Below, in pieces: positions 1 through 64,000 of a stretch of DNA of 64,000 nt; positions within the stretch are counted from its first letter, which is position 1, and the number at the start of each line of letters is the position of its first letter. Source of the stretch: Escherichia phage vB_EcoM_Alf5. The stretch lies in sequence record KX377933; one strand, written 5' to 3'. The notes below the pieces were generated by a model. The model was not told where the DNA came from. It worked only from the letters and a program-made list of their open reading frames with translations, and did no database searches. The translations under genes were made by a program, and so were the position numbers.

Positions 1-2367
1 ATGCGCATGGTAAACGACCACGCAGAAGTGATTAAGAGTTCAACTTCTTTGGAGACATCTCAAGCACAGATTACAATGACACCTGAAATGTTCAGCCTTT
101 TGAGTTCCGGTGTATACACATTTAAAGAAAGGGCAGTGATTCGTGAACTGTCGTGTAATGCAGTAGATGCTCAGAAAGAAGCTGGAAAAGAGAACATCCC
201 GTTCCATGTGCATTTACCTACTCGGTTTGAGCCTTACTTTGAAGTCCGTGACTTTGGAACTGGTTTAACCCATGACAAAGTAATGAGTTTGTATCTGAAC
301 TACGGAGCTTCTACGAAGAATGACTCTAATGACTACATTGGTGCAATGGGTATCGGCTCAAAGTCACCGTTTGCGATTGCTCAGTCATTCACAGTGTCTA
401 GCTATGTTGATGGTGTTGTTAATAAGTACTCTGTTTACCTTGAGAATGGTATCCCTCAAGTAACTAAGCTTACTACTAACCAAACAAATGAACCTAATGG
501 TTTAGCTGTACGTGTGGCAGTTGCTGACCACCGTATTTCAAAGTTCTTTGAAGAGGCTGGTCACGTATACTCATACTTTGCTGTAAAACCAGAAAGTAAC
601 ATTGTGTATGATGACGTGTTAGCAGATATGAACGTCATTGCCCGTGAAGAAGGTGTTTATGATGCTATGATTCATAAGCAAAGCTGGCGTTCTAGTGGCA
701 ACAGGACAGATTTTAATGTGGTAATGGGTAATATTGCCTACCCAGTTAATATGGAAGCATTACTTGGTGATGATTTCTTCAAAGTCTTGCCAGAATTTTT
801 CCGTAGGAGCGTAGACCTTGTAAACATCTACATGCCTATTGGTTCAGTGGCTATTGCAGCTTCTCGTGAAGCATTGCAGATGAATGATACGACAAAAAAT
901 GTCATCATTGAGGCTACCAAAAAGATAACTGAAGCAATTACAAGGTATGTTATTAAGGGGGTTAATAGCCAACCTACACTCATGGATGCTGCACAGGCTT
1001 ATGCAGAATTACGTTTGAACTCACGAGAAATGTTTAATGCTGTGTGTCCAAAGCTAGAGTGGGGAGGTGTTAAGCTTGATTCTCTGGAAGAAGAATTGCT
1101 AAACATTCGTCGTGGAATTATCTACGCAGAAGACGGCTCAGTCATCTATGAACGTGACGGCAAAGGCAATATTAAGGTTGACAGCAAAGGAAACAATATC
1201 CCTAAAGTTGACTACCTATACAATCCAGTTGCTTATGTTAAGTTTAACTCTTTAGAGAGTAAGATTCGTGCAACAGCACTTTCCTACACTCAAGAAGCAA
1301 GCATGTTCAATATCTTTGGTGCAATGCGTAAAAGTCAAATTGAACAGTTTTTGTTTGTTATTAATGACCGTCGCAATAAAAATGGTACTGAGAAGACTGT
1401 AGGCCGCAATCAGATTCTGCGTGGTGCATGTCGAGACTACGCCAACGAGTCAAGTTTGTTCCACAGATACAATGGTATTGTGTTTGTATTCTCGACTGAA
1501 AAAGAGTTAGATGATTTAATCAATCTACACAAACTTGATAAAAGCTTGTTAAAGATTGTGAAAATGTCTGATAAGGAGCACCATTACCAGCGCAAAGAAG
1601 CTGTAAGGGGTGTTGTAAAACTCTGGAAAGCTGTTCCAGCAGAAGGTGTAGCTTCCTATAAAGAGGTTTCAGAGGACTTAGACACAATTGAAGAACCTCG
1701 GCTTTACATTAAGGCAATTGGTGACACAGTTGATGGTGAATGTTTTTGCTCATCCCCAGAAGATGTAGCTAAGTCAGTTGCTAATGTTATTGGAAAGACA
1801 GTCTATGTTTTCCGAAAAGCAAATTGGAAAAAGATACCAGAAGACTGGATTGAAGTAGATGAGAAGCTCTTGAACGACAGCTTAACTGATGTTCATTGGA
1901 TTAATCATAACAGGTATATGACACGCATCTACATGAATGGTGTTCTTGACCTTACAAGTAGCTGGATTATTACCAGAAACTTTACGTTCAATAACAGGAA
2001 GATTTCTCGTGGCTATTGCTATTCACGAGACACAAACAAAACTATCTTCTTAGAAGGTAATGAAGATGCTGTTGAGGCAATGTTTGGTAAAATCCAATAC
2101 GTTGCTGCACCGTTTGCATACACTTACACTATCAGTGTTCTTCAGGATTTGAAGTCATGCCTTGACAATGATACAAAACTGTACAAAAAGATTAAGAAAG
2201 CGGGTGACCGCATGGTTATCAAACTGACAAACTATCTTTCAAAAAGAAAACAAGAAAACTTCTTGCTTTCTCATTTAGATTGGAATAAAGTGTCACCCAT
2301 CGAAGTGAGTAAGTTCTTAGGTTTTGATGTGAAGTGTGTTCCAGAAGGAACTACAATTTACGATTAA
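1..2367 (+). CDS. rIIA: rIIA-like protein with N-terminal GHKL-type ATPase fold
   Basis: 788-aa ORF; ELSCNAVDA, DFGTGL and GAMGIGSKS motifs resemble GHKL N/G1/G2 boxes; immediately followed by rIIB-like gene. Confidence 0.75.
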   Translation: MRMVNDHAEVIKSSTSLETSQAQITMTPEMFSLLSSGVYTFKERAVIRELSCNAVDAQKEAGKENIPFHVHLPTRFEPYFEVRDFGTGLTHDKVMSLYLNYGASTKNDSNDYIGAMGIGSKSPFAIAQSFTVSSYVDGVVNKYSVYLENGIPQVTKLTTNQTNEPNGLAVRVAVADHRISKFFEEAGHVYSYFAVKPESNIVYDDVLADMNVIAREEGVYDAMIHKQSWRSSGNRTDFNVVMGNIAYPVNMEALLGDDFFKVLPEFFRRSVDLVNIYMPIGSVAIAASREALQMNDTTKNVIIEATKKITEAITRYVIKGVNSQPTLMDAAQAYAELRLNSREMFNAVCPKLEWGGVKLDSLEEELLNIRRGIIYAEDGSVIYERDGKGNIKVDSKGNNIPKVDYLYNPVAYVKFNSLESKIRATALSYTQEASMFNIFGAMRKSQIEQFLFVINDRRNKNGTEKTVGRNQILRGACRDYANESSLFHRYNGIVFVFSTEKELDDLINLHKLDKSLLKIVKMSDKEHHYQRKEAVRGVVKLWKAVPAEGVASYKEVSEDLDTIEEPRLYIKAIGDTVDGECFCSSPEDVAKSVANVIGKTVYVFRKANWKKIPEDWIEVDEKLLNDSLTDVHWINHNRYMTRIYMNGVLDLTSSWIITRNFTFNNRKISRGYCYSRDTNKTIFLEGNEDAVEAMFGKIQYVAAPFAYTYTISVLQDLKSCLDNDTKLYKKIKKAGDRMVIKLTNYLSKRKQENFLLSHLDWNKVSPIEVSKFLGFDVKCVPEGTTIYD

Positions 2368-2446
2368 AGTGTTTGACAAGGGGCTTCGAAGCCCCTTAGA
2401 ATAGCCTTACAAAATGATTTATTAACTAACAAGAGAGAGTAATAAG

Positions 2447-3556
2447 ATGACTACTAAAACTAAAGCACAGATTGACGCAGAAATTTACGAACTGGTTAAA
2501 GAAGGTAAGCTGACTAAAACAGCTATTGCACAGAAGTTCAATACTTCAACCCGTTCAGTTGGTCGTGCTGTAGAGCGTCATGAAGCAACCTTAAAAGGTA
2601 AGAAAAAGGTAGCTTCTAAACCAGCTACGAAGACTTTGAAGCAAGTTGCTAAATCAGTTAAAAAGAAAGCTGACAAACCAGTTGAAAAGGTTGTTAAAGA
2701 GCCTGTACAGAAAGCTCCGGTAAATAAACTGCATGAAGCTATGCAGAATGGCAACCAGATTGAGTACATGATTACTGGCGACTCTGTTATCATGACTTTC
2801 GGTGCAGATTCTGAAATCGTTGAATCTACCCATCCGAACTACAAAGAAATCGTGATGGCTGTTGTATCAGGTGAGTATAAGAAAGCTTTCGAACTGATGA
2901 ACATTCGTAAGTCTATCGAAAACTTCACTCAGGGTGCTATCACCATCAAAGGTGACAAGTTATTCTACGGTGCTGTTGAGATGCGTTCTACTCTGGTTGA
3001 CCGTATTCTTCACATGATGAAGACTGGAGATAAGGGTTTTGAACGCCTTGTGATGTTCTTCGAAAAACTGATGGAAAACCCATCTAAAGATTCTGTAGAA
3101 CAACTTTGGGGATTCGTATCTCACCTTGATGTTGAAATTGATGAAGAAGGCTACATCATTGGTTGGAAGAAAGTCTCTACTCATGAAGGCAAGCTGGTTG
3201 ACTCCCACACCTACAGAGTACCTAATGATTTGGGTAACATTGTAGAAATGCCACGTTGGATGGTTGATAATAACCGTAACGTGACTTGCTCTCAGGGTCT
3301 TCACGTTGGTGCTTGGGATTATGTTCGTTGCTTCTCAGGTGATACAATCCTGAAGGTTCGTGTCCATCCACGAGATGTTGTATCTGTTCCAACTGATTAC
3401 AACGATATGAAGATGCGTTCGTCTCGTTATGAAGTTGCAGCAATCGTTGATAATCAACGTAAAGTGCTGAAAGAATGGGATGGCAAGACTGAAGCTTTGC
3501 ATGTCATCGTTGGCACTGCTGGTGAACTAATCTCCCAACGTAAACGTGAAATCTAA
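2447..3556 (+). CDS. rIIB: rIIB-like protein
   Basis: 369-aa ORF; C-terminal VHPRDVVSVPTDYNDMKMR and TCSQGLHVG segments match the rIIB pattern as I recall it; adjacent to rIIA. Confidence 0.7.
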   Translation: MTTKTKAQIDAEIYELVKEGKLTKTAIAQKFNTSTRSVGRAVERHEATLKGKKKVASKPATKTLKQVAKSVKKKADKPVEKVVKEPVQKAPVNKLHEAMQNGNQIEYMITGDSVIMTFGADSEIVESTHPNYKEIVMAVVSGEYKKAFELMNIRKSIENFTQGAITIKGDKLFYGAVEMRSTLVDRILHMMKTGDKGFERLVMFFEKLMENPSKDSVEQLWGFVSHLDVEIDEEGYIIGWKKVSTHEGKLVDSHTYRVPNDLGNIVEMPRWMVDNNRNVTCSQGLHVGAWDYVRCFSGDTILKVRVHPRDVVSVPTDYNDMKMRSSRYEVAAIVDNQRKVLKEWDGKTEALHVIVGTAGELISQRKREI

Positions 3557-3573
3557 TAAGTAATTTCTTAAAA

Positions 3574-3597
3574 GGCTGCTTCGGCGGCCTTTTTTAT
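3574..3597 (+). terminator. Rho-independent terminator after rIIB
   Basis: GGCTGC-TTCG-GCGGCC hairpin followed by TTTTTTATTT. Confidence 0.6.
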
Positions 3598-3656
3598 TTG
3601 TATTTTGTGCAGAGTGCTGTATAATTGTTGTCACGATAAACTAAACAGGAGAACCA

Positions 3657-4205
3657 ATGAAGAAATTGATTCTAGGTTTGTGCTTAATGTTTACAGCACA
3701 CTTATCTTATGCAGTTGACTGCCCAGAGCTATCAATTAGCCAAAAAGTAAACATGTTAAAAGCTTACCAGTATGGTGAGAATAACATGGGTAAAGGTTGG
3801 GGTATCACTCTAGCTGCTATAGCCTTACAAGAGTCAGAGTTAGGTCTGAAGGTAGAGAATAAAAAGACACATGATTATGGTATCTTCCAGAATCACTTGA
3901 AGACTGTTGTAAAGCGTAACAAAATCAGTCCTAATGTGGCTAAAAAGAAACTCTTAAAAGATTTTGACTATGCTGCAAAGGAAACACACAAAGAGCTTGA
4001 ATTTTGGACTAAGGTACACGGTCAACCAAAGTCAAAGAAGACTTTACAAAAAGTTTTAGCATCATATAATGCTGGGTATTCATACAAAATTCCTAAAGCT
4101 AAGAAATACTCTCAAGATGTCTATAACAATATGAAAGTCATCGCTCAATGTGAATTTGCAACAAACATTTCTAAGGTAAATCATGAAAAAATTAAGAAAG
4201 TTTGA
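3657..4205 (+). CDS. lytic transglycosylase (SLT domain) with signal peptide
   Basis: N-terminal hydrophobic signal; ES (ALQESELGL), GIFQ and AYNAG-like (ASYNAGYSY) motifs of family 1 transglycosylases. Confidence 0.55.
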   Translation: MKKLILGLCLMFTAHLSYAVDCPELSISQKVNMLKAYQYGENNMGKGWGITLAAIALQESELGLKVENKKTHDYGIFQNHLKTVVKRNKISPNVAKKKLLKDFDYAAKETHKELEFWTKVHGQPKSKKTLQKVLASYNAGYSYKIPKAKKYSQDVYNNMKVIAQCEFATNISKVNHEKIKKV

Positions 4206-4878
4206 TGAAGTATTGTGCCATGCTTATGACTTACATCCTCATGAGTTAGGTCTTGATTCCTGTGTATGGACTCCAGAACAGTGCAGGGATTTTGAAGACA
4301 CCGCAAGAGAAGTTGTATGTTCACTTGAAGAGTTCCACACATCAGAACCAATTGTGAACGTTGTGGACAAAGAGACTGGGCAATCCATAGGTGTAAAACG
4401 TGATAGTTTAGTCATAGTCAACAAAGACCTTGTAGAGAAAGGTAATCTTATCTTAGCAGATATTGATGGAGTTCTTACAAATTTTAATCACGAAGATTGT
4501 TCAACGGAATTGACTGATGGTTCATTTTCACAGTACACTAATCTTCTTGACTCTGTAAGAGCAAAACCAACGTATGTTTTCAATATCATTGATGCAATTG
4601 CTAATCATGCTGCCGTTGGACTCTTGACAGCGAGAGGCGAATCTCAGAGAATACCTACTGAGATGTTTTTAAGGCATAACACAGAGCATGATTATATGCT
4701 TTTTATGCGTGGTTTTGGAACTAACTCTATAAGTGCAGAAAGTTTGAAAGTGAGGATGATTCAGTCTTGCATTCTGCCTTACTTTAATATAGTATGTTTT
4801 ATAGAAGATACAGAGAAGAATGTGCAGAAGGTGAATAGAATCCTTCCACACATCAAAACCATGTTAGTTAAACATTGA
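4183..4878 (+). CDS. hypothetical protein, possible HAD-like hydrolase
   Basis: 231-aa ORF; LILADIDGVLT resembles HAD motif I but lies ~95 aa from N-terminus; weak. Confidence 0.4.
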   Translation: MKKLRKFDEVLCHAYDLHPHELGLDSCVWTPEQCRDFEDTAREVVCSLEEFHTSEPIVNVVDKETGQSIGVKRDSLVIVNKDLVEKGNLILADIDGVLTNFNHEDCSTELTDGSFSQYTNLLDSVRAKPTYVFNIIDAIANHAAVGLLTARGESQRIPTEMFLRHNTEHDYMLFMRGFGTNSISAESLKVRMIQSCILPYFNIVCFIEDTEKNVQKVNRILPHIKTMLVKH

Positions 4879-4888
4879 GAGAAAACTT

Positions 4889-5353
4889 ATGAACAATATC
4901 ATTACGGTAGCACTGGACGTTACGGCAAACAAATCTGAAGTAGTTCGTAACATTATCAAGAACAACTTTGAGGGTAAAATCTTTCGTGCTGTCAACGTAA
5001 AAGCAGACGGTAACATCAGAGAGTATCGTGCTCTTTTGAATGTTAAGAAACACGTCAAAGGTGCTGGTTCAACGACTGCACACAAAGAAAACCTGATGAC
5101 TATCTATGATATGGGTATGGCTTCAGAGTTAGGTGCTGAAGGTATCGTTAAAGAAGGTGCTCCGTATCGCTCTTTCAATCTGGAAACTGCTCTCATGCTT
5201 TCCTTTACAAGTGGTTCTAAAACAACTACTTATCTCTTTACTGATGCTGCAACGGTATCTGCTATCAAGGATAACGCTATCAAAGCTGGGGTAGCTGCTG
5301 CTGCAAAAGCTTCTTCGATGGCTGCAAATGTCCTTGCTAAAGTCCTCGGTTAA
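4889..5353 (+). CDS. hypothetical protein
   Basis: 154-aa ORF with RBS-like spacing, followed by terminator. Confidence 0.45.
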   Translation: MNNIITVALDVTANKSEVVRNIIKNNFEGKIFRAVNVKADGNIREYRALLNVKKHVKGAGSTTAHKENLMTIYDMGMASELGAEGIVKEGAPYRSFNLETALMLSFTSGSKTTTYLFTDAATVSAIKDNAIKAGVAAAAKASSMAANVLAKVLG

Positions 5354-5365
5354 GGTTAAGATACA

Positions 5366-5390
5366 GGCTCCTTCGGGAGCCTTTTTCATT
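5366..5390 (+). terminator. Rho-independent terminator
   Basis: GGCTCC-TTCG-GGAGCC hairpin followed by TTTTTCATTTT. Confidence 0.6.
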
Positions 5391-5405
5391 TTAGGAGATT
5401 GTTAA

Positions 5406-5753
5406 ATGACATTTAAAGAGTTCTGTCAAGCTACTTTCATAATTGTTTTCTTAGTTGGGGCAGGTGTCTGGGGAGGATATTCTTACAGAGACTATCAAGT
5501 TGCTGAAACTGAGCTAAACAATCAAAAGCTCATAAGTGTTGCTAAAGATGCTTATCAGGAAGGATTAGTCACACTGAGCACTAATTACAAAAATGATTTG
5601 AAAGATGTGCTTGCTAAGAATAAGCATACAAAAGAGGTGCTAACATATGAAAAAACTAAGCCAGAGTTTTATAATGTTTGTGTTACTGATAACTATGTCA
5701 GGGTGTTCAACGAACAAAGTGAACAGTACATTCAAAAACTCCCAAGTAAGTGA
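5406..5753 (+). CDS. i-spanin-like protein (N-terminal TM, periplasmic coiled region)
   Basis: 115-aa ORF with N-terminal hydrophobic helix FIIVFLVGAGVWGG; overlaps next ORF in another frame. Confidence 0.4.
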   Translation: MTFKEFCQATFIIVFLVGAGVWGGYSYRDYQVAETELNNQKLISVAKDAYQEGLVTLSTNYKNDLKDVLAKNKHTKEVLTYEKTKPEFYNVCVTDNYVRVFNEQSEQYIQKLPSK

Positions 5754-5916
5754 GAGTGATAAGTACACTCAAGAAGAATCACGGTATATTATCAAAGGTA
5801 ACACTGGCAGTGACGTAGCAGCAGCCCTTGAGTTCTATCGTGATGGCTTTTACCAGTGTACAATCAAAGCTAATAACCTTATTGATATGATTTTATTAGG
5901 GAATAAGCAGCAATGA
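5647..5916 (+). CDS. o-spanin-like lipoprotein (overlapped with i-spanin)
   Basis: 89-aa ORF; signal peptide with lipobox-like LITMSGC; starts inside the preceding ORF in a different frame. Confidence 0.4.
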   Translation: MKKLSQSFIMFVLLITMSGCSTNKVNSTFKNSQVSESDKYTQEESRYIIKGNTGSDVAAALEFYRDGFYQCTIKANNLIDMILLGNKQQ

Positions 5917-6182
5917 CAGAGAATGAAGATACTTTTTACGTAGAAGGTTACTTACTGTTACCACGACCAAAAGAAACTTATATGCGAATTGATTTCTTAC
6001 CAACCATTATGGATAATGTGATGTGCCATATCTTTATGCAAGGTGTCACATCACAACTTAAGCATGTTGGCAAAGAGTGCAAAATAAAGGTTGACACTCA
6101 TCCAGAAATCAAAGAAAATCACTACACATGGTTCTTACCAGACTCTAAAGAAATCTTAGCAGTTCTTAAAACGAGGAAGTAA
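5913..6182 (+). CDS. hypothetical protein
   Basis: 89-aa ORF, start overlaps stop of upstream gene (ATGA). Confidence 0.4.
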   Translation: MTENEDTFYVEGYLLLPRPKETYMRIDFLPTIMDNVMCHIFMQGVTSQLKHVGKECKIKVDTHPEIKENHYTWFLPDSKEILAVLKTRK

Positions 6183-6184
6183 CT

Positions 6185-6508
6185 ATGCAGATTAATGGAA
6201 GAGACTTTGTAGCCGTTTACTACGAGAAGGGTAAAGAGGTTGGTGTAGCACAAGTAACTTATGGTAATGGTAAGTGGTTATACGGAACAATAGCAGTAGT
6301 CGGAACAAGAAGTGATACAAAAACTTTTAAAGATTGTGTTGACCTTCTTGAAGAATCCATCCAGAATCATTGGTGTCTGATATGGATGACTGACGACGAA
6401 GTGAAGGAGCGTTTCAAAAAGATTGATATCAACATTGACAGTATTGAGCATGTTGATTTGTATGAACTAACCGAAAAGGTAAGCTATGAAAGCTCTAGAG
6501 GTAATTGA
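6185..6508 (+). CDS. hypothetical protein
   Basis: 107-aa ORF tightly packed in operon. Confidence 0.4.
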   Translation: MQINGRDFVAVYYEKGKEVGVAQVTYGNGKWLYGTIAVVGTRSDTKTFKDCVDLLEESIQNHWCLIWMTDDEVKERFKKIDINIDSIEHVDLYELTEKVSYESSRGN

Positions 6509-6713
6509 CAAAGATACTGGAGAAGTTACATCAGCATGTGTTTTCGTGAGCGATGACACAGTGATACCATTTTACAATCTTGATGGTTTTAGTTTTACAG
6601 GGATAACTCCAGAGGAATACTTTGAAGACCTCACCTTTGCCAGAATCTCTATAGACACATTCTATAAATGCTTCTATGATGAAGGTAAAGAATTACGAGA
6701 AACCGAACTATAA
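6486..6713 (+). CDS. hypothetical protein
   Basis: 75-aa ORF overlapping upstream stop. Confidence 0.35.
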   Translation: MKALEVIDKDTGEVTSACVFVSDDTVIPFYNLDGFSFTGITPEEYFEDLTFARISIDTFYKCFYDEGKELRETEL

Positions 6714-6724
6714 GGTGTATATTT

Positions 6725-6925
6725 ATGGCTGACTTCTGCAAAGACTGTGCTATCGAAATGTTCGGGCGTGATACAGGTGACTTAAAATGCCTTATCACTG
6801 AAGATGACTTCAAAGCTGGCTATGCAATGCCAGTAATCTGTGAAGGTTGTGGATGTATCTGGGTAGACCATGAAGGACAACGTGTAAAACCTTCAGAAGA
6901 TAAAGAATCTTGGGAGAGATGTTAA
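6725..6925 (+). CDS. Cys-rich zinc-ribbon protein
   Basis: 66 aa with CxxC...CxxCxC pattern (CKDC, CEGCGC). Confidence 0.4.
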   Translation: MADFCKDCAIEMFGRDTGDLKCLITEDDFKAGYAMPVICEGCGCIWVDHEGQRVKPSEDKESWERC

Positions 6926-7711
6926 ATGGGTATTGTAAAAATCATCAAAGGTGATATCTTTGACGCATTTGATAAAGGTAAATTTGATATCATTGGTCAT
7001 GGTTGCAACTGTATGAATTTCATGGGTGCAGGTATTGCAGCAACTATTTCTAAGCGTTATCCAAAAGTATATGATACTGATACAGAAGTTTACCTGTTTG
7101 CAGGTGGCATTCGCCACAAACCCTGTGAAAATTTACTAGGTAATTTTTCTGTAACACGTTTAAAGCAAGGTCGTATAGCTAACCTTTATACGCAACTTCA
7201 TACTGGTAAAGATGCCCGATACAGTGCTTTAGAGTCATCTTTGAAACAGCTTAACAGATACTGTGAAGTTAACCAGTTGAAGAAAGTTGGTCTACCTATG
7301 ATTGGTGCAGGTATCGGTGGACTCGACCCTCAAGCTGTCACAGTTATCATCAATCAGGTGATGAAGAGTGTAGATGTTTATCTTTATGTCTACGAAGCGG
7401 GAATGTACAATGAGTTACATTCAGGTTGGAAGAACTACTGTGAACCAGAATACTTTGCAGGCGTAGCTGTGTTCACAGACAATGCAGTTACCCTCTTCAG
7501 ACGAAGAAAAGGTAAGACACATCAAAGTAACCCTCCGGTTGAAAAGATGTCTCTGAGTAACGCTCTAGTTACCCACCTGTCGAAGAACAATCACAGGATT
7601 GCAGTGACATTTGGCAGTGATGCGGATACTTATATCTATGCAAGAACTGATGAGGATATCGAGTTAATCTTCTCTTCACCAGAGCTTACCTTCTTAGACG
7701 CAAAGAACTAA
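6926..7711 (+). CDS. macro-domain protein (TARG1/Poa1p-like ADP-ribose hydrolase fold) with C-terminal extension
   Basis: GDIFDAF...IIGHGCNCMNFMGAGIAATI and GLPMIGAGIGGLD match macro-domain signature segments. Confidence 0.6.
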   Translation: MGIVKIIKGDIFDAFDKGKFDIIGHGCNCMNFMGAGIAATISKRYPKVYDTDTEVYLFAGGIRHKPCENLLGNFSVTRLKQGRIANLYTQLHTGKDARYSALESSLKQLNRYCEVNQLKKVGLPMIGAGIGGLDPQAVTVIINQVMKSVDVYLYVYEAGMYNELHSGWKNYCEPEYFAGVAVFTDNAVTLFRRRKGKTHQSNPPVEKMSLSNALVTHLSKNNHRIAVTFGSDADTYIYARTDEDIELIFSSPELTFLDAKN

Positions 7712-7779
7712 GAAACTTCGTAGCATATTCACAATAGACTAAGCCTTTCTTATCTGGTAAATTTTTTCAGGTAAGGAGG

Positions 7780-7975
7780 GCTTTTTCATTTTAGAATTGT
7801 GCAGGTAGAGTTCTGTAGAGAAATCTGTAGAGAGGATTTTGAACTCCAAAGAGAAAATTCATTTTCAAACTGTGCAGGTAATCTCCAAAGAGCTTTTTCA
7901 TTTTCAAAACGTGCAGAGAAAAATCAGGTCGGGCAAGAAAAATCATTTGAGAATTGTGCAGGTAGGTGGGTGTAG
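7780..7975 (+). repeat. four direct copies of a ~24-bp motif TCATTTT-N6-TGTGCAGGTA
   Basis: ttcattttagaattgtgcaggtag, ttcattttcaaactgtgcaggtaat, ttcattttcaaaacgtgcagag, aatcatttgagaattgtgcaggtagg. Confidence 0.5.
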
Positions 7976-8143
7976 GTGGGGCTGTCGCCATTTCTCACAA
8001 GGCTACCACATCTGAAAATAAAAGTCAACATAAAAATTTGTAGCGGATTGAAAAATAATTCTTGATTGTAGTTCTGTTTTGTGGTAATCGCGCGCACACC
8101 CGTTTCATTACATTTTTGCCAAAAATATTTTTAAAAATTTTCA

Positions 8144-8172
8144 TTGACTCCTTGAACGGGTTTTTATAGTAT
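8144..8172 (+). promoter_or_regulatory. sigma70-like early promoter
   Basis: TTGACT, 17-bp spacer, TAGTAT; ~50 bp upstream of first cassette gene. Confidence 0.5.
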
Positions 8173-8225
8173 TTGCATCAGACAGGGCGACAAGCCCGAC
8201 AGCCTTAAACTAGGAGAACTTAAAA

Positions 8226-8432
8226 ATGCTATACGGTCGTGAATTGATGGTTACAACTAACGTTAACACAAAGGTAAAACGTTTTTACATGCAAATCTGT
8301 GGCGTATGGTCTAGAATATCAGAAGCTGACTATTGCAACTATGTAGAAACGGCAATCAACTCTGATTGCTACCTTACAAGAAATACAAGAAAGCACATAA
8401 GACAGATAGCAGTTTATTACTACGATATCTAA
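8226..8432 (+). CDS. hypothetical early protein
   Basis: 68-aa ORF preceded by conserved leader ccttaaactaggaga...aaaATG. Confidence 0.4.
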   Translation: MLYGRELMVTTNVNTKVKRFYMQICGVWSRISEADYCNYVETAINSDCYLTRNTRKHIRQIAVYYYDI

Positions 8433-8519
8433 TAAAGTACTTTACAGGGGGCTTAAAAGTTGATATCTTAAGCCCCAGATAAAGAGCTTTACCACTAAAT
8501 CCTAAATTGGAGAATCAAA

Positions 8520-8816
8520 ATGAAGTTATCGAATAAAGTTCGTGAAAATTTGAGCAAGTTACTTAATAAAATTGATTTCATTGAAACATCAAGAAATAGC
8601 CACGATGTTATGGAATGGCTACACGGAAAAATTAAAGGCCGTCGTGTAGTGATTTGCTTATGGAATAGTTGCAGGGAGTATAAAAACCCTGTATTGCAAG
8701 TCAATATTTACGATGATACTTCTAAAAGTCCAGTAAAGTCTAAAAGTGACTTATTAGAATCCTATGAGATAACTGTAAGCGGCAAAGTATCACGTAAAGA
8801 GGAAACACCATGTTAA
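8520..8816 (+). CDS. hypothetical early protein
   Basis: 98-aa ORF preceded by type-A hairpin-leader module. Confidence 0.4.
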   Translation: MKLSNKVRENLSKLLNKIDFIETSRNSHDVMEWLHGKIKGRRVVICLWNSCREYKNPVLQVNIYDDTSKSPVKSKSDLLESYEITVSGKVSRKEETPC

Positions 8817-9142
8817 TGACTGGCATCACTGCAATCATTGCCATTTTCGCGCTCTATAAGGCATATAAAGCCTATAATTTAGCAGATAAGGCAATCACAC
8901 AACAAGTCAGTAATGGACTTGTGAGGGGCTTTCTGGAGCGTTTAAGCGATGAGCAAATAAAGCGGTTAGAGATGAGCTTCAGATATAAAGCAAAAACCCA
9001 CCAGATAAGTGACATCTTTAAAGATGATTTTCAGTTAGTCGATGATTATAATTCTCTGATAAATGCTTTAAATATCAGTGACTTAAAAGACTACTACGCT
9101 GTAATTGTTCAAGAACTGAGCAAACGAAAAAATTTATCTTGA
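8810..9142 (+). CDS. hypothetical membrane protein
   Basis: 110-aa ORF, N-terminal hydrophobic helix, start overlaps upstream stop. Confidence 0.4.
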   Translation: MLMTGITAIIAIFALYKAYKAYNLADKAITQQVSNGLVRGFLERLSDEQIKRLEMSFRYKAKTHQISDIFKDDFQLVDDYNSLINALNISDLKDYYAVIVQELSKRKNLS

Positions 9143-9232
9143 TTTTGATTTTAAAAACAAGTAAATTACTAATCAACGGGGAGGGAATGACCTTCCCCAC
9201 TACATAAAGCCCTTAAACTAGGAGATTCTAAA

Positions 9233-9505
9233 ATGTATACTACTAACAACGGTCGCACCTTAAACGTAACCCTGCGCCACTATGTGAACGGCGTAATGCA
9301 CTTCGAGGATTTACAAGCTGAACAACATATTCTTGATTGGCAACTTGCAGGACTGCAAAAAACTGCTACAGGATACGGGAAAAAGATTCCAACCAGTTGG
9401 AAAGTATACTACGAAGGCCGTTTGCGTAGAATTTATCAAGATGTGCAAAGTAATAGCGCATCAAGTTACATCATAGTAAAAGGTAAAAAACTGCATTTAG
9501 TATAA
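9233..9505 (+). CDS. hypothetical early protein
   Basis: 90-aa ORF preceded by type-B hairpin (GGGGAGGG...CCCC) and leader with AGGAG RBS. Confidence 0.4.
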   Translation: MYTTNNGRTLNVTLRHYVNGVMHFEDLQAEQHILDWQLAGLQKTATGYGKKIPTSWKVYYEGRLRRIYQDVQSNSASSYIIVKGKKLHLV

Positions 9506-9592
9506 AAAGTACTTTACAGGGGGCTTATAGTTCGATAAAGTAAGCCCCAGATAAAGAGCTTTACCACTAAATCCTAAATTGGAGATTCAAAA

Positions 9593-9997
9593 ATGGCTAT
9601 TAATAACCGTGAGTTATCAATCTTAAAAGCACGTTTGACAGTTAACCGGATTAATGTTCTGACATCATCAGCACCTGATGAAACATTGCACAACATTATT
9701 GGGAAGATTCAAAGTGTTATCTTAGACGTTGAAAACGTGAAAAACTCATTAACTGACGTTGCAGCAGGTATCACGCTAGACGGTGCACAATATGAAATGG
9801 CTGACATGTTGGGCAAATCTAAGGTAATGAATAAAGAGCTTGATTTAAAAATGTTCAGATTCGCCGTAAAAGTATGGCTATCCGTCGAGTATGATGCTAA
9901 TTATGCAATCGCTGACTTTTTCGCCACTTGGTTGCAGCGTAATTTGTCAAATCACGACTTCCGTAATATCTGTGATGCAATTTATGCAGAACTTTAA
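9593..9997 (+). CDS. hypothetical early protein
   Basis: 134-aa ORF preceded by type-A hairpin-leader module. Confidence 0.4.
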   Translation: MAINNRELSILKARLTVNRINVLTSSAPDETLHNIIGKIQSVILDVENVKNSLTDVAAGITLDGAQYEMADMLGKSKVMNKELDLKMFRFAVKVWLSVEYDANYAIADFFATWLQRNLSNHDFRNICDAIYAEL

Positions 9998-10006
9998 AAA
10001 TTTTTG

Positions 10007-10036
10007 TTGACACTGGTTTTTATATATATATTAAAT
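10007..10036 (+). promoter_or_regulatory. sigma70-like promoter
   Basis: TTGACA followed by AT-rich TATATATATT -10 region. Confidence 0.4.
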
Positions 10037-10104
10037 TACACATCAACGGGGAGGGAATGACCATCCCCCCACTAAATAAAACCCTTAAACTAGGAGATTC
10101 AAAA

Positions 10105-10308
10105 ATGGCTATTATTAACGGCTTAACCATTGAAACCACACACATCAAAGACATTAAAGCCGGGGATGTAGTTCTTTTTCACGGCGTAGAAAAAACCGTC
10201 ACGGCGAAAGATATTACAGAGGACTCCTTCATGGGTCGGTCGCTCTTCGGTGATTCCTATTGCTTAGGTTACCGTGCTGTTTTAAAAGTTGTCAAAAATA
10301 ACCGATAA
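10105..10308 (+). CDS. hypothetical early protein
   Basis: ORF-track 10057 start lies inside the conserved leader; ATG at 10105 has AGGAG RBS. Confidence 0.4.
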   Translation: MAIINGLTIETTHIKDIKAGDVVLFHGVEKTVTAKDITEDSFMGRSLFGDSYCLGYRAVLKVVKNNR

Positions 10309-10393
10309 AGTAATTTACAGGGGGCTTAAAAGTTGATATCTTAAGCCCCAGATAAAGAGCTTTACCACTAAATCCTAGACTGGAGATTCAAAA

Positions 10394-10936
10394 ATGAAAT
10401 GCTTTCACGGTACTACTCAAGAAAACTTCCTCAACCTGATTAATAACGGCGATAAACCATCAGGCGCATGGAATTGTTCGGACATGGACGGTAATTTTTA
10501 CGTGTATCCAGAAAATAAAATCTATGGCGACGATGAAGAAGAGATGACAGCCGAAGGCATTCAGCAAGCATTAGGTAATGCCACTATTACGGCCGCTTTC
10601 CAGATGAAAACTCAAAATATTGTTATCTTGGAACTTGATATTCCAGAGGATGAGCTGAATGATGATTATTCTTGTGATAATATGTCTGGCGTGGCAAGTT
10701 TTACAGAGTACTTTGATGCAAGTTGGATTAAAAAGGTTTACGTAACCGAGTTTAATGCGATGTTTTCGCCTTTTTGTCTTCCTCCACTGGATAACCCAAA
10801 TTTAAACTATCTTGATGAGTCTCTGGAACTTCTTGCTAAAAGCGTTCAACAGTCGGACAGTATTCAGGTTTTTTGTGACATCATGGACACACTGACAGGA
10901 AACATCACAGAGAGAGATTTAAAGAGCTTTTTCTAA
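10394..10936 (+). CDS. strongly acidic hypothetical protein
   Basis: 180-aa ORF rich in D/E (DDEEEM, DIPEDELNDDY); type-A leader upstream. Confidence 0.45.
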   Translation: MKCFHGTTQENFLNLINNGDKPSGAWNCSDMDGNFYVYPENKIYGDDEEEMTAEGIQQALGNATITAAFQMKTQNIVILELDIPEDELNDDYSCDNMSGVASFTEYFDASWIKKVYVTEFNAMFSPFCLPPLDNPNLNYLDESLELLAKSVQQSDSIQVFCDIMDTLTGNITERDLKSFF

Positions 10937-10967
10937 AACCTATATAATCACCTTATAAACACTAATT

Positions 10968-10988
10968 AGCCCCTTGTAGGGGCTTTTA
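10968..10988 (+). terminator. Rho-independent terminator
   Basis: GCCCC-TTGTA-GGGGC hairpin followed by TTTT. Confidence 0.5.
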
Positions 10989-11001
10989 GAGGGCTTAAAT
11001 C

Positions 11002-11235
11002 ATGCTTACAACCATTTATCTCATCCTTTCCATCTGTAATGGTCATTCATGCGATTTTAAAGGGCTTGAGGAGTTTACAGGAAGTAAAGAAAATGCTATT
11101 CAAGTTTGCCAGATAGCAAGGCAAGACTACCCCGCAAGTGATGATATTCAATGCTACTTTAAGACAGAAGACGACGACGGCATTTATTTTGATAGTGTTG
11201 ATGGTCAATATGAAATTATCATTGAAAAAGACTAG
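11002..11235 (+). CDS. hypothetical protein
   Basis: 77-aa ORF. Confidence 0.35.
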   Translation: MLTTIYLILSICNGHSCDFKGLEEFTGSKENAIQVCQIARQDYPASDDIQCYFKTEDDDGIYFDSVDGQYEIIIEKD

Positions 11236-11326
11236 ACAAGCCTGATAAAAATCTGTAAATTGTCAATCAACGGGGAGGGAATGACCTCCCCCACTAAATA
11301 AAACCCTTAAACTAGGAGATTCAAAA

Positions 11327-11668
11327 ATGGCTCACGTAACTGTAATTACCAATAAACCGGATTCATCTTGGTCAACTCAAGTAAGTGATAAGATGACACC
11401 TATGCAGTGCCTAAAATACTTTGAGCAATGGAATAAAGGCGAGGATGTAAGCCCCTTCCAAGTAATGCAGATTATTCATGTAGACAATGAAGGGAAGAAA
11501 ACAACCCTGAGCAGCGAGTACTATGCAAACCGATTTGAAACGAGAAGTAAAGCAATGAAGCTTCTACGTGAATCAGGTTATGCTCATATTGCCGCACTAA
11601 TCTGGGATGACCTGCTAAAAATCCAACGTGCTAACTATGTAAAGCCTGAAAAAATATTCATCAGTTAA
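11327..11668 (+). CDS. hypothetical early protein
   Basis: 113-aa ORF preceded by type-B hairpin-leader. Confidence 0.4.
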   Translation: MAHVTVITNKPDSSWSTQVSDKMTPMQCLKYFEQWNKGEDVSPFQVMQIIHVDNEGKKTTLSSEYYANRFETRSKAMKLLRESGYAHIAALIWDDLLKIQRANYVKPEKIFIS

Positions 11669-11889
11669 TCAACAACTTACAAAAAACTTTCAAAAAAGTG
11701 TTGACAATACCCATTGACATTGGTAATGTTGTTCGAGGGGGGTTTATCTAAAAGGGATTCACTTAAAAGGTTCTTTATAGATAAGCTTAAAAAATTGCTT
11801 GCAATCAGCTATCAAAACAAGTAAATTACTAATCAACGGGAGGGATGACCTCCCCACTAAATAAAACCCTTAAACTAGGAGATTCAAAA

Positions 11890-12420
11890 ATGAACAAGTT
11901 CAAAGCCATCAACTATATTCGTTCAAATGCTGTAATGTCAAAGCCTGTCAAAGATACCTACGAATTTCGCTGCAATGGTGTACACTTCGCAACCATCACC
12001 AAATCAGAAAACGGGGCTTATTACGTCCATCGTCGTAATGTTGCAACCGTTGTAGTCTCTCACTTTATGCAAGCTGTAGCAGAATTATTACCGCTATTTT
12101 TAGGGATTTACTTGGATGAGTGTAAAAACGTTCATAGCCACGTTAAAAACCTTTTAAATAGCTATAAAATGGCTTATGAGCGTTCAATCAAGACCTTAAA
12201 CAAGTTTTATAAAGCCCCTGTAAATACTGTTTCAATGGCTTACGCTTCAAACGGTGAAAGAGTAAACTTATCCGATGTGGAAGATATCGAGCTTTACGAC
12301 CATCGACCTAACGGTTACGCTAAAACCATCGGTGAAGGTTTAACGTTCAATATCAAGAACTTAGAAAAAACTTTAAAAGATATTGAAAAAGATATTGACG
12401 AGACAATCAAAAATCTGTAA
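11890..12420 (+). CDS. hypothetical early protein
   Basis: ATG at 11890 follows the conserved AGGAGATTCAAAA leader; the track start 11845 lies in the hairpin. Confidence 0.4.
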   Translation: MNKFKAINYIRSNAVMSKPVKDTYEFRCNGVHFATITKSENGAYYVHRRNVATVVVSHFMQAVAELLPLFLGIYLDECKNVHSHVKNLLNSYKMAYERSIKTLNKFYKAPVNTVSMAYASNGERVNLSDVEDIELYDHRPNGYAKTIGEGLTFNIKNLEKTLKDIEKDIDETIKNL

Positions 12421-12489
12421 ATTGTCAATCAACGGGGAGGGAATGAACTTCCCCACTAAAATAAAACCCTTAAACTAGGAGATTCAAAA

Positions 12490-12738
12490 ATGGCAACTAT
12501 CCGCGCTACTGTAAATGCTTATGGCTGTTATACTCTGGACGTTAAATTTGATATCGGCGGAACTGATGAATGCTTTTCCTTAGTGAAGACAGTTATCAAG
12601 CAAGTTATCCCAGACTATAACCCTACTGATGACTTCTGGAAAGATGCCGTAAAAGAGGCCATAAACGATGAGCATCACTATCATTACTGGGGTGATTTGA
12701 TTGTCTCCCTGTACTACAGCAAACAAGGTTACAACTAA
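12490..12738 (+). CDS. hypothetical early protein
   Basis: 82-aa ORF preceded by type-B hairpin-leader. Confidence 0.4.
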   Translation: MATIRATVNAYGCYTLDVKFDIGGTDECFSLVKTVIKQVIPDYNPTDDFWKDAVKEAINDEHHYHYWGDLIVSLYYSKQGYN

Positions 12739-12758
12739 TCGACGCAACGGGGCTATTT

Positions 12759-12802
12759 AGCCCCAGATACCTGAACAGACCCTACTCAAAGGGGCTTTTT
12801 TA
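12759..12802 (+). terminator. terminator with alternative upstream hairpin
   Basis: AGCCCC...GGGGCT stem followed by TTTTTT; upstream GGGGCT could pair with the same AGCCCC instead. Confidence 0.4.
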
Positions 12803-14389
12803 CGTCTATCGAATCCTTATACAACCCCTTTCCCTTTCCTTTCCAGAATCTTACTAGACCTTAAAAAGCAATAACTCTACAGTCTACTCTATAACCTCTT
12901 ATCAAATCAACTTAAATATAAGCCCATAACCCGAAAGGGAAGGGCAACCCCTTAAACGCTCTATAACGCCCTATAACAGCCTTATCACCCTAACTTAAGC
13001 AATCATATTAACCCACCCTAAAAAGCCCTTTATAAAGCTTCTGAGAGCCTTAAAAGAATCTTATAAGGGTGTAAGCTTATAGGCTGGCTAGTATCTTGTG
13101 AATGATTAAACAAACCCCTTGATAGCTATTAAAAAGCATGTTATAGGGGTTATAAAGTTACTTTGAAGTAGCTTAAAAGTTACGTAAATGCTAGCCCCCT
13201 TAACAATTTCTTAACAATTTCTTAACAATTTCTTAACAAACCTACATAGTTATTCTTGTTAGCACCTTGTTAAATCTCTGTTAAGACCACGTAAAAACCT
13301 TGTAAGAACCTTTGGCATAGCCTTAAAAGCTCCTGTAAAGCCCTATAAAGAGCTATCCATACAGTTGATGGGTAAATACTAGGGAGGGACTTAAAAGAGC
13401 CTATAAAGAGCTTTTAAGAGCTTTTAAGAGGTATGTTTAAGAAGTCACTAAGAAAGGAAAGGGAACGATAAGAAAAGAGTAGTGACCATGTTAATAGCTT
13501 GTTAAAAAGATTAAACACTTGTTAGGAACTTGTTAATTATCTTAACAAAATAACTCTTTAAAATTAACTTGTTAGCTCTTGTTAGTCATCTGTTAAGATT
13601 CTGTAAAGCCTATTCAGCACTTGTTAAGAATCTGTTACAGCCTTGTTAGTTCTGTTAAGAAACTGTTAAGACCTTTGAAGAGTTGTTAAGAAGATGTGAG
13701 AACTGTTAAGAAACTGTTAATGATATTTTAAAATTCTGCAAAGTACTTGTAAGGGAGCTGTTAAGGGCTACCAAGCAGATATACATCTTCTACAGATATT
13801 TTTCAGTTCCTTCAAAGACCCTAAAAAAAAAAAATGACTTGATAGTCCTATTTTATAAAAATTTTAAAATTCTGAATAATTACCTATACAGTCTTTTAAA
13901 AATACAGGTAGAAACAGGCTTATAAGATACCTTGTTAGTACCGTGTTAGACCTTGTGAGATAAGGTCTGTGAAGATATTCCTGTTAAGTTTGTTAAAACA
14001 GTCTATATAGAGGCTTAGTAATACCTAGTGAACACCTATAGAGAGTGTCATAGCTAACCTAGAGATTAAGAGGTGTATGGGAGCTTCTAAGAGAGTATAG
14101 AGAGATGGTTAAGGTGATTGTATAGGTTGTTTAGAAGGCTTGTTAGAGGGCTTGTTAGAAGGGTTATACAGAGGGCTATTAAGACCACTAGATAGTTACT
14201 AAGATACTATATAGTACTATATAACTATATAGAGAGTAAGATTAAGAAGGCTGTTAAGAAGGATAGATATTTTATTCACATATGATGGTGACCCAGAGGT
14301 TGGGACAACCGATAAAATTTTATAAAAATATAAATTTCGTAAATTTTACTCAATAAAAAGCCCCCAATTAAGGAGGCTCTTAAGATATT
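12803..14389. repeat. ORF-free iteron-rich region
   Basis: more than 30 copies of YTGTTAR, many CTTWWAAG palindromes, poly-A and AT-rich tract near 13826-13880; lies between convergent gene blocks. Confidence 0.6.
13199..13240. repeat. tandem repeat, 11-bp unit TTAACAATTTC, about 3.7 copies
   Basis: cttaacaatttcttaacaatttcttaacaatttcttaacaaa read directly. Confidence 0.7.
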
Positions 14390-15013
14390 TTAAATCAGTG
14401 TTTCCAGAACTGTTTTCAATGATGACTTGGTTGTCTGATAAAAATGAGTAAATCCATTGTTATTATCGAATACCTGCATCATGATATCATCACCCTTGAT
14501 TGGGTAAACTCGGATATCATAGTGAAAACCATTAAAGACACAAGAGCCATTACAGAATGCACTAAAGTCATCAACTGAGATATACTCTTCATGTCCTGTG
14601 ATTTTTATACAAACGCCTTTACTCGGTCTCTTAGGGTTGATATCTTCCATCACAGACATACTCTGTCCACCAAGAGATACCATAGTGACCACTTTACGGT
14701 TCTTCTGTCTAAAGTACATTTTAACTTTCTGCAAAGTGTCTTCATAGAACGGATAAGACCTTTCTACAAAGATTCCTTCAAGTGGCTCTTTACCATTTTC
14801 AACTTCTCTGTTATGCCGTACTGCAAAGATAATTTGTTCGAACCAGTCAAGATTTTCTTCGGAGAGTGCTTCTCGAACATCACTCCAGTCAAGTACTAGA
14901 TAGTTACCTTCAACATCTTTTAAGTTATCTTTTTCCATATCTATCACACCATTATCGTAAAACTTGATATTCTGGTACTGCGAATTTATTACTATTGTTC
15001 TTGATGAGGTCAT
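14390..15013 (-). CDS. hypothetical protein
   Basis: 207-aa ORF; in-frame Met at 14938 would avoid overlap with the upstream gene. Confidence 0.45.
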   Translation of the reverse strand: MTSSRTIVINSQYQNIKFYDNGVIDMEKDNLKDVEGNYLVLDWSDVREALSEENLDWFEQIIFAVRHNREVENGKEPLEGIFVERSYPFYEDTLQKVKMYFRQKNRKVVTMVSLGGQSMSVMEDINPKRPSKGVCIKITGHEEYISVDDFSAFCNGSCVFNGFHYDIRVYPIKGDDIMMQVFDNNNGFTHFYQTTKSSLKTVLETLI

Positions 15014-15416
15014 CTTCTGAAACTAAAAATGTAATCCCACATAAGTGTCTGTAACGACTATCATACTCGAATATCTTAAACAGATATTTACCATCATGAT
15101 AAACCTGTTGCACTTCACCTTCTGCAACAATCTCGCCTGTAATAAAATTTTTTAGTTTATACACATTACCAACTTTAGGTACTGTTTTCATCTCAGGCTC
15201 TTTTAGTGCTACACCTATTTTTGCATCACCGAGTAAATGAGAACTCTCAAAAGCTACGTGTTTCATATAAGCTTCTGAACATTCCCAAATAAAACAATGT
15301 ACAAGAATCTTAGCAGCATGTCTTGAACAGTTCAACTTATCACAGATTTCTGTGTACATCTCATCTTTAGTCGAGTTGTCAAGCATTGCTCTTTGTACTA
15401 TCTCTTTAACCTTCAT
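14952..15416 (-). CDS. hypothetical protein
   Basis: 154-aa ORF in co-directional block. Confidence 0.45.
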   Translation of the reverse strand: MKVKEIVQRAMLDNSTKDEMYTEICDKLNCSRHAAKILVHCFIWECSEAYMKHVAFESSHLLGDAKIGVALKEPEMKTVPKVGNVYKLKNFITGEIVAEGEVQQVYHDGKYLFKIFEYDSRYRHLCGITFLVSEDDLIKNNSNKFAVPEYQVLR

Positions 15417-15828
15417 AAGCTCTCCGAATAACCCTATTAAGCATCTCTAAAGTCAGCTTTCCAGATTCTAAATGCGGCATAACAAGCTTTAAAGCTTTTT
15501 CAACATCATGCACAATATCAATTATACCTTCTTCATAGGCTTCTACGAGGATATCTTTTACACCGATATAGCCTTCATTGATAATGATTTGCATATCAAA
15601 ATCTTCTGATTGCTTGTTTAACTTACCTCTCCAATACCCATCAGCATTAAAAGATATCACTTCACACTCTTTAAAATCCATATCATCTGCATTGAATGGA
15701 GTAATTATTGTGCATTGGATTGGATACTCTACACCAGTGGTGTCAACATCAAAAACCTTCACAGAAGTGAGTGGTTTCTTTGTTTTAGAGCAGTAAACTG
15801 TCAATCTTTTACCAATAAGCTCTTTCAT
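15406..15828 (-). CDS. hypothetical protein
   Basis: 140-aa ORF. Confidence 0.45.
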   Translation of the reverse strand: MKELIGKRLTVYCSKTKKPLTSVKVFDVDTTGVEYPIQCTIITPFNADDMDFKECEVISFNADGYWRGKLNKQSEDFDMQIIINEGYIGVKDILVEAYEEGIIDIVHDVEKALKLVMPHLESGKLTLEMLNRVIRRAYEG

Positions 15829-15881
15829 TTCGCTACCTTCTAAGTTTCTACAAAGGGGCTATCAAGTAACCCCTCAAGTTA

Positions 15882-16106
15882 CTACTCAGACTTTTCAGTC
15901 TTCTTATCGGATTTCTTACTAGTCTTCTTCTCAGCTTTCTGTTCAGGCTCCTTCTCAGAAGTTGCCTTAATAACCATATCAAGAAGCTCTGATAAGTCAC
16001 TCTTCAGCAAAGTAACAGGCTGCTCGTTGTAGAAGTTTTTGTCAAGATAAACTTTGAACTCTTCTATAGAAGGAAATCCAAAAATTGGTACAGGTGTCTT
16101 AATCAT
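15882..16106 (-). CDS. hypothetical lysine-rich protein
   Basis: 74-aa ORF with K/E-rich C-terminus. Confidence 0.35.
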   Translation of the reverse strand: MIKTPVPIFGFPSIEEFKVYLDKNFYNEQPVTLLKSDLSELLDMVIKATSEKEPEQKAEKKTSKKSDKKTEKSE

Positions 16107-16182
16107 TACTTAGTCTCTCCATAGGCATCTTTTAAGATTGCCTTGTTAATCATTTCAGCGATTGCAAAACGAACACATACAG

Positions 16183-16716
16183 CTATAATTGTAGGTTGCA
16201 TTCTTTACTTACCTCTTCAAGTTTAACCTCAGAATCCTTAAGTCGTTTCTTATGAACTCTGAACCTCATTAGTGAGATGATGATACCAGCTAAAGGAACA
16301 GTATACAAGTACCAGATATCATGTACCTTTGCAGTAATCTGTGTAATTGTCAAATCTTGAGCTATGCAGCTAATTGCTGATACTACCAGTAACATTGCTA
16401 AGAAGAACGCCAATACCATAACAACACTTAGGCATCCTCTGGCATGGTGTTCATGCTTAATACACTTGTTCTTTTCGTCAACAACCCTATTGTAGTCGTT
16501 TGTAAAGTCTCTGTAGAAAGCTTTCAAGTATTCTTGACTGTAGCCTTCAAAGCAACCTGTACCGTACCAGTAATCACCACCAAAATGTGCTATGATACCG
16601 GTATCTCCATTTGGTTTTGTTACTCTTAGGGAGACATGATGACCAGTCTTCTGGTAATCTATTTTGTATCTTTCTTCGTAAATCATTTCCCAACCCCTCT
16701 CAATCGTTTGTTCCAT
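16183..16716 (-). CDS. hypothetical membrane protein
   Basis: 177-aa ORF with hydrophobic helices near C-terminus (LSVVMVLAFFLAMLLVV). Confidence 0.45.
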   Translation of the reverse strand: MEQTIERGWEMIYEERYKIDYQKTGHHVSLRVTKPNGDTGIIAHFGGDYWYGTGCFEGYSQEYLKAFYRDFTNDYNRVVDEKNKCIKHEHHARGCLSVVMVLAFFLAMLLVVSAISCIAQDLTITQITAKVHDIWYLYTVPLAGIIISLMRFRVHKKRLKDSEVKLEEVSKECNLQL

Positions 16717-16901
16717 TCAAGGTTAACAAATCTTTGCAGAACTTTCCCTCTAGGTGTTACGCCTTTTAAACCTGCATCATAGCAATGGTAAAAATCGCCT
16801 TCAGCGTACTTACCATAACATTTTCTGATATTATGGCTTCTGCGATACTGTTCTAACAGGGAAAGTTTGTAGTAATCTTCAACTGTAGTTAACTTTTTCA
16901 T
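16683..16901 (-). CDS. hypothetical protein
   Basis: 72-aa ORF overlapping downstream gene start. Confidence 0.3.
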   Translation of the reverse strand: MKKLTTVEDYYKLSLLEQYRRSHNIRKCYGKYAEGDFYHCYDAGLKGVTPRGKVLQRFVNLEWNKRLRGVGK

Positions 16902-16984
16902 TCTTTTACCATGTCTCTTCTCTAGAAACTAAAAAGGGAACTACCTCTCGATAGCTCCCATCATAATTAGTTTTGTATACTCGG

Positions 16985-17566
16985 TCAAGAGTATTTTTTA
17001 GGCAGTAACGCACTACGCTTGTTACTCTCTTCACTCAATAGTGCAATGAAATCATCACTTTTACCTTTCCACGGGCTGAACGAAGGGATATGTTCGCGGA
17101 TAGCCTCAATCACTGTTTTAAGTGCTGTGTTCTTCATCCACCAATCAGAATCTGCTGATGCTACCACGTAGTATCCACCGTCATCAGTTAAAATTGGCTC
17201 TGAAATACATGGTGAAATCAAAGTGGTGATGATTGAACCATTGTTCATGTAATATGTGCGCTTAATAACCTTTTCAAGAAGCTTGTGAAGGTCACCAAAC
17301 AGTGTTACAAGTTCTTTGTGGTCGATGTCTTTTTCTAGGTTTGCTCGGTACTTCAATAGTGCAGCGTCAACCTCTCTGTCATTAAACTTGAAATATTGAA
17401 CTTCATCAACAAGGCAAACACTGATGTTGTTAACATTCATAGTCAGCTTGCAAACTTTTGCAGGAGAGTTGATGCTTGGTTGAAAAAGTGCAACACACCC
17501 TTCAATATTTCCAAAGTGTTGTACAAGTGTTACTTGTGGAATGATATCCTGTTGCTCTTCGGACAT
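16985..17566 (-). CDS. hypothetical protein
   Basis: 193-aa ORF. Confidence 0.45.
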   Translation of the reverse strand: MSEEQQDIIPQVTLVQHFGNIEGCVALFQPSINSPAKVCKLTMNVNNISVCLVDEVQYFKFNDREVDAALLKYRANLEKDIDHKELVTLFGDLHKLLEKVIKRTYYMNNGSIITTLISPCISEPILTDDGGYYVVASADSDWWMKNTALKTVIEAIREHIPSFSPWKGKSDDFIALLSEESNKRSALLPKKYS

Positions 17567-17910
17567 TACAGTTTCCTCATTAAATACTTTTTAAGTTGTG
17601 TGTTAGGTTTCTCAAAAACTTCTATAGAAGATATCTTGACAGATTCACCACGCATACCAGTATGTTTGAATATGTAATACTCTAACATCCCTATGTACTT
17701 TGCTGGTAAGTCATATTTGACATACACCGTCACAGAATCTTCAAATTCAACAACCTTTGTACCATCTTTGTAGTTAAACTCTTTAGGATGGTTGTAGTTA
17801 TCTATGTCGTACATTAAAAAGAGTCTTTTACGTTGTAAGTCAAGCTTATTTGTTAAAGACTCTTTGATATCTGAGAAGTTTTTGTAAACTGTGACATGGA
17901 GCTTACTCAT
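17566..17910 (-). CDS. hypothetical protein
   Basis: 114-aa ORF, start/stop coupled to neighbours. Confidence 0.4.
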   Translation of the reverse strand: MSKLHVTVYKNFSDIKESLTNKLDLQRKRLFLMYDIDNYNHPKEFNYKDGTKVVEFEDSVTVYVKYDLPAKYIGMLEYYIFKHTGMRGESVKISSIEVFEKPNTQLKKYLMRKL

Positions 17911-18115
17911 CGTTAAACTCTCTGACGAAGAAATAGTTGACTTTGTTATTGCCTACCATAAGGTCAAAGCAGGTATTCTCAAAAGGTTTGTTGTAGGCAT
18001 CATAGGTAGTGTCTACAACAGACCAGATAATTTCGTCAGTAATTTCTTCGTACAGGTCAAGTTCACGCTCTAGTGAGAAGTCACAAATAGGGAAAACAAC
18101 CTGTACTTTACTCAT
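17903..18115 (-). CDS. hypothetical protein
   Basis: 70-aa ORF. Confidence 0.35.
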   Translation of the reverse strand: MSKVQVVFPICDFSLERELDLYEEITDEIIWSVVDTTYDAYNKPFENTCFDLMVGNNKVNYFFVREFNDE

Positions 18116-18510
18116 TAACGAATAACCTGTGAGACTTGAATTGCTTCAGTTACTGACAAGTCACCTACTTTCTCTTCTTTGATAAAAGTGAAGGTGAGTT
18201 CAACAGGTTCTTGCTCTTCTTGCTCAACTGGAACACCATTAAGCTCATCAAAGATTGACTGCGTTGTCCAGTCTTCCCCACCATCTGGATAGTGGATTGC
18301 ATAAAGAGGAAACTCTAAATTATACCAAGCAAAAACAGGACAACCATCTACATCATCTCGACATCTGTGTAGATATGTGTTTGTACCTTCAAAATGTAAA
18401 TGCAGATTGCCATTCTTCTCATAGAGAATCGCATCTCGCAGGTCTAATTCTTCATCTCCACTGTAACGGCTAACATCGACTTTAACTTTAATCTGACTGA
18501 TATTATTCAT
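18115..18510 (-). CDS. hypothetical protein
   Basis: 131-aa ORF. Confidence 0.4.
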   Translation of the reverse strand: MNNISQIKVKVDVSRYSGDEELDLRDAILYEKNGNLHLHFEGTNTYLHRCRDDVDGCPVFAWYNLEFPLYAIHYPDGGEDWTTQSIFDELNGVPVEQEEQEPVELTFTFIKEEKVGDLSVTEAIQVSQVIR

Positions 18511-18901
18511 AAAAACCTCTCTCTGCTTGTTCGATTTTTGCTCTTAAAACTTCACAACGTTCTATGTGATATCTGGCCTCATGCTCATGTGTTGCCAAAG
18601 TCCTTTCAAGAACGGTTTTATAGTAACTCGCAAGCTGCTCTCTTGTCAAGGGGTGTTCTGAAATAATATCAAGGCCACTTTCACCTAGAGTGTTAAACTG
18701 TCCGTGTTCATTTACATGGTAAGTCTCAAACTTGAACAGACCGTTGTTAGCAGACTCAATAGGTGAGAGTTCAGCCAACTCAACAGTAAACATTGTGTGT
18801 ACCCTATCACCAACTGTAACAATGTTACTACCAATGATTCTCACCATTGAGCCATTGCGAGTGTACTTAAAAGTTCCAAAGTCACTAGCCCAAAGTTTCA
18901 T
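18503..18901 (-). CDS. hypothetical protein
   Basis: 132-aa ORF. Confidence 0.4.
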   Translation of the reverse strand: MKLWASDFGTFKYTRNGSMVRIIGSNIVTVGDRVHTMFTVELAELSPIESANNGLFKFETYHVNEHGQFNTLGESGLDIISEHPLTREQLASYYKTVLERTLATHEHEARYHIERCEVLRAKIEQAERGFYE

Positions 18902-18916
18902 AGTTTTCTCCTTAGA

Positions 18917-18943
18917 AAATAAAAAAGGCTCCCGAAGGAGCCT
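18917..18943 (-). terminator. Rho-independent terminator (minus strand) downstream of lysozyme
   Basis: GGCTCC-CGAA-GGAGCC hairpin with A-run on plus strand, i.e. U-run on the minus transcript. Confidence 0.5.
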
Positions 18944-18952
18944 ATGAAGATA

Positions 18953-19417
18953 TTACTTTGGATATACACTGTCAAGATAAATGTCAGTTTCCATTCTACG
19001 TCTGTTTTTCAGGCCGTTTGAAGTGACCTTCTTACCTTTGACTGTAACCTTGTTCCACCACTGCATAGCTTCTGCACAACCTACCTTGTCACCAGCATTA
19101 TGTCGCTTGATAAATGTAGAATCCTGCATAGCTGTGATACCGATGTTGTATGTTTCACTTACAAGTGCATCGAACTCATTCTGAGATGTTGGAACCTTGA
19201 TAGCTTTATTCACTGCTGCAACGAACTTCTCAACATCTGCAAGAAGATACTGTTCAGCCTGCTCAGCAGCAATTTTCATACCCATCTTAACAGGTTTTCC
19301 GTCAATACGGATTGTACCATACCCGATTGTTGGGATTCCGGCAGAGTCTTCGTAAGCCTCTAACTTCAGACCTTCAAAGAACTTAATAGCATCTAAGCCT
19401 TTTCTTGAGAGTTGCAT
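18953..19417 (-). CDS. T4-type lysozyme (glycoside hydrolase family 24)
   Basis: FEGLKLEAYEDSAGIPTIGYGT matches catalytic Glu/Asp/Thr region of GH24 lysozymes. Confidence 0.8.
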   Translation of the reverse strand: MQLSRKGLDAIKFFEGLKLEAYEDSAGIPTIGYGTIRIDGKPVKMGMKIAAEQAEQYLLADVEKFVAAVNKAIKVPTSQNEFDALVSETYNIGITAMQDSTFIKRHNAGDKVGCAEAMQWWNKVTVKGKKVTSNGLKNRRRMETDIYLDSVYPK

Positions 19418-20550
19418 TATGCCTCCCCTGCTGGGTTAACAGTAACTGTTGCTGCATTAGATGTTACAGAGCCACCTGCACCAGTAACTACACAGGCGTA
19501 GCTTCCTGCATCAGCAGTGGTTGCACCTTCTTTGGTGTAAGTTGCAGTAGTTGCATCGAGGATGTCTTCCTCCCCTTTCTTCCACTGATAACCTGTCGCA
19601 CCTGTTGCCGCAACATTCAGCGTTAAGGTCTCACCTTCATTAATTTCTTGATTGGTTGGCTGTTGAGTAATTACTGGAAGTGCGTTCACAGTTACTACAG
19701 CAGCATTAGATGTCACTGCACCACCCGCACCTGTTACAACGCAAGTATATGAACCTGCATCTGCTGGAAGCGCACCAGACTTGCTATAGGTAGCTTCTGT
19801 AGCCGAAGGAATGTCAGAACCATCTTTCTTCCACTGGTAACCTGTCGCACCTGTTGCAGTCACTTCCAAGTTAATGCTTCCACCCTCATTGACAGTCTGA
19901 CCAGAAGGCTGCTGTGTAATCACAGGCAGTGCATTAACAGTAACTGTTGCCACATCTGAGGTGACACTTGTTCCAGCCTCTCCAGATACAACACAAGTGT
20001 ATGAACCTGCATCAGAAGGTAATACAGACTGTTTTGTGTAGGTTGCAGAGGTGGCACTAGTGATATCCTCACCATCCTTTTTCCATTGATATCCAGTGGC
20101 ATTCGTTGCAACAACACTTAGGGTAAGCGTACCACCTTCATTTACTGTTTGATTGGTTGGCTGCTGAGTGATTGCTGGTGGCTTGATAGCATCCTTCAAC
20201 TTAGCATTCAACATTGAGAACGGCTTAACCCTTGCCAGCCATTCACAATAAATTGTATCAACGTCTTTACCATTGATAATTGCATATTGTAAGTCCATGA
20301 AGAAGTCAGAAGTTCTCATTTGAGCACCGATGCTGTAAAGCAACTCATCACTAAATGGAACTTTGTAGTCTGGTTTGTAGTCAAACTCCTCAACTTCTGC
20401 AATATCAGCTTCAGGCCAATACGAACTATAGGTAAGCGGTAAAATAGCCTCTTGATATGTTCTAAAATCATATCTCTTACCAGCTTTTACGTTTGCAATG
20501 AAGCCCTTCACAAACTCTTTGAAGTCTGGGTAAGTCTTTGCTTTAATCAT
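19417..20550 (-). CDS. protein with N-terminal domain plus three tandem Ig-like repeats
   Basis: three ~90-aa repeats of PVITQQP..QTVNEGG..TGYQWKKDG..DAGSYTCVV..VTVNA; stop overlaps lysozyme start. Confidence 0.6.
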   Translation of the reverse strand: MIKAKTYPDFKEFVKGFIANVKAGKRYDFRTYQEAILPLTYSSYWPEADIAEVEEFDYKPDYKVPFSDELLYSIGAQMRTSDFFMDLQYAIINGKDVDTIYCEWLARVKPFSMLNAKLKDAIKPPAITQQPTNQTVNEGGTLTLSVVATNATGYQWKKDGEDITSATSATYTKQSVLPSDAGSYTCVVSGEAGTSVTSDVATVTVNALPVITQQPSGQTVNEGGSINLEVTATGATGYQWKKDGSDIPSATEATYSKSGALPADAGSYTCVVTGAGGAVTSNAAVVTVNALPVITQQPTNQEINEGETLTLNVAATGATGYQWKKGEEDILDATTATYTKEGATTADAGSYACVVTGAGGSVTSNAATVTVNPAGEA

Positions 20551-20918
20551 TTCTTTTTAGCCTCTAAATGTGCGTTTAGTCTAAAATAACCTTTGTGATG
20601 TGGAGATACGTCACCAACAACAATACCTTTAACCTTATAACCTTTACCAATTACATACTGGATATCCATAAGGAATCTTCCAAGACCAACAATATGGAAC
20701 ATTGGATATAGTAGATTCTCAGAATCTGGAATATTTATTTCAGGTTTGTAGGTGCGTTGTTCACTTGTTGGTGTAATATCTTCTTCAGGCCATTTGCTGA
20801 GTCTCCATGTCAAAGGTGTTGGGATAACATCATTAAGGTTGTACCTTTCACCATTTTGCACGGAATTGATATAGGATTGTAGGAAGCAATAAAAGTCTTT
20901 TGCACTCTTAGCCTTCAT
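20547..20918 (-). CDS. paralog of the N-terminal domain of the Ig-repeat protein
   Basis: 123 aa aligning with residues 1-120 of the downstream 377-aa protein (KxxFxxFxxxYIxxVxxGxRY...FLMDIQY). Confidence 0.5.
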   Translation of the reverse strand: MKAKSAKDFYCFLQSYINSVQNGERYNLNDVIPTPLTWRLSKWPEEDITPTSEQRTYKPEINIPDSENLLYPMFHIVGLGRFLMDIQYVIGKGYKVKGIVVGDVSPHHKGYFRLNAHLEAKKK

Positions 20919-20929
20919 TAAATATCCTT

Positions 20930-20957
20930 ATAAATAATTAAAGGGGCATCAGCCCCT
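20930..20957 (-). terminator. possible terminator (minus strand)
   Basis: GGGGC-ATCA-GCCCC hairpin flanked by AT-rich run. Confidence 0.35.
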
Positions 20958-20965
20958 ATTCACAC

Positions 20966-21556
20966 TTAAGCTTTGGTCTTAAGTAGGTTCTTAAGTTTTT
21001 TAAGATTCATACTCTCATCAAACTTAAAACCAAATCCATTGACATAATCAATGAACTCGGATTTCTTACTGAGTGACAATGCGTAACTCATATCAAAGTT
21101 CTTACTTGTTTCTGCGTCTGGACTAGAGTTCACATCAAATGAAATTTCTGTAGGCTCTTGCTTACTTTTTCTCATATTATCAGTCAATAAACATGTATAG
21201 TTTGCTGGATAGAAGTTTACACTACCATCAACGTAGCTGTACTTATTATTATGAATAAGGTTGGAAAATACCTTAAGGAATGTTTCTGAGTCGTGGCAAA
21301 CAAGTTTGAATTGGCTGGACTCTCCAAGCGCAACTAATGAGTACGGACTTTCACTATCAAAGTCATATTTTGGATTCGATGCCGTCACTGTTACACGCAT
21401 CAAGTTATTAGCAATAGTCTTCTGTTTAAAAGAATTTTGAACATAGTGAAGACCCCTCTCACACTGATTGACTAGCTCTTTAAGTAGGTCATTTGCATAA
21501 GGTGAGTTAATTGATACAGAGCCATCACTATTGTAATTAAAACTTACTGTTAGCAT
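20966..21556 (-). CDS. hypothetical protein
   Basis: 196-aa ORF. Confidence 0.45.
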   Translation of the reverse strand: MLTVSFNYNSDGSVSINSPYANDLLKELVNQCERGLHYVQNSFKQKTIANNLMRVTVTASNPKYDFDSESPYSLVALGESSQFKLVCHDSETFLKVFSNLIHNNKYSYVDGSVNFYPANYTCLLTDNMRKSKQEPTEISFDVNSSPDAETSKNFDMSYALSLSKKSEFIDYVNGFGFKFDESMNLKKLKNLLKTKA

Positions 21557-21783
21557 TTTTCAGTTCTCCTGCGATTTATAATTTTGCTGCAATAGAGAAA
21601 CGAAGTAAACTCACTGGAAGAAACCACTAAGTGTTGTTCACTAGATTGAGCCATTGCCCTGAAATACATTCCAGTCAAAGCATCATAGTGACTATTCTTT
21701 CCAATTGAGGTTATATAGCCATGACTCTTTGCAGTTTGATATAAATCTATAATATCTGCGATTTCTAATTGGGAACTACACAT
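21550..21783 (-). CDS. hypothetical protein
   Basis: 77-aa ORF. Confidence 0.35.
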   Translation of the reverse strand: MCSSQLEIADIIDLYQTAKSHGYITSIGKNSHYDALTGMYFRAMAQSSEQHLVVSSSEFTSFLYCSKIINRRRTEKC

Positions 21784-22021
21784 AGATAATCCTCTTGTCT
21801 TCTGTAATTTTGAAAGAACAGGTACAGACCAATTTCAGAGGATGAATAGTAGATTAATTCTACCCTTTTTGATTCCTTACAGTGATTGGTATTCTTACCT
21901 TTCTTCGGTTTATTTGATTTTCTCATTAAGTCTCCTTTGTAGAACAAGGCAGACCTACAGCTTTAAGTAAGATGGTACAGTAATCCATACAACAAGTCAA
22001 GAACTATTGCAAGTTAAAAAA

Positions 22022-22060
22022 GTTGTTGACAAAGTACTTGACAAGGTATAGGCTTATAAA
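22022..22060 (+). promoter_or_regulatory. sigma70-like promoter
   Basis: aaaaagTTGTTGACA with downstream TATAGG/TATAAAT in divergent intergenic region. Confidence 0.4.
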
Positions 22061-22175
22061 TACTTAGAAGATAACTTAAAAGGTTCCTCTAAAAAGGCTA
22101 TTTAAACAGATATCTTTCTGGATATCTATCTTTTATCTTAAAAGCCTTTTAAGAGGTCTTATAAGAGGCATACCA

Positions 22176-22547
22176 ATGAAAAACAGAACAAACAAAGGCC
22201 AGTTTAAAAAAGGCCAGTCTGGAAACCCATCTGGAAGACCAAAAGGCTCTCGTAACAAAAGCTCACTCGTAAAAGCTCAACTGACCATTGATAATTCTGC
22301 TGAGTTTGCTGCAAAATTGTTTGAGGCGATTGTTACAAGGGACGCTGCTAAGCTTGCAGAGTTCGGTTTGACGACTGACGATGTAAACCTGAAGTCGATG
22401 ATGGAAGCTGGTAAAACTATCATGACCCACTCAGCAGGTGAGATGAAAGCGATTGCAGCAGACACTAAGAAGACCCCTGATAATGGTGGTCAAACCCAGA
22501 CAGATAACAAACCAACGTTTTCTGCTGTAGCGACTCTCAAAAAATAA
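22176..22547 (+). CDS. hypothetical protein with N-terminal KKGQSGNPSGRPKG motif
   Basis: 123-aa ORF; Gly/Pro/basic N-terminal motif, Ala-rich helical middle. Confidence 0.45.
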   Translation: MKNRTNKGQFKKGQSGNPSGRPKGSRNKSSLVKAQLTIDNSAEFAAKLFEAIVTRDAAKLAEFGLTTDDVNLKSMMEAGKTIMTHSAGEMKAIAADTKKTPDNGGQTQTDNKPTFSAVATLKK

Positions 22548-22626
22548 TTTTAAAAGGTGTTGACAGACTCTACAAAGTTGCTCTAAAGTCTGTCACATCA
22601 AACAACAATGAGAGAAGAGAGTAAAT

Positions 22627-24042
22627 ATGAGCGAGTTATTTAAACATGCACACCTTCATGCAGGTCGGACTGAAAATGGTGCTGTAAACCATACTTCATC
22701 AATGTCTGCTCTGGTAGACTTTTACAAAGCCGCTGGCTCAAGCCGTAGCAATGTAGAAATCTTACCAGACCTGTTCTACAAAGCTTTGCATGAGGATGTT
22801 GATGTTGCAGTTCGTATTTTACTGCATATGCGAGATGTACGAGAAGGTATGGGTGAGCGTAAAGCTTTCCGAACTGTTTTACTTCAAGCAATTGAAGATA
22901 AAGTTTTAGAGCCTACACAGGTTCTTCGCATTATGGATAAGATTGCAGAACTTGGTCGTTTTGATGACTTCAAAATCTTCGTAGGTACTCGTTTCGAGAC
23001 GGATGCCTTCAAACATTTAGAGGCAGCATTACTAGACCCTGCAACAGCAGGTTTGGCAGCTAAGTGGTTACCACGAGTCAAACCACGTCATAAGCAGTTT
23101 GTAAAACGTTTCTGCAAGTTTGCCAACTTGAGTGAGAAAGAGTACCGCACACTGTTATCTGCACTGTCTGATACGGTTGAGCAAAAAATCTCTGCTAATG
23201 AGTTTGGTAAGATTGACTACAGCAAGATTCCTTCACTCGCTGCTGCACGTTACCAAAAGCTCTTTAACCGCAAAGATGGAGAACGTTACAAAGCTTACAT
23301 CGAATCACTCTCAAAGGGTGAGTCTAAGATTAACGCTGGTGCTGTTTATCCATACGATGTGATTAAGTCTATCAAGCATGGTAATGCAGATGTTGCCAAT
23401 GAGCAGTGGAAAGCACTACCAAACTGGATGGCAGAAGGTGAGAACATCTTGTGTATGACTGATGTTTCAAGCTCAATGTCTTGGGTGAATCTTGGTTCAA
23501 TCACTGCCCTTGATATTGGTGTATCACTTGCCTTGTATGTAGCAGAACGCAATACAGGTTGCTTTAAGGATGAGTTGATGGTTTATTCAACAAACCCTCA
23601 CTTCATTGAACTGAGTGGTGATTTACGAAACCGTCATCGTCAGGTGATGCGACACGTTGAATATGGCTCAACTAACTTACAGGCAGCTTTTGACCGCATT
23701 CTTGAGGTAGGTAAAAGAAACAACTTGACTCAGAAAGATATGCCAAGTAAGCTTATCATCTTCTCTGATATGGAGTTCAATCAGGTTGATGGAGCTAATG
23801 GTCGTACAAACTTTGAAGCAATTCAGAGTAAGTACAAAAAAGCTGGATATGAGATGCCACAACTGGTATTCTGGTACTTAGCAAACCGTAATGGTACTTG
23901 CGAAGTGTCTGTTAAGGATAACGGTGTAGCAATGGTATCTGGTTTCTCTCCAGCCACTTTAAAAGCTTTGCTTGGTGGTGAGAAGTTTGACCCAATCAGT
24001 GTAATGCTCAAAGCAGTAATGATTGACCGTTACATCTGGTAA
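22627..24042 (+). CDS. Ro60/Rsr-like protein (TROVE-like N-terminal region plus vWA domain with MIDAS)
   Basis: 471 aa; LCMTDVSSSM (DxSxS), downstream GSTNL and IIFSDMEF fit a vWA MIDAS; ERKAFRTVL resembles Ro60 TROVE as recalled. Confidence 0.55.
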   Translation: MSELFKHAHLHAGRTENGAVNHTSSMSALVDFYKAAGSSRSNVEILPDLFYKALHEDVDVAVRILLHMRDVREGMGERKAFRTVLLQAIEDKVLEPTQVLRIMDKIAELGRFDDFKIFVGTRFETDAFKHLEAALLDPATAGLAAKWLPRVKPRHKQFVKRFCKFANLSEKEYRTLLSALSDTVEQKISANEFGKIDYSKIPSLAAARYQKLFNRKDGERYKAYIESLSKGESKINAGAVYPYDVIKSIKHGNADVANEQWKALPNWMAEGENILCMTDVSSSMSWVNLGSITALDIGVSLALYVAERNTGCFKDELMVYSTNPHFIELSGDLRNRHRQVMRHVEYGSTNLQAAFDRILEVGKRNNLTQKDMPSKLIIFSDMEFNQVDGANGRTNFEAIQSKYKKAGYEMPQLVFWYLANRNGTCEVSVKDNGVAMVSGFSPATLKALLGGEKFDPISVMLKAVMIDRYIW

Positions 24043-24056
24043 AAAGTTTTAAAAAG

Positions 24057-24095
24057 GGTATTGACAATGTGTTTGATACCCTTTAATATGTTCTA
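24057..24095 (+). promoter_or_regulatory. sigma70-like promoter upstream of tRNA island
   Basis: TTGACA, 17-bp spacer, TAATAT. Confidence 0.45.
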
Positions 24096-24207
24096 CATAG
24101 AAACGAAATGAGAGCTTTTCTAAGATACTGAAAAATATTTTAAAAAAGTTCTTGACAATCACTAAAAAATAATGTTAAAGTGGTTACATAGAGTTTGAAA
24201 AGTTTAT

Positions 24208-24284
24208 CTCTGTTTAGCTCAGCTTGGTAGAGCGTTCCGTTTGGGGCGGTAAGGCCGGAGGTTCAAGTCCTCCAACAGAGACCA
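24208..24284 (+). tRNA. tRNA, anticodon TGG (Pro)
   Basis: 7-bp acceptor ctctgtt/aacagag, D-stem gctc/gagc, T-arm ggagg-ttcaagt-cctcc, encoded CCA. Confidence 0.55.
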
Positions 24285-24291
24285 AATTAAT

Positions 24292-24369
24292 GTTCCAGTA
24301 GACAAAATGGTAAAGTCACCACTCTTTCAAAGTGGATATTTGAGGGTTCAAATCCCTTCTGGAACGCCA
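24292..24369 (+). tRNA. tRNA, anticodon TTC (Glu)
   Basis: acceptor gttccag/ctggaac, anticodon arm ccact-ctttcaa-agtgg, T-loop ttcaaat, CCA. Confidence 0.6.
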
Positions 24370-24375
24370 GTTTTG

Positions 24376-24452
24376 ACAGAAGACCAATTACAGCAAACTT
24401 AATCTACTCATCTGACACGAAATCGGACAAAGAAGATATTTGGTCTGGTCAT
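24376..24452 (+). ncRNA. repeat module A: conserved stem-forming motif pair
   Basis: agaccaa (24381-87) pairs with ttggtct (24440-46); shared flanks acagaagacc and ggtctggt. Confidence 0.35.
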
Positions 24453-24459
24453 TAAGAAT

Positions 24460-24536
24460 TGCGGGTATAGAGAAAGGGCGTCTCACATGTCTCATTAGCA
24501 TGGTATCGGCAGGTTCGACTCCTGCACCCGCCTCCA
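24460..24536 (+). tRNA. tRNA, anticodon CAT (Met)
   Basis: D-stem gaga/tctc, anticodon arm catgt-ctcatta-gcatg, T-arm gcagg-ttcgact-cctgc; 1:72 appears unpaired. Confidence 0.5.
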
Positions 24537-24541
24537 AATTT

Positions 24542-24610
24542 ACAGAAGACCGTTTACAGCAATATTTATTAAATTTTTAGCGGAAAAATTGAAAGATACG
24601 GTCTGGTAAT
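24542..24610 (+). ncRNA. repeat module B
   Basis: agaccgt (24547-53) pairs with acggtct (24598-604); same acagaagacc...ttacagcaa / ggtctggt flanks. Confidence 0.35.
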
Positions 24611-24619
24611 ACTAAACAT

Positions 24620-24696
24620 GGTTAGGAAGCACATAAGGTATGTGCGGTCGCCTGTTAAGCGAATGGCACAGGGTTCGAATCCCTGACTAACCGCCA
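24620..24696 (+). tRNA. tRNA, anticodon GTT (Asn)
   Basis: D-stem gcac/gtgc, anticodon loop ctgttaa, T-arm caggg-ttcgaat-ccctg, CCA. Confidence 0.55.
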
Positions 24697-24765
24697 AATT
24701 TAGGAGAGAAGCGATTGCTCACCGATTTGTAAGGTGCAAGTCCTTAGCCTGAATAGAAATTAAAT

Positions 24766-24853
24766 GTGTCGTTATCCCGTAGATGGTAGCGGTGGGGACT
24801 GTAAATCCCTTGTCATTGAGACTCGGTAGGTTCGACTCCTACACGGCACACCA
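24766..24853 (+). tRNA. tRNA, anticodon GTA (Tyr), long variable arm
   Basis: acceptor gtgtcgt/acggcac, anticodon loop ctgtaaa, 15-nt variable arm, T-arm gtagg-ttcgact-cctac. Confidence 0.6.
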
Positions 24854-24858
24854 ATAAA

Positions 24859-24936
24859 GGTTATGTAGTTTAATTTGGTTAAAATACTCCCCTGTCACGG
24901 GAGATGATGAGGGTTCAAATCCCTTCGTAGCCGCCA
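24859..24936 (+). tRNA. tRNA, anticodon GTC (Asp)
   Basis: anticodon arm ctccc-ctgtcac-gggag, T-loop ttcaaat, CCA. Confidence 0.6.
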
Positions 24937-24963
24937 ATTTTGAGAGGACTATTTAGCCCCTCC

Positions 24964-24995
24964 CTTAAAGAGTTCTTACGAGTATTCTTTAAAGG
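24964..24995 (+). promoter_or_regulatory. hairpin with conserved loop GTTCTTACGAGTAT
   Basis: cttaaagag-gttcttacgagtat-tctttaaag; a second copy with the same loop occurs at 28346-28377. Confidence 0.4.
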
Positions 24996-24996
24996 A

Positions 24997-25072
24997 GCAG
25001 AAGACCAAATTCAGCAAGAACGTATGAAATTTCAAGCCAATTTAATTTTGAAAATTTAAACTTGGTCTGGCT
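24997..25072 (+). ncRNA. repeat module C
   Basis: agaccaa (25002-08) pairs with ttggtct (25062-68); degenerate copy of modules A/B. Confidence 0.3.
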
Positions 25073-25081
25073 CAACAAATT

Positions 25082-25218
25082 TACAGAAGACCGTTTACAG
25101 CAAAACTTAAACAATCTATTTCTCCGGTAAAGAAAAGGCGAAGGTTCGATTCCTTCACTCGGCAGATGTCGAGTTGGTGTAATGGTAGCACTTAAGATGA
25201 TAAACAACGGTCTGGTAA
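25082..25218 (+). ncRNA. candidate Y RNA-like ncRNA with permuted tRNA-like domain
   Basis: 8-bp stem agaccgtt (25088-95) / aacggtct (25206-13) encloses T-arm gaagg-ttcgatt-ccttc, hairpin actcggc-agat-gtcgagt and D-arm gtgt-aatggta-gcac. Confidence 0.45.
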
Positions 25219-25358
25219 TTATCTTTGTAGATAAGTTATTAAGCTTACCTGTGAGTATGCGACCACAAAGGGTGAAAGGGTAAATTCTAGATTTAAACCC
25301 AAAAAGGCACATCGCTACAGACCTTAAGCAAGTCTGGGTAGCTTATCTACAAAGATAA
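25219..25358 (+). repeat. 17-bp perfect inverted repeat enclosing ~105 nt
   Basis: ttatctttgtagataag (25219-35) and cttatctacaaagataa (25342-58) are exact reverse complements. Confidence 0.6.
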
Positions 25359-25364
25359 TTTAAT

Positions 25365-25440
25365 GGAAGTGTAGCAGAATGGTGATGCGGCAGACTTTTA
25401 ATCTGACAGGCGATGGGTTCGAATCCCTCCACTTCTACCA
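25365..25440 (+). tRNA. tRNA, anticodon TTT (Lys)
   Basis: acceptor ggaagtg/cacttct, anticodon arm (g)caga-cttttaa-tctg, T-loop ttcgaat, CCA. Confidence 0.5.
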
Positions 25441-25444
25441 ATAT

Positions 25445-25521
25445 GGTTCAGTCGCAGATAAGGTAATGCAAGGGTCTCATAAGCCCTATGAATGTGGGTT
25501 CGATTCCCATCTGAACCTCCA
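25445..25521 (+). tRNA. tRNA, anticodon CAT (Met or Ile2)
   Basis: acceptor ggttcag/ctgaacc, anticodon arm agggt-ctcataa-gccct, T-loop ttcgatt, CCA. Confidence 0.5.
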
Positions 25522-25598
25522 AGCTGGTATAGTTAAGAAGGTTATAACACTCCCCTGATAAGGGAACATCGGTGGTTCGATTCCACCTACCAGTACCA
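25522..25598 (+). tRNA. tRNA, anticodon GAT (Ile)
   Basis: D-stem gtta/taac, anticodon loop ctgataa, T-arm ggtgg-ttcgatt-ccacc, CCA. Confidence 0.55.
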
Positions 25599-25606
25599 AT
25601 TTCAAT

Positions 25607-25645
25607 AAAGTTGTTGACATTGAGATGTGACTACTTTATAGTAAC
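25607..25645 (+). promoter_or_regulatory. sigma70-like promoter inside tRNA island
   Basis: aaagTTGTTGACA, 17-bp spacer, TATAGT. Confidence 0.45.
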
Positions 25646-25846
25646 CTTAGTTTTCGTTGCGTAGCGTCTATTTTGCAAATTTAAAATAAATGCAAACGAC
25701 AATGTTTTTCTGGCAGTAGCTTGATAGGCTAAACACCAGTGAGGTCTTCCAATCCCTCATCAAAGAATTTGGCGTACTAGCCCACGGTATGATTAATAAG
25801 GTGGGCATCTTTAAGGGCTTTCTAAGAGAGTCTTTAAAGATAATTA

Positions 25847-25928
25847 CGGGGCGTATCTCAGCGGTCTTCTAAACCGCCGTTAACCGAGTAAGTGGAGTAT
25901 GCGGGTTCGAGTCCTGCCGCCTCGACCA
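25847..25928 (+). tRNA. atypical tRNA-like element, anticodon-like loop TCT (Arg?)
   Basis: 7-bp acceptor cggggcg/cgcctcg and T-arm present, perfect hairpin gcggt-cttctaa-accgc, but no canonical D-arm; 23 nt before T-arm. Confidence 0.3.
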
Positions 25929-25942
25929 ATTTTGGAGAAATC

Positions 25943-26290
25943 ATGAAAACTTGTATTAGGTGCAAACTTAGCAAGGATGAAAATGATTTCTACATGAAAG
26001 ATGGTAGGAGGACTCATTCATACTGTAAAAAGTGTGTTAATGAGCAAACCATAGAAAGACAAAGAGCACTTAAACTCTCAGCTATTGAGTACAAAGGTGG
26101 GGTTTGTCATGATTGTGGTAAAAAGTATCATCCAGCAGTGTATGACTTCCATCATTTGAATCCTTCAGATAAAGATTTTAACATTGGTCATAGGAAAAGC
26201 CTTAAGTTCTCTCAAGAACTAAAAGATGAACTTGACAAATGTGTTTTGCTATGTTCAAATTGCCATAGGGTAAGACATGCAAAGTATTAG
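25943..26290 (+). CDS. HNH homing endonuclease
   Basis: CxxC...HHLNPSDKDFNIGH...CSNCH motifs; ATG at 25943 with GGAG RBS; track start 25892 lies inside the tRNA-like element. Confidence 0.65.
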   Translation: MKTCIRCKLSKDENDFYMKDGRRTHSYCKKCVNEQTIERQRALKLSAIEYKGGVCHDCGKKYHPAVYDFHHLNPSDKDFNIGHRKSLKFSQELKDELDKCVLLCSNCHRVRHAKY

Positions 26291-26427
26291 TTAGCAGATT
26301 ACTTAGACGACCTTAGCGGGTCTTCCTGTAGGGAGGTGGTCTGTATCTCATGTTTTCCAGAACATGTAAATAATCTGAGAAGGGGCTTTACAGTGTTGAG
26401 ATAATACGGTAAGCTTCGAATTATAGT

Positions 26428-26510
26428 ATGGGACGATGTTAAGACTCTAAGGCATGAGCAACGGCCTCCAAAACCGTTTCAAAGGGGTTCAACTCCTCCG
26501 TCCCATGCCA
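26428..26510 (+). tRNA. atypical tRNA, anticodon CCA (Trp?) with ~7 extra nt between acceptor and D-arm
   Basis: perfect acceptor atgggac/gtcccat, anticodon arm acggc-ctccaaa-accgt, T-loop ttcaact, CCA. Confidence 0.4.
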
Positions 26511-26523
26511 AAGTCTTATTAGG

Positions 26524-26611
26524 GGTAGGTAGCGGCTAATGGTAGCCAAACTGTCTTGAAAACAGTTGCCACTGTAGAGATACGGTGAGGGTTCGACTCC
26601 TTTACTTACCG
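26524..26611 (+). tRNA. tRNA, anticodon TGA (Ser), long variable arm
   Basis: anticodon arm actgt-cttgaaa-acagt, ~20-nt variable arm, T-arm gaggg-ttcgact-ccttt; no encoded CCA. Confidence 0.55.
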
Positions 26612-26868
26612 CCTAATAAGATTTAAAGCCAAGCTTCATTCGGATGTCGCTTTGGTATCCCGCGTGTATTGTCGTACACACTGATAAAACACCTAGTAGG
26701 TGTCACGGAGAAGAGATAATATCAAGCTCTCCAAAGGTTCTAGTCACCGGATTAAACAAGACTATGCAAAGACCTTTTTAGGTCTTTTTAGAGGGCTTCT
26801 AAGGTTATTACAGCTTGTTGTGGAACCTTGTTGCTTAGGTTCTTAGAAGTTCTCTAAAAAGATTTAAT

Positions 26869-26946
26869 GGGAGATTGACGGTAATTGGTAAACCTACCAT
26901 CCTTAGAAGTTGGTGTTTGAGGGTTCGAATCCCTTGTCTCCTACCA
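26869..26946 (+). tRNA. class-I tRNA, anticodon TAG (Leu by anticodon)
   Basis: acceptor gggagat/gtctcct, anticodon arm ccatc-cttagaa-gttgg, 5-nt variable loop, T-loop ttcgaat, A73, CCA. Confidence 0.45.
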
Positions 26947-26953
26947 AATTAAT

Positions 26954-27029
26954 GCAGGTGTAGCAAAATGGTTATGCGGCTGACTCTTAATCAGTAAGAC
27001 GACGGGTTCAATTCCCTCCACCTGTACCA
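26954..27029 (+). tRNA. tRNA, anticodon CTT (Lys)
   Basis: anticodon arm (g)ctga-ctcttaa-tcag(t), T-loop ttcaatt, CCA. Confidence 0.5.
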
Positions 27030-27034
27030 AAAAT

Positions 27035-27110
27035 GGGGTCATAGTTTATATGGTTAAAATTCGAGTTTTGCAAACTTGGGAACTGAGTTCAATTCTCAGT
27101 GACTCCACCA
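27035..27110 (+). tRNA. tRNA, anticodon TGC (Ala)
   Basis: acceptor ggggtca/tgactcc, anticodon arm cgagt-tttgcaa-acttg, T-arm ctgag-ttcaatt-ctcag, CCA. Confidence 0.6.
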
Positions 27111-27116
27111 ATTAGT

Positions 27117-27191
27117 GCATCCATAGTTTAAACGGGAAAATTACAGTCTTCCAAACTGAGGTTGAGGGTTCGATTCCCTCTGGATGCTCCA
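27117..27191 (+). tRNA. tRNA, anticodon TCC (Gly)
   Basis: perfect acceptor gcatcca/tggatgc, anticodon loop cttccaa, T-arm gaggg-ttcgatt-ccctc, CCA. Confidence 0.55.
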
Positions 27192-27197
27192 AATTAA

Positions 27198-27274
27198 TGC
27201 TCCTATCGTATAATCGGCTATTACGGTTGCCTTGTAAGCAACTTATCAGGGTTCGAATCCTTGTGGGAGCACCA
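27198..27274 (+). tRNA. tRNA, anticodon TGT (Thr)
   Basis: anticodon arm gttgc-cttgtaa-gcaac, T-loop ttcgaat, CCA. Confidence 0.6.
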
Positions 27275-27275
27275 A

Positions 27276-27368
27276 TTCAGAGGTCAAGTGAAAGACCGCT
27301 GGTGTCAACTGAAGACCGTAACAAATTCCACGGAGTTGAGTTAGCGGCACAACTTCAGACCTCTTTCA
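27276..27368 (+). ncRNA. structured non-tRNA spacer with paired repeat segments
   Basis: agaggtc/gacctct and ctgaag/cttcag complementarities; two GAAGACCG motifs. Confidence 0.3.
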
Positions 27369-27369
27369 C

Positions 27370-27444
27370 ACTCGCTTAGTTTATATGGTAAAACATCACC
27401 CTTACAAGATGAAGAAAAAGGTTCAAGTCCTTTAGTGAGTACCA
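27370..27444 (+). tRNA. tRNA, anticodon TAC (Val)
   Basis: D-stem gttt/aaac, anticodon arm tcacc-cttacaa-gatga (one mismatch), T-arm aaagg-ttcaagt-ccttt, CCA. Confidence 0.55.
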
Positions 27445-27445
27445 T

Positions 27446-27523
27446 GTTCCAGTATCCCAATTGGCAGAGGATGCAAGCTCAAACCTTGTATTAGTGACGG
27501 TTCGAATCCGTCTTGGAACACCA
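27446..27523 (+). tRNA. class-I tRNA, anticodon CAA (Leu by anticodon)
   Basis: acceptor gttccag/ttggaac, anticodon arm gcaag-ctcaaac-cttgt, short variable loop, T-arm gacgg-ttcgaat-ccgtc, A73, CCA. Confidence 0.5.
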
Positions 27524-27541
27524 ATTTAAAGAGGCTATTTA

Positions 27542-28099
27542 ATGAGATATTTGAAGTACGCTTCATGGATTTTCTTAGCTTTACTAGACCCAATTGCAGC
27601 AATCCTAGCAGTTATTTTAGCACCTTTCGTAGTTCCATTCTACAGTGAGAAGAAAGGACATCTACCTTTTGGATTCAGATGGATGGAGACATATGACAAC
27701 CCAATTGATGGTGATGAAGGTCACGTTAAAAGATGGGCTAAGATTAGAAAGATTGGTAAGCTGGGTGTCTACATGCAGAGAGTCGGATGGCTCTGGAGAA
27801 ACAAAGCTTATAACTTCTCTTACCATGTATTAGGAAGAGATGTAAAAGATGTTACTAAGTGGAAAGGTAATATCAACGTAAGTTCTGACCCCGAAGATAA
27901 TCAGACAGGTTATCTCCTAATGTGGAACAACAATGCTTGGGGATTATTCGCTTTTATTCCGTCAATTAAAGTCTTTGGTAAACAGTTTTACTGGAGAATT
28001 TATGTTGGATGGAAACTAAAAAGTGTTGTCCCAGAAGAAAGAGCATTCTCAAGGGAAAGAGTTATGTTGGCATTCTTTATTCATCCACTGAGAAAGTAA
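27542..28099 (+). CDS. hypothetical membrane protein inside tRNA island
   Basis: 185-aa ORF; N-terminal hydrophobic segment IFLALLDPIAAILAVILAPFVVPF; Trp-rich; AGAGG RBS. Confidence 0.5.
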   Translation: MRYLKYASWIFLALLDPIAAILAVILAPFVVPFYSEKKGHLPFGFRWMETYDNPIDGDEGHVKRWAKIRKIGKLGVYMQRVGWLWRNKAYNFSYHVLGRDVKDVTKWKGNINVSSDPEDNQTGYLLMWNNNAWGLFAFIPSIKVFGKQFYWRIYVGWKLKSVVPEERAFSRERVMLAFFIHPLRK

Positions 28100-28107
28100 A
28101 GATTTAA

Positions 28108-28183
28108 AGGGGATTAGTTTACAAGGTTAAAACCTCGGTCTTTGAAATCGAAGAAGTTGGTTCAATTCCAACATCCCCCGCCA
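28108..28183 (+). tRNA. tRNA, anticodon TTG (Gln)
   Basis: D-stem gttt/aaac, anticodon arm tcggt-ctttgaa-atcga, T-arm gttgg-ttcaatt-ccaac, CCA; 1:72 A-C mismatch. Confidence 0.55.
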
Positions 28184-28185
28184 AT

Positions 28186-28264
28186 GCTCCATTACTCCAA
28201 TTGGCAGAGAGGCCAGACTTAAAATCTGTGTTATGTATCGGTTCGAATCCGATATGGAGTACCA
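28186..28264 (+). tRNA. class-I tRNA, anticodon TAA (Leu by anticodon)
   Basis: acceptor gctccat/atggagt, anticodon arm (c)caga-cttaaaa-tctg, T-arm atcgg-ttcgaat-ccgat, A73, CCA. Confidence 0.45.
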
Positions 28265-28269
28265 ATTTT

Positions 28270-28345
28270 AGCGGTATAGCATAACTGGCAATGCAGCAGT
28301 CTCTGAAGCTGTCCTATTAAGGTTCAAATCCTTATGCCGCTGCCA
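28270..28345 (+). tRNA. tRNA, anticodon CTG (Gln)
   Basis: D-stem gcat/atgc, anticodon arm gcagt-ctctgaa-gctgt, T-arm taagg-ttcaaat-cctta, CCA. Confidence 0.55.
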
Positions 28346-28377
28346 CTTCTAAGGGTTCTTACGAGAATCCTTAAATG
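28346..28377 (+). promoter_or_regulatory. second copy of hairpin with loop GTTCTTACGAGAAT
   Basis: ctaagg-gttcttacgagaat-ccttaa directly after tRNA 3' end. Confidence 0.4.
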
Positions 28378-28452
28378 TGGCCTTATCATAAATGGTAATG
28401 ACCCATGCTGTGAACATGGTCTATACGGGTTCGACTCCCGTAGGTCACCCCA
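28377..28452 (+). tRNA. tRNA, anticodon GTG (His)
   Basis: anticodon arm ccatg-ctgtgaa-catgg, T-arm acggg-ttcgact-cccgt, C73, CCA. Confidence 0.6.
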
Positions 28453-28457
28453 ATTTA

Positions 28458-28534
28458 TAGTCCAAGTAGCTTATATGGTTAAAGCGCGTGTCTGAAAAAC
28501 ATGAGAAGAGGGTTCAAATCCCACTGGACTACCA
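28458..28534 (+). tRNA. tRNA, anticodon GAA (Phe)
   Basis: D-stem gctt/aagc, anticodon arm cgtgt-ctgaaaa-acatg, T-loop ttcaaat; acceptor register ambiguous by 2 nt. Confidence 0.5.
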
Positions 28535-28550
28535 ATTTCAAAGGTGCTTA

Positions 28551-29285
28551 ATGAAAGAGATGACAGAACAAGGTAAGGAGATTTTTAATCTCTTAAAAAC
28601 CGGTAAAGGGTTTTCTAACCCACTTATTACTGGTGCAGCAGTTCTCGGTGGAACCGTAGCTGCCTCTACATCACTTGTAAGCTCTATTAGCTCTGTAACA
28701 GACCCTACAATGAAGGAGAAGCTTGTTGCTGCTGGACTTACAACAGTCCTTCTAAACAGCTTTACAACAAGCCTGACAAGCACTACAGCAACTACTAAGA
28801 CCCTAACAGACTATGGTCAAAAGTCTATTGATGAGTTTTCATCACGTATGCAGGTAGCAAAGGGTTATTCCAATGTTATGGGTGCAGCAGGAGAACAAGT
28901 TGGTTGTACACCATTCAGTGGTATTATGGGTGTTGCTACAGAGTATGGTCAAAAAGCTATTGACATGATTAACAGCACACTAGACAGTGTTAACGGTGTG
29001 TTAAGTGACTTACAAGACGCTATTGATAAGGGTCTTGATACTGTTTCTGATTTAGCTAATCAGGCTGTTAGTAAGATTAATGAAGGTATCTCAAAGATTA
29101 CAGCTTATGCAGATGAAGTTGTGCAGATGATTGAAGAAGAAGCTGCCCTTATTACAGAGTACCTTAAAACTAATATCAATGGGTTCTTAGCAGGTATCTT
29201 ACCAGACTGGTTTGATGATGCTTGTAAAACTGGTGTGATTGATACTATTGCAACACCAGAAATGAAGAGCGCATTACAGAAATAA
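28551..29285 (+). CDS. hypothetical Ser/Thr-rich protein inside tRNA island
   Basis: ATG at 28551 after AAAGG RBS; track start 28488 lies inside the preceding tRNA. Confidence 0.5.
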   Translation: MKEMTEQGKEIFNLLKTGKGFSNPLITGAAVLGGTVAASTSLVSSISSVTDPTMKEKLVAAGLTTVLLNSFTTSLTSTTATTKTLTDYGQKSIDEFSSRMQVAKGYSNVMGAAGEQVGCTPFSGIMGVATEYGQKAIDMINSTLDSVNGVLSDLQDAIDKGLDTVSDLANQAVSKINEGISKITAYADEVVQMIEEEAALITEYLKTNINGFLAGILPDWFDDACKTGVIDTIATPEMKSALQK

Positions 29286-29286
29286 C

Positions 29287-29379
29287 GGAAGATTAACCCT
29301 AAAAGGTAAGGGAGCAGTTTGCTAAACTGCCAGTAGCTGAGAAATCGGTGTACCAGTTCAAGTCTGGTATCTTCCTCCA
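29287..29379 (+). tRNA. tRNA, anticodon GCT (Ser), long variable arm
   Basis: perfect acceptor ggaagat/atcttcc, anticodon arm gcagt-ttgctaa-actgc, ~21-nt variable arm, T-arm accag-ttcaagt-ctggt, CCA. Confidence 0.6.
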
Positions 29380-29383
29380 ATTT

Positions 29384-29459
29384 GAATCCGTGACAGAAAT
29401 GGATATGTGCCTGTCTGCAAAACAGGTTTATAAGGGTTCAAGTCCCTTCGGATTCTCCA
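29384..29459 (+). tRNA. tRNA, anticodon GCA (Cys)
   Basis: perfect acceptor gaatccg/cggattc, anticodon arm cctgt-ctgcaaa-acagg, T-arm aaggg-ttcaagt-ccctt, CCA. Confidence 0.6.
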
Positions 29460-29496
29460 AGTTATTTTACTCTCTCTCAATTAAAATAATAATAAT

Positions 29497-29557
29497 GCCC
29501 TGCTATAAGTATTCTTCCTTTCGCTACCGAAGAGTATTTTTAGACAGGGCTTTTTTA
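29497..29557 (+). terminator. terminator closing tRNA island
   Basis: GCCCTG...CAGGGC stem followed by TTTTTT. Confidence 0.45.
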
Positions 29558-29622
29558 CAGAGTCATACTTTATAGGAAGACTTATACAGTATGTCTCTGA
29601 CGTACATTGTGGTTTCTCCTTG

Positions 29623-29646
29623 ACGGTCTCTGTGCCGTCTTTTTTA
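29623..29646 (+). terminator. Rho-independent terminator
   Basis: GACGG-tctctgtg-CCGTC hairpin followed by TTTTTT. Confidence 0.5.
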
Positions 29647-29681
29647 AGGGGAAACATGGTTAATTATTTGGAGAAAACATA

Positions 29682-29882
29682 ATGAGTGAGACCGTTTATA
29701 AAGAACTTTATGAAGCTAACAAGAAGTTAGAGTTTATGCAGAATACTATCATGGCAATTGCAGACAGACTATCTGTAGCAACAGGTATTGATATTAAAGA
29801 AGCATCTATGGATGCACTTCTTGATGCTGTTGATGCAAAGTTCGAAGTTAAGAAAGAAGAGACTGCTACAGACTCTGAATAA
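29682..29882 (+). CDS. small hypothetical protein upstream of terminase
   Basis: 66-aa ORF with GGAG RBS; too small to call small terminase confidently. Confidence 0.35.
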   Translation: MSETVYKELYEANKKLEFMQNTIMAIADRLSVATGIDIKEASMDALLDAVDAKFEVKKEETATDSE

Positions 29883-29903
29883 TTCTATTTGCGGAGGCGC
29901 TTA

Positions 29904-31505
29904 ATGGACTTAAATGCTGTTAAGCAGAAGCGAGTGGAAGATGTTAGGAAAGTCCTAGCTGGAGAGTTGGGGCTTTCTGATGAAGTAAAAGAAATTATTA
30001 AATCATTCGGTAAAGACCCCTCTAAATTCCTTCCAACTCAAATTCTGACTTTATTAAGATACACACCAGACCAAGTTCGCCTCATCTTTAAATTGATGAC
30101 TGATAAGAACTATGTAGCACCTCAACCGGGTTCTCAAGAGGTCTTTTTAAATACTAATGCTGACTTGGTTCTCTATGGTGGTGCTGCTGGTGCTGGTAAA
30201 ACTGCCGCATTGTTAATGGACTCTTTAAGATTTATTGAAGACCCTAACTATAATGCTGTATATTTCCGTCGAAATACAACACAGTTACAAGGTGGTTTAT
30301 GGCCTGCTGCAAAGAAACTATTTGGTAAGTTTGGTGGGATTCCTCACGAGCAGAAAATGACTATCACATTCCCTTCTGGGGCGACTATCAAGTTTACCTA
30401 TCTAGAACTTGAAAAGCACGCTGAAGGTCATCAGGGTATTGAATACTCAGCTATTTACTTTGACGAAGGTACACACTTCTCTGCTTCACAGATTTCATAC
30501 CTACAAACTCGTCTACGTTCTGGTGCTGAAGGTGATTCATACATGAAGATTTCCATGAACCCAGATAGAGACCACTTTATTTACGATTGGGTAGAACCAT
30601 TCTTAGATGAAGAAGGTTACCCAGACCCTGAAAAGTGTGGTCGTATTCGTTGGTATGTAATGAATGATGGTGTGATGGTTTCTGATTGGGAGAGAGACAA
30701 GATTCTTGAAATGTTCCCTCTTGAGATTCCTCAAACATACACCTTCATCTCTGGTACGATTGATGATAACCCAATTCTTGACTTCTTAGAGCCAAAGTAT
30801 CGCGGTAAGCTTGAAAACAACACTCCTGTAAACGTTGCAAGACTTCGTTTCGGTAACTGGAAGGCTCGTGCAGAAGGTTCAAACTATTGGCAAAGACAAT
30901 GGTGTGAGATTGTTGATTCACTCCCAGAAGATGTATTTGATGTTAGAGCATGGGACTTAGCAGCAACTTTACCATCTGAGGTTAACCCTAATCCAGACTG
31001 GACAGCAGGTGTTAAGATGGGTAAATCTAAAAAAGACGGTTGCTATTATATCATTGATGTAGTAAGATTTAGAGATAGACCCTCTGGAGTCGAAACACAA
31101 ATTAATTTGACTGCTGAAAGTGACGGTAAGCGAACTGGTATTTTTATCCCTCAAGACCCAGGCGCTGCTGGTAAATCCTACGCAACATCCCTCATCAGGA
31201 AACTTGCCGAGAAAGGCTATCGTGCAAGAGCTAAACCAACAAATAAAGATAAAGTTACCCGCTTTGCGGGATTTTCTGCTGCTTCTGAAGCTGGACTTGT
31301 AAAAGTCTTGAGAGGTAGTTGGAATGAAGCTTACTTTCAAGAGCTTGAAGGCTTTTGTGGTGATGGCAAAACTAAAGATGACCAAGTGGATGCTACCAGT
31401 GATGCTTTCAACAGTCTTAACGAAGTTAAATTATTCAAGCCACCATCAATGGGTGCTCACACAGACTTAGTGAGAGGAAATCCATATGAGGGGCTTAGAC
31501 GTTGA
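29904..31505 (+). CDS. terminase large subunit
   Basis: Walker A LYGGAAGAGKT; ATG at 29904 after GGAGG RBS (track start 29889 is a TTG). Confidence 0.85.
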   Translation: MDLNAVKQKRVEDVRKVLAGELGLSDEVKEIIKSFGKDPSKFLPTQILTLLRYTPDQVRLIFKLMTDKNYVAPQPGSQEVFLNTNADLVLYGGAAGAGKTAALLMDSLRFIEDPNYNAVYFRRNTTQLQGGLWPAAKKLFGKFGGIPHEQKMTITFPSGATIKFTYLELEKHAEGHQGIEYSAIYFDEGTHFSASQISYLQTRLRSGAEGDSYMKISMNPDRDHFIYDWVEPFLDEEGYPDPEKCGRIRWYVMNDGVMVSDWERDKILEMFPLEIPQTYTFISGTIDDNPILDFLEPKYRGKLENNTPVNVARLRFGNWKARAEGSNYWQRQWCEIVDSLPEDVFDVRAWDLAATLPSEVNPNPDWTAGVKMGKSKKDGCYYIIDVVRFRDRPSGVETQINLTAESDGKRTGIFIPQDPGAAGKSYATSLIRKLAEKGYRARAKPTNKDKVTRFAGFSAASEAGLVKVLRGSWNEAYFQELEGFCGDGKTKDDQVDATSDAFNSLNEVKLFKPPSMGAHTDLVRGNPYEGLRR

Positions 31506-31512
31506 TAGCTAG

Positions 31513-32988
31513 GTGAGAAGAATGGCAGATATTACAGAAACACAAGAAAGCTTACCACCATTTAGAATGGGTGAAGTAGGTTCTTTGGGTCTGAAGGTTA
31601 AGAATGGAAGAATCTATGAAGAACCTCGTCAGGCACTAAGGTTCCCTGAAAGTATTAAAACTTTCCAATTAATGATGCGTGACCCTGCTGTAGCAGCATC
31701 TGTAAATATTATTAAGATGTTTGTCAGAAAAGTCAACTGGAGATTCGTACCTCCAAAGGGAAAAGAGCAAGACCCTAAAATGCTTGAAAGAGCAGACTTC
31801 TTTAATTCTTTAATGGATGACATGGAGCATGATTGGGCAGATTTTATTAATTCTGTAATGTCATTCTGCACTTATGGGTTCTGTGTTAACGAGAAAGTTT
31901 ATAAGAAGCGACAGGGTAAAAAAGGAAAGTACCAGTCAAAATTTGATGATGGTCTAATTGGATGGGCTAAATTACCAATCAGAAACCAATCAACACTTGA
32001 TAAGTGGTATTTTGATGAAGACTTTAGAAAAGTTACTGGTGTCAGACAAAATCTGAGAAATGTTTCACATATTGCTGGAGCAATTAATCTTGGAGAGAGA
32101 CCATTAACAAGAAAACTTCCACGAGCTAAATTCATGCTGTTTAAGTATGATGATGAATATGGAAACCCAGAAGGTCGTTCACCATTACTTAATGCTTATG
32201 TACCGTGGAAATATAAAGTACAAATTGAAGAGTATGAAGCTGTTGGTGTTTCAAGAGACTTGGTAGGTATGCCAAAGATTGGTTTACCACCTGACTATCT
32301 GGATGAAAATGCAGAACCTGAAAAGAAAGCTTTCGTACAATACTGCAAAACTGTTGTTAACGATATGATTGCTAATGACAGAGCAGGTTTAATCTGGCCT
32401 AGATATATCGACCCAGATACTAAAGAGGATATTTTTGAGTTCTCATTAGTTTCTAGACAGGGTGCTAAAGCATATGACACAGGTTCTATTATTGACAGAT
32501 ACTCCAAGCAGATTATGATGGCATTCATGTCAGATATTCTTGCTATGGGTCAGTCAAAATACGGTTCATTCTCTCTTGCAGATTCTAAGACAAGCTTATT
32601 GGCGATGTCAGTAGATATCCTGCTGAAGCAAATTAAGAACGTAATTAACCGTGATTTAGTTGCACAGACTTATGCTCTTAATATGTGGGACGATGAAGAA
32701 CATGTGCAAATCACATATGATGATATCGAAACTCCAGACCTTGAAGCAATTGGTTCTTATATTCAAAAGACTGTTGCAGTAGGTGCTTTGGAAGTTGACA
32801 AAGAGCTATCTAACAAGCTTAGAGAGCATATTGGTCTTCCTCCTGCTGATGAGTCTCAACCAGTATCTGAAAAGCTTTCTCCAAATAGCCAAAGCCGCTC
32901 AGGAGATGGTTATAAGACCGCTGGAGAAGGTACTGCAAAGACACCTTCAGCGAAAGACCCAAGCACAGCAAATAAGGCAAATAAATAA
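31513..32988 (+). CDS. portal protein
   Basis: 491-aa ORF immediately downstream of terminase; assigned by position and size. Confidence 0.65.
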   Translation: MRRMADITETQESLPPFRMGEVGSLGLKVKNGRIYEEPRQALRFPESIKTFQLMMRDPAVAASVNIIKMFVRKVNWRFVPPKGKEQDPKMLERADFFNSLMDDMEHDWADFINSVMSFCTYGFCVNEKVYKKRQGKKGKYQSKFDDGLIGWAKLPIRNQSTLDKWYFDEDFRKVTGVRQNLRNVSHIAGAINLGERPLTRKLPRAKFMLFKYDDEYGNPEGRSPLLNAYVPWKYKVQIEEYEAVGVSRDLVGMPKIGLPPDYLDENAEPEKKAFVQYCKTVVNDMIANDRAGLIWPRYIDPDTKEDIFEFSLVSRQGAKAYDTGSIIDRYSKQIMMAFMSDILAMGQSKYGSFSLADSKTSLLAMSVDILLKQIKNVINRDLVAQTYALNMWDDEEHVQITYDDIETPDLEAIGSYIQKTVAVGALEVDKELSNKLREHIGLPPADESQPVSEKLSPNSQSRSGDGYKTAGEGTAKTPSAKDPSTANKANK

Positions 32989-33488
32989 TGGCTGAAGTTA
33001 TCTCTATTTCAAATGCTACACGAGTGCATTCGTATAGAGGTGTTCTTATTATCACTGACAAATTATCTGTAGAGGCTGGCTCAAGGGTCAGCCTTTCAGG
33101 TTATGTAAGTGATGGTGGAGCCTCTGACGTTTTCACTATTTGCAGGTTACTTGATGCTCCAATGAGTGGAAAACCGTTTATTTCAGGAAATTGTAGTGAA
33201 ATTGTTAAAATTCCATTTGACAGTTCATGCCTTTTGGGTGTAAAGTTATATAACTGCGAGAATAAACGTATCAATGTTAATAGCATTGAAGCCGCTTTCA
33301 TTACCCTCGACACTGCATTTCAATCTCCAATGACAGTTAATAAAGAAACAAACAGACTTGAGTACATTTTTTCACAAAATGATTACAAAGTACTTGTCAA
33401 AGGTAAAGTATATGATATGATTGTAAATGTGGTAGATGAATCTGGTAACCATTCAACAGTCCTTAAACAAAAAGTAAGGTTTAATTAA
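32988..33488 (+). CDS. hypothetical head-module protein
   Basis: 166-aa ORF coupled to portal stop. Confidence 0.4.
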   Translation: MAEVISISNATRVHSYRGVLIITDKLSVEAGSRVSLSGYVSDGGASDVFTICRLLDAPMSGKPFISGNCSEIVKIPFDSSCLLGVKLYNCENKRINVNSIEAAFITLDTAFQSPMTVNKETNRLEYIFSQNDYKVLVKGKVYDMIVNVVDESGNHSTVLKQKVRFN

Positions 33489-33820
33489 TGGGAACATTAA
33501 CTATTGATGGTAAGAATAAAATCCTCGCCACGCTAACCCCAACGACTATTATTTTACACAATGTAGACCCAACGGCAGACCCTACAGCAAATAAGGTTAC
33601 TCAGCCAGTGGCTATTTATTTTTCTGAACCGGATAATGGCTTAATTGCCTCAGAAGACACAGTTAATATTACTGTTCCAGCTTCTGCAACGGTCTCACAC
33701 TATAGCTTGTGGGATGCTAACGATAAATGCGTGGCAACTGGTGCTCTTAGCAAACCTCAATTCTTTGCTGAAGAAGGTATCTATGTTATCTCTTCAGTCT
33801 CTGTAGATTTAAACAAATAG
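33488..33820 (+). CDS. hypothetical head-module protein
   Basis: 110-aa ORF. Confidence 0.4.
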   Translation: MGTLTIDGKNKILATLTPTTIILHNVDPTADPTANKVTQPVAIYFSEPDNGLIASEDTVNITVPASATVSHYSLWDANDKCVATGALSKPQFFAEEGIYVISSVSVDLNK

Positions 33821-33831
33821 GGTGAGTAAAA

Positions 33832-35178
33832 ATGAGTTCGAATATCTTCAGACTTGCTGATAGATTATTCAACCAACCTTTACTAGCCACTGAATCATTA
33901 GCTCACTCAGCAGCAACTTATGTAAATAACAGATTGCTGGGTGATGTCCAAGCAGCAGTAAACTTTGATAAACCCAAAGGTGAAGCAAGAAGTCTTTTAA
34001 AAGTGAAAGATGACATTGCTATTATCCCTATTATGGGCGGTTTAACCCATCGTATGACATTCATTGATGCAATGTGTACAGGTGGATTAAGCTCTTATGA
34101 AGGTTTGCGTAGAGGCTTTGACGAAGCTTTAGCAGATGAGTCAATCAAGACTATTGTTCTGCACATTGATTCTGGTGGCGGTGAAGCTTCAGGTTGCTTT
34201 GAATTAGCACGTCACATTATGGCTTCAAGAGGCCAAAAGAAAATTATTGCTTATGTGGATGAGTTCGCTTGTTCCGCTGCATACGCTCTTGCATCTTCTG
34301 CTGAAGAAATTATTGCATCACCAGATGCAGATGTTGGTTCTATTGGTGTAATTATGGTTCATCAGGAATTAACTAAAGCATTTGAAAAGAATGGCGTAAC
34401 AATTAACGTCATCAAGGCTGGTGAGTTTAAAGGTATGGGTTCACCATTCCAAGCACTTTCAGAAGAAAGCAAAGAAAGACTTCAAAAGAGAATTAATGAT
34501 ACCTACGCAACCTTTACAGGTTTTGTAGCTGAATCTCGTAATCTCTCTGAAGAAGCTGTAAAGAATACTGAGGCGAATGTTTATTCTGCTCAGGAAGCTC
34601 TTGAACTTGGTTTAATTAACTCAATCATGTCTCAAGATGATTTCTTAAATTACTTACAAGGTTCTGAAGAGGCTCCTGTAAGTTTAAACGTTAACAATTC
34701 AGGTGAAGAAATGACTGAACAAGAAAAGCAAGAACTAGAAGCTTTGCGTCTTCAGGTTGCTCAAATGAAAGCTAAAGAACAGGAAGCTGCTTTGTCAGAT
34801 TTGACTAATAAGATTTCTGCTTCTGCTGAAGCTTTTGGATTTGATGCAAAAGAAGCTGCAACGACTATTTTAGGTGCTGGTCTTGATAACCCTCTGAGTG
34901 TTCTGTTTATGAATGCTATGGAAGGTGCTAACCAGAAACTTAATGAAACTATCGCGTCCCATGCTTCTGCAATGGAAGAAAAAGAATCAGAAATCACCAA
35001 GCTGAAAGAAACCGCTGGTGCTGTTCTTGAACATTCCAACGCTATGGAAGAAGTGGGTAATGACGGCGAAGCTGATTTGGTTGAAGAAGAAAAAGAACCA
35101 GCTAAGAATGCTTCCGAAGACACCGCTGAACAACGCAAACTGGCTCTCCAGAATGCTCTAAAATCTCTTATCAAATAA
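33832..35178 (+). CDS. prohead protease (S49/ClpP-like) fused to acidic coiled-coil scaffold-like C-terminus
   Basis: LHIDSGGGEASG and SAAYALASSAEE resemble S49 peptidase core; C-terminal 150 aa E/K/A-rich. Confidence 0.65.
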   Translation: MSSNIFRLADRLFNQPLLATESLAHSAATYVNNRLLGDVQAAVNFDKPKGEARSLLKVKDDIAIIPIMGGLTHRMTFIDAMCTGGLSSYEGLRRGFDEALADESIKTIVLHIDSGGGEASGCFELARHIMASRGQKKIIAYVDEFACSAAYALASSAEEIIASPDADVGSIGVIMVHQELTKAFEKNGVTINVIKAGEFKGMGSPFQALSEESKERLQKRINDTYATFTGFVAESRNLSEEAVKNTEANVYSAQEALELGLINSIMSQDDFLNYLQGSEEAPVSLNVNNSGEEMTEQEKQELEALRLQVAQMKAKEQEAALSDLTNKISASAEAFGFDAKEAATTILGAGLDNPLSVLFMNAMEGANQKLNETIASHASAMEEKESEITKLKETAGAVLEHSNAMEEVGNDGEADLVEEEKEPAKNASEDTAEQRKLALQNALKSLIK

Positions 35179-35189
35179 GGAACACAATA

Positions 35190-35567
35190 ATGGCATATCA
35201 AGGTTTTACTAAGTTAGGTAACAGAGAACCTCTGAATGATATCATTCTTTGGGAACAGATTACCCCAACAGGCCACTCTCGTAAAGAGTACACTCCGGTT
35301 GCTTCAACAGAATACCGTGTAGGTGAAGTTCTGAAAGCAGACGGTACTAAGGTACAAGCTGGAGAAGAAGCCCAAGCAGACTCTGTATGTATCGTTAATT
35401 TCTACGCAGACCTGCAATTGTCTTATCATGGTCAGTTGAAAGTGGTAGGTATCCACCGTGATGCAGAACTAAAAGACCTGCTGACTCTTGAATCAAGCGT
35501 TAATGCTGCTGAAGTCAAGAAAGCTCTGGCTGCTAAAGGTATTGATTTCGTACCAACTGGCCTGTAA
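35190..35567 (+). CDS. hypothetical protein between protease and capsid
   Basis: 125-aa ORF. Confidence 0.4.
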   Translation: MAYQGFTKLGNREPLNDIILWEQITPTGHSRKEYTPVASTEYRVGEVLKADGTKVQAGEEAQADSVCIVNFYADLQLSYHGQLKVVGIHRDAELKDLLTLESSVNAAEVKKALAAKGIDFVPTGL

Positions 35568-35600
35568 TAACAATAATAAGACATTCTGGAGAATTTTACA

Positions 35601-36710
35601 ATGTTGACTAATTCTGAAAAAAGCAGATTTTTACTTGCTGACCTGACTCGTGAAGTCCAGTCTATCCCAAACACTTATGGGTATATTTCCAACTTAGGTC
35701 TGTTCCGTTCAGCACCACAAACTCAGACAACCTTCCTGATGGACTTGACAGATTGGGATATCAGCTTGCTTGATGCTGTAGACCGCACTAGCCGTAAAGC
35801 TGAAACAAGTGCTCCTGAGCGTGTTCGTCAAATCAGCTTCCCAATGCTGTACTTCAAGGAAGTTGAAAGCATTACTCCTGATGAGATTCAGGGTGTACGT
35901 CAGCCAGGTACTGCAAATGAACTAACCACTGAAGCCATCGTTCGTGCTAAGAAGCTGATGAAGATTCGCACCAAGTTCGATATTACTCGTGAGTTCTTGT
36001 TCATGCAAGCTCTGAAGGGTAAAGTTATCGACGCTAATGGTGTTCTGTACGCAGACCTGTACAAACAGTTCGATGTAACTAAGAAGACTATCTACTTCGA
36101 CCTTGACAATCCGAACTCTGATATTGATGCTCACATCGAAGACCTACGTATGCACATGGAAGACGAAGCTAAGACTGGTACTGTAATCAACGGTGAAGAG
36201 ATTCACGTAGTTGTTGACAGAACTTTCTTCAGTAAACTTACCAAGCATCCGAAGATTCGTGACGCATACCTTGCACAGCAGACTCCGCTGGCATGGCAAC
36301 AGATTACTGGCTCTCTGAGAACTGGTGGTTCTGATGGTGTTCAGGCTCATATGAACACGTTCTACTACGGTGGTGTTAAGTTTGTCCAGTACAACGGTAA
36401 GTTCAAAGACAAGCGCGGCAAGACCCATACTCTGGTTAGCATCGATGGTGTTACTCAGGATGGAACTGTAGGTGTAGGGCACGCTTTCCCTAACGTTTCT
36501 ATGCTTGGTGAAGCAAACAACATCTTTGAAGTAGCTTACGCTCCATGTCCGAAGATGGGCTACGCAAATACTCTGGGTCAGGAGTTGTACGTATTTGAAT
36601 ACGAAAAAGACCGTGATGAAGGTATTGACTTTGAAGCTCACTCTTACATGCTGCCATACTGCACACGTCCTCAGTTGCTGGTAGATGTTCGTTCTGACGC
36701 TCAAGAATAA
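35601..36710 (+). CDS. major capsid protein
   Basis: 369-aa ORF after protease/scaffold; position and size typical; lambda E-like family suspected. Confidence 0.65.
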   Translation: MLTNSEKSRFLLADLTREVQSIPNTYGYISNLGLFRSAPQTQTTFLMDLTDWDISLLDAVDRTSRKAETSAPERVRQISFPMLYFKEVESITPDEIQGVRQPGTANELTTEAIVRAKKLMKIRTKFDITREFLFMQALKGKVIDANGVLYADLYKQFDVTKKTIYFDLDNPNSDIDAHIEDLRMHMEDEAKTGTVINGEEIHVVVDRTFFSKLTKHPKIRDAYLAQQTPLAWQQITGSLRTGGSDGVQAHMNTFYYGGVKFVQYNGKFKDKRGKTHTLVSIDGVTQDGTVGVGHAFPNVSMLGEANNIFEVAYAPCPKMGYANTLGQELYVFEYEKDRDEGIDFEAHSYMLPYCTRPQLLVDVRSDAQE

Positions 36711-36731
36711 TATTCTTAAGGAGGGTTATGA

Positions 36732-37181
36732 ATGTGTTATACAGGCGACCCAGCCAATAACCCTCTTGATAGAGTAAGAATCCTCTGCACAGACACTAAT
36801 AATGATGAAATTCTTATTGAGCAGTCTGTGCTAGAGTGGTTCTATCTAGAATCTGGAAAGGATGAAAAGAAAGCAGCCATCAAAGCTCTTAAATATTTAC
36901 TCTTTCAAGTAGCCAAGATGGGAGATGAGAAGGTTGGTGGTGTTTACTTACGTAACTCTTCCAGATTCAAGTCTCTGAAAGCTGTTTATGACGACCTTGT
37001 TAAAAGCTCTGTTTCAGGACTACCCTATGCAGGTGGTATTAATCAGTGTGATATTGACATGCGTCGTCAGAATCCTTGCTCTGTCAAGAAATACACAGAA
37101 TATGGTGATGCTGCCAGATACGAAGGCAGAGATTACTGCAACCGTGTTAATGGCGTATTTATTATCGAGCGAGATGAATAA
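36732..37181 (+). CDS. hypothetical head-tail joining protein
   Basis: 149-aa ORF in structural operon. Confidence 0.4.
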   Translation: MCYTGDPANNPLDRVRILCTDTNNDEILIEQSVLEWFYLESGKDEKKAAIKALKYLLFQVAKMGDEKVGGVYLRNSSRFKSLKAVYDDLVKSSVSGLPYAGGINQCDIDMRRQNPCSVKKYTEYGDAARYEGRDYCNRVNGVFIIERDE

Positions 37182-37663
37182 TGGTTAAAAGGGTTATTCA
37201 CCCCGCTAGAGCAAAATTAGTCGGGGCTATGAAGAACTTGCAAACGGCTAATGCTCAAGTTGGGTATTTTCAAGAACAAGGTCAACATAGCTCTGGTTTT
37301 TCTTATCCTGCTTTAATGTATTTACAAGAAGTTATTGGTGTTCCTTCAGCTTCTGGTAAAGTATATCGTAGGTTGTTTGAAATCACTATGATGCTAAACA
37401 AACAGACCTTGTTAGAGCAGACTAAGAAGAATCTATATAAGCAACTTAGCAGTCTCAACACAGACACTTCAAATACCTTAGAAGCATTTGCAAAGAATGC
37501 TCAAAAGGCAATTAAAAGAGGTTTTGGTAATTCTGCTATCCTCCCTCCTAACGCACCTTCCACAGTCAAGAAAAAAGGCTTTAACGCACCTCTTGTTGAG
37601 ACAGGTGACTTAAGAGATAACCTTGCTTATAAAATTTCTACTAAGAAGGGTATTAAGAAATGA
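37181..37663 (+). CDS. hypothetical head-tail joining protein
   Basis: 160-aa ORF. Confidence 0.4.
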   Translation: MVKRVIHPARAKLVGAMKNLQTANAQVGYFQEQGQHSSGFSYPALMYLQEVIGVPSASGKVYRRLFEITMMLNKQTLLEQTKKNLYKQLSSLNTDTSNTLEAFAKNAQKAIKRGFGNSAILPPNAPSTVKKKGFNAPLVETGDLRDNLAYKISTKKGIKK

Positions 37664-38061
37664 GACTCTTAAACAGACACAGCTTTGTAGTAAAGCGTAA
37701 AGTCTCTGAAGACGGTTATTATAATGATGATGGTGATTGGGTAGCTTCACAAGATATTGTAGAGGTTAACTGCAAAGGTAATATCCAGCCATATATCAAA
37801 GGTTCTGTAAAGAATGGTACACAGATTGCTTTACCGGAAGGTATCAGGCTTACCGATACAAGAATCCTGTATACCACATATAGACTTAGAACTTCAGATG
37901 ATGTAGAGTGGAATGAGTCTGATATTGTTATGATTGATGGTCATGAGTATGAAGTATTTATGACTATGGATTGGTCACAGCAATTAGCCCATACATCCCA
38001 TTATGAATATATCATTATTAGAAGGGATAAAATGAATGCAGTTAGAAACAGCAGAACTTGA
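37660..38061 (+). CDS. hypothetical structural protein
   Basis: 133-aa ORF. Confidence 0.4.
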   Translation: MRLLNRHSFVVKRKVSEDGYYNDDGDWVASQDIVEVNCKGNIQPYIKGSVKNGTQIALPEGIRLTDTRILYTTYRLRTSDDVEWNESDIVMIDGHEYEVFMTMDWSQQLAHTSHYEYIIIRRDKMNAVRNSRT

Positions 38062-38635
38062 AAAAGGTCTAGTTAGAACCTTAGTGGGTGTTATTGGTCA
38101 CAGACTAGCTCGTGATAAAAATAATAGACCAAATGTAATTAGAGCTTACCCTTCTGATAACTCAAATGACAAAGGTTTAAAACCTGACCAGCCATTTATT
38201 ACCGTATATTGTCAAGATGCTGCAACACCTTATGGTTGGGTTCTTGATAAGTTTGTTGAGGATGATGTAGTTTGCTACAGAATTGCTTTTCAGATTCCAG
38301 TATTAATTACGGTGAATGGTAAAGGTGCTCACAGTATTATGCTTGAGCTTAAACAACGATTAGAGATGAGTTCAGTCAGAGATTTAATCCTTGAAGAAAC
38401 AGGAGCTACAGTACTAGACACTGGAGCTATCCCGAATGACTATACTTATCTCAATACAGATTTCGAAAATTCTGCACCTCTTGTTGTAACTCTTGTAAAA
38501 AACTCAGTCCTGAAGGATGAACGTGGAAGTATTATTGAGCGTGTCATTGTTGATGGTGAGTTGGTTTATGAAGAAGGACAAGAGCCACCAGAATATACTA
38601 TCCATCTAGATGTAGACTCCAAAGGGGTAAAATAA
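38036..38635 (+). CDS. hypothetical structural protein
   Basis: 199-aa ORF. Confidence 0.4.
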   Translation: MQLETAELEKGLVRTLVGVIGHRLARDKNNRPNVIRAYPSDNSNDKGLKPDQPFITVYCQDAATPYGWVLDKFVEDDVVCYRIAFQIPVLITVNGKGAHSIMLELKQRLEMSSVRDLILEETGATVLDTGAIPNDYTYLNTDFENSAPLVVTLVKNSVLKDERGSIIERVIVDGELVYEEGQEPPEYTIHLDVDSKGVK

Positions 38636-39988
38636 ATGTGGAATCCAATTGTTAATGTAGATATTACATTGAACACCGCAGGAACTACAAGAGAAGGTTT
38701 TGGTTTGCCACTATTCTTAGCTTCAACAGATAACTTTGAAGAAAGAGTACGTGGTTACACTTCCTTAACTGAAGTTGCTGAAGATTTCGATGAGAATACT
38801 GCTGCATATAAGGCTGCTAAACAACTTTGGAGTCAGACTCCTAAAGTAACTCAGCTTTATATCGGTAGACGCGCTATGCAGTACACTGTATCAATTCCTG
38901 ATGCCGTTACCGAAAGTACAGACTACTCAATTACTGTAGCTGTTGGCGGTGGAATTTCTCAACCATACCAGTACACAGCACAAGATTCAGACACTGCTGA
39001 GGTAGTGTTGCAACAGTTTAAAACACAGATTGAAGCTGACCCAACAATCAAAGATAAGGTTTCTGTGAATGTAACTGGTAGCAATGGCTCTGCCACAATG
39101 ATTATTACCAAAGCTGGTGATAATGACTTTGTGAAAGTAACAACCACAGCACAGACTGTATATATTGCAAGTACAACTGCTGATACAGCAGCAACTGCTC
39201 TGGCAGCTATCGAAGCTTACTCTACTGACTGGTATTTCATTGCAGCAGAAGACAGAACTCAACAGTTTGTCTTAGCAATGGCTTCTGAGATTCAGGCTCG
39301 TAAGAAAATCTTCTTTACGGCTAACTCCGATGTAACAGCCCTACAAGGTACAGAATTAGCCAGTGCAAATGATGTTCCAGCACAGCTTGCTAAGAATATG
39401 TACACTCGTACAGTTTGCTTGTGGCATCACGCAGCAGCAGAAGATTATCCAGAGATGGCATACATTGCTTATGGTGCTCCATATGATGCAGGTTCAATTG
39501 CTTGGGGTAATGCTCAGTTAACTGGTGTAGCAGCTTCTCTACAACCATCTAATCAGAGACCTCTGACAAGTATTCAGAAGTCTGCTTTAGATGTACGTCA
39601 CTGTAACTTTATTGACCTTGATGGCGGTGTTCCAGTGGTTCGTAGAGGGATTACTTCTGGTGGGGAATGGATTGATATCGTCCGTGGTGTTGACTGGTTA
39701 GAATCAGACCTGAAAACTTCTCTGAGAGACTTGCTAATTAACCAGAAGGGTGGTAAGATTACTTATGATGATACTGGTATTACCCGTATTCGTCAAGTCA
39801 TTGAAACCTCTCTGCAAAGAGCAGTCAACAGAAACTTCCTGTCATCTTACACAGTTAATGTTCCTAAAGCCTCTCAAGTTGCTTTAGCAGACAAGAAAGC
39901 GCGTATCCTGAAAGACGTTACCTTCGCAGGTATCTTAGCAGGGGCTATCTTGGATGTTGACTTGAAAGGTACAGTGGCTTACGAATAA
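38636..39988 (+). CDS. tail sheath protein
   Basis: 450-aa ORF immediately upstream of tube-sized ORF, chaperones and tape measure. Confidence 0.65.
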   Translation: MWNPIVNVDITLNTAGTTREGFGLPLFLASTDNFEERVRGYTSLTEVAEDFDENTAAYKAAKQLWSQTPKVTQLYIGRRAMQYTVSIPDAVTESTDYSITVAVGGGISQPYQYTAQDSDTAEVVLQQFKTQIEADPTIKDKVSVNVTGSNGSATMIITKAGDNDFVKVTTTAQTVYIASTTADTAATALAAIEAYSTDWYFIAAEDRTQQFVLAMASEIQARKKIFFTANSDVTALQGTELASANDVPAQLAKNMYTRTVCLWHHAAAEDYPEMAYIAYGAPYDAGSIAWGNAQLTGVAASLQPSNQRPLTSIQKSALDVRHCNFIDLDGGVPVVRRGITSGGEWIDIVRGVDWLESDLKTSLRDLLINQKGGKITYDDTGITRIRQVIETSLQRAVNRNFLSSYTVNVPKASQVALADKKARILKDVTFAGILAGAILDVDLKGTVAYE

Positions 39989-40003
39989 TAGAGGTAAATT
40001 GGA

Positions 40004-40450
40004 ATGGCTATGTATCAGCAATATTCCCCTAAAGACGTTGTATGTAGCTGGAACGGCATTGCTATTGAAGGCTTTGCTCCAGACTCATTCTTGCGTCTAC
40101 AGAGAACATCACCACTTGTGACACCAGTTGTTGGTGCAGGTGGTCAGGTTGCTCTGACACGAAATGCAGACAAGACAGGTACTATTGAGATTGAGTTAAT
40201 GCAGACTTCTCTCTCTAACCAGATGCTTTCTGCAATTCAAGCTAAACAAGACAATATGGAACTTGAAGAAGATATCTCTTCTAACTTCGTAATCTACGAC
40301 CCATCAGGCTCTGTTCTGGCAACTGGTATCAACGCTTGGTTGCAGGAGTTACCACAGATTGAACTTGGTCGTGACCAGAACTCTAAAACTTGGATTTTTG
40401 GTTGTGAGAAGCTAGACTACACTTCTACAATTCCAGCGTCAAGTGTTTAA
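40004..40450 (+). CDS. tail tube protein
   Basis: 148-aa ORF after sheath, followed by terminator. Confidence 0.6.
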   Translation: MAMYQQYSPKDVVCSWNGIAIEGFAPDSFLRLQRTSPLVTPVVGAGGQVALTRNADKTGTIEIELMQTSLSNQMLSAIQAKQDNMELEEDISSNFVIYDPSGSVLATGINAWLQELPQIELGRDQNSKTWIFGCEKLDYTSTIPASSV

Positions 40451-40462
40451 TAAATCCTATAA

Positions 40463-40496
40463 GGGGGAGACTTTAAAAGGTCTTCCCCTTTTTTGT
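40463..40496 (+). terminator. Rho-independent terminator after tail tube
   Basis: GGGGAGAC...GTCTTCCCC hairpin followed by TTTTTTG. Confidence 0.55.
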
Positions 40497-40523
40497 TTCT
40501 TTTAAAAGTATTAAGGAATCACA

Positions 40524-40922
40524 ATGAAAACAGAATCTAGAGTAATTAATGGTAAGAAAGTAAATATCGTTCTGCTTGGGGCAAGAGATGGTATTAAGAT
40601 GTCTATGAAGTTGGGTAAGATTGTTGTCCCAACCTTTGCACAGATGCTATCAAGTCTGACTGACAAGGGTAAGAAAGAAGCTCCAATGGTTCCATTTAAA
40701 GAACTTGTTGAAGCTTGTTTTGACAGAATTGAAGAAATTAACCTTGAAGAGATGGCTACCCTGCTGTTTCAAGGGGCAACTGTTGATGACTTCCCACTTA
40801 ATATTGATACGTACTTCCAAGCAAACTACGGTGAGTTTATTGATTACTTAGCATTTGCGCTGGAGGCAAACTTCGGAAGTTTTTTCGAAGCAAGCATTTT
40901 CAAAAGCCTAACTTCTCAGTAA
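40524..40922 (+). CDS. tail assembly chaperone
   Basis: 132-aa ORF directly upstream of tape measure; slippery TTTTTTC near 3' end. Confidence 0.45.
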   Translation: MKTESRVINGKKVNIVLLGARDGIKMSMKLGKIVVPTFAQMLSSLTDKGKKEAPMVPFKELVEACFDRIEEINLEEMATLLFQGATVDDFPLNIDTYFQANYGEFIDYLAFALEANFGSFFEASIFKSLTSQ

Positions 40923-40924
40923 AC

Positions 40925-41163
40925 ATGGGTAACACTCTACAGACACCACTAACTGATGCTGCTGTAGAGGCAACCTATGAAGAAGCAGACGAGATGAAAT
41001 TTGTGCTTGCTATTTATGGTATGGAAGGGTGTAAAGAAACACTTGACCAACTCTTTGCTATGACATTCTCTGATTTATTATCATTGAGACAATTTCTTGA
41101 GATTCAGAGGTCGTATAAAGAGGAAATTGCTTACAACGAACTTAGAAGAGCAGGAAAAATGTA

Positions 41164-41164
<1 letters not shown>
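40925..41164 (+). CDS. tail assembly chaperone, -1 frame partner
   Basis: 79-aa ORF in the -1 frame relative to 40524-40922; -1 frame open from 40844. Confidence 0.4.
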
Positions 41165-49165
<8,001 letters not shown>

Positions 49166-49167
49166 TA

Positions 49168-50316
49168 ATGGCAGTAGGTGAAATTCAAATTAGTGCCTTG
49201 CCTCAAGCAGCCTTACCAATTGACCTTAGTGATATCTTCCATCTTAAACAGGGTATCGAGGATAAGAGATGTACTCTTGAGCAATTACTTGCTCCACACT
49301 CAAGCCTAAGAAATAACCCACATGGTGTTACTAAGACACAAATTGGTTTAGATAACGTTATTAATGCTCTCCAGTTAGTTGCTGAAAATAACTTATCAGA
49401 TATTGTTAATGTAGCTGAGGCAAGAGCAAATCTACAGATTATGTCTTCAGAAGAGGTTAATAATCTTATTCAACAGCATATTGATGATAAGAGCAACCCA
49501 CACAATACTACTAAGGCACAGGTTGGGTTAAGCAATGTTCAGAACTGGGTGACATCTAACCTTTATAATGAGGATGCAGATAAGTATGCTACAGCAAGAG
49601 CAGTAAATAACTTGTACAAGGCTGTTCAGGCTTCTTATCCAGTAGGTACTATCCATCTCTCTATGAATCCTGCAAACCCTTCTACATATTTAATTTGTGG
49701 AGGTACTTGGGAGTTAGTTTCAAAAGGAAGAGCACTTGTAGGTTATGATAGTGCTTCTAGGCCAGTTGGTTCAACGTTTGGTTCGCAGACTACTGCACTG
49801 ACAGTTAACAACATTCCTGCACATACTCACTCAGTATACGTCACTGGTGGTGGTCACACACACGGTGCAACGGCCTCTATCAGTGCTTTTGACTACGGTA
49901 CTAAAGGGACTACAACGTTTGACTATGGAACAAAGACTGTATCTACTTATGACTATGGTAACAGAACAACCAGTGCTGCTGGTTTAACACAAACAACATT
50001 CATTAATCGTGGTTATGCTGATGGTGGTTGGAGAGGTTTATCAGTTGAGGGGGCAAGCTATGACCCAAGAGCTACGCTGACAACAGCTAACAACCACACT
50101 CACTCTGTAGCAATTGGTGCGCATAATCACACAGTGGGGATTGGTGCTCACAGCCATTCTGTTGCAATTGGTTCCCACAACCACTCAGCAACAGTAACAG
50201 TAACCGGAGCAGGTGAGCATTCGCACTCTGGCACAACTGGCACAACTGGTTCTGGTCAAGCGTTTAGCGTTGAACAGCCATCCTTCGTATTGTATGTATG
50301 GCAGAGAACAGCTTAA
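49168..50316 (+). CDS. tail fiber protein with His-box tip
   Basis: NPHGVTKTQIGLDNV fiber repeats; C-terminal HTHS/HNHT/HSHS repeats and FDYGTK motifs. Confidence 0.65.
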   Translation: MAVGEIQISALPQAALPIDLSDIFHLKQGIEDKRCTLEQLLAPHSSLRNNPHGVTKTQIGLDNVINALQLVAENNLSDIVNVAEARANLQIMSSEEVNNLIQQHIDDKSNPHNTTKAQVGLSNVQNWVTSNLYNEDADKYATARAVNNLYKAVQASYPVGTIHLSMNPANPSTYLICGGTWELVSKGRALVGYDSASRPVGSTFGSQTTALTVNNIPAHTHSVYVTGGGHTHGATASISAFDYGTKGTTTFDYGTKTVSTYDYGNRTTSAAGLTQTTFINRGYADGGWRGLSVEGASYDPRATLTTANNHTHSVAIGAHNHTVGIGAHSHSVAIGSHNHSATVTVTGAGEHSHSGTTGTTGSGQAFSVEQPSFVLYVWQRTA

Positions 50317-50326
50317 TTTCTTTACA

Positions 50327-50346
50327 GGGGCTGTATAGCCCCTTTT
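50327..50346 (+). terminator. Rho-independent terminator between fiber genes
   Basis: GGGGCT-gtat-AGCCCC hairpin followed by TTTT. Confidence 0.5.
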
Positions 50347-50362
50347 AAGAGGAAAATTTATA

Positions 50363-52696
50363 ATGGCAGATTACAAGTTGAGTGAATTAAACTCAATTGA
50401 TACAATTCGTTCAGACGACCTCCTTCATGTCAGGGTTAAAAAGAGACCTGAAATGCTGGGTGATGAAGACCGTCGAATGACCTATCAAGACTTCTTAGCG
50501 TCTTTTAAACTAGAAAGATTTGTTCAGATTGCTGGTAGCACTATGACGGGTGACTTAGGGATTGTTAAGTTACTTTATGGTGGTAAGGCAGTCTTTGACC
50601 CTACAGGCTCTTCTGAGATTACTATGGGGGATGTTTTAAAGACTTTTAAAATTAATGCAAATGGTCTTAAACTAACTATTGCAGATGCTTCAAGGTCTGC
50701 AACTGTTTATCATACTCTTAATAAGCCAAGCCCTAATGAACTTGGGATGAGAACTAATGCTGAGAATGATGCTAGATATGCTAGATTAGAAGTACTAAAT
50801 ACTTTTAAGTCTAGGCAGACAATTGTAGCAGATGGTCAAGCACTGTTGTTAAGAAGTGCAACTGATAGCCCTTCTCTCTATGTTAGAGGTCAAGACCCAT
50901 CTGGAACTAATAAATGGTATGTTGGATTTAATACTTCAAATGTTCTTGGATTATCAAATGAAGCCTCTGGCACGACATTGACATTGGATTCAGCAGGTAT
51001 TAATTCTAATAAGAATTTAAATATCACTGGTCAGGTTAAACCTTCAGACTGGTCTAACCTAGATGATAGATACTTTACCCAAACATTGGCTAATCAAAGA
51101 TTTGCACAGTTGGCTGGTAATAACACTTTTAACGGCACTAATACATTCAACCAACTGAGTGTTTTCAAAAAAGATGGTGAAGCAATTAGGCTACAGAATG
51201 CCAATGCTGCACAACCATTGTACATTAAAGCAATTGATAGCACAGGTGTCAACAGATGGTACATTGGTAATAGTAACGAAGGTGATAACGTAGCTCTAGA
51301 AAACTACAAAACTAGTGGCAAGATTACTGTAGGGACAAGTGTTAATATCAATAAAACACTAACTGTAACTGGTCAAGTTCAACCTTCAGATTGGACTAAC
51401 ATTGACTCTAGATATATTCCGGCAGCAACATTAAGCACTCTTGCAAAAATTAATGCTAAGAATACTTTTTCTCAAGGTCAGATTATTAAGGCTGATGGAG
51501 AGGGTATTAGGCTTCAAGGGGTAAATGATACTGGTGGTTTGTTCTTGCAAGGTTATACTTCTGATGGTGCTAAAAAGTGGTTTATGGGTACTAATGCTTC
51601 AGGAAACTTTACTATCAGGGAGATGGTGTTAGGTACTGAACTGTCTCTTAGAGAGAACTATATCCAGTTTAATAAGAATGTAACAATCACTGGGCAGGTT
51701 CAACCATCAGACTGGACTAACCTAGATAAAAGGTACTATACCGGTTCAGCATCAAACGCCAGATACATGTATGCAGGAAAAACTGGTGAAGGTGATAATG
51801 ATGCTGCTATTGCTTGGGATGCTAAGACAGGGCTGTATAATGTCAAGACTGGAGCTACATCATCAAATCTTTTACTTCAGTTATATCAGGGGTCTGAGTC
51901 ATCTACACCGTCTGCGCAGCTAAGATTTAAATGGGCGAATGGTGGTATGTGGTATAGGACATCAAGAGATGGTGTTGGCTTTGAGAAAAGTTGGGCTATG
52001 GTGTACACAACTGCACAGAAGCCAACCCCTTCAGATATTGGTGCATACACTAAAGCAGAAACTGACCAGAAGATTGCACAGGCAGTAAGTGATTCAACAG
52101 ACCTTAATAAAATCTACCCTGTTGGTATTGTAACGTGGTTTAACAGTAACGTTAACCCTAATACAGCACTGCCTGGTCTAACTTGGACGTACCTTAACAA
52201 TGGTGTAGGTAGAACAATCAGGATTGCAGCAGCTAACGGTTCAGATGTTGCTACAACTGGTGGTTCAGATTCTGTAACGTTATCTGTTGGTAACTTACCT
52301 TCACACACACACAGTTTTTCTGCTACTACTTCGTCTTTTGACTACGGAACAAAAAACACTAACACGACTGGTGCTCACACACACTCTGTAAGTGGTTCTA
52401 CTTCATCTGCTGGTAACCACAGCCACTCTATTTCGTGGATTGGTCAGAACTCACAGCACTATTCCGGTGGTGGTGGTGGTTACATTGGTACAGGGCCGGG
52501 TTACACCGATGCTAACGGTGCTCACACCCACTCTGTAAGTGGTACTGCCGCTTCTGCTGGTAACCATGCTCACAGTGTTGGTATTGGTGCTCACAGTCAT
52601 ACAGTTAGTGGTAACACTGGTGGTACAGGTTCTGGTTCAGCATTTAGTGTTACTAACCAGTTCTATAAGTTAATGGCTTGGGTGAGGACTGCTTAA
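50363..52696 (+). CDS. long tail fiber protein with His-box tip
   Basis: 777 aa; repeated [12 protein letters not shown] modules; C-terminus with HTHS repeats homologous to the 382-aa fiber. Confidence 0.7.
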
Positions 52697-52775
52697 TCCC
52701 TTATTGACTGATTGTTAAGATGGTGTTAATATTCTTTATAAGTATTCTCACCATCTTGGCTGATGAGGTGATTAA

Positions 52776-52970
52776 ATGCCTACAATCCTAGCAATTCTCC
52801 TAAAAAATCTAGGTAGTTTCTTCTGGAAACTCATTTTATCTCTTCTAAGTGAATACATGATTGAGAAAGTGTTCTTTAAGCTTGCAAGATACCTTGCGGG
52901 TAAGACAGACACGCCTATTGATGATGAATTCGTAGATAACTTAGAAAAAGCTTTTAAGGGGGAGAAATAA
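52776..52970 (+). CDS. small membrane protein (holin-like?)
   Basis: 64-aa ORF with N-terminal hydrophobic helix. Confidence 0.35.
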   Translation: MPTILAILLKNLGSFFWKLILSLLSEYMIEKVFFKLARYLAGKTDTPIDDEFVDNLEKAFKGEK

Positions 52971-53342
52971 ATGAAGTGGATAGAGGAAGCTTTTAAAAAT
53001 AATATTGGTGCAATTGTTGTTGGTATTTTTAGTGTTATTGGGATGTATACCACGAAGCAAGTTTCAAGTGGTAAGCAAGAGGTGTCTGTCACAACAAAAT
53101 TACAGCAGCTAGATAATTATAGCAAATCTAATTACTCAGCTATTCGTGATTTACAGTCTGACATAAGACTTATTCAGTTAGGGATGGAGAACCAGAAAGT
53201 TCAGTTAGAGAATGTTAAGGGTGAGAATGCAAAACTTACCAAAACTCTTGATAAATTCTCTGACAGTGTGAATAATCTGGCTCAATCAGTATCAGCCCTC
53301 CAAGCTATTACTGAAAAGAACACAAAGAATACTGAAAAATAA
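52971..53342 (+). CDS. membrane-anchored coiled-coil protein
   Basis: 123-aa ORF; N-terminal TM IGAIVVGIFSVIGMY then heptad-like region. Confidence 0.4.
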   Translation: MKWIEEAFKNNIGAIVVGIFSVIGMYTTKQVSSGKQEVSVTTKLQQLDNYSKSNYSAIRDLQSDIRLIQLGMENQKVQLENVKGENAKLTKTLDKFSDSVNNLAQSVSALQAITEKNTKNTEK

Positions 53343-53349
53343 AATTTAA

Positions 53350-53383
53350 GGCTCCTTTTTACGGGAGCCTTTTTTTTTTTTTT
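53350..53383. terminator. bidirectional terminator between convergent blocks
   Basis: GGCTCC...GGAGCC hairpin flanked by A-run upstream and 14-nt T-run downstream. Confidence 0.6.
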
Positions 53384-53386
53384 GTT

Positions 53387-54286
53387 TTACTTACCTACTG
53401 ACAGAGGTGCTTCAATCTTTCCTGCATGTTGGTAGTTGCTAATACCACCAATAAAATCACTTGCGGTAAGGTGTTTTAGGTCACTTATCGTGTTAAGCTG
53501 CACACCAATCTCAAAAGTAGGCGCATGGAACTCTTTATTGTTCATCAGTTCATAAACCTGCTTCATATGGTTCTGATAAATCTGAGTATCCCCAAAGACA
53601 CCTATCAAGTACCGTGGAGTATATCCAGTCATCTTGCAAAGTACTTCCAGAATAAAACCATAAGATGCAATGTTAAATGGAAGACCTAAAAAGGTGTCTA
53701 CAGAACGTTGATACCATTGTAAGTCAACTTCACCCTCGTTAGTGATATAAATCTGAAACAGAACATGACAAGGTGCTAAAGCCATCGAGTTGGCTGCAAT
53801 ATCTGCTGCATTCCAAGCATTAACAAGCATGTAACGGTCTGTGATATCACCTTTCATCTTCGTTACTAAGGTCTCTAACTGGTCTACAACACAACCGTTA
53901 TGACCTTCAAAGTTTCTCCACTGAACCCCGTAGATTCTACCACCTGCATCTTCTAACCAGTCTTGTTCAGAAGAATAGTTAGAGCTTAACCAACGTTTAA
54001 AATCATCTGACCAGATAGTCCAGCGTTCCCCATCATTTTCACCCCAAGTACGGTAGCGGAGTTCACCAAGTTTATTCTCACCATTCAGGAACCATAAAGC
54101 CTCCCCAATGACTTGCCGCGTAAACACCTGTTTAGATGTTAAGAGTGGGAAACCAGTTCTCATATCAAAACGAAATTGTGGTGGAGCAAATGCAGAGATA
54201 ACATCTCCAGTTCGTGTAGTACGCAGTTCACCAACTGATAAAACATGGTTCAGGATATTTTTGTAGCTTGTATCTGCTTGTGACAT
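53387..54286 (-). CDS. thyA: thymidylate synthase
   Basis: LAPCHVLFQIY and WYQRSVDTFLGLPFNIASYG match ThyA active-site and folate-binding motifs. Confidence 0.85.
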   Translation of the reverse strand: MSQADTSYKNILNHVLSVGELRTTRTGDVISAFAPPQFRFDMRTGFPLLTSKQVFTRQVIGEALWFLNGENKLGELRYRTWGENDGERWTIWSDDFKRWLSSNYSSEQDWLEDAGGRIYGVQWRNFEGHNGCVVDQLETLVTKMKGDITDRYMLVNAWNAADIAANSMALAPCHVLFQIYITNEGEVDLQWYQRSVDTFLGLPFNIASYGFILEVLCKMTGYTPRYLIGVFGDTQIYQNHMKQVYELMNNKEFHAPTFEIGVQLNTISDLKHLTASDFIGGISNYQHAGKIEAPLSVGK

Positions 54287-54287
54287 A

Positions 54288-54833
54288 TTAAAAGTGCCCT
54301 TTTACTTGTGGAACATAGATTTCAAAAGTTGCTTTACCATCCTCTGATGGTTTTGACTGTACCTTTGTAAACACACGGTTATCATACAGCTTCTCAAAGA
54401 AGTTTTCAAAAGGTAAATGCACAGTGGCCTCTTCAGTAACTTTATGGAAAACAGTATGGAACACCACACTAGCATACGGTAAAGCATTGACAAGGATACC
54501 TGCACCACCAATTACAAAGACATCTTCATCAATAGAGCTATCAAGATACTTCAAAAATGCTCCAAATGACTCTTTACTGGCTTTAGCATACATTACATCA
54601 TCTTTGCCAAAGTCTATGCCTAAGTATGGTACAGAATTTGTTAAGATGAGGTTTGCACGTTCTGGTAAAGGTTTACTACCCAGAGTCTTAAAAGTCTTAT
54701 TACCCATGACTACTAAGTTATTTTTAGTGAGTCTCTTAAACTCTTGCATGTCCTGTTTATGTCGAGGCCACGGCATACCAGTCGGTGTACCAAATTCACC
54801 GTTTTCACCACTTGCAAATATTAGTTTAATCAT
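54288..54833 (-). CDS. frd: dihydrofolate reductase
   Basis: MIKLIFA..GEFG..GMPW and VVMGNKTF motifs typical of DHFR; adjacent to thyA. Confidence 0.8.
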   Translation of the reverse strand: MIKLIFASGENGEFGTPTGMPWPRHKQDMQEFKRLTKNNLVVMGNKTFKTLGSKPLPERANLILTNSVPYLGIDFGKDDVMYAKASKESFGAFLKYLDSSIDEDVFVIGGAGILVNALPYASVVFHTVFHKVTEEATVHLPFENFFEKLYDNRVFTKVQSKPSEDGKATFEIYVPQVKGHF

Positions 54834-55090
54834 TTTGTAAACCCTTTCTTAATGAACCAGTTGATGACACTCTTCACAAATTTACTACGATGGTAGATAA
54901 AATGTGGAGAGGGTTGGTATGAACCATAAGCCCAGAAAGCGATAATTTCATTACACCCTGTGCATCGGGTACTTTCTTCAGCAATATGACCGTTGACTAT
55001 TTCACTTACCTCACCTTGTAAGTCTGTACACCCACAATGTGGACATCGGATAGGTGTTCCATCAGACTCATAGCAGTGTTCAATTTTCAT
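54830..55090 (-). CDS. zinc-ribbon protein
   Basis: 86 aa with CPHCGC and CTGC pairs. Confidence 0.4.
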   Translation of the reverse strand: MKIEHCYESDGTPIRCPHCGCTDLQGEVSEIVNGHIAEESTRCTGCNEIIAFWAYGSYQPSPHFIYHRSKFVKSVINWFIKKGFTK

Positions 55091-55606
55091 TTATTTAACC
55101 TCAAAAACTGGCTCAAGAACCAATATAAAGTCTACACAGTCATCTTCTTCATCCAGAATACCATCAAAGTTCTTAGGAACGAAGTCGAAGAGGCTCATAA
55201 CAAAGCAGTCAGAAGTGACCTTGATAGTTCCTCCCATGTTCTCTACAGTCAACACTGTACGACTTTCTTTTACCTCCCTCAGAAGATTACCCACAAAGTC
55301 GTCTAAGAAGTACTTCATCAGTGACTTGAAACCTTTAGGGTAATCTGTACCAGAGTATGTTTCAATCTGAGGAACAAGCTTAACATTTATACTAGTCTTT
55401 GTTAAGAACGTTTTAGAGAACATACTATCAGGTAACTTACAAACAGTCTTTCCAGTACCTTCATGCTCAATCTCAACAAAACCAGCTTCGTCGCCACATG
55501 TAACTATTTTAAAAGATGCTTCATTCTCATACTGTGAAGCCATAAACTTTTTAAGCATCTCTTTAAGGAAGTCTGCATGAGCATCTTGTAAGAAGATATC
55601 AATCAT
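55091..55606 (-). CDS. hypothetical protein
   Basis: 171-aa ORF. Confidence 0.45.
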   Translation of the reverse strand: MIDIFLQDAHADFLKEMLKKFMASQYENEASFKIVTCGDEAGFVEIEHEGTGKTVCKLPDSMFSKTFLTKTSINVKLVPQIETYSGTDYPKGFKSLMKYFLDDFVGNLLREVKESRTVLTVENMGGTIKVTSDCFVMSLFDFVPKNFDGILDEEDDCVDFILVLEPVFEVK

Positions 55607-55619
55607 AGTTAATCACCTA

Positions 55620-55979
55620 TTATGGGAACAAACACTTAATGTCATCGTTTTTGAAAACAAAACTTGTGTAATTATGACCATCAACATCCAGCCAAACAGC
55701 CTGAACATCTACACCATCAAGATTTTGGTAAAGCTCTTTGATGAAGTGGTCTTTTACAATCTGACTGCTAGTTGTTTCCAACTTAATGTTCGAGATTGCT
55801 GAACCTACAGCCATATAGCCCATGACACGTTTCTTCTCAGTATGCTTAATCTTACCATCTTTGTAAGCCATAATGAGATTGGAAAGAATCTTTACACCGT
55901 AATACTTTTCAAGGTGAGTAGGTACACCATAAAAGCCTAATGCGAAGTTTTCAGAGTGGATAATGTTTTCACGTTTCAT
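55620..55979 (-). CDS. hypothetical protein
   Basis: 119-aa ORF. Confidence 0.4.
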   Translation of the reverse strand: MKRENIIHSENFALGFYGVPTHLEKYYGVKILSNLIMAYKDGKIKHTEKKRVMGYMAVGSAISNIKLETTSSQIVKDHFIKELYQNLDGVDVQAVWLDVDGHNYTSFVFKNDDIKCLFP

Positions 55980-55980
55980 A

Positions 55981-56310
55981 CTAGTCTGCCAACCTTAAAT
56001 TGAAATTAACACCAAATTTTTCACATACTTCCAACATATACTCAAGGGAAACATTACCAGTGAGGTGGATTATGTTGGATACACGAGCCTGAGAGATACC
56101 ACAAATTTTAGCAACTTGCTCTTGAGAAAGACCTCTTGATTTAATCTCTCTCTTAAAACGATGTGCAACGAAGTCTCTCATTTCATCTACATCCATTGGA
56201 CAAATATAACTCTCCATTTCAGCCTCTCTATCAGCCTCCCAATCATCTTGTGGGGCATAAGGGTCAAAAACCTCATTCATCTTTCTTCTTCCGTTTGCGT
56301 GAAGTGTCAA
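55981..56310 (-). CDS. helix-turn-helix DNA-binding protein
   Basis: GLSQEQVAKICGISQARVSNI fits XRE-type HTH. Confidence 0.5.
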   Translation of the reverse strand: MTLHANGRRKMNEVFDPYAPQDDWEADREAEMESYICPMDVDEMRDFVAHRFKREIKSRGLSQEQVAKICGISQARVSNIIHLTGNVSLEYMLEVCEKFGVNFNLRLAD

Positions 56311-56485
56311 TCAATGAATCTATGTTTGTAGCCCTAACCTTTTCACGTTCATCATTAAGATAATCGTCAAGAGCCTTTTCAATCTGTGAATCATCTTGAC
56401 AGATGACTGTAAAGACTGTAAAGCCGTCTGTATCGTCAATTATCTTACCATAACCGCTTCTGGGATGTAACTTTTTAAGAGCCAT
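56273..56485 (-). CDS. hypothetical protein
   Basis: 70-aa ORF. Confidence 0.35.
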   Translation of the reverse strand: MALKKLHPRSGYGKIIDDTDGFTVFTVICQDDSQIEKALDDYLNDEREKVRATNIDSLIDTSRKRKKKDE

Positions 56486-56486
56486 A

Positions 56487-56870
56487 TTAGATACCTGTGC
56501 AGCTTCTGTTTTCTAAGAAATACTCAACACCATACATAGCTTTTTGCATCAAATCTTCTTTAAACTGGATACGATGGTTGAGCATAGCCTGTACATCAAT
56601 ATCATCATGGTGCTTCTCTTTAATATTTGCAGATTGCAGGAAATACTCTGCAAGAACGCGATACTGGTAGTCAGTTACCTTATCAGTCATCTCTGTCAAA
56701 GACTCTTCAGAGATTGGTTTAAGTAGCTCACCATTAGCTAGAGCAACACCTTTTACAATCTGGCAAGTATCCTCTGGAACACCTGATAAGTCCACATTTG
56801 GAAGTTCTGTTGCATTGACTGGTAAATTCATTGCCATAACCATTGCAGCAGCTAATAAAATCTTTTTCAT
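56487..56870 (-). CDS. secreted hypothetical protein
   Basis: signal peptide MKKILLAAAMVMAMNLPVNA. Confidence 0.45.
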   Translation of the reverse strand: MKKILLAAAMVMAMNLPVNATELPNVDLSGVPEDTCQIVKGVALANGELLKPISEESLTEMTDKVTDYQYRVLAEYFLQSANIKEKHHDDIDVQAMLNHRIQFKEDLMQKAMYGVEYFLENRSCTGI

Positions 56871-57055
56871 AATGACCTCAAAGTTATATTAAATTTTGTA
56901 TTACATTGAGTATAAAAATAAGCTATAACACCTGACTTGTCAACAGATTTTATAGCTTATTTGGCAGATTTTTTATAAGGCTACTGCCATCCTTCCATAC
57001 CTTACCTTACCACACCTAACCATACCTAACCAAACTACACCATACAATACCTTGT

Positions 57056-57123
57056 TAAAAGACCCTCTTAAAGACCTTTTAAAAAGGTAAGTCTCATTTT
57101 AATGTAGCTGAGACTAACTACCC
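57056..57123 (-). repeat. direct repeat R1 (~68 bp) containing a minus-strand terminator-like hairpin
   Basis: near-identical to 58466-58535; AGTCTCA...TGAGACT hairpin followed by T-run on minus strand. Confidence 0.6.
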
Positions 57124-57206
57124 GCACCTTACATCGCCATACCCAACCAAACCCAACCAGACCGCACCTTACAGCGCCTAACCTTACCTGACCGAACCAT
57201 ACCTTA

Positions 57207-57262
57207 TTAAAAGACCCTCTTAAAGACCTTTTAAAAAGGAGCCTCCGAAGAGGCTGCCTAGT
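57207..57262 (-). terminator. partial R repeat fused to minus-strand terminator
   Basis: first 33 nt of R then AGCCTC-CGAA-GAGGCT hairpin with T-run on minus strand, after the 57267 stop. Confidence 0.5.
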
Positions 57263-57266
57263 CAAC

Positions 57267-57707
57267 TTAGAAAGGTTTTCTACGTTGCTTGTTAATGTTA
57301 GCCTTCATAGCAGCTAAATGGTTTTGCTGTTCAATCAGTCGTGAACGTTCTTGATGGCTAAGTGCCATAGTGTTCACATTCTCAATCGCTTGAGTGGCTT
57401 GCTTTAAAGCTCGACCAATCTTACCAGACATTTTACGTTTTGCAATAGTTGCTTGATGCTTAGGTTCAACCACACGATAACCAACACCCATTGAAGCAAC
57501 CAGATAAATCTTCTCTTCTTTAAGAAGCTTCTCAATAAACTTCTCAAGTCGGTTTAGACGTGTAAGCGCATAAGCCTTCATTTCATCTTCGTACTTAACA
57601 ATGTCACCTTGATAAGTTGGCTTCACAATACCTAAGAAGGTGTCCATCTCAGAATGTGATACAGTGTCACCGTAACTAAACTTTGCTGCTAATGCTTTCG
57701 TATTCAT
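57267..57707 (-). CDS. hypothetical protein (repeat-flanked cassette gene 2)
   Basis: 146-aa ORF. Confidence 0.45.
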   Translation of the reverse strand: MNTKALAAKFSYGDTVSHSEMDTFLGIVKPTYQGDIVKYEDEMKAYALTRLNRLEKFIEKLLKEEKIYLVASMGVGYRVVEPKHQATIAKRKMSGKIGRALKQATQAIENVNTMALSHQERSRLIEQQNHLAAMKANINKQRRKPF

Positions 57708-57709
57708 AA

Positions 57710-58315
<606 letters not shown>

Positions 58316-58465
58316 TTAGTTGATTGTTAAGTTGTTTGTAAAGAACCCTCAACAGAAGACTCTTTAGAAACTTGGTAGATTTTTAACGTGGCTACTACCA
58401 TCCACCCATACCAGACCTAACCCGACCGCACCGAACCTGACCAGACCTCACAGCGCCACACCTCA

Positions 58466-58535
58466 TTAAAAGACCCTGTTTAAAGACCTTTTAAAAAGGT
58501 AAGTCTCATTTTAATGTAGCTGAGACTAACTACCC
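58466..58535 (-). repeat. direct repeat R2
   Basis: ttaaaagaccctgtttaaagaccttttaaaaaggtaagtctcattttaatgtagctgagactaactaccc, matches R1 except one small indel. Confidence 0.6.
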
Positions 58536-58843
58536 ATACCAAACAGCACCGCACTATGCCTTACCCCACCTCACCGAGCCTCGCCCCACATCACTTAAAA
58601 AACCCTTTTCAAAGACTCTTAAGTGATGTTGGTGAGTACCCGTTGGTTTATGCTGCTCAGTATACTCACCAAATTTTCTATGTCAACAACTTTTTATAAA
58701 AAAGTTCTGATAGCTATATGTGTCACGAAACAAAAGATTGTAAACAAGACACCCATTGCAAAAGATGTGTCCAAAAGCTTACTTGCAACGTATGACAATA
58801 CAAAGACAACCAGTATAAACAGAATGACTGTACTGAACATAGT

Positions 58844-59980
58844 TTATTCATAATCCCTAATAACTAGCCCTACAGGGAACTGTAAAGACCCCTTACGAGT
58901 CATCTTCTGGAACTGAACCGTTAAAGGTTTCCCGATAAACTCTTCAGGGTGTTCAGCAAGATACTGTTTCTTCTCGTGAGTAGTCTTCCATGAAACATCT
59001 ACAAAGACGTTAGGAAGAGTCTCTACAACGAACTTACCATGACCACGCTTATCGGTCTTGACACCAGTCACTTTAAACTCTTCAGTGTGCATCTTCTTGT
59101 GCTTAATCAAGAAGTATGAACGGTGACAACACTCATAGAAGGAGTCTTCAGAGATTGAACGGTACATTGCACCTTCAAACTTAGCTTCAACCCACTTATC
59201 ATGAGCTTCATCAAACTCTTCCCAAGAATTTACACGGATAGTCTGTACAGGAACAACTCTACAGGTATCCCCAAGCTCAACAATAGGTGAGTTATCAATA
59301 ACTTCACGACGTTCAGGCCAAGATTTTGAATTGTCGCAGATATCATACCAGTAGAATTTAAGAAGGTGACGGTCTGGATTGTCAGCATTCTTAATCATAG
59401 ACACAATGTCTTCTAAGTCCCAACCATGAGCATAAATCTCGCCATCAAAGTCTTCAACTTGTGGATGTAATTTAAGCAACAAAAGCAAATCTGGGATTAG
59501 TTCTTCTGGAACGTTGTAAACAGTATTCTCACGAGAATAAGCCGTGAAACTAACTGAATCATCATCTCTTGAAATTCTACAACGAACACCATCAAGTTTT
59601 GGTTGAGCATCAGCAGGGAACTTCAGGTACTTCGCATGACTAACCTTTGCAGCATCATGAGCAAGCTGTACACCTACCTTCTCAGTATTCTGTGCAGACT
59701 CTTTTGTGTAAGCATAACCTTTACGGTCAACTTGCTTTTTATACTTAGCAGCAACTTCAAAGAGAGCTTGCTGTTCAGCGTTACGCTCATTCTTTTTACC
59801 GATGTTTTTAGGTTCTGCTGTATACTCTTCAAACATCATCTTGCCATTTTCTTTACCATAGGTTGTAATAACTTTGTCACCTACAGCAACGCATGACCAG
59901 ACGTTGAAAGAGCCATCTTTATTTTGTTTGTATAGGATTGTCATTTTATTCCTCTGAGTGATACCAAGTGTTGCAAGCAT
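58844..59980 (-). CDS. ATP-dependent DNA ligase
   Basis: KLDGVRC adenylation motif (KxDG) and downstream ligase-like motifs. Confidence 0.8.
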   Translation of the reverse strand: MLATLGITQRNKMTILYKQNKDGSFNVWSCVAVGDKVITTYGKENGKMMFEEYTAEPKNIGKKNERNAEQQALFEVAAKYKKQVDRKGYAYTKESAQNTEKVGVQLAHDAAKVSHAKYLKFPADAQPKLDGVRCRISRDDDSVSFTAYSRENTVYNVPEELIPDLLLLLKLHPQVEDFDGEIYAHGWDLEDIVSMIKNADNPDRHLLKFYWYDICDNSKSWPERREVIDNSPIVELGDTCRVVPVQTIRVNSWEEFDEAHDKWVEAKFEGAMYRSISEDSFYECCHRSYFLIKHKKMHTEEFKVTGVKTDKRGHGKFVVETLPNVFVDVSWKTTHEKKQYLAEHPEEFIGKPLTVQFQKMTRKGSLQFPVGLVIRDYE

Positions 59981-60137
59981 TACATGCGTAAATCTCTAAG
60001 TCATTTTTATCCGGTTTATGAAAACAGTTTGCTCCGCAGTGGCAACGAAATGGCTTTCCACCAACTGTCAGGACGAAGGACTGAATCTTTCCATCAGGAG
60101 TTCGTACAGCATTTTTATGCTTATCTTCTTTGTTCAT
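59946..60137 (-). CDS. zinc-finger protein
   Basis: 63 aa with CHCGANC and CNACNTWY cysteine pairs. Confidence 0.35.
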   Translation of the reverse strand: MNKEDKHKNAVRTPDGKIQSFVLTVGGKPFRCHCGANCFHKPDKNDLEIYACNACNTWYHSEE

Positions 60138-60439
60138 TTCCTCTTGCCACCAATTTCTACGTCAATAACTTGAACATCACCAGCAACATCAAACTTATGA
60201 ATGATGCTTTCCACAGTGTAAGTCCAATCCTCAATGCGAACCAACTCACCTTCTCGTGGGACGATTGGATTACGTTGAGCTACCGTTGTAGTGGAGTGAA
60301 CAACATCATAACGATAGATATAGTTTACTAATACTTCCATCGTTAAAACCTCACTCAATAACCGTAGTATGTGATTGACCATTTTTGCCATAGCTATAAG
60401 ATGTTGTTGTTTGAGAGTTTGGGCATCTGACAACAACAA
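60134..60439 (-). CDS. hypothetical protein
   Basis: 101-aa ORF. Confidence 0.4.
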   Translation of the reverse strand: MLLSDAQTLKQQHLIAMAKMVNHILRLLSEVLTMEVLVNYIYRYDVVHSTTTVAQRNPIVPREGELVRIEDWTYTVESIIHKFDVAGDVQVIDVEIGGKRK

Positions 60440-60608
60440 TATCTCTGCTTATAGCATCACCATTGAGTTTGTAGATTTTGCAGTCTTGCATCTCTGGAGG
60501 GAGGCTGTAAGAAGCATCTTTGTTTTCATAAGATGGGTTGCAGCCAGCCAGAAAAATTACTCCAAGTGCAACCATTGCTTTCACACAACTCTTAACCTTA
60601 TTGTTCAC
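60351..60608 (-). CDS. putative lipoprotein
   Basis: signal peptide with lipobox LAGC; overlaps downstream ORF, so one of the two may be spurious. Confidence 0.35.
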   Translation of the reverse strand: MNNKVKSCVKAMVALGVIFLAGCNPSYENKDASYSLPPEMQDCKIYKLNGDAISRDIVVVRCPNSQTTTSYSYGKNGQSHTTVIE

Positions 60609-60740
60609 GATAGTCTACCTCTCTGTATGTTTTTAAATAGTGAGTGATGAGTTCTGGTAATTCACTACGTTTAACGTTTGAACGAAGAAGTGTCCAGTCA
60701 AAACCTTTACCAACCCTTCCCCAGAGACTGTACATTTTCT

Positions 60741-60974
60741 TCATAGCAACTCCAGAATATCAATACGTTCGCCTTTGAGTACTCCAGTACGGTCTTTTGC
60801 AATCTTACCGTCAACGATAAGGATGTGTGTAGACCTTAAAGCATCGTTGTTAAAGGTTTTTACGAACTTGCTAGGCATGACTACAATGGACATCTCCTGA
60901 ATTAACTCTGGAGTGTAGCAGTTATCATGAAGTTGCTGAATAACGTCTGCAAGTGTCATTTTTGATGTCTCCAA
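60741..60974 (-). CDS. hypothetical protein
   Basis: 77-aa ORF. Confidence 0.35.
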   Translation of the reverse strand: METSKMTLADVIQQLHDNCYTPELIQEMSIVVMPSKFVKTFNNDALRSTHILIVDGKIAKDRTGVLKGERIDILELL

Positions 60975-61165
60975 TACTCAATGTCAATAAGTTCTTGTGC
61001 AATGCTTTTTAGATTACCTTTCAAGAAAACCTTCTCAGAACCTGAAAGAGATGAATTGTCAATTAACCTGTTCATTCTCTCAAACAACTTCTGCTTACGG
61101 TTCTTGATAGTTTCCTTTGAAGCACCTTTCATCATTGCTGCATGGGTTCTTCCACGGTGGCTCAT
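60956..61165 (-). CDS. hypothetical protein
   Basis: 69-aa ORF. Confidence 0.35.
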   Translation of the reverse strand: MSHRGRTHAAMMKGASKETIKNRKQKLFERMNRLIDNSSLSGSEKVFLKGNLKSIAQELIDIEYWRHQK

Positions 61166-61216
61166 AAGCCCTCCTATATAAGATATAGTATAAGGTACTC
61201 TTCCATGAGCACCTTG

Positions 61217-61768
61217 TCAAGATAGTTTTGCAAACTCTCCGTGGAGCTTAATAGCAGCTTCACAGTAAGCTTTATGGGCTTCTTCTGGTGTGTCAAACAT
61301 ACCAAGATGATAGTTTTTACCTTGTAAACGTATCATTGCTCGAAACATTTTACTTATCTTCTGTACACCTTTTGGCAACCCAGATGGGGACTCTCTTGAC
61401 CGATTGCAAGAGTTTTGTGAAGCTGTACAAACCCTTAAATTCAAGTACCTATTGTCCCAACCGTCCCCATTCTTATGGTCAACCTGTAAGGTTTTATCAG
61501 GTAGATATCCATCCATATACAAGATAACTAAACGATTTGCTTGGTAACCCCTTCCATCAATCAGCAACTGAACTGACTTGTGTCCATCAGTATTTGTTCT
61601 GTAGTTTCCAGCCCTCTTACCTCCAAATCTAGAGTTAAAGTTTGCATTACCTTCTCTAAACTTCCAAGTAAAGACCCCTGTTTCGGGGTCGTAGTCCAAT
61701 AGCTCCTTAAGACGAATTTCTGTAATCATTTCAACACCATCAATGCACTTCCAACCAGCTCTTACCAA
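61217..61768 (-). CDS. HNH homing endonuclease with AP2-like DNA-binding domain
   Basis: VDHKNGDGWDNRYLNLRVCTASQN (HNH) and C-terminal AP2-like KNYHLGMFDTPEEAHKAY; overlaps 3' end of polymerase gene. Confidence 0.7.
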   Translation of the reverse strand: MVRAGWKCIDGVEMITEIRLKELLDYDPETGVFTWKFREGNANFNSRFGGKRAGNYRTNTDGHKSVQLLIDGRGYQANRLVILYMDGYLPDKTLQVDHKNGDGWDNRYLNLRVCTASQNSCNRSRESPSGLPKGVQKISKMFRAMIRLQGKNYHLGMFDTPEEAHKAYCEAAIKLHGEFAKLS

Positions 61769-63968
61769 CCTTACCTGTGCCAGTTACAAGCGTCTCACTC
61801 TTCAAACCTAAATTCTTAGATGCCTGACCATACATCCAGTCAGTTATGGCTTTAACTTCTTGAGTCATACTTTCTGGGCACTCCCAACTGTTTTCATCGT
61901 GGTATGCCAGCAAAAGCCTAGCACCAATTGCTGGTTTTCGTCCATTTAATTTTGTCAACCCTTCTTCACATGCTCTTCTACAAGCAAGGTTAATTGCCTC
62001 ATTTTGAATCTGAGCCTCTGAACCCATCAAAAGATAGTTCAATAATTTGTGTGGAGATTTACACCACAACCAAGCTCCTGCAACCTTTACAAAACCTCCT
62101 TTAGAGATTGCAGCAGTCTTACCAAACACCTCTTCAAGTGCCTTTTTAGTTGCTTTGTAGTCAGCTTCCAAGTCATCTAGCAGCTTCTTAATTTTAGGCA
62201 AACGAATAAAGTAAGTCTGTTTAGTCAGTGCTCCTTCCTGAGTAGTTGCAGCTTTAATCGTCTTAGCAAACTTCTCATCACCTGCACCGAACAGCAGTGC
62301 ATAGATACCATTCTTAGCTTTCTTACGACCTTTGCTAATCTCATGAAGAAGATTCTCATCCTGAGTAGCTCGACAAGTCAAGATATCCTGCTCATCATTC
62401 AAGCTAAAGTAAATACTGTTCAGTGTATGTGCATCAGTCCCTGAATAGACAACGTACAGGTCATTCTCAGAGTCATAGCGAAGGTACTTATCAATTTCTG
62501 GGTTGAGATACTCATCAAAATGTTTGCAGTAATAGCGTCCATCTTCTTGACGAATGAACTCAATCTCTTCTTTACCTTGCGTTACCGCTTTGGTGAAGTC
62601 TTTGTCACCCATAAAGTTACAAAGAAGAACTAGCTGGGCTGAGTTCATGTCTACAGAGACAACGTTAGTCCCTTCCTCACAAATCCACACTGCCCTCATT
62701 GGTTCCCCATAGACAGCAGCACCAGACGGTACGTTTACAATACCATATTGTGTCATACGTCCAGTTGAAGTACCAAACACCATTGCACCAGCACTAAGGC
62801 GACCATCAGGACGAATCTGGTTCAACCAACCTTTTTCATCATCTTTTGAGTTCTCAATAGTTCTGCGTCGGTGCATTAAAGTATAGTACTTAGCAATCTT
62901 CTGTCCAAGCTCACCTTCAATCGTATCATAAGATGATTCAGTAAGTTTTGGTGAAGTACGGATTAAGCAAGGCTCAAGCAAATCTGTGTACTTCTTCACA
63001 GACCAGTTATGCTCAATGTACTGTACACCTTCGTGCTCAACATAGCTCAAACCACACCGCTCAACCATTTCCTGCCACTTAGGATGTTTTGTAATCATCT
63101 TTTTATTGTCTTTGAAACGACAAACTTTGACAGGGCGACCGTCTGAGTCTTTCTTGTAGTTCCAGTCATCTGGAATCCAACCAACTGATTTCAAGTAGTC
63201 TTTAACAACTGCTACCTGAGTCATACGAGAAACTTCAAACTCAATTGGTGTATATGGTGCATCAATCAAACCTGTGTAGCGACTTGACTCAAGTTCAAAG
63301 TGGTTAACAACGTGGCTGTTATAGTACTTCACAGTTTTGACTGTTTTTACTGGCTTCCAGTCTTTGCATTTCTTACCAATCTTTGCATTCAACTCATTGC
63401 AAATTGCACGAGCATCCTTCATTGCTACAAAACCTTCCTTGTACTCTTCACCAGTTACAGAGTTGGTTGGTGTATAGCAATTCCTTTTTTCAATGTTAAA
63501 AATCTTTGTAGTTGGCTTACCAAATGGTTTGATTTCATAAGTCTGCATCTCACCATTACGTACCTGCTGACGGTACTTTGTCTTAGGGTACTTGGTAATT
63601 CTCTTCAGTCCATCTGCATGACCAAATGTTTCAACATACTCATTCCAAGCCCTTGCAAACTCTTCTCCAGTGACTTTACCTTTGGTCTTAATAGTTGGAG
63701 GAAGATGTGGTTCAACCTCTGAAGCAAGCTCATTAGTCAACTTGTCAAGTTCCTTTACATGGAACTCCATAAGCTCTTTATCAGCTTTCCAACCATTGAT
63801 AGCTTGCTGGCTCATCCAGAAAGATGTCTCTTTAGCTCGCATGTAAGTCTCATAAGTGTCTATACCACACTTCTTAAGCTTGAGATACTCGTTATCAAGT
63901 GCCCGTTTAGTTTTGGCATTAATACGGATATCTTCTACAACACGAGTGAAGATTTCTGCATTCCACAC
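61740..63968 (-). CDS. DNA polymerase, family A
   Basis: motif A VDMNSAQLVLL, motif B KAKNGIYALLFGAG, motif C YHDE; N-terminus near window edge and may extend further. Confidence 0.8.
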   Translation of the reverse strand: MWNAEIFTRVVEDIRINAKTKRALDNEYLKLKKCGIDTYETYMRAKETSFWMSQQAINGWKADKELMEFHVKELDKLTNELASEVEPHLPPTIKTKGKVTGEEFARAWNEYVETFGHADGLKRITKYPKTKYRQQVRNGEMQTYEIKPFGKPTTKIFNIEKRNCYTPTNSVTGEEYKEGFVAMKDARAICNELNAKIGKKCKDWKPVKTVKTVKYYNSHVVNHFELESSRYTGLIDAPYTPIEFEVSRMTQVAVVKDYLKSVGWIPDDWNYKKDSDGRPVKVCRFKDNKKMITKHPKWQEMVERCGLSYVEHEGVQYIEHNWSVKKYTDLLEPCLIRTSPKLTESSYDTIEGELGQKIAKYYTLMHRRRTIENSKDDEKGWLNQIRPDGRLSAGAMVFGTSTGRMTQYGIVNVPSGAAVYGEPMRAVWICEEGTNVVSVDMNSAQLVLLCNFMGDKDFTKAVTQGKEEIEFIRQEDGRYYCKHFDEYLNPEIDKYLRYDSENDLYVVYSGTDAHTLNSIYFSLNDEQDILTCRATQDENLLHEISKGRKKAKNGIYALLFGAGDEKFAKTIKAATTQEGALTKQTYFIRLPKIKKLLDDLEADYKATKKALEEVFGKTAAISKGGFVKVAGAWLWCKSPHKLLNYLLMGSEAQIQNEAINLACRRACEEGLTKLNGRKPAIGARLLLAYHDENSWECPESMTQEVKAITDWMYGQASKNLGLKSETLVTGTGKVGKSWLEVH

Positions 63969-64000
63969 ACCCCAATGTTCAATCTCTGGTTTACGGACAC

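Follow-up and report, generated by a model that had tools for sequence, protein, structure and literature searches.

Ro60/Y-RNA particles are found in animals, in some bacteria and in a small number of phages whose proteins are canonical TROVE members. Y RNAs encoded next to Ro60 are well documented in bacteria (Chen et al. 2014, PMC4201824) as well as in TROVE-type phages (PMC12135203). In addition, a Ro60 fold has been noted in gp130 of phage Bas63, which counters the Ppl defence (10.1101/2024.10.10.617714). According to this preprint, gp130 is needed for normal plaques on Ppl hosts, and gp130 alone, supplied from a plasmid or by T7, restores plaquing on such hosts, indicating that at least the anti-Ppl activity is independent of phage RNAs. 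The same work proposed that the protein alone inhibits the DNA-degrading Ppl, and surmised that Y RNAs are to be found among the annotated tRNAs, without identifying any. The anti-Ppl activity is the sole experimental phenotype known for an ortholog of the protein described below.

The present study concerns a window of 64,000 nucleotides of the Felix-O1-type Escherichia phage vB_EcoM_Alf5 (KX377933). The gp130 of Bas63 (Escherichia phage JohannRWettstein) is the direct ortholog of its 471-aa protein, encoded at the same place before the tRNA island, with 96.6% DNA identity over the gene-plus-RNA region searched. This locus is probably a divergent phage Ro60-type ribonucleoprotein system, and looks like a widespread, undescribed viral version of the Ro60/Y-RNA particle. 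The Ro60/Rsr plus Y RNA-like pair that an initial annotation had suggested is supported overall, although it is not canonical by sequence. The gene and its landmarks are as follows:

22627-24042, + strand: gene of the Ro60-like protein, a 471-aa ORF orthologous to Bas63 gp130
23461-23475, + strand: codons of the MIDAS DxSxS motif (D279-V-S281-S-S283), located by their invariance in alignment A1 and by hhalign to the canonical Ro60 DVSGSM
22560-22589, + strand: sigma-70-like promoter TTGACA-18-TAAAGT, ~35 nt upstream of the Ro60-like ORF (scan, 10/12 consensus matches; a consensus match only)

The position and length of the ORF agree with those first annotated. Its product belongs to the DUF2828/DUF7788 family (PHROG 850) and comprises an N-terminal alpha-helical HEAT-type ring (approximately residues 1-265) and a C-terminal vWA domain (approximately residues 270-455). 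The peptide LCMTDVSSSM, previously read as the DxSxS MIDAS of a vWA domain, is present, and D279, S281, S283, T349 and D381 are invariant in 48 homologs (alignment A1), giving the full MIDAS site (DxSxS...T...D) of a Ro60-type vWA. When the family was aligned by hhalign with a 30-sequence Ro60 alignment, residues 235-443 matched the Ro60 vWA region (probability 89%, E 2e-6) and the N-terminal 234 residues stayed unaligned; against a single Ro60 sequence, the MIDAS strand was the sole matching part. Weak matches to vWA_Ro60 (PF25045) were obtained in 10/48 family members (best 4.7e-4), with the window's own protein below the Pfam threshold. The TROVE HMM (PF05731) did not match the 471-aa protein at E up to 1, nor any of the 48 family members at E up to 10; the positive control for this search, Bxz1 gp220, matched TROVE at 9.4e-50 and vWA_Ro60 at 4e-54. 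PDB sequence searches with the protein and with the 48-sequence profile also returned no relevant match. The HMM check proposed with the initial annotation thus failed for TROVE and succeeded for the vWA half through profile-profile alignment.

Structure prediction and comparison with Ro60, likewise proposed, gave a positive answer. The AF2 model of the 471-aa protein was confident (pLDDT 88.9, pTM 0.89), and the best 12 Foldseek matches in the PDB were all full-length Ro60 or Rsr, including the Ro60 of phage phiLo (E 9e-9, TM 0.66). In the model, a HEAT-repeat ring is closed by the vWA domain, which is the architecture of Ro60. The protein is predicted to combine a Ro60-like ring of HEAT repeats with a vWA domain whose MIDAS is intact. 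Since the N-terminal half lacks profile-level similarity to Ro60, the ring is judged homologous by its fold and architecture; the TROVE-like N-terminus expected earlier holds at the level of fold and not for sequence models (HMM, hhalign).

Downstream of the gene, a set of RNA elements sharing a common stem and motif, referred to here as the handle, was detected together with two promoter-like sites:

24061-24089: promoter-like site, the second of the two (consensus scan)
24152-24181, + strand: sigma-70-like promoter TTGACA-18-TAAAGT with TG (consensus scan; a consensus match only)
24374-24451, + strand: Y-like RNA 1 (fold; covariance model R1, 32.9 bits, E 1.6e-5; conserved in all Felixounavirus loci), with outer stem 24374-24377/24448-24451, handle AGACCAA 24381-24387 / UUGGUCU 24440-24446 and UUACAGCAA at 24388-24396
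24540-24609, + strand: Y-like RNA 2 (fold z -2.1; covariance model R1, 38.9 bits, E 5.6e-7), with handle stem AGACCGU 24547-24553 / ACGGUCU 24598-24604
24995-25073, + strand: Y-like RNA 3 (fold z -2.0; covariance model R1, 24.7 bits, E 1.7e-3), with handle stem AGACCAA 25002-25008 / UUGGUCU 25062-25068 and the motif variant AUUCAGCAA
25081-25218, + strand: Y-like RNA 4, the element seen in the initial annotation (fold; RNAalifold consensus; ARAGORN), with handle AGACCGUU 25088-25095 / AACGGUCU 25206-25213 and UACAGCAA at 25096-25103

All four elements lacked annotation. They share a 4-bp outer stem, an AGA/G internal loop, a 7-8-bp inner stem and a large loop, and thus have the stem of 5' and 3' ends with an internal loop around a large variable region that characterises YrlA; they lie 332-1176 nt past the stop codon of the gene on the + strand, within the same-strand distance of ~4 kb usual for YrlA. 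The Y-RNA-like architecture first described for RNA 4 (terminal stem, internal loop, large structured insert) was borne out by folding, as was its place ~1 kb downstream of the gene on the same strand, but the element is not single, since four are present. The string AGAAGACC-N-CAGCAA occurs four times in the 64 kb, always on the + strand between 24378 and 25103, while shuffles gave an expectation of 0.00. A covariance model of the common handle recovered three of the four copies (E 6e-7 to 2e-3) and nothing further of significance in the 64-kb window; RNA 4 gave only a partial 5' match (E 0.32) because a model built on 52-nt constructs cannot span 100-nt inserts. All four RNAs were retained in 14/16 Felixounavirus loci, another locus having three and one contig ending after the first.

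The covariance-model search for Y RNAs found neither YrlA (RF02553) nor Y_RNA, in the whole window at the Rfam gathering score or in 24000-26600 at E up to 10, with tRNAs and noise as the only matches; in the control, YrlA was found upstream of Bxz1 gp220 (32.5 bits, E 2.8e-4). The YrlA motif GNCGAAN0-1G, presumed to be the Ro60 site, is missing near the 5' end, where U(A/U)CAGCAA is conserved instead. RNA 4 has a single GGCGAAG, which sits at the variable-loop/T-stem junction and is not conserved, reading GGAGAAG in loci L011 and L018. Publicly annotated 'tRNA-OTHER/pseudo' features were considered as Y-like RNAs and turned out to be tRNA-Tyr and tRNA-Asp.

RNA 1 fills the spacer between tRNA-Glu (24292-24369) and tRNA-Met (24460-24536), and RNA 2 that between the same tRNA-Met and tRNA-Asn (24620-24696). 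Judging by its consensus match, the promoter at 24152-24181 is the likely start of the tRNA/Y-like RNA polycistron. The four RNAs, ~70-140 nt in length, would be co-transcribed with the leading tRNAs of the island, the promoters at ~24061 and ~24152 being the probable starts. Because two of the RNAs exactly fill inter-tRNA spacers, their ends probably result from tRNA processing, with RNase P cutting at the tRNA that follows and 3' trimming at the tRNA that precedes.

Comparison among phages revealed a handle stem of 7-8 bp in which pair 1 is A-U (U-A in some phages), pair 2 is G-C and pair 3 is purine-pyrimidine, while all four Watson-Crick pair types occur at positions 4-7. The single-stranded U(A/U)CAGCAA begins exactly 10 nt from the stem base (133/137 handle matches) and is followed by an A-rich 3' side of the loop, and an unpaired G stands immediately 3' of the stem. 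In the inner stem of 59 distinct handles, 169 double-change cells were counted versus 53 in shuffles; as the alignment was drawn from matches chosen for pairing, its pairing percentage is inflated, which the shuffle and opposite-strand controls address indirectly. MAFFT had misplaced several 3' strands in an alignment of natural short elements (A2), and fixed-register 52-nt handle constructs (A3, A4) were therefore used. A search for AGACC...GGTCT in a Klebsiella phage was empty because the stem sequence had changed, and the covariation finding followed. Read as DNA, the repeat might instead be a phage promoter with TTTACA as its -35 box, or a protein-binding repeat, and one copy does resemble a weak promoter (TTTACA-16-AATATT at 24539, 9/12 matches). 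However, TTTACA is not conserved beyond Felixounavirus, promoter-like sites were not in excess in the scan (20 vs 16.1 expected), and the conserved part is a stem that changes in sequence yet stays complementary, with G-U pairs that work on the + strand only. A DNA-level signal is thus extremely unlikely.

The RNA family accompanies the protein family across phyla. Homologs of the protein were detected in 708/50,697 phage genomes (~1.4%), among them Felix O1-like, KVP40-like, P100/A511-like and Campylobacter phages and cluster L mycobacteriophages. Handles were found beside homologs with 29-52% identity in phages of Klebsiella, Aeromonas, Cronobacter, Campylobacter, Mycobacterium and Listeria, and in every case shared the strand of the gene. 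Over all fetched loci, 148 handle matches lay on the gene strand versus 2 on the opposite one, clustered within 800 nt of the gene, and a covariance model trained on seven public phages only placed 47/48 matches on the gene strand, flanking the gene. Among 65 independent metagenomic loci from IMG/VR, 42 carried a gene-strand handle within 800 nt of the gene, and 23 had no clear handle in that range under the descriptor used; the stem accompanied 49/112 CAGCAA sites within 800 nt of the gene, compared with 1.5% in shuffled sequences and 2/184 on the opposite strand. No clear handle was found in Vibrio phage CZ01 (L002).

This linkage bears on whether the protein and the RNAs belong together at all. 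The protein might act against defences through vWA/MIDAS protein-protein contacts, with the RNA structures being spacer or processing elements of the tRNA operon. A MIDAS is a classic site for protein ligands, two elements occupy inter-tRNA spacers exactly, and gp130 alone suffices against Ppl in Bas63 complementation and in T7, which is without these RNAs. In contrast, tRNA genes are lacking within 4 kb in 48 of the 65 independent loci, although 42 of the 65 carry the handle, and the canonical-Ro60 locus of Bxz1 (50 kb) has tRNAs and no handle. Moreover, the constant 10-nt geometry and the invariant nucleotides point to a specific partner that recognises the handle. An anti-defence protein with no specific link to these RNAs appears improbable.

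Some lineages have a handle that overlaps the Shine-Dalgarno or start codon of the gene itself, an arrangement typical of operators recognised by RNA-binding proteins. The KVP40-like Vibrio phages have the start codon in the 3' strand of the handle and the Shine-Dalgarno in its loop; elsewhere, in many loci, GAAAGGA(G) and the start codon come straight after the conserved G, and many handle matches stand 20-140 nt upstream of the gene. The handle could accordingly serve mainly as a cis operator by which the protein autoregulates translation on its own mRNA or operon transcript, the island copies being processing by-products or titrating decoys and not trans-acting Y-like RNAs with a function of their own. 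As the main role this is unlikely, considering that the window's gene has no handle in its 5' leader, that the four copies follow the stop codon by more than 330 nt and are preceded by two promoter-like sites and two tRNAs, that phages carry up to seven copies, and that many inserts are elaborate, conserved tRNA mimics for which an operator has no need. It also overlaps the preferred reading of a Ro60-type ribonucleoprotein, because binding of the handle by the protein would still be required. Overall, the handle occurs in three connectivities: it surrounds a permuted tRNA, is inserted in a tRNA that is normal in other respects, or covers the start codon of the gene itself.

The permuted tRNA of RNA 4 consists of the following parts:

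25119-25135, + strand: anticodon-arm-like or variable-arm hairpin, UUUCU-CCGGUAA-AGAAA (fold, ARAGORN, RNAalifold)
25140-25156, + strand: T arm, GAAGG-UUCGAUU-CCUUC (fold, ARAGORN, RNAalifold)
25157-25174, + strand: closed acceptor-stem hairpin of 7 bp, ACUCGGC-AGAU-GUCGAGU (fold, ARAGORN)
25177-25191, + strand: D arm, GUGU-AAUGGUA-GCAC, with equivalents of G18-G19 (fold, ARAGORN, RNAalifold)

The handle of RNA 4 encloses a circularly permuted cloverleaf broken at the junction of the D arm and the anticodon arm, and the order of T arm, closed acceptor-like hairpin and D arm is that of YrlA. A local tRNA-model match (25107-25157, 22 bits) covers the T arm, and after re-permutation ARAGORN called a 74-nt cloverleaf, a call that needed the removal of two linkers besides the rotation. 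Within the genus, three pairs of the acceptor hairpin are altered on both sides (RNAalifold, 7 Felixounavirus variants). In other phages, a T loop was present in 27/45 distinct long inserts, mostly in the YrlA arm order (T, acceptor hairpin, D), and rotated long inserts yielded tRNA calls by ARAGORN in 8/32 cases, compared with 0 for unrotated or shuffled ones.

Permuted tRNA genes of Cyanidioschyzon merolae also have a rotated arm order, and in their primary transcripts a short loop links the acceptor ends; they are matured to normal tRNAs by a splicing-type pathway of eukaryotes and archaea, and their breaks lie elsewhere. RNA 4 resembles them in its rotated arms and joined acceptor ends and differs in that its D/anticodon break is bridged by a handle common to RNAs without a tRNA part. 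The elements might nonetheless be decaying or rearranged tRNA genes, duplicated spacers, or split or permuted tRNA genes that mature to functional tRNAs, given that every tRNA arm is present in RNA 4 and that homing endonucleases and tRNA fragments also occur in the tRNA islands of these phages. Against this, RNAs 1-3 have the handle and no tRNA part in their folds, the handle is conserved with covariation in phages of four bacterial phyla, and the compensatory changes keep the acceptor hairpin closed and intact. To our knowledge, no bacterial pathway re-joins a tRNA permuted at 26/27. A tRNA origin of this kind is consequently very unlikely as an account of the elements.

Considering the locus as a Ro60-type ribonucleoprotein, we infer that the handle is the binding site of the protein, equivalent to the conserved helix through which Y RNAs bind Ro, with the variable insert as a would-be effector module. 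Ro60 itself binds Y RNA at the outer face of its ring and the 3' ends of misfolded RNA in the central cavity, and YrlA is a stable, Ro60-bound transcript with tRNA modifications. With its acceptor stem closed, the cloverleaf of RNA 4 would be incapable of aminoacylation and might interact with tRNA-binding enzymes, nucleases or host exoribonucleases, in line with proposals for YrlA. The likely function would be to control RNA decay or surveillance in infected cells, as a contribution to counter-defence. The quality control or repair of phage tRNAs suggested in the initial annotation is a hypothetical role. It is also possible, though rather doubtful at present, that DUF2828 Ro60-like rings and handle RNAs form a distinct and very widespread class of phage ribonucleoproteins with interchangeable inserts (permuted tRNAs, tRNAs with an inserted handle, other conserved modules) as decoys or tethers, directing the ring to host RNA- or nucleotide-targeting immune effectors or to tRNA fragments. 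If so, this would be an RNA-programmed anti-defence machine and not a housekeeping quality-control factor.

The literature covered here contained no description of the handle RNAs, which thus appear to be undescribed, although an earlier description elsewhere is possible. Together with its RNAs, the protein family would constitute a second, much commoner phage lineage of the Ro60/Y-RNA architecture besides the few canonical-TROVE phages. The simple, invariant handle makes cognate RNAs easy to find and to mutate, and its three connectivities offer a natural experiment on the spatial arrangement of ring, handle and tRNA body. Furthermore, RNA genes probably lie beneath dozens of minus-strand ORFs that are annotated as 'hypothetical' in the tRNA islands of phages.

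Compared with Rsr and YrlA/YrlB of Salmonella Typhimurium and Mycobacterium smegmatis (PMC4201824) and with the Bxz1 gp220 locus, the present system likewise combines a ring plus vWA/MIDAS protein with several same-strand small RNAs within a few kb; these are modular, with a motif-bearing terminal stem and a variable module, and one of them carries a tRNA mimic of T arm, closed acceptor hairpin and D arm. Unlike Rsr and Bxz1 gp220, the 471-aa protein has no TROVE or vWA_Ro60 HMM match, and unlike the Bxz1 RNA, the RNA of the window is missed by Rfam YrlA. In place of the YrlA GNCGAAN0-1G, the motif is UACAGCAA, set at a constant distance of 10 nt from an AG...CU-G stem. The RNAs here lie inside a tRNA polycistron, unlike those of Rsr/YrlA and Bxz1, and the tRNA mimic, unlike that of YrlA, keeps an anticodon-arm-like hairpin and thus is a complete permuted cloverleaf. 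The phiRo60 of Thermus phage phiLo with Yrl1/Yrl2 (PMC12135203; PDB 9KOP, 9L5Y) differs in being a TROVE-domain deposit with CGAA-motif RNAs, and has no detectable sequence-level similarity to the protein family of the window. In contrast to the annotated tRNAs considered in the Bas63 preprint, the candidates presented here are four unannotated spacer elements with a family-wide handle, and they provide concrete Y RNA candidates for a protein of a 2024 genetic screen that is known to defeat Ppl.

The 471-aa ORF at 22627-24042 (+) directly precedes an island of 24 tRNAs (24208-29459, all +), with leftward genes upstream and terminase and portal genes downstream; two promoter-like sites lie in the gap separating the ORF from the first tRNA. 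The region shares 99.2% identity with Escherichia phage pinkbiff, and at least 80% of it is covered by 245 phage records, most of them of the Felix O1 type (Felixounavirus). Right after the stop codon of the gene, a 12-bp hairpin at 24053-24084 (+) contains the TTGACA -35 box of the first downstream promoter-like site and may couple gene termination to initiation of the tRNA operon. Also, an Rfam tRNA model match (31.7 bits) missed by ARAGORN was detected at 25847-25925 (+); its counterpart in Bas63 is annotated as tRNA-Arg (codon recognized: AGA), and it overlaps the start of an HNH endonuclease ORF (25892-26290).

The initial annotation had described this ORF as a vWA protein with a MIDAS motif, followed on the same strand by a structured RNA element, and all of this was confirmed, with the MIDAS residues D279, S281, S283, T349, and D381 being invariant in 48 homologs. 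Its further claim, that N-terminal segments resemble Ro60 TROVE proteins, held at the level of fold only, and no TROVE match was found. The only Pfam matches of the protein were DUF2828 (1.8e-29) and DUF7788 (1.7e-43), TROVE being absent among them, and sequence searches of the PDB gave no match; PHROGs assigned the full length to phrog_850 'RNA-binding protein'. The control, Bxz1 gp220 (a canonical mycobacteriophage Ro protein), matched TROVE (9e-50) and vWA_Ro60 (4e-54). The AlphaFold2 model was confident (pLDDT 88.9, pTM 0.89), and its top twelve Foldseek matches were full-length Ro60 or Rsr, Thermus phage phiLo Ro60 among them. Profile-profile comparison of both families aligned the vWA half alone (probability 89%, E 2e-6), and weak vWA_Ro60 matches were found in 10 of the 48 members. 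Therefore, the protein is Ro60-like in fold and architecture, yet belongs to a separate sequence family. Homologs comprised more than 2,262 clusters and occurred in 708 of 50,697 phage records, including phages of Vibrio, Aeromonas, Campylobacter, Listeria, Staphylococcus, Bacillus, and Enterococcus, as well as cluster L mycobacteriophages, in which the homolog is annotated 'Ro-like RNA binding protein'.

On the RNA side, four copies of AGAAGACC-N3-CAGCAA were found in inter-tRNA sequence, in each case with GGTCTGG 35-102 nt further downstream, compared with zero copies of the former expected in shuffled sequence. The corresponding candidate Y-like RNAs are as follows.

24374-24451 (+): RNA 1, exactly occupying the tRNA-Glu/tRNA-Met spacer
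24540-24609 (+): RNA 2, exactly occupying the tRNA-Met/tRNA-Asn spacer
24995-25073 (+): RNA 3, after tRNA-Asp
25081-25218 (+): RNA 4, after tRNA-Asp; the element of the initial annotation

All four share a fold in which an outer stem of 4 bp leads through an AGA/G internal loop to an inner stem of 7-8 bp, followed by a large loop that opens with single-stranded UUACAGCAA; the inner stem together with the single-stranded CAGCAA-type motif is referred to here as the handle. The RNAs would be co-transcribed with the tRNAs and freed by tRNA-processing enzymes. In the public records inspected, the four elements are unannotated and lie under small minus-strand ORFs. Such ORFs also overlie 25219-25364 (+), between RNA 4 and tRNA-Lys, where a multibranched structure with a 22-bp closing stem (MFE -46.4 kcal/mol, z -5.5) was identified; it is 94-100% conserved in close Felixounaviruses, absent from a distant clade (L018-L021), and has neither an Rfam match nor a handle. 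Furthermore, the tRNA-Asn/tRNA-Tyr spacer at 24697-24765 (+) is structured (z -2.6) and includes a T-loop-like GGUGCAAGUCC, and a 12-bp hairpin lies right before RNA 3 (24958-24997, +); the handle is absent from both.

The handle was also found beside the gene in other phages. In Klebsiella phage KP13-16, whose protein shares 52% identity with that of the window, at least five elements sharing TTACAGCAA lie downstream of the gene with stems altered yet complementary (GAAGAT/ATCTTC, AGAAGAA/TTCTTCT, AGAAGCT/AGCTTCT, GTAGTT/AACTAC, and AGAAGGT/ACCTTCT), three of them with T, acceptor, and D arms. Handles were likewise located in Aeromonas LAh_6 (seven copies), Cronobacter LPCS28, Campylobacter F352, Mycobacterium phage Gabriela (three copies, in which UG...CA-G replaces AG...CU-G), and Listeria P100 (three copies). 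In LAh_6 (L003), the start annotated for the 'RNA-binding protein' CDS (3875-5362) precedes the onset of similarity (4001) by 126 nt, in a stretch shared with two handle RNAs (3838-3903 and 3903-3963); this start codon has probably been mis-called. The distance from CAGCAA to the stem base was 10 nt in 133 of 137 matches. Among 59 distinct handles, pair 1 was A-U in 49 and U-A in 10, pair 2 was G-C in all 59, pair 3 was A-U in 30 and G-C in 27, and pairs 4-7 were of any Watson-Crick type; these matches had been preselected for pairing, and the statistical weight rests on the shuffle, strand, and position controls. Position -2 was U in 53 of the 59, and the consensus was G-poor after CAGCAA and A-rich before the 3' strand, with a G immediately 3' of the stem.

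Regarding these controls, a sequence-plus-pairing descriptor applied to all loci gave 148 matches on the gene strand versus 2 on the other. A further 80 loci were retrieved from IMG/VR by protein similarity, representing 15 Felixounaviruses and 65 independent phages (protein identity 39-46%; 565 kb altogether). Of the 112 CAGCAA sites that the independent set has within 800 nt of a gene, 49 had the stem, versus 33/2,240 when the downstream sequence was shuffled and 2/184 on the opposite strand, and 42 of the 65 loci were handle-positive. The covariance model R1, built on a handle alignment (A3) of the window and six annotated phages only, yielded 48 matches in this set at E up to 1, 47 of them on the gene strand; all 32 with E <0.01 flanked the gene. 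Since tRNA genes were nearby in only 17 of the 65 loci, the handle tracks the protein, not tRNA islands.

In the insert of RNA 4, a hairpin (5-bp stem, 7-nt loop) is followed by a canonical T arm (GAAGG-UUCGAUU-CCUUC), a tetraloop-closed 7-bp hairpin, and a D arm with the D-loop GG. When the tetraloop was opened and the two handle linkers were removed, ARAGORN recognized a normal 74-nt cloverleaf; thus, RNA 4 is an entire tRNA in circularly permuted form, broken at the D-arm/anticodon-arm junction and sealed at its acceptor ends, and its arm order is the same as that published for YrlA. Within Felixounavirus, the sequence of the sealed acceptor hairpin is wholly altered with pairing kept (ACUCGGC/GUCGAGU, ACACG/CGUGU, and ACCCUUC/GAAGGGU). 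The reverse connectivity was observed in tRNA-like genes with an inserted handle in KP13-16 (L001, 7945-8060) and LAh_6 (L003, ~1530-1640, inspected by eye only), where the handle is a closed hairpin between the D arm and the anticodon arm (3' strand, 3-nt loop, 5' strand, ACAGCA); the L001 element was called as a tRNA by ARAGORN only once the 37-nt insert was deleted. These two opposite connectivities suggest one common three-dimensional arrangement. The parts are combined in a third way in L069 (6192-6315) and L074 (6329-6428), whose handle-RNAs have the normal order of D, anticodon, and T arms with the handle stem in place of the acceptor stem. In addition, long handle-RNAs of unrelated metagenomic phages (L027 2102, L029 3707, L056 3632, and L084 3615) share a conserved non-tRNA insert module (e.g., GAACCUUUCCGGAGGGGAAAGCAAAAACUCGCC and AACCUUGUCAGGGUGGCAGGCAAGCAAAAUCAGUCGCCAC).

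In KVP40-like Vibrio phages (L024, L025 3959-4012), the AUG of the Ro60-like gene lies inside the handle 3' strand with the Shine-Dalgarno in the loop, and in seven loci (L032, L077, L039, L056, L080, L084, and L003) a handle lies just upstream of the gene. In many loci outside the KVP40-like group, the conserved terminal G is immediately adjoined by GAAAGGA(G) and then the start codon; no leader copy was found at the Ro60-like gene of the window. A handle over the start region is the layout usual for the translational operator of an RNA-binding protein, by analogy with which autoregulation is possible. There are thus hints that the handle is the binding site of the protein; contacts would be expected at UACAGCAA and the stem base.

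Taken together, the fold, the RNA family, and the linkage of the handle to the protein family support the earlier reading of a Ro60-like plus Y-RNA-like module. In a fairly likely reading, the protein is a Ro60-type ring to which the four RNAs are bound through their handle, and their inserts, one of them a tRNA mimic that cannot be charged, would serve as effector modules; the system would presumably steer RNA decay or surveillance during infection and so contribute to counter-defence. Bas63 carries an ortholog of the window ORF (bas63_0130), and the PhageMaP preprint on this phage (10.1101/2024.10.10.617714) reported a Ro60-like fold for gp130, small plaques of the gp130 deletion mutant on a Ppl-carrying host with rescue by complementation, and improvement of T7 on Ppl hosts by gp130 alone, and speculated that some annotated tRNA genes are Y RNAs. 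The clearest fact against the proposed mechanism is that anti-Ppl activity requires the protein only; therefore, the RNAs may regulate the protein, have another function, or be dispensable there. The protein side was thus noted previously, while the RNA side, widespread across phages with the protein family and directly testable, appears to be new, as no description of the handle was found in the literature searched.

Among known systems, YrlA RNAs next to TROVE proteins were reported from 254 bacteria and 22 phages (Chen et al. 2014, PMC4201824). The likeness of RNA 4 to a Y RNA, as initially claimed, stands in its YrlA arm order and same-strand linkage, but not in a match to the Rfam YrlA model, which detected none at 24000-26600 of the window (E up to 10) and did detect the Bxz1 RNA, whereas R1 gave no match on the 50-kb Bxz1 locus with canonical Ro60; therefore, each protein class has its own RNA handle. 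In Thermus phage phiLo, the Ro60 structure was solved in 2025 with two CGAA-type Y-like RNAs, and complexes with host PNPase were demonstrated (PMC12135203). The evidence supports the system described here as one of this Ro60/Y-RNA kind.

Follow-up and report, generated by a model that had tools for sequence, protein, structure and literature searches.

Bacteria that encode Ro60 carry a tRNA-like Y RNA and at least one shorter Y RNA, which lie near the Ro60 gene and are made from a common precursor (PMC4201824). The second Y RNAs are YrlB in S. Typhimurium and M. smegmatis and Yrn2 in D. radiodurans, and the 2014 survey of Y RNAs by Chen et al. was limited to TROVE-annotated genomes (PMC4201824). 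Phages also encode such systems: Ro60 of Thermus phage phiLo binds two adjacent Y-like RNAs, and a hijack of host PNPase against defence has been proposed for it (PMC12135203). A 2024 PhageMaP preprint found that the Ro60-like protein gp130 of Felixounavirus counters the Ppl defence, and that gp130 alone, supplied from a plasmid or from T7, gave back plaquing on a Ppl host; the authors guessed that some of the "tRNA genes" downstream of gp130 might be its Y RNAs (PMC11482910).

We analysed a stretch of 64,000 nucleotides (the window) from Escherichia phage vB_EcoM_Alf5 (KX377933), a Felix O1-like phage (Felixounavirus). The product of ORF 22627-24042 belongs to PHROG 850 ("RNA-binding protein") and is 98% identical to bas63_0130 (Bas63 gp130). 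A Pfam search of this ORF returned DUF2828 and DUF7788 only, TROVE not being found, and phmmer against PDB sequences gave nothing relevant. We obtained an AF2 model of the protein (pLDDT 87, pTM 0.87), and its top ten structure matches in the PDB were all Ro60, full-length, with TM of 0.5-0.66 and E of 1e-8 to 1e-6; they include 2i91, 1yvp, 2nvo, 9kop and 9l5y. The predicted structure shows the hallmark of Ro60, a HEAT-repeat ring with a C-terminal vWA domain that holds a MIDAS, and the MIDAS residues DxSxS...T...D (D279, S281, S283, T349, D381) are invariant. We conclude that the protein, as modelled, has a Ro60-like fold that is revealed only by structure comparison.

A preliminary description of the DNA 3' of this gene had reported three copies of a motif pair, each able to form a 7-bp stem around 44-53 nt and each matching the flanks of a permuted tRNA-like element while lacking its core. 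The recurrence was confirmed. The motif CAGAAGACC-N3-TNCAGCAA occurs four times in the window, always on the plus strand, where 0.05 occurrences are expected. Likewise, the pattern CAGAAGACCNNNTWCAGCAA, allowing up to two mismatches, has exactly four sites (24377, 24543, 24998 and 25084, plus strand), a number reached in none of 100 shuffles (mean expectation 0.05). The 3' partners have the sequence (T/C)GGTCTGG and occupy 24440-24447, 24598-24605 and 25062-25069. We refer to the three short copies as e1, e2 and e3 and to the copy with the tRNA-like core as e4 (Table 1). All four copies are found 330-1,180 nt 3' of the ORF, with e1-e3 at 332-1,031 nt and on the same strand. The 7-bp stems of e1, e2 and e3 enclose 52, 44 and 53 nt, as had been proposed, and the closing sequences of e4 do match those of the short copies, with the core present in e4 only. 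The quoted motif strings had to be amended: the spacer is 2 nt, not 3, before TTACAGCAA (it is 3 nt before TACAGCAA), and e3 carries TTCAGCAA and GGTCTGGC instead. The stem itself was correctly seen, but an outer 4-bp helix beyond a 3x1 internal loop had been missed.

Table 1. Features at and around the four elements (positions in the window; segments of e1-e3 are separated by hyphens, 5' to 3').
Feature	Position	Strand	Remarks
Ro60-like protein gene, presumed partner	22627-24042	+	471 aa; Pfam DUF2828 + DUF7788; Bas63 gp130 ortholog
Promoter-like site, 5' of tRNA/element cluster	24061-24089	+	TTGACA-17-TAATAT; consensus scan only
Promoter-like site, 27 nt before first tRNA	24152-24181	+	TTGACA-18-TAAAGT, TG extended; consensus scan only
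tRNA-Glu(UUC)	24292-24369	+	ARAGORN, Rfam; 3' end 4 nt before e1
Short element e1	24374-24451	+	TGAC-AGA-AGACCAA-T-TACAGCAA-43 nt-TTGGTCT-G-GTCA; box 24389-24396
tRNA-Met(CAU)	24460-24536	+	ARAGORN, Rfam; 3' end 3 nt before e2
Short element e2	24540-24609	+	TTAC-AGA-AGACCGT-T-TACAGCAA-35 nt-ACGGTCT-G-GTAA; box 24555-24562
tRNA-Asn(GUU)	24620-24696	+	ARAGORN, Rfam; 10 nt 3' of e2
Short element e3	24995-25073	+	GAGC-AGA-AGACCAA-A-TTCAGCAA-44 nt-TTGGTCT-G-GCTC; box 25010-25017
Long element e4	25081-25218	+	Same closing module around permuted tRNA-like, YrlA-type core; box 25096-25103

The fold common to all four copies consists of the 4-bp outer helix, the 3x1 internal loop (AGA/G) and the 7-bp inner helix, and in every element a single-stranded box, U(A/U)CAGCAA, comes right after the inner helix strand. 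A kink-turn reading of the AGA/G loop was rejected on inspection; the short strand has no tandem G-A pairs. The outer helix covaries among e1-e3 (TGAC/GTCA, TTAC/GTAA and GAGC/GCTC). Their interiors are 35-44 nt long and A/U-rich and have at most one small hairpin, which in e3 is UUUCAA/UUGAAA. Folded singly, the copies have modest MFE z-scores (-1.8 to -1.9); structural support for the elements comes from covariation and not from stability, and interior structure was not significant by MFE z-score (mean z -0.24, p = 0.06). Measured from helix to helix, e1-e3 are 70-79 nt long, compared with about 80-130 nt for known Y RNAs; if neighbouring tRNA processing sites set their ends, the predicted size is about 83-92 nt at most. 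ARAGORN and Rfam found no tRNA features (T arm, D arm or closed acceptor-like stem) in e1-e3. An Rfam 15 scan, run at gathering thresholds over the whole window and at E<=10 over 24040-25940, returned no family for the elements, Y_RNA included; the only matches at the elements were chance-level ones to Dicty_Class_I_RNA (20.1 and 17.5 bits, where the gathering score is 41.5). A covariance model, R1, scores e1, e2 and e3 at 44.3, 50.8 and 38.0 bits, all three being seed members.

The preliminary description had raised the question of whether the motifs might be absent from related genomes or fail to co-vary there; they are present and they co-vary. Ounavirinae-like phages supplied 19 distinct closing modules, in which pairing holds for 98.9% of cells and both sides change in 9 of 10 pairs, giving a covariation score of 0.78 compared with 0.24 for shuffled modules (0 of 500 reach 0.78) and at most 0.12 for slid partners. 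Both helices covary, including the outer helix, for which pairing was not required, although among several candidate 3' partners that with the most outer-helix pairs was retained. Four G-U cells in these modules become A-C mismatches if read on the opposite strand. In alignments of orthologous elements the ends are invariant and the interiors diverge with 1-2-nt indels. Because of these indels, and because conservation is found only at the RNA ends, we rejected coding potential (a 107-aa minus-strand ORF at 24989-25312 and small plus-strand ORFs). In one relative (L092), whose Ro-like protein is 63% identical, e1-e3 are kept and syntenic with invariant ends and compensatory changes; at 53-56% identity the e1 and e2 positions hold elements with different helices. 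The four elements also follow gp130 in phage Bas63, where they are unannotated; there e3, e4 and a structured region just 3' of e4 overlap small ORFs, annotated on the minus strand, which are probably spurious. The same array is carried by thirty-odd IMG/VR contigs of Felixounavirus size, mostly with all four copies. With these results, we conclude that e1-e3 are real, conserved, structured elements.

We then considered a diverse set of 82 DUF2828 loci (722 kb). A loose descriptor (the box plus any helix) gave many chance matches in coding DNA, and controlled enrichment tests were therefore adopted. We counted 90 copies of the box TACAGCAA on the gene strand, compared with 18 on the opposite strand. 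In 59 of the 90 cases it lies directly after a helix strand with a partner 16-180 nt downstream, compared with 29% of random positions (p = 2.6e-12), and 24 of these 59 show an AG...CU-G signature that only 5 of 715 controls have. Inner-helix partners in this set were picked by their ability to pair, so any percentage of paired positions is partly circular; less circular evidence is given by the enrichment tests and by the outer helix, the latter not obliged to pair but used as a tie-breaker among candidate partners. Interior lengths are bimodal, the elements are concentrated within roughly 1 kb of the gene, and same-strand linkage to the DUF2828 gene is seen in about 55 of the 82 loci. RNAalifold, applied to 44 short elements, independently predicted the same 7-bp helix with covariation at all seven pairs and no structure besides this closing helix. 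A search of 85 loci with R1 (E<=1) gave 91 matches, 89 on the gene strand and 2 on the opposite strand, about half of them non-seed. R1 also gave matches beside the gene in Listeria P100 and in Staphylococcus, Enterococcus and Bacillus phages, all outside the seed. The module of box and helix is found again next to DUF2828 (Ro60-like) genes in phages of Proteobacteria, Firmicutes and Actinobacteria alike. In mycobacteriophage Gabriela, a short-long-short trio followed by a terminator stands directly after a gene annotated "Ro-like RNA binding protein". In unrelated phages the family is most often represented by short forms, whose interiors fall in a tight class of 23-48 nt, and at some loci with short forms the long form was not detected. 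Our literature search returned nothing relevant on DUF2828, the box sequence or "Ro-like" proteins together with phage Y RNAs. The short elements belong to an RNA family that is apparently undescribed and that adjoins the Ro60-like gene in hundreds of phages.

The core of e4 runs in the order V-like hairpin, T arm, closed 7-bp acceptor stem and D arm, and together with the closing stem this is the layout of YrlA, the type of tRNA-like Y RNA present in bacteria and in TROVE-encoding phages. ARAGORN calls the core a tRNA once it is un-permuted and given an artificial anticodon arm, and Rfam gives a weak, partial tRNA match at 25107-25157. R1 detects e4 only in part (15.9 bits), because the 102-nt core must count as an insertion. 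The closing stem and box of e4 are common to e1-e3, that of e2 being an identical closing module, whereas the T, D and acceptor arms are absent from e1-e3. The box start, UUAC, fits the conserved "YUAY" that opens the V loop of YrlA; the sequence motif of the Ro-binding region, however, differs in e1-e3.

The short elements most resemble YrlB and Yrn2 in placement and design. Like these, e1-e3 share a strand with a Ro60-type gene no more than about 1-2 kb away and stand beside a tRNA-like Y RNA, with 5' and 3' ends that pair and no full tRNA-like module. YrlB and Yrn2 can be processed together with the long form from one precursor, and by analogy the same may hold for e1-e3. The differences are that the partner here is of the DUF2828 type and not Pfam TROVE, that the signature is the bulged helix plus the UNCAGCAA box and not GNCGAAN0-1G, and that three short copies are interleaved with genuine tRNA genes. 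Indeed, a GNCGAAN0-1G regular expression matched nothing in e1-e3, its sole match in 24370-25220 being at 25137, the start of the e4 T-stem; at the equivalent place e1-e3 have a related purine string, CAGAAG. YrlB has no detectable homologs beyond Salmonella, whereas the short form described here is conserved across phyla. Metazoan Y RNAs (RF00019) share paired ends, a bulged helix below a large internal loop, which in them is the Ro60 binding site, and several paralogs per genome. In contrast to these, the elements show no sequence or covariance-model similarity, the GGUCCGA/bulged-C helix of metazoan Y RNAs is not conserved here, and e1-e3 would be made from a tRNA operon and not by Pol III. 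As in phiLo, with Yrl1 and Yrl2, and phiRo60, a phage Ro60-like ring protein stands next to Y-like RNAs (PMC12135203). A CGAA motif served to define the phiLo RNAs, which are found upstream of a Ro60 recognised by UniProt, and no UNCAGCAA box is reported for them. Phage T4 similarly encodes among its tRNA genes two small stable RNAs of unknown function, species 1 and 2 (rnaC and rnaD), that are released by tRNA-processing enzymes. No Ro-like gene is known in T4.

The preliminary description had offered three readings, namely Y-like RNAs, processing signals for tRNA precursors and protein-binding sites. The first and the last are best supported, by the Ro60-like ORF upstream, the covarying module and the same-strand linkage in very distant phages. 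We judge that e1-e3 are probably genes for short Y-like noncoding RNAs that partner the Ro60-like, DUF2828-type protein encoded upstream. The family adjoins the Ro60-like gene so widely that e1-e3 are most likely short partners, of the "Y RNA" type, of an anti-defence protein. They are best read as RNAs of the YrlB/Yrn2 type, with only the protein-binding module, their expression and binding being inferred. Against this reading, gp130 alone sufficed for plaquing, so that the RNAs are not required for the anti-Ppl activity (PMC11482910). The missing GNCGAAN0-1G motif, the lack of Rfam matches for the elements and of TROVE or PDB sequence matches for the protein, the modest single-copy z-scores and the interiors without significant structure also speak against it.

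According to this model, each short RNA would be essentially a bare protein-binding module. The inner helix begins with A-G-R in its 5' strand and ends with Y-C-U in its 3' strand, followed by G, and the small interior hairpin that is often present would correspond to the V arm of the long form. Transcripts that start from the promoters near 24061 and 24152 may carry the elements together with their flanking tRNAs. The usual processing of tRNA ends, by RNase P at the next tRNA and 3' trimming of the previous one, may then set free RNAs of about 75-95 nt. The 5' end of e1 would be set by 3' processing of tRNA-Glu, because only 4 nt separate them, and an RNase P cut at the 5' end of tRNA-Met would leave e1 with an 8-nt tail. 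The Ro60-like ring would then bind the RNAs through the bulged helix and the box. The long form may tether the protein to tRNA- or RNA-handling enzymes such as PNPase. Because they do not have the tRNA-like effector module of e4, the short forms would serve as gates or competitors, occupying or regulating the protein in the manner suggested for YrlB, Yrn2 and other second Y RNAs.

Alternatively, the copies could be cis-acting sites in a polycistronic tRNA precursor and not free RNAs. With the spacers looped out by the closing helices, the Ro60-like protein or a host RNase would be recruited and would chaperone, protect or trim the neighbouring pre-tRNAs. Such a role would fit the way e1 and e2 fill nearly the whole of their tRNA spacers (slack of 4 + 8 nt and 3 + 10 nt). 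The scans placed no terminator or promoter between the elements and the tRNAs (no plus-strand terminator-like site in 24208-25598), and DUF2828 genes often adjoin tRNA clusters. The Rsr/Y RNA complex of Deinococcus, moreover, works in rRNA maturation. However, in 28 of the 55 diverse element-bearing loci no tRNA gene is present within 4 kb on either side, and of 86 elements just 15 have a tRNA within 150 nt, the other 71 being farther away; the processing-signal reading is disfavoured because about half of the loci have no tRNA genes. The Gabriela trio has its own terminator and no tRNA nearby, and in the window the module occupies only 4 of about 25 tRNA spacers. We therefore consider cis-acting sites unlikely.

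The short copies could instead be decaying, functionless remnants of the tRNA-like Y RNA from which the core was deleted. The identity of the e2 and e4 closing modules would agree with this, as would the fast-evolving interiors and the resemblance of the e2 hairpin (UUUUU-AGCGG-AAAAA) to the V hairpin of e4 (UUUCU-CCGGUAA-AGAAA). Decay is very improbable, however, given the conservation in L092 and the positions still occupied, by different helices, at 53-56% identity, and given that the short form is commonest in unrelated phages and is also present at loci where the long form was undetected.

We regard as highly improbable a role at the level of DNA, as miniature inverted-repeat mobile elements, targets of recombination or homing endonucleases, or protein-binding operators. 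The ends are imperfect inverted repeats (TTACAGAAGACC ... GGTCTGGTAA) and genes for HNH endonucleases lie among the tRNA genes of the cluster, but the orientation relative to the gene is extremely biased (89:2 and 12:0; box 90:18), helix sequences differ wholly between copies and phages with pairing kept, the kept G-U pairs are mismatches in DNA or on the opposite strand, the conserved box has no inverted partner, and positions are syntenic, not scattered. Equally remote is the idea that these stem-loops, which in some phages lie just 5' of the gene, are terminators, attenuators or cis-regulatory leaders of the Ro-like gene: the stems do not run into a U-tract (the next sequences are GGTCAUUAAG, GGUAAUACUA and GGCUCAACAA), the terminator scan finds nothing at the elements, which in the window lie 3' of the gene, past two promoter-like sites and inside the tRNA operon, and there are multiple tandem copies and a long tRNA-like form. 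We also rejected a CRISPR-like array, since the copies are unevenly spaced (166, 455 and 86 nt) and what recurs is a split stem and not a direct repeat.

Under the preferred reading, that e1-e3 encode short Y-like RNAs, candidate Y RNAs of gp130 are placed in unannotated gaps between the tRNAs, three of them short and one tRNA-like. The bulged helix plus the UNCAGCAA box is a searchable signature beside DUF2828 genes in hundreds of phages from at least three bacterial phyla, and a new family model could serve genome annotation. None of the DUF2828-linked RNAs was covered by the TROVE-limited survey of 2014 (PMC4201824). Whether phage Ro-like proteins use RNA partners is now directly testable in a genetically tractable E. 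coli phage. More tentatively, and with considerable doubt, we suggest that DUF2828 proteins together with "UNCAGCAA-box" RNAs may make up a separate and widely distributed branch of Ro60/Y RNA systems, an RNA-regulated anti-defence RNP of phages. If so, the branch would span Felix O1-like, Listeria P100-like, Campylobacter, KVP40-like Vibrio, Staphylococcus, Bacillus and Mycobacterium phages. It would have a non-canonical recognition code, the bulged helix AGR...YCU-G plus single-stranded UACAGCAA, and its principal ligands would be bare short RNAs and not the tRNA-like form. The short RNAs would then switch the protein between an RNA-loaded state and a free state that neutralises defences such as Ppl.

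In 64 kb, where 0.05 copies would be expected, the motif CAGAAGACC-N3-T(A/T)CAGCAA occurs four times, each on the + strand and all between 24377 and 25103. The copies belong to three short elements (e1, e2 and e3) and one long element (e4), and folding gave a common structure for 4/4 of them. An outer helix of 4 bp is followed by an internal loop (AGA in the 5' strand, G in the 3' strand) and an inner helix of 7-8 bp (AGACCNN/NNGGUCU), and the box stays single-stranded directly 3' of the 5' strand of the inner helix. The outer helix varies by copy yet pairs each time (TGAC/GTCA, TTAC/GTAA, GAGC/GCTC). The preliminary description of these copies was right in general; it erred in the spacer length and in the variant strings of e3, and it overlooked the outer helix. 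Within this closing module, e1-e3 have an A/U-rich interior of 35-44 nt, and e4 has a V-like hairpin, which is similar to the interior hairpin of e2, a T arm, a tetraloop-closed acceptor-like stem of 7 bp and a D arm. ARAGORN called the e4 core a tRNA once it was un-permuted and an artificial anticodon arm was added. No Rfam family matches the elements, and e1-e3 lack the canonical GNCGAAN0-1G motif.

Positions of the elements and of other features in the window and in comparison loci
Feature	Position	Strand	Observation
DUF5681 ORF	22176-22547	+	Always 5' of the Ro-like gene in Ounavirinae-like genomes
Ro-like ORF	22627-24042		471 aa; directly upstream of the tRNA/element cluster
e1	24374-24451	+	Short element
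e2	24540-24609	+	Short element
tRNA spacer, Asn-Tyr	24697-24765	+	About 60-70 nt; box, tRNA features and Rfam match absent
tRNA spacer, Asp-e3	24937-24994	+	About 60-70 nt; box, tRNA features and Rfam match absent
e3	24995-25073	+	Short element
e4	25081-25218	+	Long element
Structured region	25217-25362	+	146 nt, directly 3' of e4; Rfam match and box absent
Stretch headed by the region's best promoter-like site	25614-25925	+	TTGACA-17-TATAGT, 11/12
tRNA-Arg(UCU)-like gene	25847-25925	+	Rfam 31.7 bits; missed by ARAGORN; tRNA-Arg(TCT) annotated here in relatives
HNH homing-endonuclease ORF	25892-26290	+	Inside tRNA cluster; PHROG 2255, E 2e-41
Short element, L092	5405-5467		Interior hairpin
Short element, L010	6443-6502		Interior hairpin
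Short element, L001	5746-5819		Interior hairpin
Short element, L004 (KP13-16)	5615-5675		Interior hairpin
tRNA-Asp(GUC)-like sequence, L004 (KP13-16)	about 6945-7069		Unannotated
Box-bearing element, L009 (Sinorhizobium phage phiM19)	2984-3084		14-bp closing helix; directly 3' of tRNA-Lys
'tRNA-Undet' and weak matches, L104 (Synechococcus phage B23)	4726-4957		3' of DUF2828 gene

The product of the Ro-like ORF matched DUF2828 and DUF7788 in Pfam, where TROVE was not matched, and 'RNA-binding protein' in PHROGs; a sequence search of the PDB gave no match. An AlphaFold2 model built with 38 homologs as input (pLDDT 87, pTM 0.87) had Ro60 structures as all ten of its best PDB matches (E 1e-8 to 1e-6, full length), namely Xenopus Ro60, Deinococcus Rsr and Thermus phage phiLo Ro60, and the remaining matches were isolated vWA domains only. 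The MIDAS residues are unchanged throughout the protein family. The product is 98% identical to bas63_0130 (gp130) of phage Bas63, a Ro60-like protein that counters the Ppl defence system according to the PhageMaP preprint, which speculates that some downstream 'tRNA genes' could be its Y RNAs (PMC11482910).

A 1.9 kb region shares 94-99% identity with >200 Felix O1-like phages (Felixounavirus) whose hosts are Salmonella and Escherichia. Mooglevirus, Suspvirus and two metagenomic relatives keep e1-e4 in matching intergenic positions, in the shared order Glu-e1-Met-e2-Asn ... Asp-e3-e4-Lys; e4 is absent from one relative with 63% protein identity. In IMG/VR, the exact Felix-type motif forms the same array in thirty-odd contigs of 81-94 kb, mostly with four copies, and it also occurs as scattered singletons. 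In orthologous alignments the ends and the box do not vary and the interiors diverge fast, with 1-2-nt indels that exclude a coding role. The outer helix has compensatory changes (TTAC/GTAA to TTGC/GCAA; GAGC/GCTC to GGGC/GTCC). Contigs with 53-56% protein identity have elements of the same architecture in several of the same tRNA spacers, with very different helices (GAAC|AUA|AGUAUC...GAUACU|G|GUUC; AAGC|AUA|GGACUC...GAGUCC|A|GCUU). Across 19 distinct closing modules, 98.9% of cells are paired and 9/10 pairs change on both sides, the outer helix being counted in; pairing of the outer helix was not demanded, serving only as a tie-breaker between several candidate 3' partners. The covariation score was 0.78, compared with 0.24 for shuffles (0/500 reached it) and <=0.12 for slid partners. 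Both the presence of the motif and its covariation in related genomes, which the preliminary description had asked about, were thus found. Because four cells among the modules are G-U, a + strand RNA is favoured.

The cluster holds other features as well. The structured region next to e4 has a multi-branched fold with a closing stem of 24 bp (MFE -48.3 kcal/mol, z = -6.2, 0/200 shuffles), is conserved in position in five relatives and has compensatory changes in its closing stem (GTAGATAAG/CTTATCTAC vs GCAGTGAC/GTTACTGC). In Bas63, the small minus-strand ORFs bas63_0137/0138 are annotated across the e3/e4/structured-RNA region. The roughly 200 nt that follow the best promoter-like site have only weak sub-threshold tmRNA (29.2 bits) and permuted-tmRNA (15.4 bits) matches (gathering score 47). 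Endonuclease genes in the tRNA cluster are variably present or absent in related phages, a possible driver of rearrangement in the array of tRNAs and elements.

The family extends well beyond these relatives. Directly 3' of its DUF2828 gene, Klebsiella phage KP13-16 (52% protein identity) carries five elements. Two are short and three contain tRNA-like cores; the helix differs each time and the box is identical. We assembled a wider set of 82 loci, including 75 IMG/VR loci (39-48% identity) and six phage records, and found TACAGCAA 90 times on the gene strand vs 18 on the opposite strand. Among the 90 boxes, 59 lie directly 3' of a helix 5' strand with its partner 16-180 nt downstream, vs 29% of random positions (Fisher p = 2.6e-12); some descriptor matches are expected by chance, and pairing percentages are partly circular because inner-helix partners in this diverse set were selected for pairing ability. 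Less circular support comes from the strand bias of the box, the enrichment over random positions, the flanking signature (helix starts AG, ends CU, then G; 24/59 vs 5/715 controls), the outer helix, the synteny-defined orthologs and the covariance-model matches in phages outside the seed set. Interior lengths fall in two modes, 23-48 nt and about 55-180 nt, and the elements gather within about 1 kb of the DUF2828 gene on either side. Directly 3' of a gene annotated 'Ro-like RNA binding protein', mycobacteriophage Gabriela has three elements in the order short-long-short (UGGNNNN-UA(A)CAGCAA...NNNNCCA-G), and a terminator comes after them.

Clean alignment at both ends was obtained for 44 short elements. 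RNAalifold returned exactly the 7-bp helix, with covariation in 7/7 pairs; nearly every element has G-C at pair 2, and pair 3 divides evenly between A-U and G-C (22:22). A covariance model built from this alignment (R1) scored e2, e1 and e3 at 50.8, 44.3 and 38.0 bits, values that are high by construction for seed members, and nothing else in the window save partial e4; on Bas63 it found the same four sites. At E<=1, with approximate E-values from a rough calibration, R1 had 91 matches in 85 loci, of which 89 lie on the gene strand; about half of the 91 are outside the seed. Matches adjoin the gene in non-seed phages, namely Listeria P100 (three matches), one Staphylococcus phage (three matches), one Enterococcus phage and one Bacillus phage, with weak matches in a Synechococcus phage, and all non-seed phage matches are on the gene strand.

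Several members have individual features. Many short-element interiors, in the loci tabulated and others, contain a U-rich/A-rich hairpin of 4-5 bp with a 7-nt loop, and the loops GCGGAUA, ACGCAUA, AUGCAUA and GCGCAUA recur in distant phages; interior stability of short elements overall was not significant (mean z -0.24). The 110-nt 'tRNA-Undet' of Synechococcus phage B23, which adjoins weak R1 matches, is probably a long tRNA-like family member miscalled as a tRNA. The tRNA-Asp-like sequence of KP13-16 has an insertion of ~35 nt at the D arm/anticodon arm junction, consisting of the hairpin AACTTCT-TAG-AGAAGTT and then TTACAGCA, which is the box of the Y-like elements, and could be a hybrid or recombination product.

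The suggestion that the motifs are processing signals for tRNA precursors is unlikely as a general role, since 28/55 element-bearing loci have no tRNA in the locus; only 15/86 elements lie <=150 nt from a tRNA. Decayed copies do not account for ends conserved down to about 55% protein identity, nor for the short class being the commonest form in unrelated phages. DNA-level repeats or mobile elements leave the strand bias, G-U covariation and unpaired conserved box unexplained. Terminators were rejected, as a U-tract is absent and a terminator scan had no match at the elements.

The nearest known RNAs are the 'second' bacterial Y RNAs (YrlB, Yrn2), followed by YrlA (for e4) and the phiLo Yrl RNAs. 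With these the elements share gene linkage on the same strand and, as in known bacterial and phage Y RNAs, their ends pair into a bulged stem and a tRNA-like form occurs alongside. Unlike known Y RNA systems, the putative partner protein here is a DUF2828-type Ro60 relative, the short elements have the UNCAGCAA box in place of the canonical motif, and several short copies are interspersed with genuine tRNA genes. Conservation of the short form also extends across phyla, whereas YrlB is without detectable homologs beyond Salmonella. The survey of Chen et al. was limited to TROVE-annotated genomes (PMC4201824), so DUF2828 phages fell outside it. Among the papers covered by our literature search, none describes these RNAs.

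ARAGORN called 24 tRNAs in the window, from 24208 to 29459. Promoter-like sites with a perfect TTGACA lie at 24061 and 24152 and the window scan found no + strand terminator-like site ahead of 25598; thus, the elements are probably co-transcribed with nine tRNAs. The spacers are nearly filled by e1 (4 + 8 nt slack) and e2 (3 + 10 nt slack). If RNase P cuts at the tRNA downstream and the tRNA upstream is matured at its 3' end, the products would be RNAs of roughly 80-90 nt whose short tails are single-stranded. In M. smegmatis, YrlA and YrlB are both cut from a single precursor (PMC4201824).

The putative binding site of the Ro60-like protein, by analogy with Ro60/Y RNA systems, is the bulged closing helix with the adjoining single-stranded box. 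Metazoan Ro60 reportedly (Green et al. in 1998) also depends for binding on a helix distorted by two bulges, one of 1 nt and one of 3 nt. The short forms look like a long form that lacks the T, acceptor and D arms, so that the binding module is kept and the tRNA-like effector module is missing. We therefore propose that they could occupy, gate or titrate the Ro60-like protein, with e4 tying it to enzymes that act on tRNA or RNA, for example PNPase. There is precedent for this in Deinococcus, Salmonella and Thermus phage phiLo (PMC4201824, PMC12135203). Since gp130 by itself is enough to rescue T7 on a Ppl host (PMC11482910), that activity does not require the RNAs; they may regulate the anti-Ppl activity of gp130 or have another function.

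Follow-up and report, generated by a model that had tools for sequence, protein, structure and literature searches.

A rotated tRNA-like element in the tRNA operon of Escherichia phage vB_EcoM_Alf5 as a candidate Y RNA partner of a Ro60-like protein

The tRNA operon of Escherichia phage vB_EcoM_Alf5, a phage of the Felix-O1 type (sequence record KX377933; the window analysed here is a stretch of 64,000 nucleotides of this record) has the gene order Pro-Glu-Met-Asn-Tyr-Asp-Lys-Met-Ile, with a spacer of 428 nt between the Asp and Lys genes. This spacer contains a sequence in which the arms of a tRNA follow one another in an unusual order between two complementary ends, and the question is what such a sequence encodes. 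The original prediction took it for a tRNA mimic with a protein-binding stem formed by its two ends. In our view it encodes a stable non-coding RNA that belongs with the bacterial Y RNAs of the YrlA type, as a variant without the canonical CGAA motif; we estimate the probability of this reading at about two in three. Its most likely partner, judging from the combined analysis, is the Ro60-like protein encoded just upstream; the binding of the stem by a protein is suggested by the gene neighbourhood and by the analogy with Ro60 and its Y RNAs.

Structure of the element and its variation among orthologues

The features of the locus are listed in Table 1. All the parts of a tRNA are present in the element, in rotated order. 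The T arm, the acceptor-like helix, the tg linker and the D arm were each found where they had been predicted, and the long-range stem agaccgtt (25088-25095)/aacggtct (25206-25213) was confirmed in the sequence. The stem is longer than had been noted and continues, beyond an AGA/G internal loop, into an outer 4-bp helix (25081-25084/25215-25218). The AGA/G loop was also considered as a K-turn; this reading was rejected, the opposite strand having no GA when inspected by eye. The statement that no anticodon arm exists was wrong, as a hairpin with a 5-bp stem and a 7-nt loop, followed by aggc, abuts the T arm. The Rfam tRNA model aligns this hairpin as an anticodon arm at 22–22.6 bits, below the gathering score of 29. 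A helix CTTAA/TTAAG beside the D arm is predicted in the minimum free energy structure of the window sequence; by eye, it is not conserved in Suspvirus or Sf16.

Table 1. Coordinates of the proposed RNA, its paralogues and neighbouring features in the window.
Feature	Position	Strand	Composition or location	Evidence or remark
Gene for 471-aa Ro60-like protein, proposed partner	22627-24042	+		DUF2828 + DUF7788
Scaffold module 1, no tRNA-like insert	24374-24451	+	tRNA-Glu/tRNA-Met spacer	motif CAGAAGACCAATTACAGCAA at 24377
Scaffold module 2, short AT-rich interior	24540-24609	+	tRNA-Met/tRNA-Asn spacer	stem sequence same as module 4
Two conserved hairpins	24946-24997	+	start of tRNA-Asp/tRNA-Lys spacer	RNAalifold, 29 sequences
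Scaffold module 3, no tRNA-like insert	24995-25073	+		motif at 24998
Y-like scaffold module 4 with rotated tRNA-like domain (whole proposed RNA)	25081-25218	+		sequence, orthologue covariation, folding
5′ scaffold strand	25081-84, 25085-87, 25088-95	+	outer TTAC, loop AGA, inner AGACCGTT	invariant in Ounavirinae
Single-stranded motif	25095-25103	+	TTACAGCAA	motif conserved, adjoining helix covaries across DUF2828 loci
Anticodon-arm-like hairpin + linker aggc	25119-25139	+	tttct-ccggtaa-agaaa (25119-25135)	Rfam tRNA model alignment
T arm	25140-25156	+	gaagg-ttcgatt-ccttc	stem invariant, 100% paired, 17 distinct orthologues
Closed acceptor-like helix	25157-25174	+	actcggc/agat/gtcgagt, 7 bp, 4-nt loop	three covarying versions
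U8-R9 linker + D arm	25175-25191	+	tg (25175-25176), gtgt-aatggta-gcac (25177-25191)	
3′ scaffold strand	25206-13, 25214, 25215-18	+	AACGGTCT, G, GTAA	RNAalifold, covariation
Adjacent structured module	25217-25360	+	~26-bp closing helix	six double-sided covarying pairs between genera

The folding z-score of the element is only −1.55; hence, it is comparative evidence and not thermodynamics that sets the element apart from chance. In 17 distinct orthologues, 96.1% of the pair cells are paired, compared with at most 51.9% when the partners are slid, and RNAalifold independently recovers the outer stem, the inner stem, the T arm, the acceptor helix and the D arm. The acceptor helix, 99.2% paired in the same orthologues, occurs in three versions across three Ounavirinae genera (GTCGAGT/ACTCGGC, GGCGTGT/ACACGTT and GAAGGGT/ACCCTTC), with double-sided compensatory changes in three of its seven pairs. 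The compensation that the original prediction proposed to look for in related phages is thus present in the hairpin. The enclosing stem is nearly invariant within Ounavirinae and covaries among the paralogues and in other phage lineages. The T-arm loop carries a single G-to-A change, in Sf16, the D arm is invariant apart from loop position 20, and the tg linker becomes ta in the Mordin clade. The linkers flanking the T and D arms differ in sequence and length.

This pattern bears on the possibility of a protein-coding region. A minus-strand ATG ORF of 107 codons (24989-25312) does exist, several GenBank records annotate a 'hypothetical protein' here and the Bas63 phage annotation places two hypothetical CDS on the minus strand (bas63_0137/0138) in the region that holds the tRNA-like element. 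However, indels whose lengths are not divisible by three disrupt the ORF in the orthologues of Mooglevirus and Suspvirus, and conservation tracks the RNA helices rather than codons, so that a coding function is extremely improbable.

A T arm, an acceptor 3′ strand, a short spacer, an acceptor 5′ strand and a D arm would be met in this order at any junction of adjacent tRNA genes. The element might accordingly be a functionless, decaying relic of two tandem tRNA-Thr genes, with the 3′ half of one and the 5′ half of the next left in a spacer stem, as the drift of the anticodon-like arm and the loss of CCA in most lineages would allow. Against this, complementarity of the two acceptor strands is kept in all three of their sequence versions, the T and D arms remain essentially invariant while the linkers beside them vary, and independent lineages, known from phage loci numbered here L087, L106, L126, L158, L163, L166 and L031, keep the rotated arrangement inside the same kind of scaffold. 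A relic is therefore improbable, and the evidence for purifying selection on the element is already strong.

The anticodon-like arm behaves differently from the other arms. Among the orthologues, its loop has 6 or 7 nt and presents GGT, TAT, ATG or no 'anticodon' at all (CCGGTAA, CGGTAA, CTGGTAA, CTTATAA and CTATGAA); the 6-nt form is found in many Felixounaviruses, the window has C33 instead of U33, and in the Mordin clade the stem decays, with two mismatches. Because this arm drifts or decays, the element is not a decoding tRNA. It is the other three arms (acceptor, T and D) and the enclosing stem that are constrained, which upholds the earlier description of a tRNA mimic and not a tRNA gene.

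A genuine permuted gene for a decoding tRNA-Thr(GGU), matured by circularisation and re-opening at the acceptor end, as in Cyanidioschyzon merolae, or working as a two-piece tRNA, would explain why every part is present, and a GGU isoacceptor is missing from the normal tRNA genes of the window. ARAGORN names the un-rotated element as a complete cloverleaf tRNA-Thr(GGU), and in some GenBank relatives tRNAscan-SE annotation gives a 129-nt 'tRNA-Thr-GGT' with its end at 25164. In six independent lineages, among them the Mordin clade and several distant relatives, N-CCA is encoded directly behind the 3′ strand of the acceptor helix. This explanation is nevertheless very unlikely: besides the unstable 'anticodon', C33, the 6-nt loops and the Mordin mismatches, the ends form a 4-bp and an 8-bp helix around a 3 × 1 internal loop and not a bulge-helix-bulge (by eye, against the general definition of that motif), the same terminal helix is common to three paralogues without the insert, and the break at 26/27 is bridged by linkers of 23 and 14 nt. 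Moreover, E. coli is not known to have a splicing endonuclease.

The window version of the element encodes no CCA. In the Mordin clade, the acceptor loop is G-CCA-AACA. The 7-bp helix and the N-CCA of related RNAs make an RNase P cut in the acceptor loop, followed by CCA maturation, plausible. Cleavage would leave two RNA pieces joined through the acceptor helix and the scaffold, as demonstrated for Mycobacterium smegmatis YrlA. In Mooglevirus and Suspvirus, the acceptor 'loop' is only 2 nt long and the top two pairs are G-U; in these genera a hairpin of 5 bp may form instead and escape cleavage altogether.

Scaffold copies in the tRNA operon and beside DUF2828 genes

The scaffold enclosing the tRNA-like domain is one of four in the window. 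The motif CAGAAGACCNNNTNCAGCAA occurs four times (0.07 expected), always inside the same tRNA operon, and each copy comprises a 4-bp outer helix, an AGA/G internal loop, a 7–8-bp inner helix and the motif UUACAGCAA. All four fold alike, and both helices covary among paralogues and orthologues. The outer helix is TGAC/GTCA in module 1 and GAGC/GCTC in module 3, both of which have the inner helix AGACCAA/TTGGTCT; TTAC/GTAA in module 2 is replaced by TTGC/GCAA in some orthologues. In the two hairpins at the start of the Asp–Lys spacer, the pair 24971/24986 is A-U, G-C or G-U among the 29 sequences. The module at 25217-25360 has a conserved apical ATTCTAGATT, and its membership of the scaffold RNA system is uncertain.

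The operon has promoters at 24061 and 24152, and the next strong promoter is at 25614. The element probably belongs to the polycistronic transcript of the tRNA operon, from which the usual tRNA-processing cuts would release it. This location also suits a tRNA-like processing 'punctuation' element with no link to Ro, which would recruit RNase P and 3′ trimming enzymes to cut the Asp–Lys spacer, its stems blocking nucleases or taking part in processing of the tRNA precursor. Each of the three short scaffolds lies precisely within a tRNA–tRNA spacer, and a 7-bp acceptor helix with a T arm is a substrate determinant of RNase P (PMC4201824). Yet a nuclease barrier needs neither a conserved single-stranded UUACAGCAA nor the AGA/G loop, and the distribution of the scaffold in other phages, given below, speaks against a role confined to tRNA processing.

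The scaffold pattern was sought in 85 sources: the window, Bas63 and loci selected for their DUF2828 genes. Outside Ounavirinae, the exact Ounavirinae pattern gave only chance matches in coding sequence, and the wider family was detected only once the helix sequence was allowed to vary. With this relaxation, there were 123 matches on the strand of the DUF2828 gene versus 12 on the opposite strand; they come from many unrelated phage contigs, and the scaffold often encloses a tRNA-like insert there. A match lay at most 2.5 kb from the gene in 39 of the 65 non-Ounavirinae loci, mostly within a few hundred bases, and the motif UUACAGCAA is conserved across the DUF2828 loci. Loci L107-L123 have single scaffold modules of ~57 nt, 24–35 nt after the DUF2828 gene, and no surrounding tRNA cluster. 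The punctuation element leaves this adjacency, the strand bias and the closeness to the Ro-like gene unexplained, and we regard it as unlikely.

The tRNA-like domain itself was also found beyond Ounavirinae. A covariance model of the element, built from Ounavirinae only, gave full-length matches in L087, L158, L106, L166, L126 and L085, as well as in the TROVE-linked locus L031, the best at 63.9 bits (E 1e-11). Thirty-four of 35 matches were on the DUF2828 gene strand and the remaining one, in L031, was on the strand of its TROVE gene. The findings indicate that many of the uncultured phage contigs under study share this RNA–protein pairing.

The Ro60-like protein encoded upstream

The gene for the 471-aa protein ends 1039 nt upstream of the element, on the same strand. 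The protein matches the Pfam families DUF2828 (1.8e-29) and DUF7788 (1.7e-43), and gives no match to the Pfam TROVE model. DUF7788 is also present in the bona fide TROVE protein of L031, and both proteins are full-length members of PHROG 850 'RNA-binding protein'. In a Foldseek search of the PDB with the AF2 model (pLDDT 88, pTM 0.88), the top 12 matches were all Ro60/TROVE proteins (E 2e-8 to 8e-7, TM 0.48–0.65), with alignments spanning ~510–550 columns. The vWA-type DxSxS motif reads DVSSSM. As modelled, the protein has the HEAT-repeat ring and C-terminal vWA domain that define the Ro60/TROVE family.

Sequence searches starting from the TROVE protein of L031 did not reveal this relationship. 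Tblastn against the window gave no match, a misleading result, since a search of that kind misses a gene as diverged as the Ro-like one. The same divergence accounts for the tblastn search of 50,697 phage records, in which neither Escherichia nor Salmonella was among the ten commonest organism names of the 100 matching records.

The 471-aa protein is 98% identical to gp130 of Bas63, a near-identical phage and a model coliphage, in which the gp130 gene lies at the same place, upstream of the tRNA genes. According to the PhageMaP preprint (doi 10.1101/2024.10.10.617714), gp130 overcomes the Ppl defence system and suffices on its own, supplied from a plasmid or transferred to T7, for plaques to form again on Ppl. 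Hence, the anti-Ppl activity does not require the phage RNAs described here. The authors of the preprint noted the similarity of gp130 to Ro60 and guessed that Y RNAs might be among the 'tRNA genes' (doi 10.1101/2024.10.10.617714). The preprint names no RNA, and the candidates proposed here are spacer modules and not annotated tRNAs.

Under the favoured reading, an RNA of the YrlA kind, the paired ends would form a conserved scaffold that presents the single-stranded UUACAGCAA as the putative docking site for the phage's Ro60-like protein. The tRNA-derived interior should fold into a tRNA elbow and an acceptor/T minihelix. By analogy with YrlA, this interior would be recognised by tRNA enzymes or would act as an effector-binding domain, for instance for an exoribonuclease such as PNPase tethered to the Ro-like ring. 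It is in this sense that we infer RNA processing, a downstream effector and a role in counter-defence for the element.

The analysis names exact RNA candidates for a protein of the gp130 type, one with a tRNA-like domain and three without, whose shared scaffold motif differs from the canonical Ro-binding site. It also corrects the annotation of a sequence now labelled as a 129-nt tRNA-Thr or as hypothetical proteins, or left unlabelled. Whether a DUF2828-type Ro protein uses Y RNAs, and what purpose the tRNA-like domain has, can be tested in a tractable E. coli phage. The same is true of the cut by RNase P into two pieces, and of recruitment of PNPase by the ribonucleoprotein or its role in counter-defence.

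Comparison with Y RNAs and other known RNAs

The element resembles YrlA in the order of its modules: a terminal stem of the 5′ and 3′ ends (25081-95 paired with 25206-18), a V region, a T arm, a closed acceptor-like stem-loop and a D arm. YrlA has a 'V' stem-loop where the element carries the anticodon-arm-like hairpin. As with YrlA, a gene for a Ro60-type ring protein lies nearby on the same strand, within the ~4 kb taken as the criterion, and the element is accompanied by smaller paralogues lacking the full tRNA-like domain, as YrlB accompanies YrlA. Binding by Ro60, tRNA-type modifications and, in some species, RNase P cleavage with CCA tailing are further marks of YrlA RNAs. The acceptor helix, at 7 bp, matches in length the acceptor stem of M. 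smegmatis YrlA, which undergoes cutting by RNase P and CCA addition (Chen et al. 2014, PMC4201824).

The differences are also clear. The canonical Ro-binding motif GNCGAAN0-1G/CGAA is absent from the scaffold, whose 5′ strand reads CAGAAGACCGTTTACAGCAA and which has the UUACAGCAA motif and the AGA/G loop in its place; the sole GGCGAAG in the element is the V/T-stem junction (25137-43). The partner protein belongs to the DUF2828 branch and not to Pfam TROVE, the element is embedded in a tRNA operon, and the hairpin before the T arm is still anticodon-arm-like. The Rfam YrlA model (RF02553, gathering score 69 bits) gave no match at E ≤ 10 on 25075-25225. The positive control, L031, scored 20.8–40.6 bits, and the model matched the relative in L106 (4770-4880) at 38.2 bits (E 8e-5).

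A comparable phage system is that of Thermus phage phiLo, which likewise has a phage-encoded Ro60 ring with Y-like RNAs next to its gene (Yrl1/Yrl2); phiLo proteins (PDB 9KOP and 9L5Y) are among the best structural matches of the 471-aa protein. The phiLo Ro60 is reported to bind the phage Yrl RNAs and host PNPase, and a connection with host PNPase and with escape from host defence is proposed (PMC12135203). The RNA–protein binding is experimental in phiLo and proposed for the present element, and the phiLo RNAs were identified via the CGAA motif, with no tRNA-like domain described for them in the sections consulted (PMC12135203).

Phage T4 produces RNAC and RNAD, small stable non-tRNA RNAs from inside its tRNA region (PMC3014915, PMC9697503). 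Location in a phage tRNA cluster is the likeness to the element, and the RNAs were set beside it by description only. No Ro-like partner is known to us for T4. In the permuted tRNA genes of Cyanidioschyzon merolae and in two-piece tmRNA, the 3′ half lies upstream of the 5′ half. The element is similar to both in that the T arm and acceptor 3′ strand precede the acceptor 5′ strand and D arm, and in the RNase P processing expected at the acceptor junction; it differs in having no bulge-helix-bulge, no conserved anticodon and no tag reading frame. A tmRNA or two-piece tmRNA was rejected, as none was found by ARAGORN or by Rfam (E ≤ 10) and there is no conserved tag frame or ORF. A permuted group I intron-exon arrangement was also rejected, there being no Rfam intron signal (E ≤ 10) in the non-rotated sequence and, by eye, no G before the putative 3′ exon. 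Literature searches on permuted phage tRNAs, tRNA-like RNAs in phage tRNA clusters, Felixounavirus transcriptomes and DUF2828 returned nothing relevant.

The short modules can be compared with the Class I RNAs of Dictyostelium (RF01414). Both are RNAs of ~60 nt whose 5′ and 3′ ends pair into a short stem; (CC)UUACAGCAA comes immediately behind the 5′ strand of that stem, and its 3′ strand is often followed by CUG(U). The RF01414 scores, 17.5–20.1 bits in the window and 28.8–28.9 bits in L110 and L116, are all below the gathering score of 41.5. Kjellin et al. (2021, PMC7919456) describe Class I RNAs as found in Dictyostelia only and as partnered by an RRM protein. A bolder and rather doubtful proposal is that the four modules of the operon and their relatives form an undescribed, widespread class of phage Y RNAs, marked by the terminal helix, the 3 × 1 internal loop and UUACAGCAA, either with the rotated tRNA-like insert or lacking it, and with DUF2828 Ro60-like partners, gp130 included, to which the dictyostelid RNAs, sharing the terminal stem, CCUUACAGCAA and the CUGU 3′ end, would also belong. 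If so, Class I RNAs would no longer be unique to Dictyostelia.

Structure and conservation of the rotated tRNA-like element

The window is a genome segment of a Felixounavirus (Felix-O1-like, Ounavirinae). The element, here called module 4, lies in the 428-nt spacer between tRNA-Asp and tRNA-Lys, which is matched by 250 phage records, most of them with 95-99% identity. Almost without exception, these records come from Ounavirinae phages of Escherichia, Salmonella, Shigella and Citrobacter. The T arm, the closed acceptor-like helix, the tg linker, the D arm and the enclosing long-range stem of the original prediction were all located. The accompanying claim that no anticodon arm exists had to be dropped: a hairpin (tttct-ccggtaa-agaaa), followed by aggc, abuts the 5′ side of the T arm. 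In the alignment to the Rfam tRNA model this hairpin represents the anticodon arm plus variable loop, with a score of 22 bits, below the gathering score of 29. When the halves were restored to normal order, ARAGORN returned a complete cloverleaf tRNA-Thr(GGU). Therefore, module 4 holds every tRNA part in rotated order, the chain running from position 27 to position 26. Three-dimensionally, the hairpin may take the place of either a variable or an anticodon arm. CTTAA/TTAAG could form a helix at the junction beside the D arm, and no CCA is encoded in the window version. In the GenBank entries of some relatives, tRNAscan-SE has called a 129-nt "tRNA-Thr-GGT" with its end at 25164.

Features of the tRNA operon region and of compared phage contigs
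Feature	Position	Strand	Remarks
Ro60-like protein ORF	22627-24042	+	471 aa; Pfam DUF2828 and DUF7788 matches
Module 1	24374-24451	+	Short AT-rich hairpins inside; fills tRNA-tRNA spacer; UUACAGCAA motif
Module 2	24540-24609	+	As module 1
Module 3	24995-25073	+	As module 1
tRNA-Asp	end 24936		
Two hairpins	24946-24997	+	Open the Asp-Lys spacer
Minus-strand ORF	24989-25312	-	107 codons; annotated minus-strand CDS in Bas63: bas63_0137/0138
Module 4	25081-25218	+	Scaffold with rotated tRNA-like domain
Long-range stem	25088-25095/25206-25213	+	
Anticodon-like hairpin	25119-25135	+	
T arm	25140-25156	+	
Acceptor-like helix	25157-25174	+	actcggc-agat-gtcgagt
D arm	25177-25191	+	
Structured module	25217-25360	+	~145 nt; closed by ~26-bp imperfect helix
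tRNA-Lys	start 25365		
Replacing segment	25842-26287		~446 nt
ORF in replacing segment	25892-26290	+	132 aa
L087 scaffold modules	5520-6120	+	143-kb phage contig; five in tandem
L031 Y-like RNA row	1300-2020	-	183-kb IMG/VR phage contig
L031 TROVE ORF	2021-3523	-	
L085 tRNA-like gene	~7029-7143		Yersinia phage vB_YenM_P778

The comparative covariation check was positive. Among 17 distinct module 4 orthologues from Felixounavirus, Mooglevirus and Suspvirus, the acceptor-like helix is compensated across genera: it comes as GTCGAGT/ACTCGGC, GGCGTGT/ACACGTT or GAAGGGT/ACCCTTC, three versions with mutual compensation, and has double-sided change in three of its seven pairs and 99.2% of cells paired. 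The T-arm and D-arm stems show zero variation. For the complete proposed structure, pairing is 96.1%, compared with no more than 51.9% after sliding the partners by 1-3 columns, and RNAalifold independently predicted the outer stem, inner stem, T arm, acceptor and D arm. The thermodynamic signal of module 4 by itself is weak (z -1.55).

The anticodon-like hairpin drifts. Position 33 in its loop is C in the window, the loop has 6 nt in many Felixounaviruses, the "anticodon" of relatives reads GGT, TAT or ATG, and the Mordin clade, a subgroup of the Ounavirinae orthologues, has two mismatches in the stem and keeps G-CCA directly 3′ of the acceptor 3′ strand. Hence it is the acceptor/T/D "top half" and the enclosing stem that are under selection, not decoding. 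That module 4 is a permuted tRNA active in decoding, as its restored cloverleaf might be taken to imply, is highly improbable, since its anticodon loop is unstable and no bulge-helix-bulge motif is present. A minus-strand coding role is scarcely conceivable, as indels break the frame. Several GenBank relatives list minus-strand ORFs that overlap the structured RNA region as "hypothetical proteins"; such entries are probably spurious, since the 107-codon window ORF over the module 4 region shows no conservation in the other genera compared.

The four-fold scaffold in the tRNA operon

The window contains four copies of the 20-nt pattern CAGAAGACCNNNTNCAGCAA (24377, 24543, 24998 and 25084) against 0.07 expected, and each is matched by a downstream ..GGTCTGG. 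One scaffold fold is common to the four regions, comprising a 4-bp outer helix, an asymmetric AGA/G internal loop and a 7-8-bp inner helix (AGACCNN/NNGGTCT), with single-stranded (U)UACAGCAA directly 3′ of the scaffold 5′ strand. The outer helix covaries (TTAC/GTAA, GAGC/GCTC, TGAC/GTCA, TTGC/GCAA), as do the pairs adjoining AGACC/GGTCT (AA/TT or GT/AC). Only module 4 encloses a tRNA-like domain. The four modules are probably transcribed inside a single tRNA precursor, because consensus promoters (24061 and 24152) precede the first tRNA and the next strong one is found only at 25614.

Further structured elements lie nearby. The two conserved hairpins that open the Asp-Lys spacer, with pair 24971/24986 being A-U, G-U or G-C depending on the phage, do not look like an obvious terminator, since no T run follows them. 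In the separate structured module right after module 4, six pairs covary on both sides when Felixounavirus is compared with Mooglevirus/Suspvirus, and the apical ATTCTAGATT is conserved; the module has no Rfam match. The ORF of the 446-nt segment shows a weak HNH endonuclease likeness (Pfam E 0.0068, below cut-off). The segment replaces the tRNA-Arg(TCT) gene found at this place in phage Bas63, hence no tRNA-Arg was called in the window.

The Ro60-like protein and related RNAs in other phages

Some 170 nt separate the end of the Ro60-like protein gene from the first tRNA. The AlphaFold2 model of the protein (39 homologues; pLDDT 88, pTM 0.88) has only Ro60/TROVE structures among its best 12 PDB matches (E 2e-8 to 8e-7, TM up to 0.65), namely Xenopus and human Ro60, Deinococcus Rsr and Thermus phage phiLo Ro60; isolated vWA domains rank far below. 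PHROG 850, "RNA-binding protein", matches at full length both this protein and the TROVE protein of jumbo-phage contig L031 (IMG/VR), which was met incidentally via a T-acceptor-D pattern search and combines TROVE with the same DUF7788. With gp130 of phage Bas63, the window protein shares 98% identity. The anti-Ppl activity reported for gp130 is independent of these phage RNAs, and the role of the scaffold RNAs may be regulatory or tied to another RNP function.

At least 586 IMG/VR loci encode relatives of the window protein, of which 80, each with 5-kb flanks, were sampled for the scaffold. The scanners were simple patterns (for the scaffold, a 7-bp helix, then [T/A]NC[A/C]GCAA, then the complementary strand and a purine), with the opposite strand as control. 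Across 85 sources, 123 matches fell on the gene strand versus 12 on the opposite one. A match lay at most 2.5 kb from the gene in 39 of 65 non-Ounavirinae loci, the majority of matches there being a few hundred bases at most before or after the DUF2828-type gene. The scaffold motif and trailing G are retained, whereas the helix is free to differ in sequence (AGGTTCC, AGGATAG, AGAATGA, AGAAGCT and others). In Yersinia phage P778, which encodes a protein with 53% identity to that of the window, the scaffold copies are diverged and, by eye, have compensated helices (GGACTGT/ACAGTCC, GGATTC/GAATCC, GGACTC/GAGTCC). A pure processing element or spacer stem is an unlikely reading of module 4, as it leaves unexplained the conserved single-stranded motif and the strand- and distance-biased link to DUF2828 genes outside tRNA clusters.

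The T arm, a closed 6-8-bp acceptor hairpin and the D arm recur inside longer modules of loci L087, L106, L126, L158, L163 and L166. A covariance model trained on the Ounavirinae alignment only, with rough E-values, gave full-length matches in L087 (63.9 and 56.2 bits), L158 (57.8), L106 (54.2), L166 (42.5) and L031 (42.1); 34 of its 35 matches (E<=1) are on the DUF2828-gene strand, and the remaining one is on the strand of the L031 TROVE gene. By our own count, N-CCA opens 6 of about 16 independent acceptor loops (two in L106, one each in the Mordin clade, L126, L166 and TROVE-linked L031). That module 4 is a relic of tandem tRNA genes is very unlikely in view of the compensatory change and the recurrence of the arrangement in independent lineages.

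The L087 modules follow the DUF2828 gene directly and precede a tRNA cluster; three of the five contain rotated tRNA-like domains, and inner helices AGAAGNN/NNCTTCT replace AGACCNN/NNGGTCT. In L031, the positive control, Y-like RNAs downstream of the TROVE ORF start with GGTGCTGATAG... and finish with ...CTTGCC; at least two have the rotated T-acceptor-D core, one with a C-CCA acceptor loop. The L085 tRNA-like gene (GCGGGTG...D arm...T arm...CACCTGC, with a ~40-50-nt insertion by eye) received no ARAGORN call and may be a tRNA with an intron or with a long arm.

Relation to known RNAs

The sole other Rfam signal comes from the short modules and points, weakly but repeatedly, to the Class I RNAs of Dictyostelium (Dicty_Class_I_RNA); it stays below the gathering score of 41.5, with 17.5-20.1 bits in the window (24548-24605, 24382-24447) and 28.8-28.9 bits in relatives (L110 6410-6470, L116 4727-4788). 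Class I RNAs have a short stem of the 5′ and 3′ ends, a length of ~60 nt, a CUGU 3′ end and an 11-nt motif beside the 5′ stem strand (PMC7919456), which is CCUUACAGCAA by the Rfam RF01414 consensus. The phage short modules share the end-joining stem, the ~60-nt length, a (CC)UUACAGCAA motif beside the 5′ strand and, in many cases, a CUG(U) 3′ end. One phage group has the exact 11-nt motif, and the least variable phage positions of the motif (C..CAA) belong to the best-conserved ones in Dictyostelia. A true relationship is a lead of low probability.

YrlA consists of a terminal stem, V region, T arm, acceptor-like stem-loop and D arm, and has an adjacent Ro60-type protein gene and smaller paralogues alongside (PMC4201824). 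Module 4 has the same architecture, including the nearby Ro60-type protein gene and the smaller paralogues; on this analogy it is most likely a YrlA-type Y RNA, with modules 1-3 as YrlB-like companions. It differs from YrlA in lacking the CGAA motif and in escaping the Rfam YrlA model, for which the window had no match at a cut-off as loose as E<=10; the same model scored 38.2 bits (E 8e-5) on L106 4770-4880 and, on L031 as TROVE-linked control, 20.8-40.6 bits.

As a YrlA-type RNA, module 4 would dock on the Ro-like ring through its scaffold (internal loop and UUACAGCAA), and its tRNA-like domain would fold as a tRNA elbow and acceptor/T minihelix, acting as a substrate recognised by tRNA enzymes or as an effector-binding domain. 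PNPase is a candidate effector by analogy with the Deinococcus Ro60/Y RNA/PNPase complex ("RYPER") and the phiLo complexes (PMC12135203). An RNase P cut between 25167 and 25168 with subsequent 3′ maturation would be plausible, at somewhat less than even odds, because the acceptor helix has 7 bp and relatives encode N-CCA; on the other side stand the lack of an encoded CCA in the window and the acceptor loop of Suspvirus/Mooglevirus, which has 2 nt only. Both steps were shown for M. smegmatis YrlA (PMC4201824).

YrlA, phage Ro60/Y RNA pairs and the Ro60-like fold of Bas63 gp130 are already known. Judged by the literature searched, the new elements are concrete RNA candidates for a gp130-type protein, their location within a tRNA operon, a scaffold motif unlike the CGAA Ro-binding motif and an RNA type tied to the DUF2828 Ro-like branch in many of the phage contigs examined.

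Follow-up and report, generated by a model that had tools for sequence, protein, structure and literature searches.

A Candidate Structured Noncoding RNA with a Long Terminal Helix in the tRNA Cluster of Felix O1-like Phages

Introduction

The partners of the Ro60 and Rsr proteins, namely the Y RNAs and the bacterial Y RNA YrlA, are RNAs of about 100-150 nt with paired ends, in which a long stem closes a large structured loop. The Ro60-binding motif is GNCGAAN0-1G in bacteria and a bulged helix of the form GGUCCGA in animals (PMC4201824). Another group of small RNAs is encoded in the tRNA cluster of phage T4, where the species 1 and species 2 RNAs (rnaC and rnaD), about 120-140 nt in length, lie on the tRNA strand directly beside tRNA. 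In its fold, rnaC resembles a tRNA at the T arm and the acceptor end, and it lacks a long terminal helix. Long helices that bracket an RNA are also familiar as RNase III processing stems, such as those of the rRNA operon and of the early-RNA sites of phage T7; substrates of this enzyme are about 20 bp or more in length.

Felix O1-like phages are widely used in Salmonella typing, diagnostics, and biocontrol. Existing annotation of their tRNA region consists of tRNAs and spurious small reading frames only. Here, we report a comparative analysis of an inverted repeat in this region, as it occurs in a 64,000-nucleotide stretch of the genome of Escherichia phage vB_EcoM_Alf5 (KX377933; hereafter, the window). 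We propose that 25217-25360 (+ strand) is probably a gene for a conserved structured noncoding RNA of about 145 nt, with the repeat as its terminal helix, P1, and weigh this reading against a role restricted to tRNA processing, against mimicry of tRNA-Lys(UUU), and against a passive insertion. We also examine the relationship of the element to a nearby gene for a protein with a predicted Ro60 fold.

Results and Discussion

An inverted repeat inside the tRNA cluster

The relevant region of the window is 99-100% identical to Felix O1-like phages (Felixounavirus), and the 166 bases around the inverted repeat match Salmonella phage FelixO1 (AF320576) exactly. The tRNA cluster comprises 24 tRNA genes at 24208-29459, all on the + strand, and the element is located inside it, on the same strand. 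A first-pass annotation of the window had placed the repeat between a permuted tRNA-like element and the next tRNA; this location is correct, the two neighbors being found at 25084-25215 and at 25365-25440 (tRNA-Lys(UUU)), respectively. The parts of the element and the adjoining tRNA, in order, are:

25217..25240, + strand: P1, 5' strand of the terminal helix, containing the earlier 17-mer 25219-25235 (repeat search, folds, covariation)
25245..25275, + strand: P2 region, with GAGUAUGCG at 25253-25261 (minimum-free-energy folds)
25278..25300, + strand: P3 hairpin, GGGUAAAUU-CUA-GAUUUAAACCC, with apical CUAG (folds and alignment)
25318..25336, + strand: P5 hairpin, CAGAC-CUUAAGCAA-GUCUG, running straight into the 3' strand of P1
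25337..25360, + strand: P1, 3' strand of the terminal helix, containing the earlier 17-mer 25342-25358
25365..25440, + strand: tRNA-Lys(UUU), 4 nt downstream of the end of P1

The two 17-mers that first drew attention to the locus, TTATCTTTGTAGATAAG (25219-25235) and CTTATCTACAAAGATAA (25342-25358), are indeed exact reverse complements, and they do enclose a segment, the length of which is 106 nt rather than the 105 nt originally given. Perfect pairing extends beyond the 17 bp to 19 bp (25217-25235/25342-25360), a repeat search returned 22 nt at 95% complementarity (25217-25238/25339-25360), and the minimum-free-energy fold contains a helix of 24 bp, including three G·U pairs, that is uninterrupted in the window (25217-25240/25337-25360). 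The folding energy of the 148-nt segment is -48.3 kcal/mol (z = -6.3), and none of 200 dinucleotide shuffles folds as well. When the whole 64-kb window was scanned, this repeat was the most complementary of all inverted repeats within 250 nt. The inverted repeat is real and lies far beyond chance expectation.

Three further features of the cluster were recorded: a weak HNH-endonuclease-like gene at 25943-26290 (Pfam HNH E = 0.0045, below the curated cut-off), weak, sub-threshold tmRNA-type Rfam matches at 25540-25845, and a 12-bp hairpin, CUCCCUUAAAGA...UCUUUAAAGGAG, at 24965-24997, in the interval between tRNA-Asp and the RNA module E3 (see below), that is nearly invariant in Felixounavirus and Mooglevirus.

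Nine sequence types among related phages

A blastn search with the interval from tRNA-Asp to tRNA-Lys as the query matched 254 phage records, and the element is covered in every Ounavirinae record among the matches listed. Felixounavirus, Mooglevirus, and Suspvirus carry two alleles, A and B, the interiors of which barely align; P1, the CUAG hairpin, and P5 are common to both. More distant relatives, traced via the upstream protein gene, added seven sequence types, for nine in all: C (locus L060), D (L063), E (L062, Yersinia phage vB_YenM_P778), F (L148), G (L149), H (L145), and I (L146). The upstream protein of these relatives is 63% to 53% identical to that of the window.

A terminal helix of 22-30 bp is present in all nine types (ten representatives), with 0-10 unpaired nucleotides in types other than that of the window; between types, sequence identity in the 5' arm of P1 is no more than 46-72%. 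The distance from P1 to tRNA-Lys(UUU) ranges from -1 to 10 nt in the same ten representatives, and the folds of all nine types have z-scores of -3.6 to -7.5 relative to shuffles. In types D and F, P1 contains two conserved internal loops between covarying helices, and in L149, the element fills the entire 157-nt spacer between tRNA-Ala and tRNA-Lys. On this comparison, the perfect stem is special to the Felix O1 lineage, and the conserved property is a long, often interrupted terminal helix of 22-30 bp.

Two loci in which the surroundings have been eroded are informative with respect to retention. In L060, the neighboring tRNA-like module E4 is missing and the element is kept. In phage ESCO45 (L150, 1480-1700), the element is flanked by deletions: upstream, tRNA-Asp and E3 are gone, together with most of E4; downstream, tRNA-Met, tRNA-Ile, and the 3' part of tRNA-Lys have been removed. 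The element between them is intact save for one substitution. Such retention is suggestive of selection, without amounting to proof.

In a KP13-16-like phage (L147, 7268-7405), an RNA of about 135 nt that combines three hairpins with a long terminal stem is positioned flush with tRNA-Lys(UUU). This RNA has no sequence similarity to the element and could be convergent or very diverged.

Secondary structure and covariation

The stems were evaluated on alignment A4, which consists of 21 distinct sequences of types A-C. In P1 (24 pairs), 98% of the cells are paired, nine pairs are changed on both sides, and there is a coordinated 1-bp deletion; in P5 (five pairs), all cells are paired and two pairs are changed on both sides; in P3, 85% of the cells are paired and one pair is changed on both sides. 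Over all stems, the values are 95% paired cells and 12 pairs changed on both sides, and none of 500 shuffles matched them. When, as a control, the 3' partners were slid by 1-3 columns, only 29-47% of the cells were paired. The alignment shows P1 to be under selection for pairing.

The interior hairpins differ between distant types. The P2 stem is UGUG/CACA in type A, GGGG/CCCC in type C, and GCCU/AGGC in types D, F, and H. Near P2, most types carry the motif G(A/G)GUA(U/G)GC, identified by eye from the type sequences, of which GAGUAUGCG is the copy in the window and GAGUGCC is the version in type B. The P3 hairpin is retained in types A and B, and its CUAG occurs in type C also; types D-I have other hairpins instead. 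P4 is weak and unconserved.

The internal cagac/gtctg hairpin of the first-pass annotation corresponds to P5 and is found at 25318-25336, with a 9-nt loop, CUUAAGCAA. Its stem takes the forms CAAACC/GGUUUG, CAGUC/GACUG, GUUC/GAAC, AAGUC/GACUU, and GAGAC/GUCUC in other types, with the loop staying near CYUWAGCAA throughout (variants CUUUAGUAA, CCUAUGCAA, and UUCUUGCACAA). An alternative extension of P5 (GCUAC/GUAGC) that would replace the inner end of P1 was rejected, given that type C favors the P1 pairing (GCUGU/ACAGC).

Relation to mobile elements, coding regions, and known RNA families

The terminal inverted repeats of 19-22 bp are what would be expected of a miniature inverted-repeat transposable element or of some other passive insertion, an origin that had been raised when the repeat was first noticed. 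Several observations argue against it. There is no target-site duplication, the flanks TCTGGT and TAATGG having no direct repeat in common; a search with the element covariance model, R1, found a single full copy in the window; blastn produced no matches in 5,426 complete E. coli genomes; and among the records listed from the 254 matching phages, no presence/absence polymorphism was seen, that is, no relative in which the element is absent at a clean junction. Moreover, the arms vary across genera by compensatory substitutions and the coordinated 1-bp deletion, which points to selection on pairing rather than on a transposase-binding sequence. We consider an insertion very unlikely. Another of the original suggestions, that the segment is an additional noncoding RNA, is supported by the conservation across genera, the compensatory changes in the stems, and the conserved loops.

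Protein coding was rejected: a minus-strand open frame of 117 codons is reduced in types B and C, to lengths of 61, 44, and 33 codons, and no open reading frame conserved across types was found. An intrinsic terminator, which would have a G+C-rich stem and then a run of U, was rejected likewise, the + strand scan showing no site here and the A/U-rich stem being followed by UAAUGG. Within 25217-25360, neither ARAGORN nor the Rfam tRNA model detects a tRNA, and there is no T or D arm. No family in Rfam 15 matches the element in the window at E <= 1 and, in the loci of six relatives, none matches over the element at E <= 0.5 among the matches listed; relaxed-threshold Rfam scans of the window region and of these six loci yielded tRNAs and chance matches only. 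No description of the element RNA was found in the literature on DUF2828, on Felix O1 transcriptomes, or on phage Ro-like RNAs. The RNA family appears to be undescribed, and the comparative support appears sufficient to recognize it as new.

Position next to tRNA-Lys(UUU) and the role of the terminal helix

The conserved set comprises P1, the P5 hairpin, and the two loop motifs and includes no reading frame. We favor the reading in which P1 closes a noncoding RNA that acts as such. Under this model, the RNA and the tRNAs would share a transcript that starts at promoter-like sites near 24061 and 24152; the terminator scan found no + strand terminator-like site between these positions and 25614. 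The flush position suggests that the element would be excised by the enzymes that mature the flanking tRNAs. At its 3' end, the element would finish with P1 and about 4 nt more once RNase P has cut at tRNA-Lys; at its 5' end, it directly adjoins the end of tRNA-Ala in one relative. Joining both ends, the helix of 22-30 bp should shield the RNA from 3' exonucleases and, in the Felix O1 lineage, P1 may be long and regular enough to be a substrate of RNase III as well. The single-stranded motifs, G(A/G)GUA(U/G)GC near P2 and CYUWAGCAA in the P5 loop, would bind a partner.

With its 24 bp, uninterrupted in the window, P1 is within the length range of RNase III substrates. As in the stems of the rRNA operon and the T7 early-RNA sites, a helix of at least 20 bp brackets RNA within a polycistronic, tRNA-bearing precursor, from which the element would be excised. 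It differs from these stems in that the helix of the distant types is broken by conserved internal loops and in that the bracketed RNA is small. A role of the stem in processing or stability, a regulated processing site having been among the original suggestions, is plausible and fits its position flush against tRNA-Lys.

Such a role could be the whole function. In this alternative, the effect of the element would be confined to the tRNA precursor in cis, where its hairpin would serve processing or stability, either as an RNase III site separating the upstream RNAs from the Lys-Met-Ile run or as a barrier to 3' exonucleases after the RNase P cut, and the interior would have no function of its own. 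A near-perfect helix of 24 bp that ends 4 nt before a tRNA is readily understood in this way. Furthermore, two more hairpins, alike in having a base AUCUUU.../...AAAGAU and a AAUUUAAU junction, are each placed ahead of the first tRNA in another run:

25806-25841: leader hairpin of 16 bp with AUCUUU/AAAGAU base, before an uncalled tRNA-like sequence at 25847-25925
26778..26867, + strand: second long hairpin, of about 27 bp, immediately preceding tRNA-Leu(UAG) and similar to P1 at the base of the stem

R1 weakly matches the latter hairpin (21.9 bits). The occurrence of hairpins with a similar stem base before other tRNAs favors a generic, cis-acting role of the stem, and such a role may well explain why P1 exists. 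It accounts less well for the interior: about 100 nt persist in all nine types, with a covarying P5 and two conserved loop motifs, whereas a plain hairpin would suffice, and in the other two leader hairpins the stem encloses only 3-38 nt. We therefore regard an exclusively cis-acting element as possible and as clearly less probable than a structured noncoding RNA.

The tRNA-Leu leader hairpin (26778-26867) is itself of some interest: its fold has z = -5.5, its stem covaries between phage types, and its loop contains a conserved UUGUUGCU. A kissing pair between this loop and the P5 loop (AGCAA/UUGCU) was considered and rejected. Only the invariant 5-nt core is complementary, and the 7-bp extension present in the window is lost in types B and C, so that there is no covariation. 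The tRNA-like sequence at 25847-25925 scores 31.7 bits with the Rfam tRNA model, is not called by ARAGORN, and carries the same GAGUAUGCG 9-mer at 25895.

The species 1 and species 2 RNAs of phage T4 share with the element its small size, its location in a phage tRNA cluster on the tRNA strand, and its place directly beside a tRNA. Unlike the element, rnaC lacks the long terminal helix; R1 finds no match in the T4 tRNA region (69500-74500), and the T4 region retrieved contains no DUF2828 gene. Given the lack of an R1 match and the different folds, these RNAs are the closest analogues of the element by context and are not its homologs.

The constant adjacency to tRNA-Lys(UUU) could also have a functional meaning. 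Host anticodon nucleases such as PrrC target tRNA-Lys. Read side by side, P5 and the anticodon arm of tRNA-Lys (CAGA-CUUUUAA-UCUG) are similar, and the element might thus serve as a decoy or mimic that occupies host nucleases cutting the anticodon loop. The details speak against this: the P5 loop has 9 nt rather than 7, and its variants are less like CUUUUAA; the P5 stem of L063 (GUUC/GAAC) fails to track the anticodon stem of the local tRNA-Lys (ACGGU/ACCGU); and the adjacency can be inherited gene order. A decoy function thus seems improbable, if less so than an insertion.

A Ro60-fold protein, Y-RNA-like modules, and a tRNA mimic

Upstream of the element, on the same strand, are a protein-coding gene and four copies, E1-E4, of an RNA module, located between tRNAs downstream of that gene:

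22627..24042, + strand: gene for a 471-aa DUF2828+DUF7788 protein (Pfam), predicted Ro60 fold
24375..25075, + strand: Y-RNA-like modules E1 (24382-24447), E2 (24548-24605), and E3 (25003-25069), by model R2
25084..25218, + strand: module E4, enclosing a permuted tRNA mimic, with YrlA-like domain order

The AlphaFold2 model of the DUF2828 protein has a pLDDT of 89.4 and a pTM of 0.89. In a Foldseek comparison of this model with the PDB, the best 11 matches are all Ro60, over the full length, including Xenopus Ro60, Deinococcus Rsr, and the Ro60 of Thermus phage phiLo. The protein is thus predicted with high confidence to adopt the Ro60 fold (Foldseek E = 4e-9, TM 0.64), a ring plus a von Willebrand A domain. 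A sequence search of solved PDB structures, Ro60 chains included, finds no relative, and, on the sequence level, the protein is not a detectable TROVE ortholog. By tblastn, the DUF2828 family is present in 708 phage records, in some of which it is annotated as 'Ro-like RNA binding protein'.

The modules have the form AA-G-N5 stem, NNN-CAGCAA, loop, stem', UG. Each copy opens with a short outer helix and AGAA, continues with a 6-bp helix, UUACAGCAA, and a variable part, and closes with the return strand, UG, and the outer return strand. The 6-bp helix differs in nearly every copy, with the flanking AA, the first G, CAGCAA, and UG being constant. A covariance model, R2, was built from 35 modules, and E1-E3 score 39.6-51.3 bits with it. 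In E4 (25084-25215; module copy 25089-25214), four domains are enclosed by the closing stem, in the order V hairpin, T arm, closed acceptor-like stem-loop, and D arm. This domain order is like that of YrlA, from which E4 differs in the lack of the GNCGAA motif.

Modules accompany the DUF2828 gene in unrelated phages. Klebsiella phage KP13-16 has five copies near the gene (L058, 5532-6105), and Aeromonas phage LAh_6 has six copies upstream of it, where there is no tRNA cluster in the vicinity. Across 75 diverse viral contigs with DUF2828, a strict pattern found 64 copies on the strand of the gene and four on the opposite strand. The E1-E4 RNAs are probably, indeed very likely, partners of the Ro-like protein. 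No description of these module RNAs was found in Rfam or in the literature searched.

Additional observations concern individual loci. Repeated modules are located next to the DUF2828 gene in L059 (2991-3958). In KP13-16 (L058, 6948-7068), a tRNA-Asp-like sequence contains a hairpin, AACUUCU-uaga-GAAGUUUUACAGCA, between the D arm and the anticodon arm; this hairpin is the CAGCAA module core, closed as a hairpin, in an otherwise unpermuted tRNA. Just downstream of the DUF2828 gene in L145 (6001-6063), the Rfam skipping-rope RNA is matched at 29.1 bits, below its gathering score of 36.7; for the window, no counterpart was reported.

Does the element belong to the Ro-like system?

In gross shape, the element is Y-RNA-like: its ends are paired, and a long stem closes a large structured loop. 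Relative to Y RNAs with paired ends, which span about 80-130 nt, the element, with its 24-bp terminal helix, is slightly longer than typical at 144 nt. As regards placement, Y RNAs are encoded within about 4 kb of a Ro60 ortholog and on its strand; the element lies 1.2 kb downstream of, and on the same strand as, a gene for a protein that has a predicted Ro60 fold and no sequence similarity to solved Ro60 chains. The differences lie in the details. There is no CGAA anywhere in 25217-25360 and no motif of the GNCGAAN0-1G or GGUCCGA type, and the T and D arms of the kind found in YrlA are missing from the element, such a domain being present in its neighbor E4.

Other features connect the element with the modules. 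The two share a strand and probably a transcript. The P5 loop and the modules have AGCAA in common, with the following UG shared in types A, B, C, and G, and in KP13-16, an inverted repeat of 25 bp surrounds the first module. Membership of the element in the CAGCAA-module family was rejected on its mismatch to R2, which produces no match in 25217-25360 at E <= 10 with filters off. The possibility that the 5' strand of P1 in L063 (UUUGC-AAAG-AAUCUU-UCAGCAU) is the 5' half of a module was likewise dismissed, because L148 pairs CCUGUA/UACAGG at this place, and the CAGCA of L063 is simply helix.

R1 has no matches in the 75 diverse DUF2828 loci, which indicates that the element follows the Ounavirinae-like lineage and not the Ro-like gene; a regular-expression scan of DUF2828 loci for P5-like hairpins gave chance-like matches only. 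The co-occurrence of the element with the Ro-like gene may be plain synteny.

Because the element fails the module covariance model, a Ro-like partner is here hypothesized rather than assigned. If the RNA has a protein partner, the most plausible candidate is the Ro60-like DUF2828 protein, encoded 1.2 kb upstream, and we make this suggestion tentatively. More speculative still is a wider scheme, in which the element represents a new class of phage RNA and, together with the DUF2828 protein, the CAGCAA modules, and the tRNA mimic, would form a ribonucleoprotein for tRNA quality control, tRNA repair, or defense against host systems that cleave tRNA, with the part played by the element being linked to tRNA-Lys(UUU).

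Conclusions

The tRNA region of Felix O1-like phages appears to hold a conserved structured RNA in an operon with a protein of predicted Ro60 fold, Y-RNA-like modules, and a tRNA mimic. Should RNA and protein cooperate, this locus would offer a tractable system, in E. coli and Salmonella, for the function of phage Ro-like ribonucleoproteins and would also address why phages place such ribonucleoproteins beside tRNA genes. Should the RNA serve processing or stability alone, it would still document how long phage tRNA precursors are punctuated.
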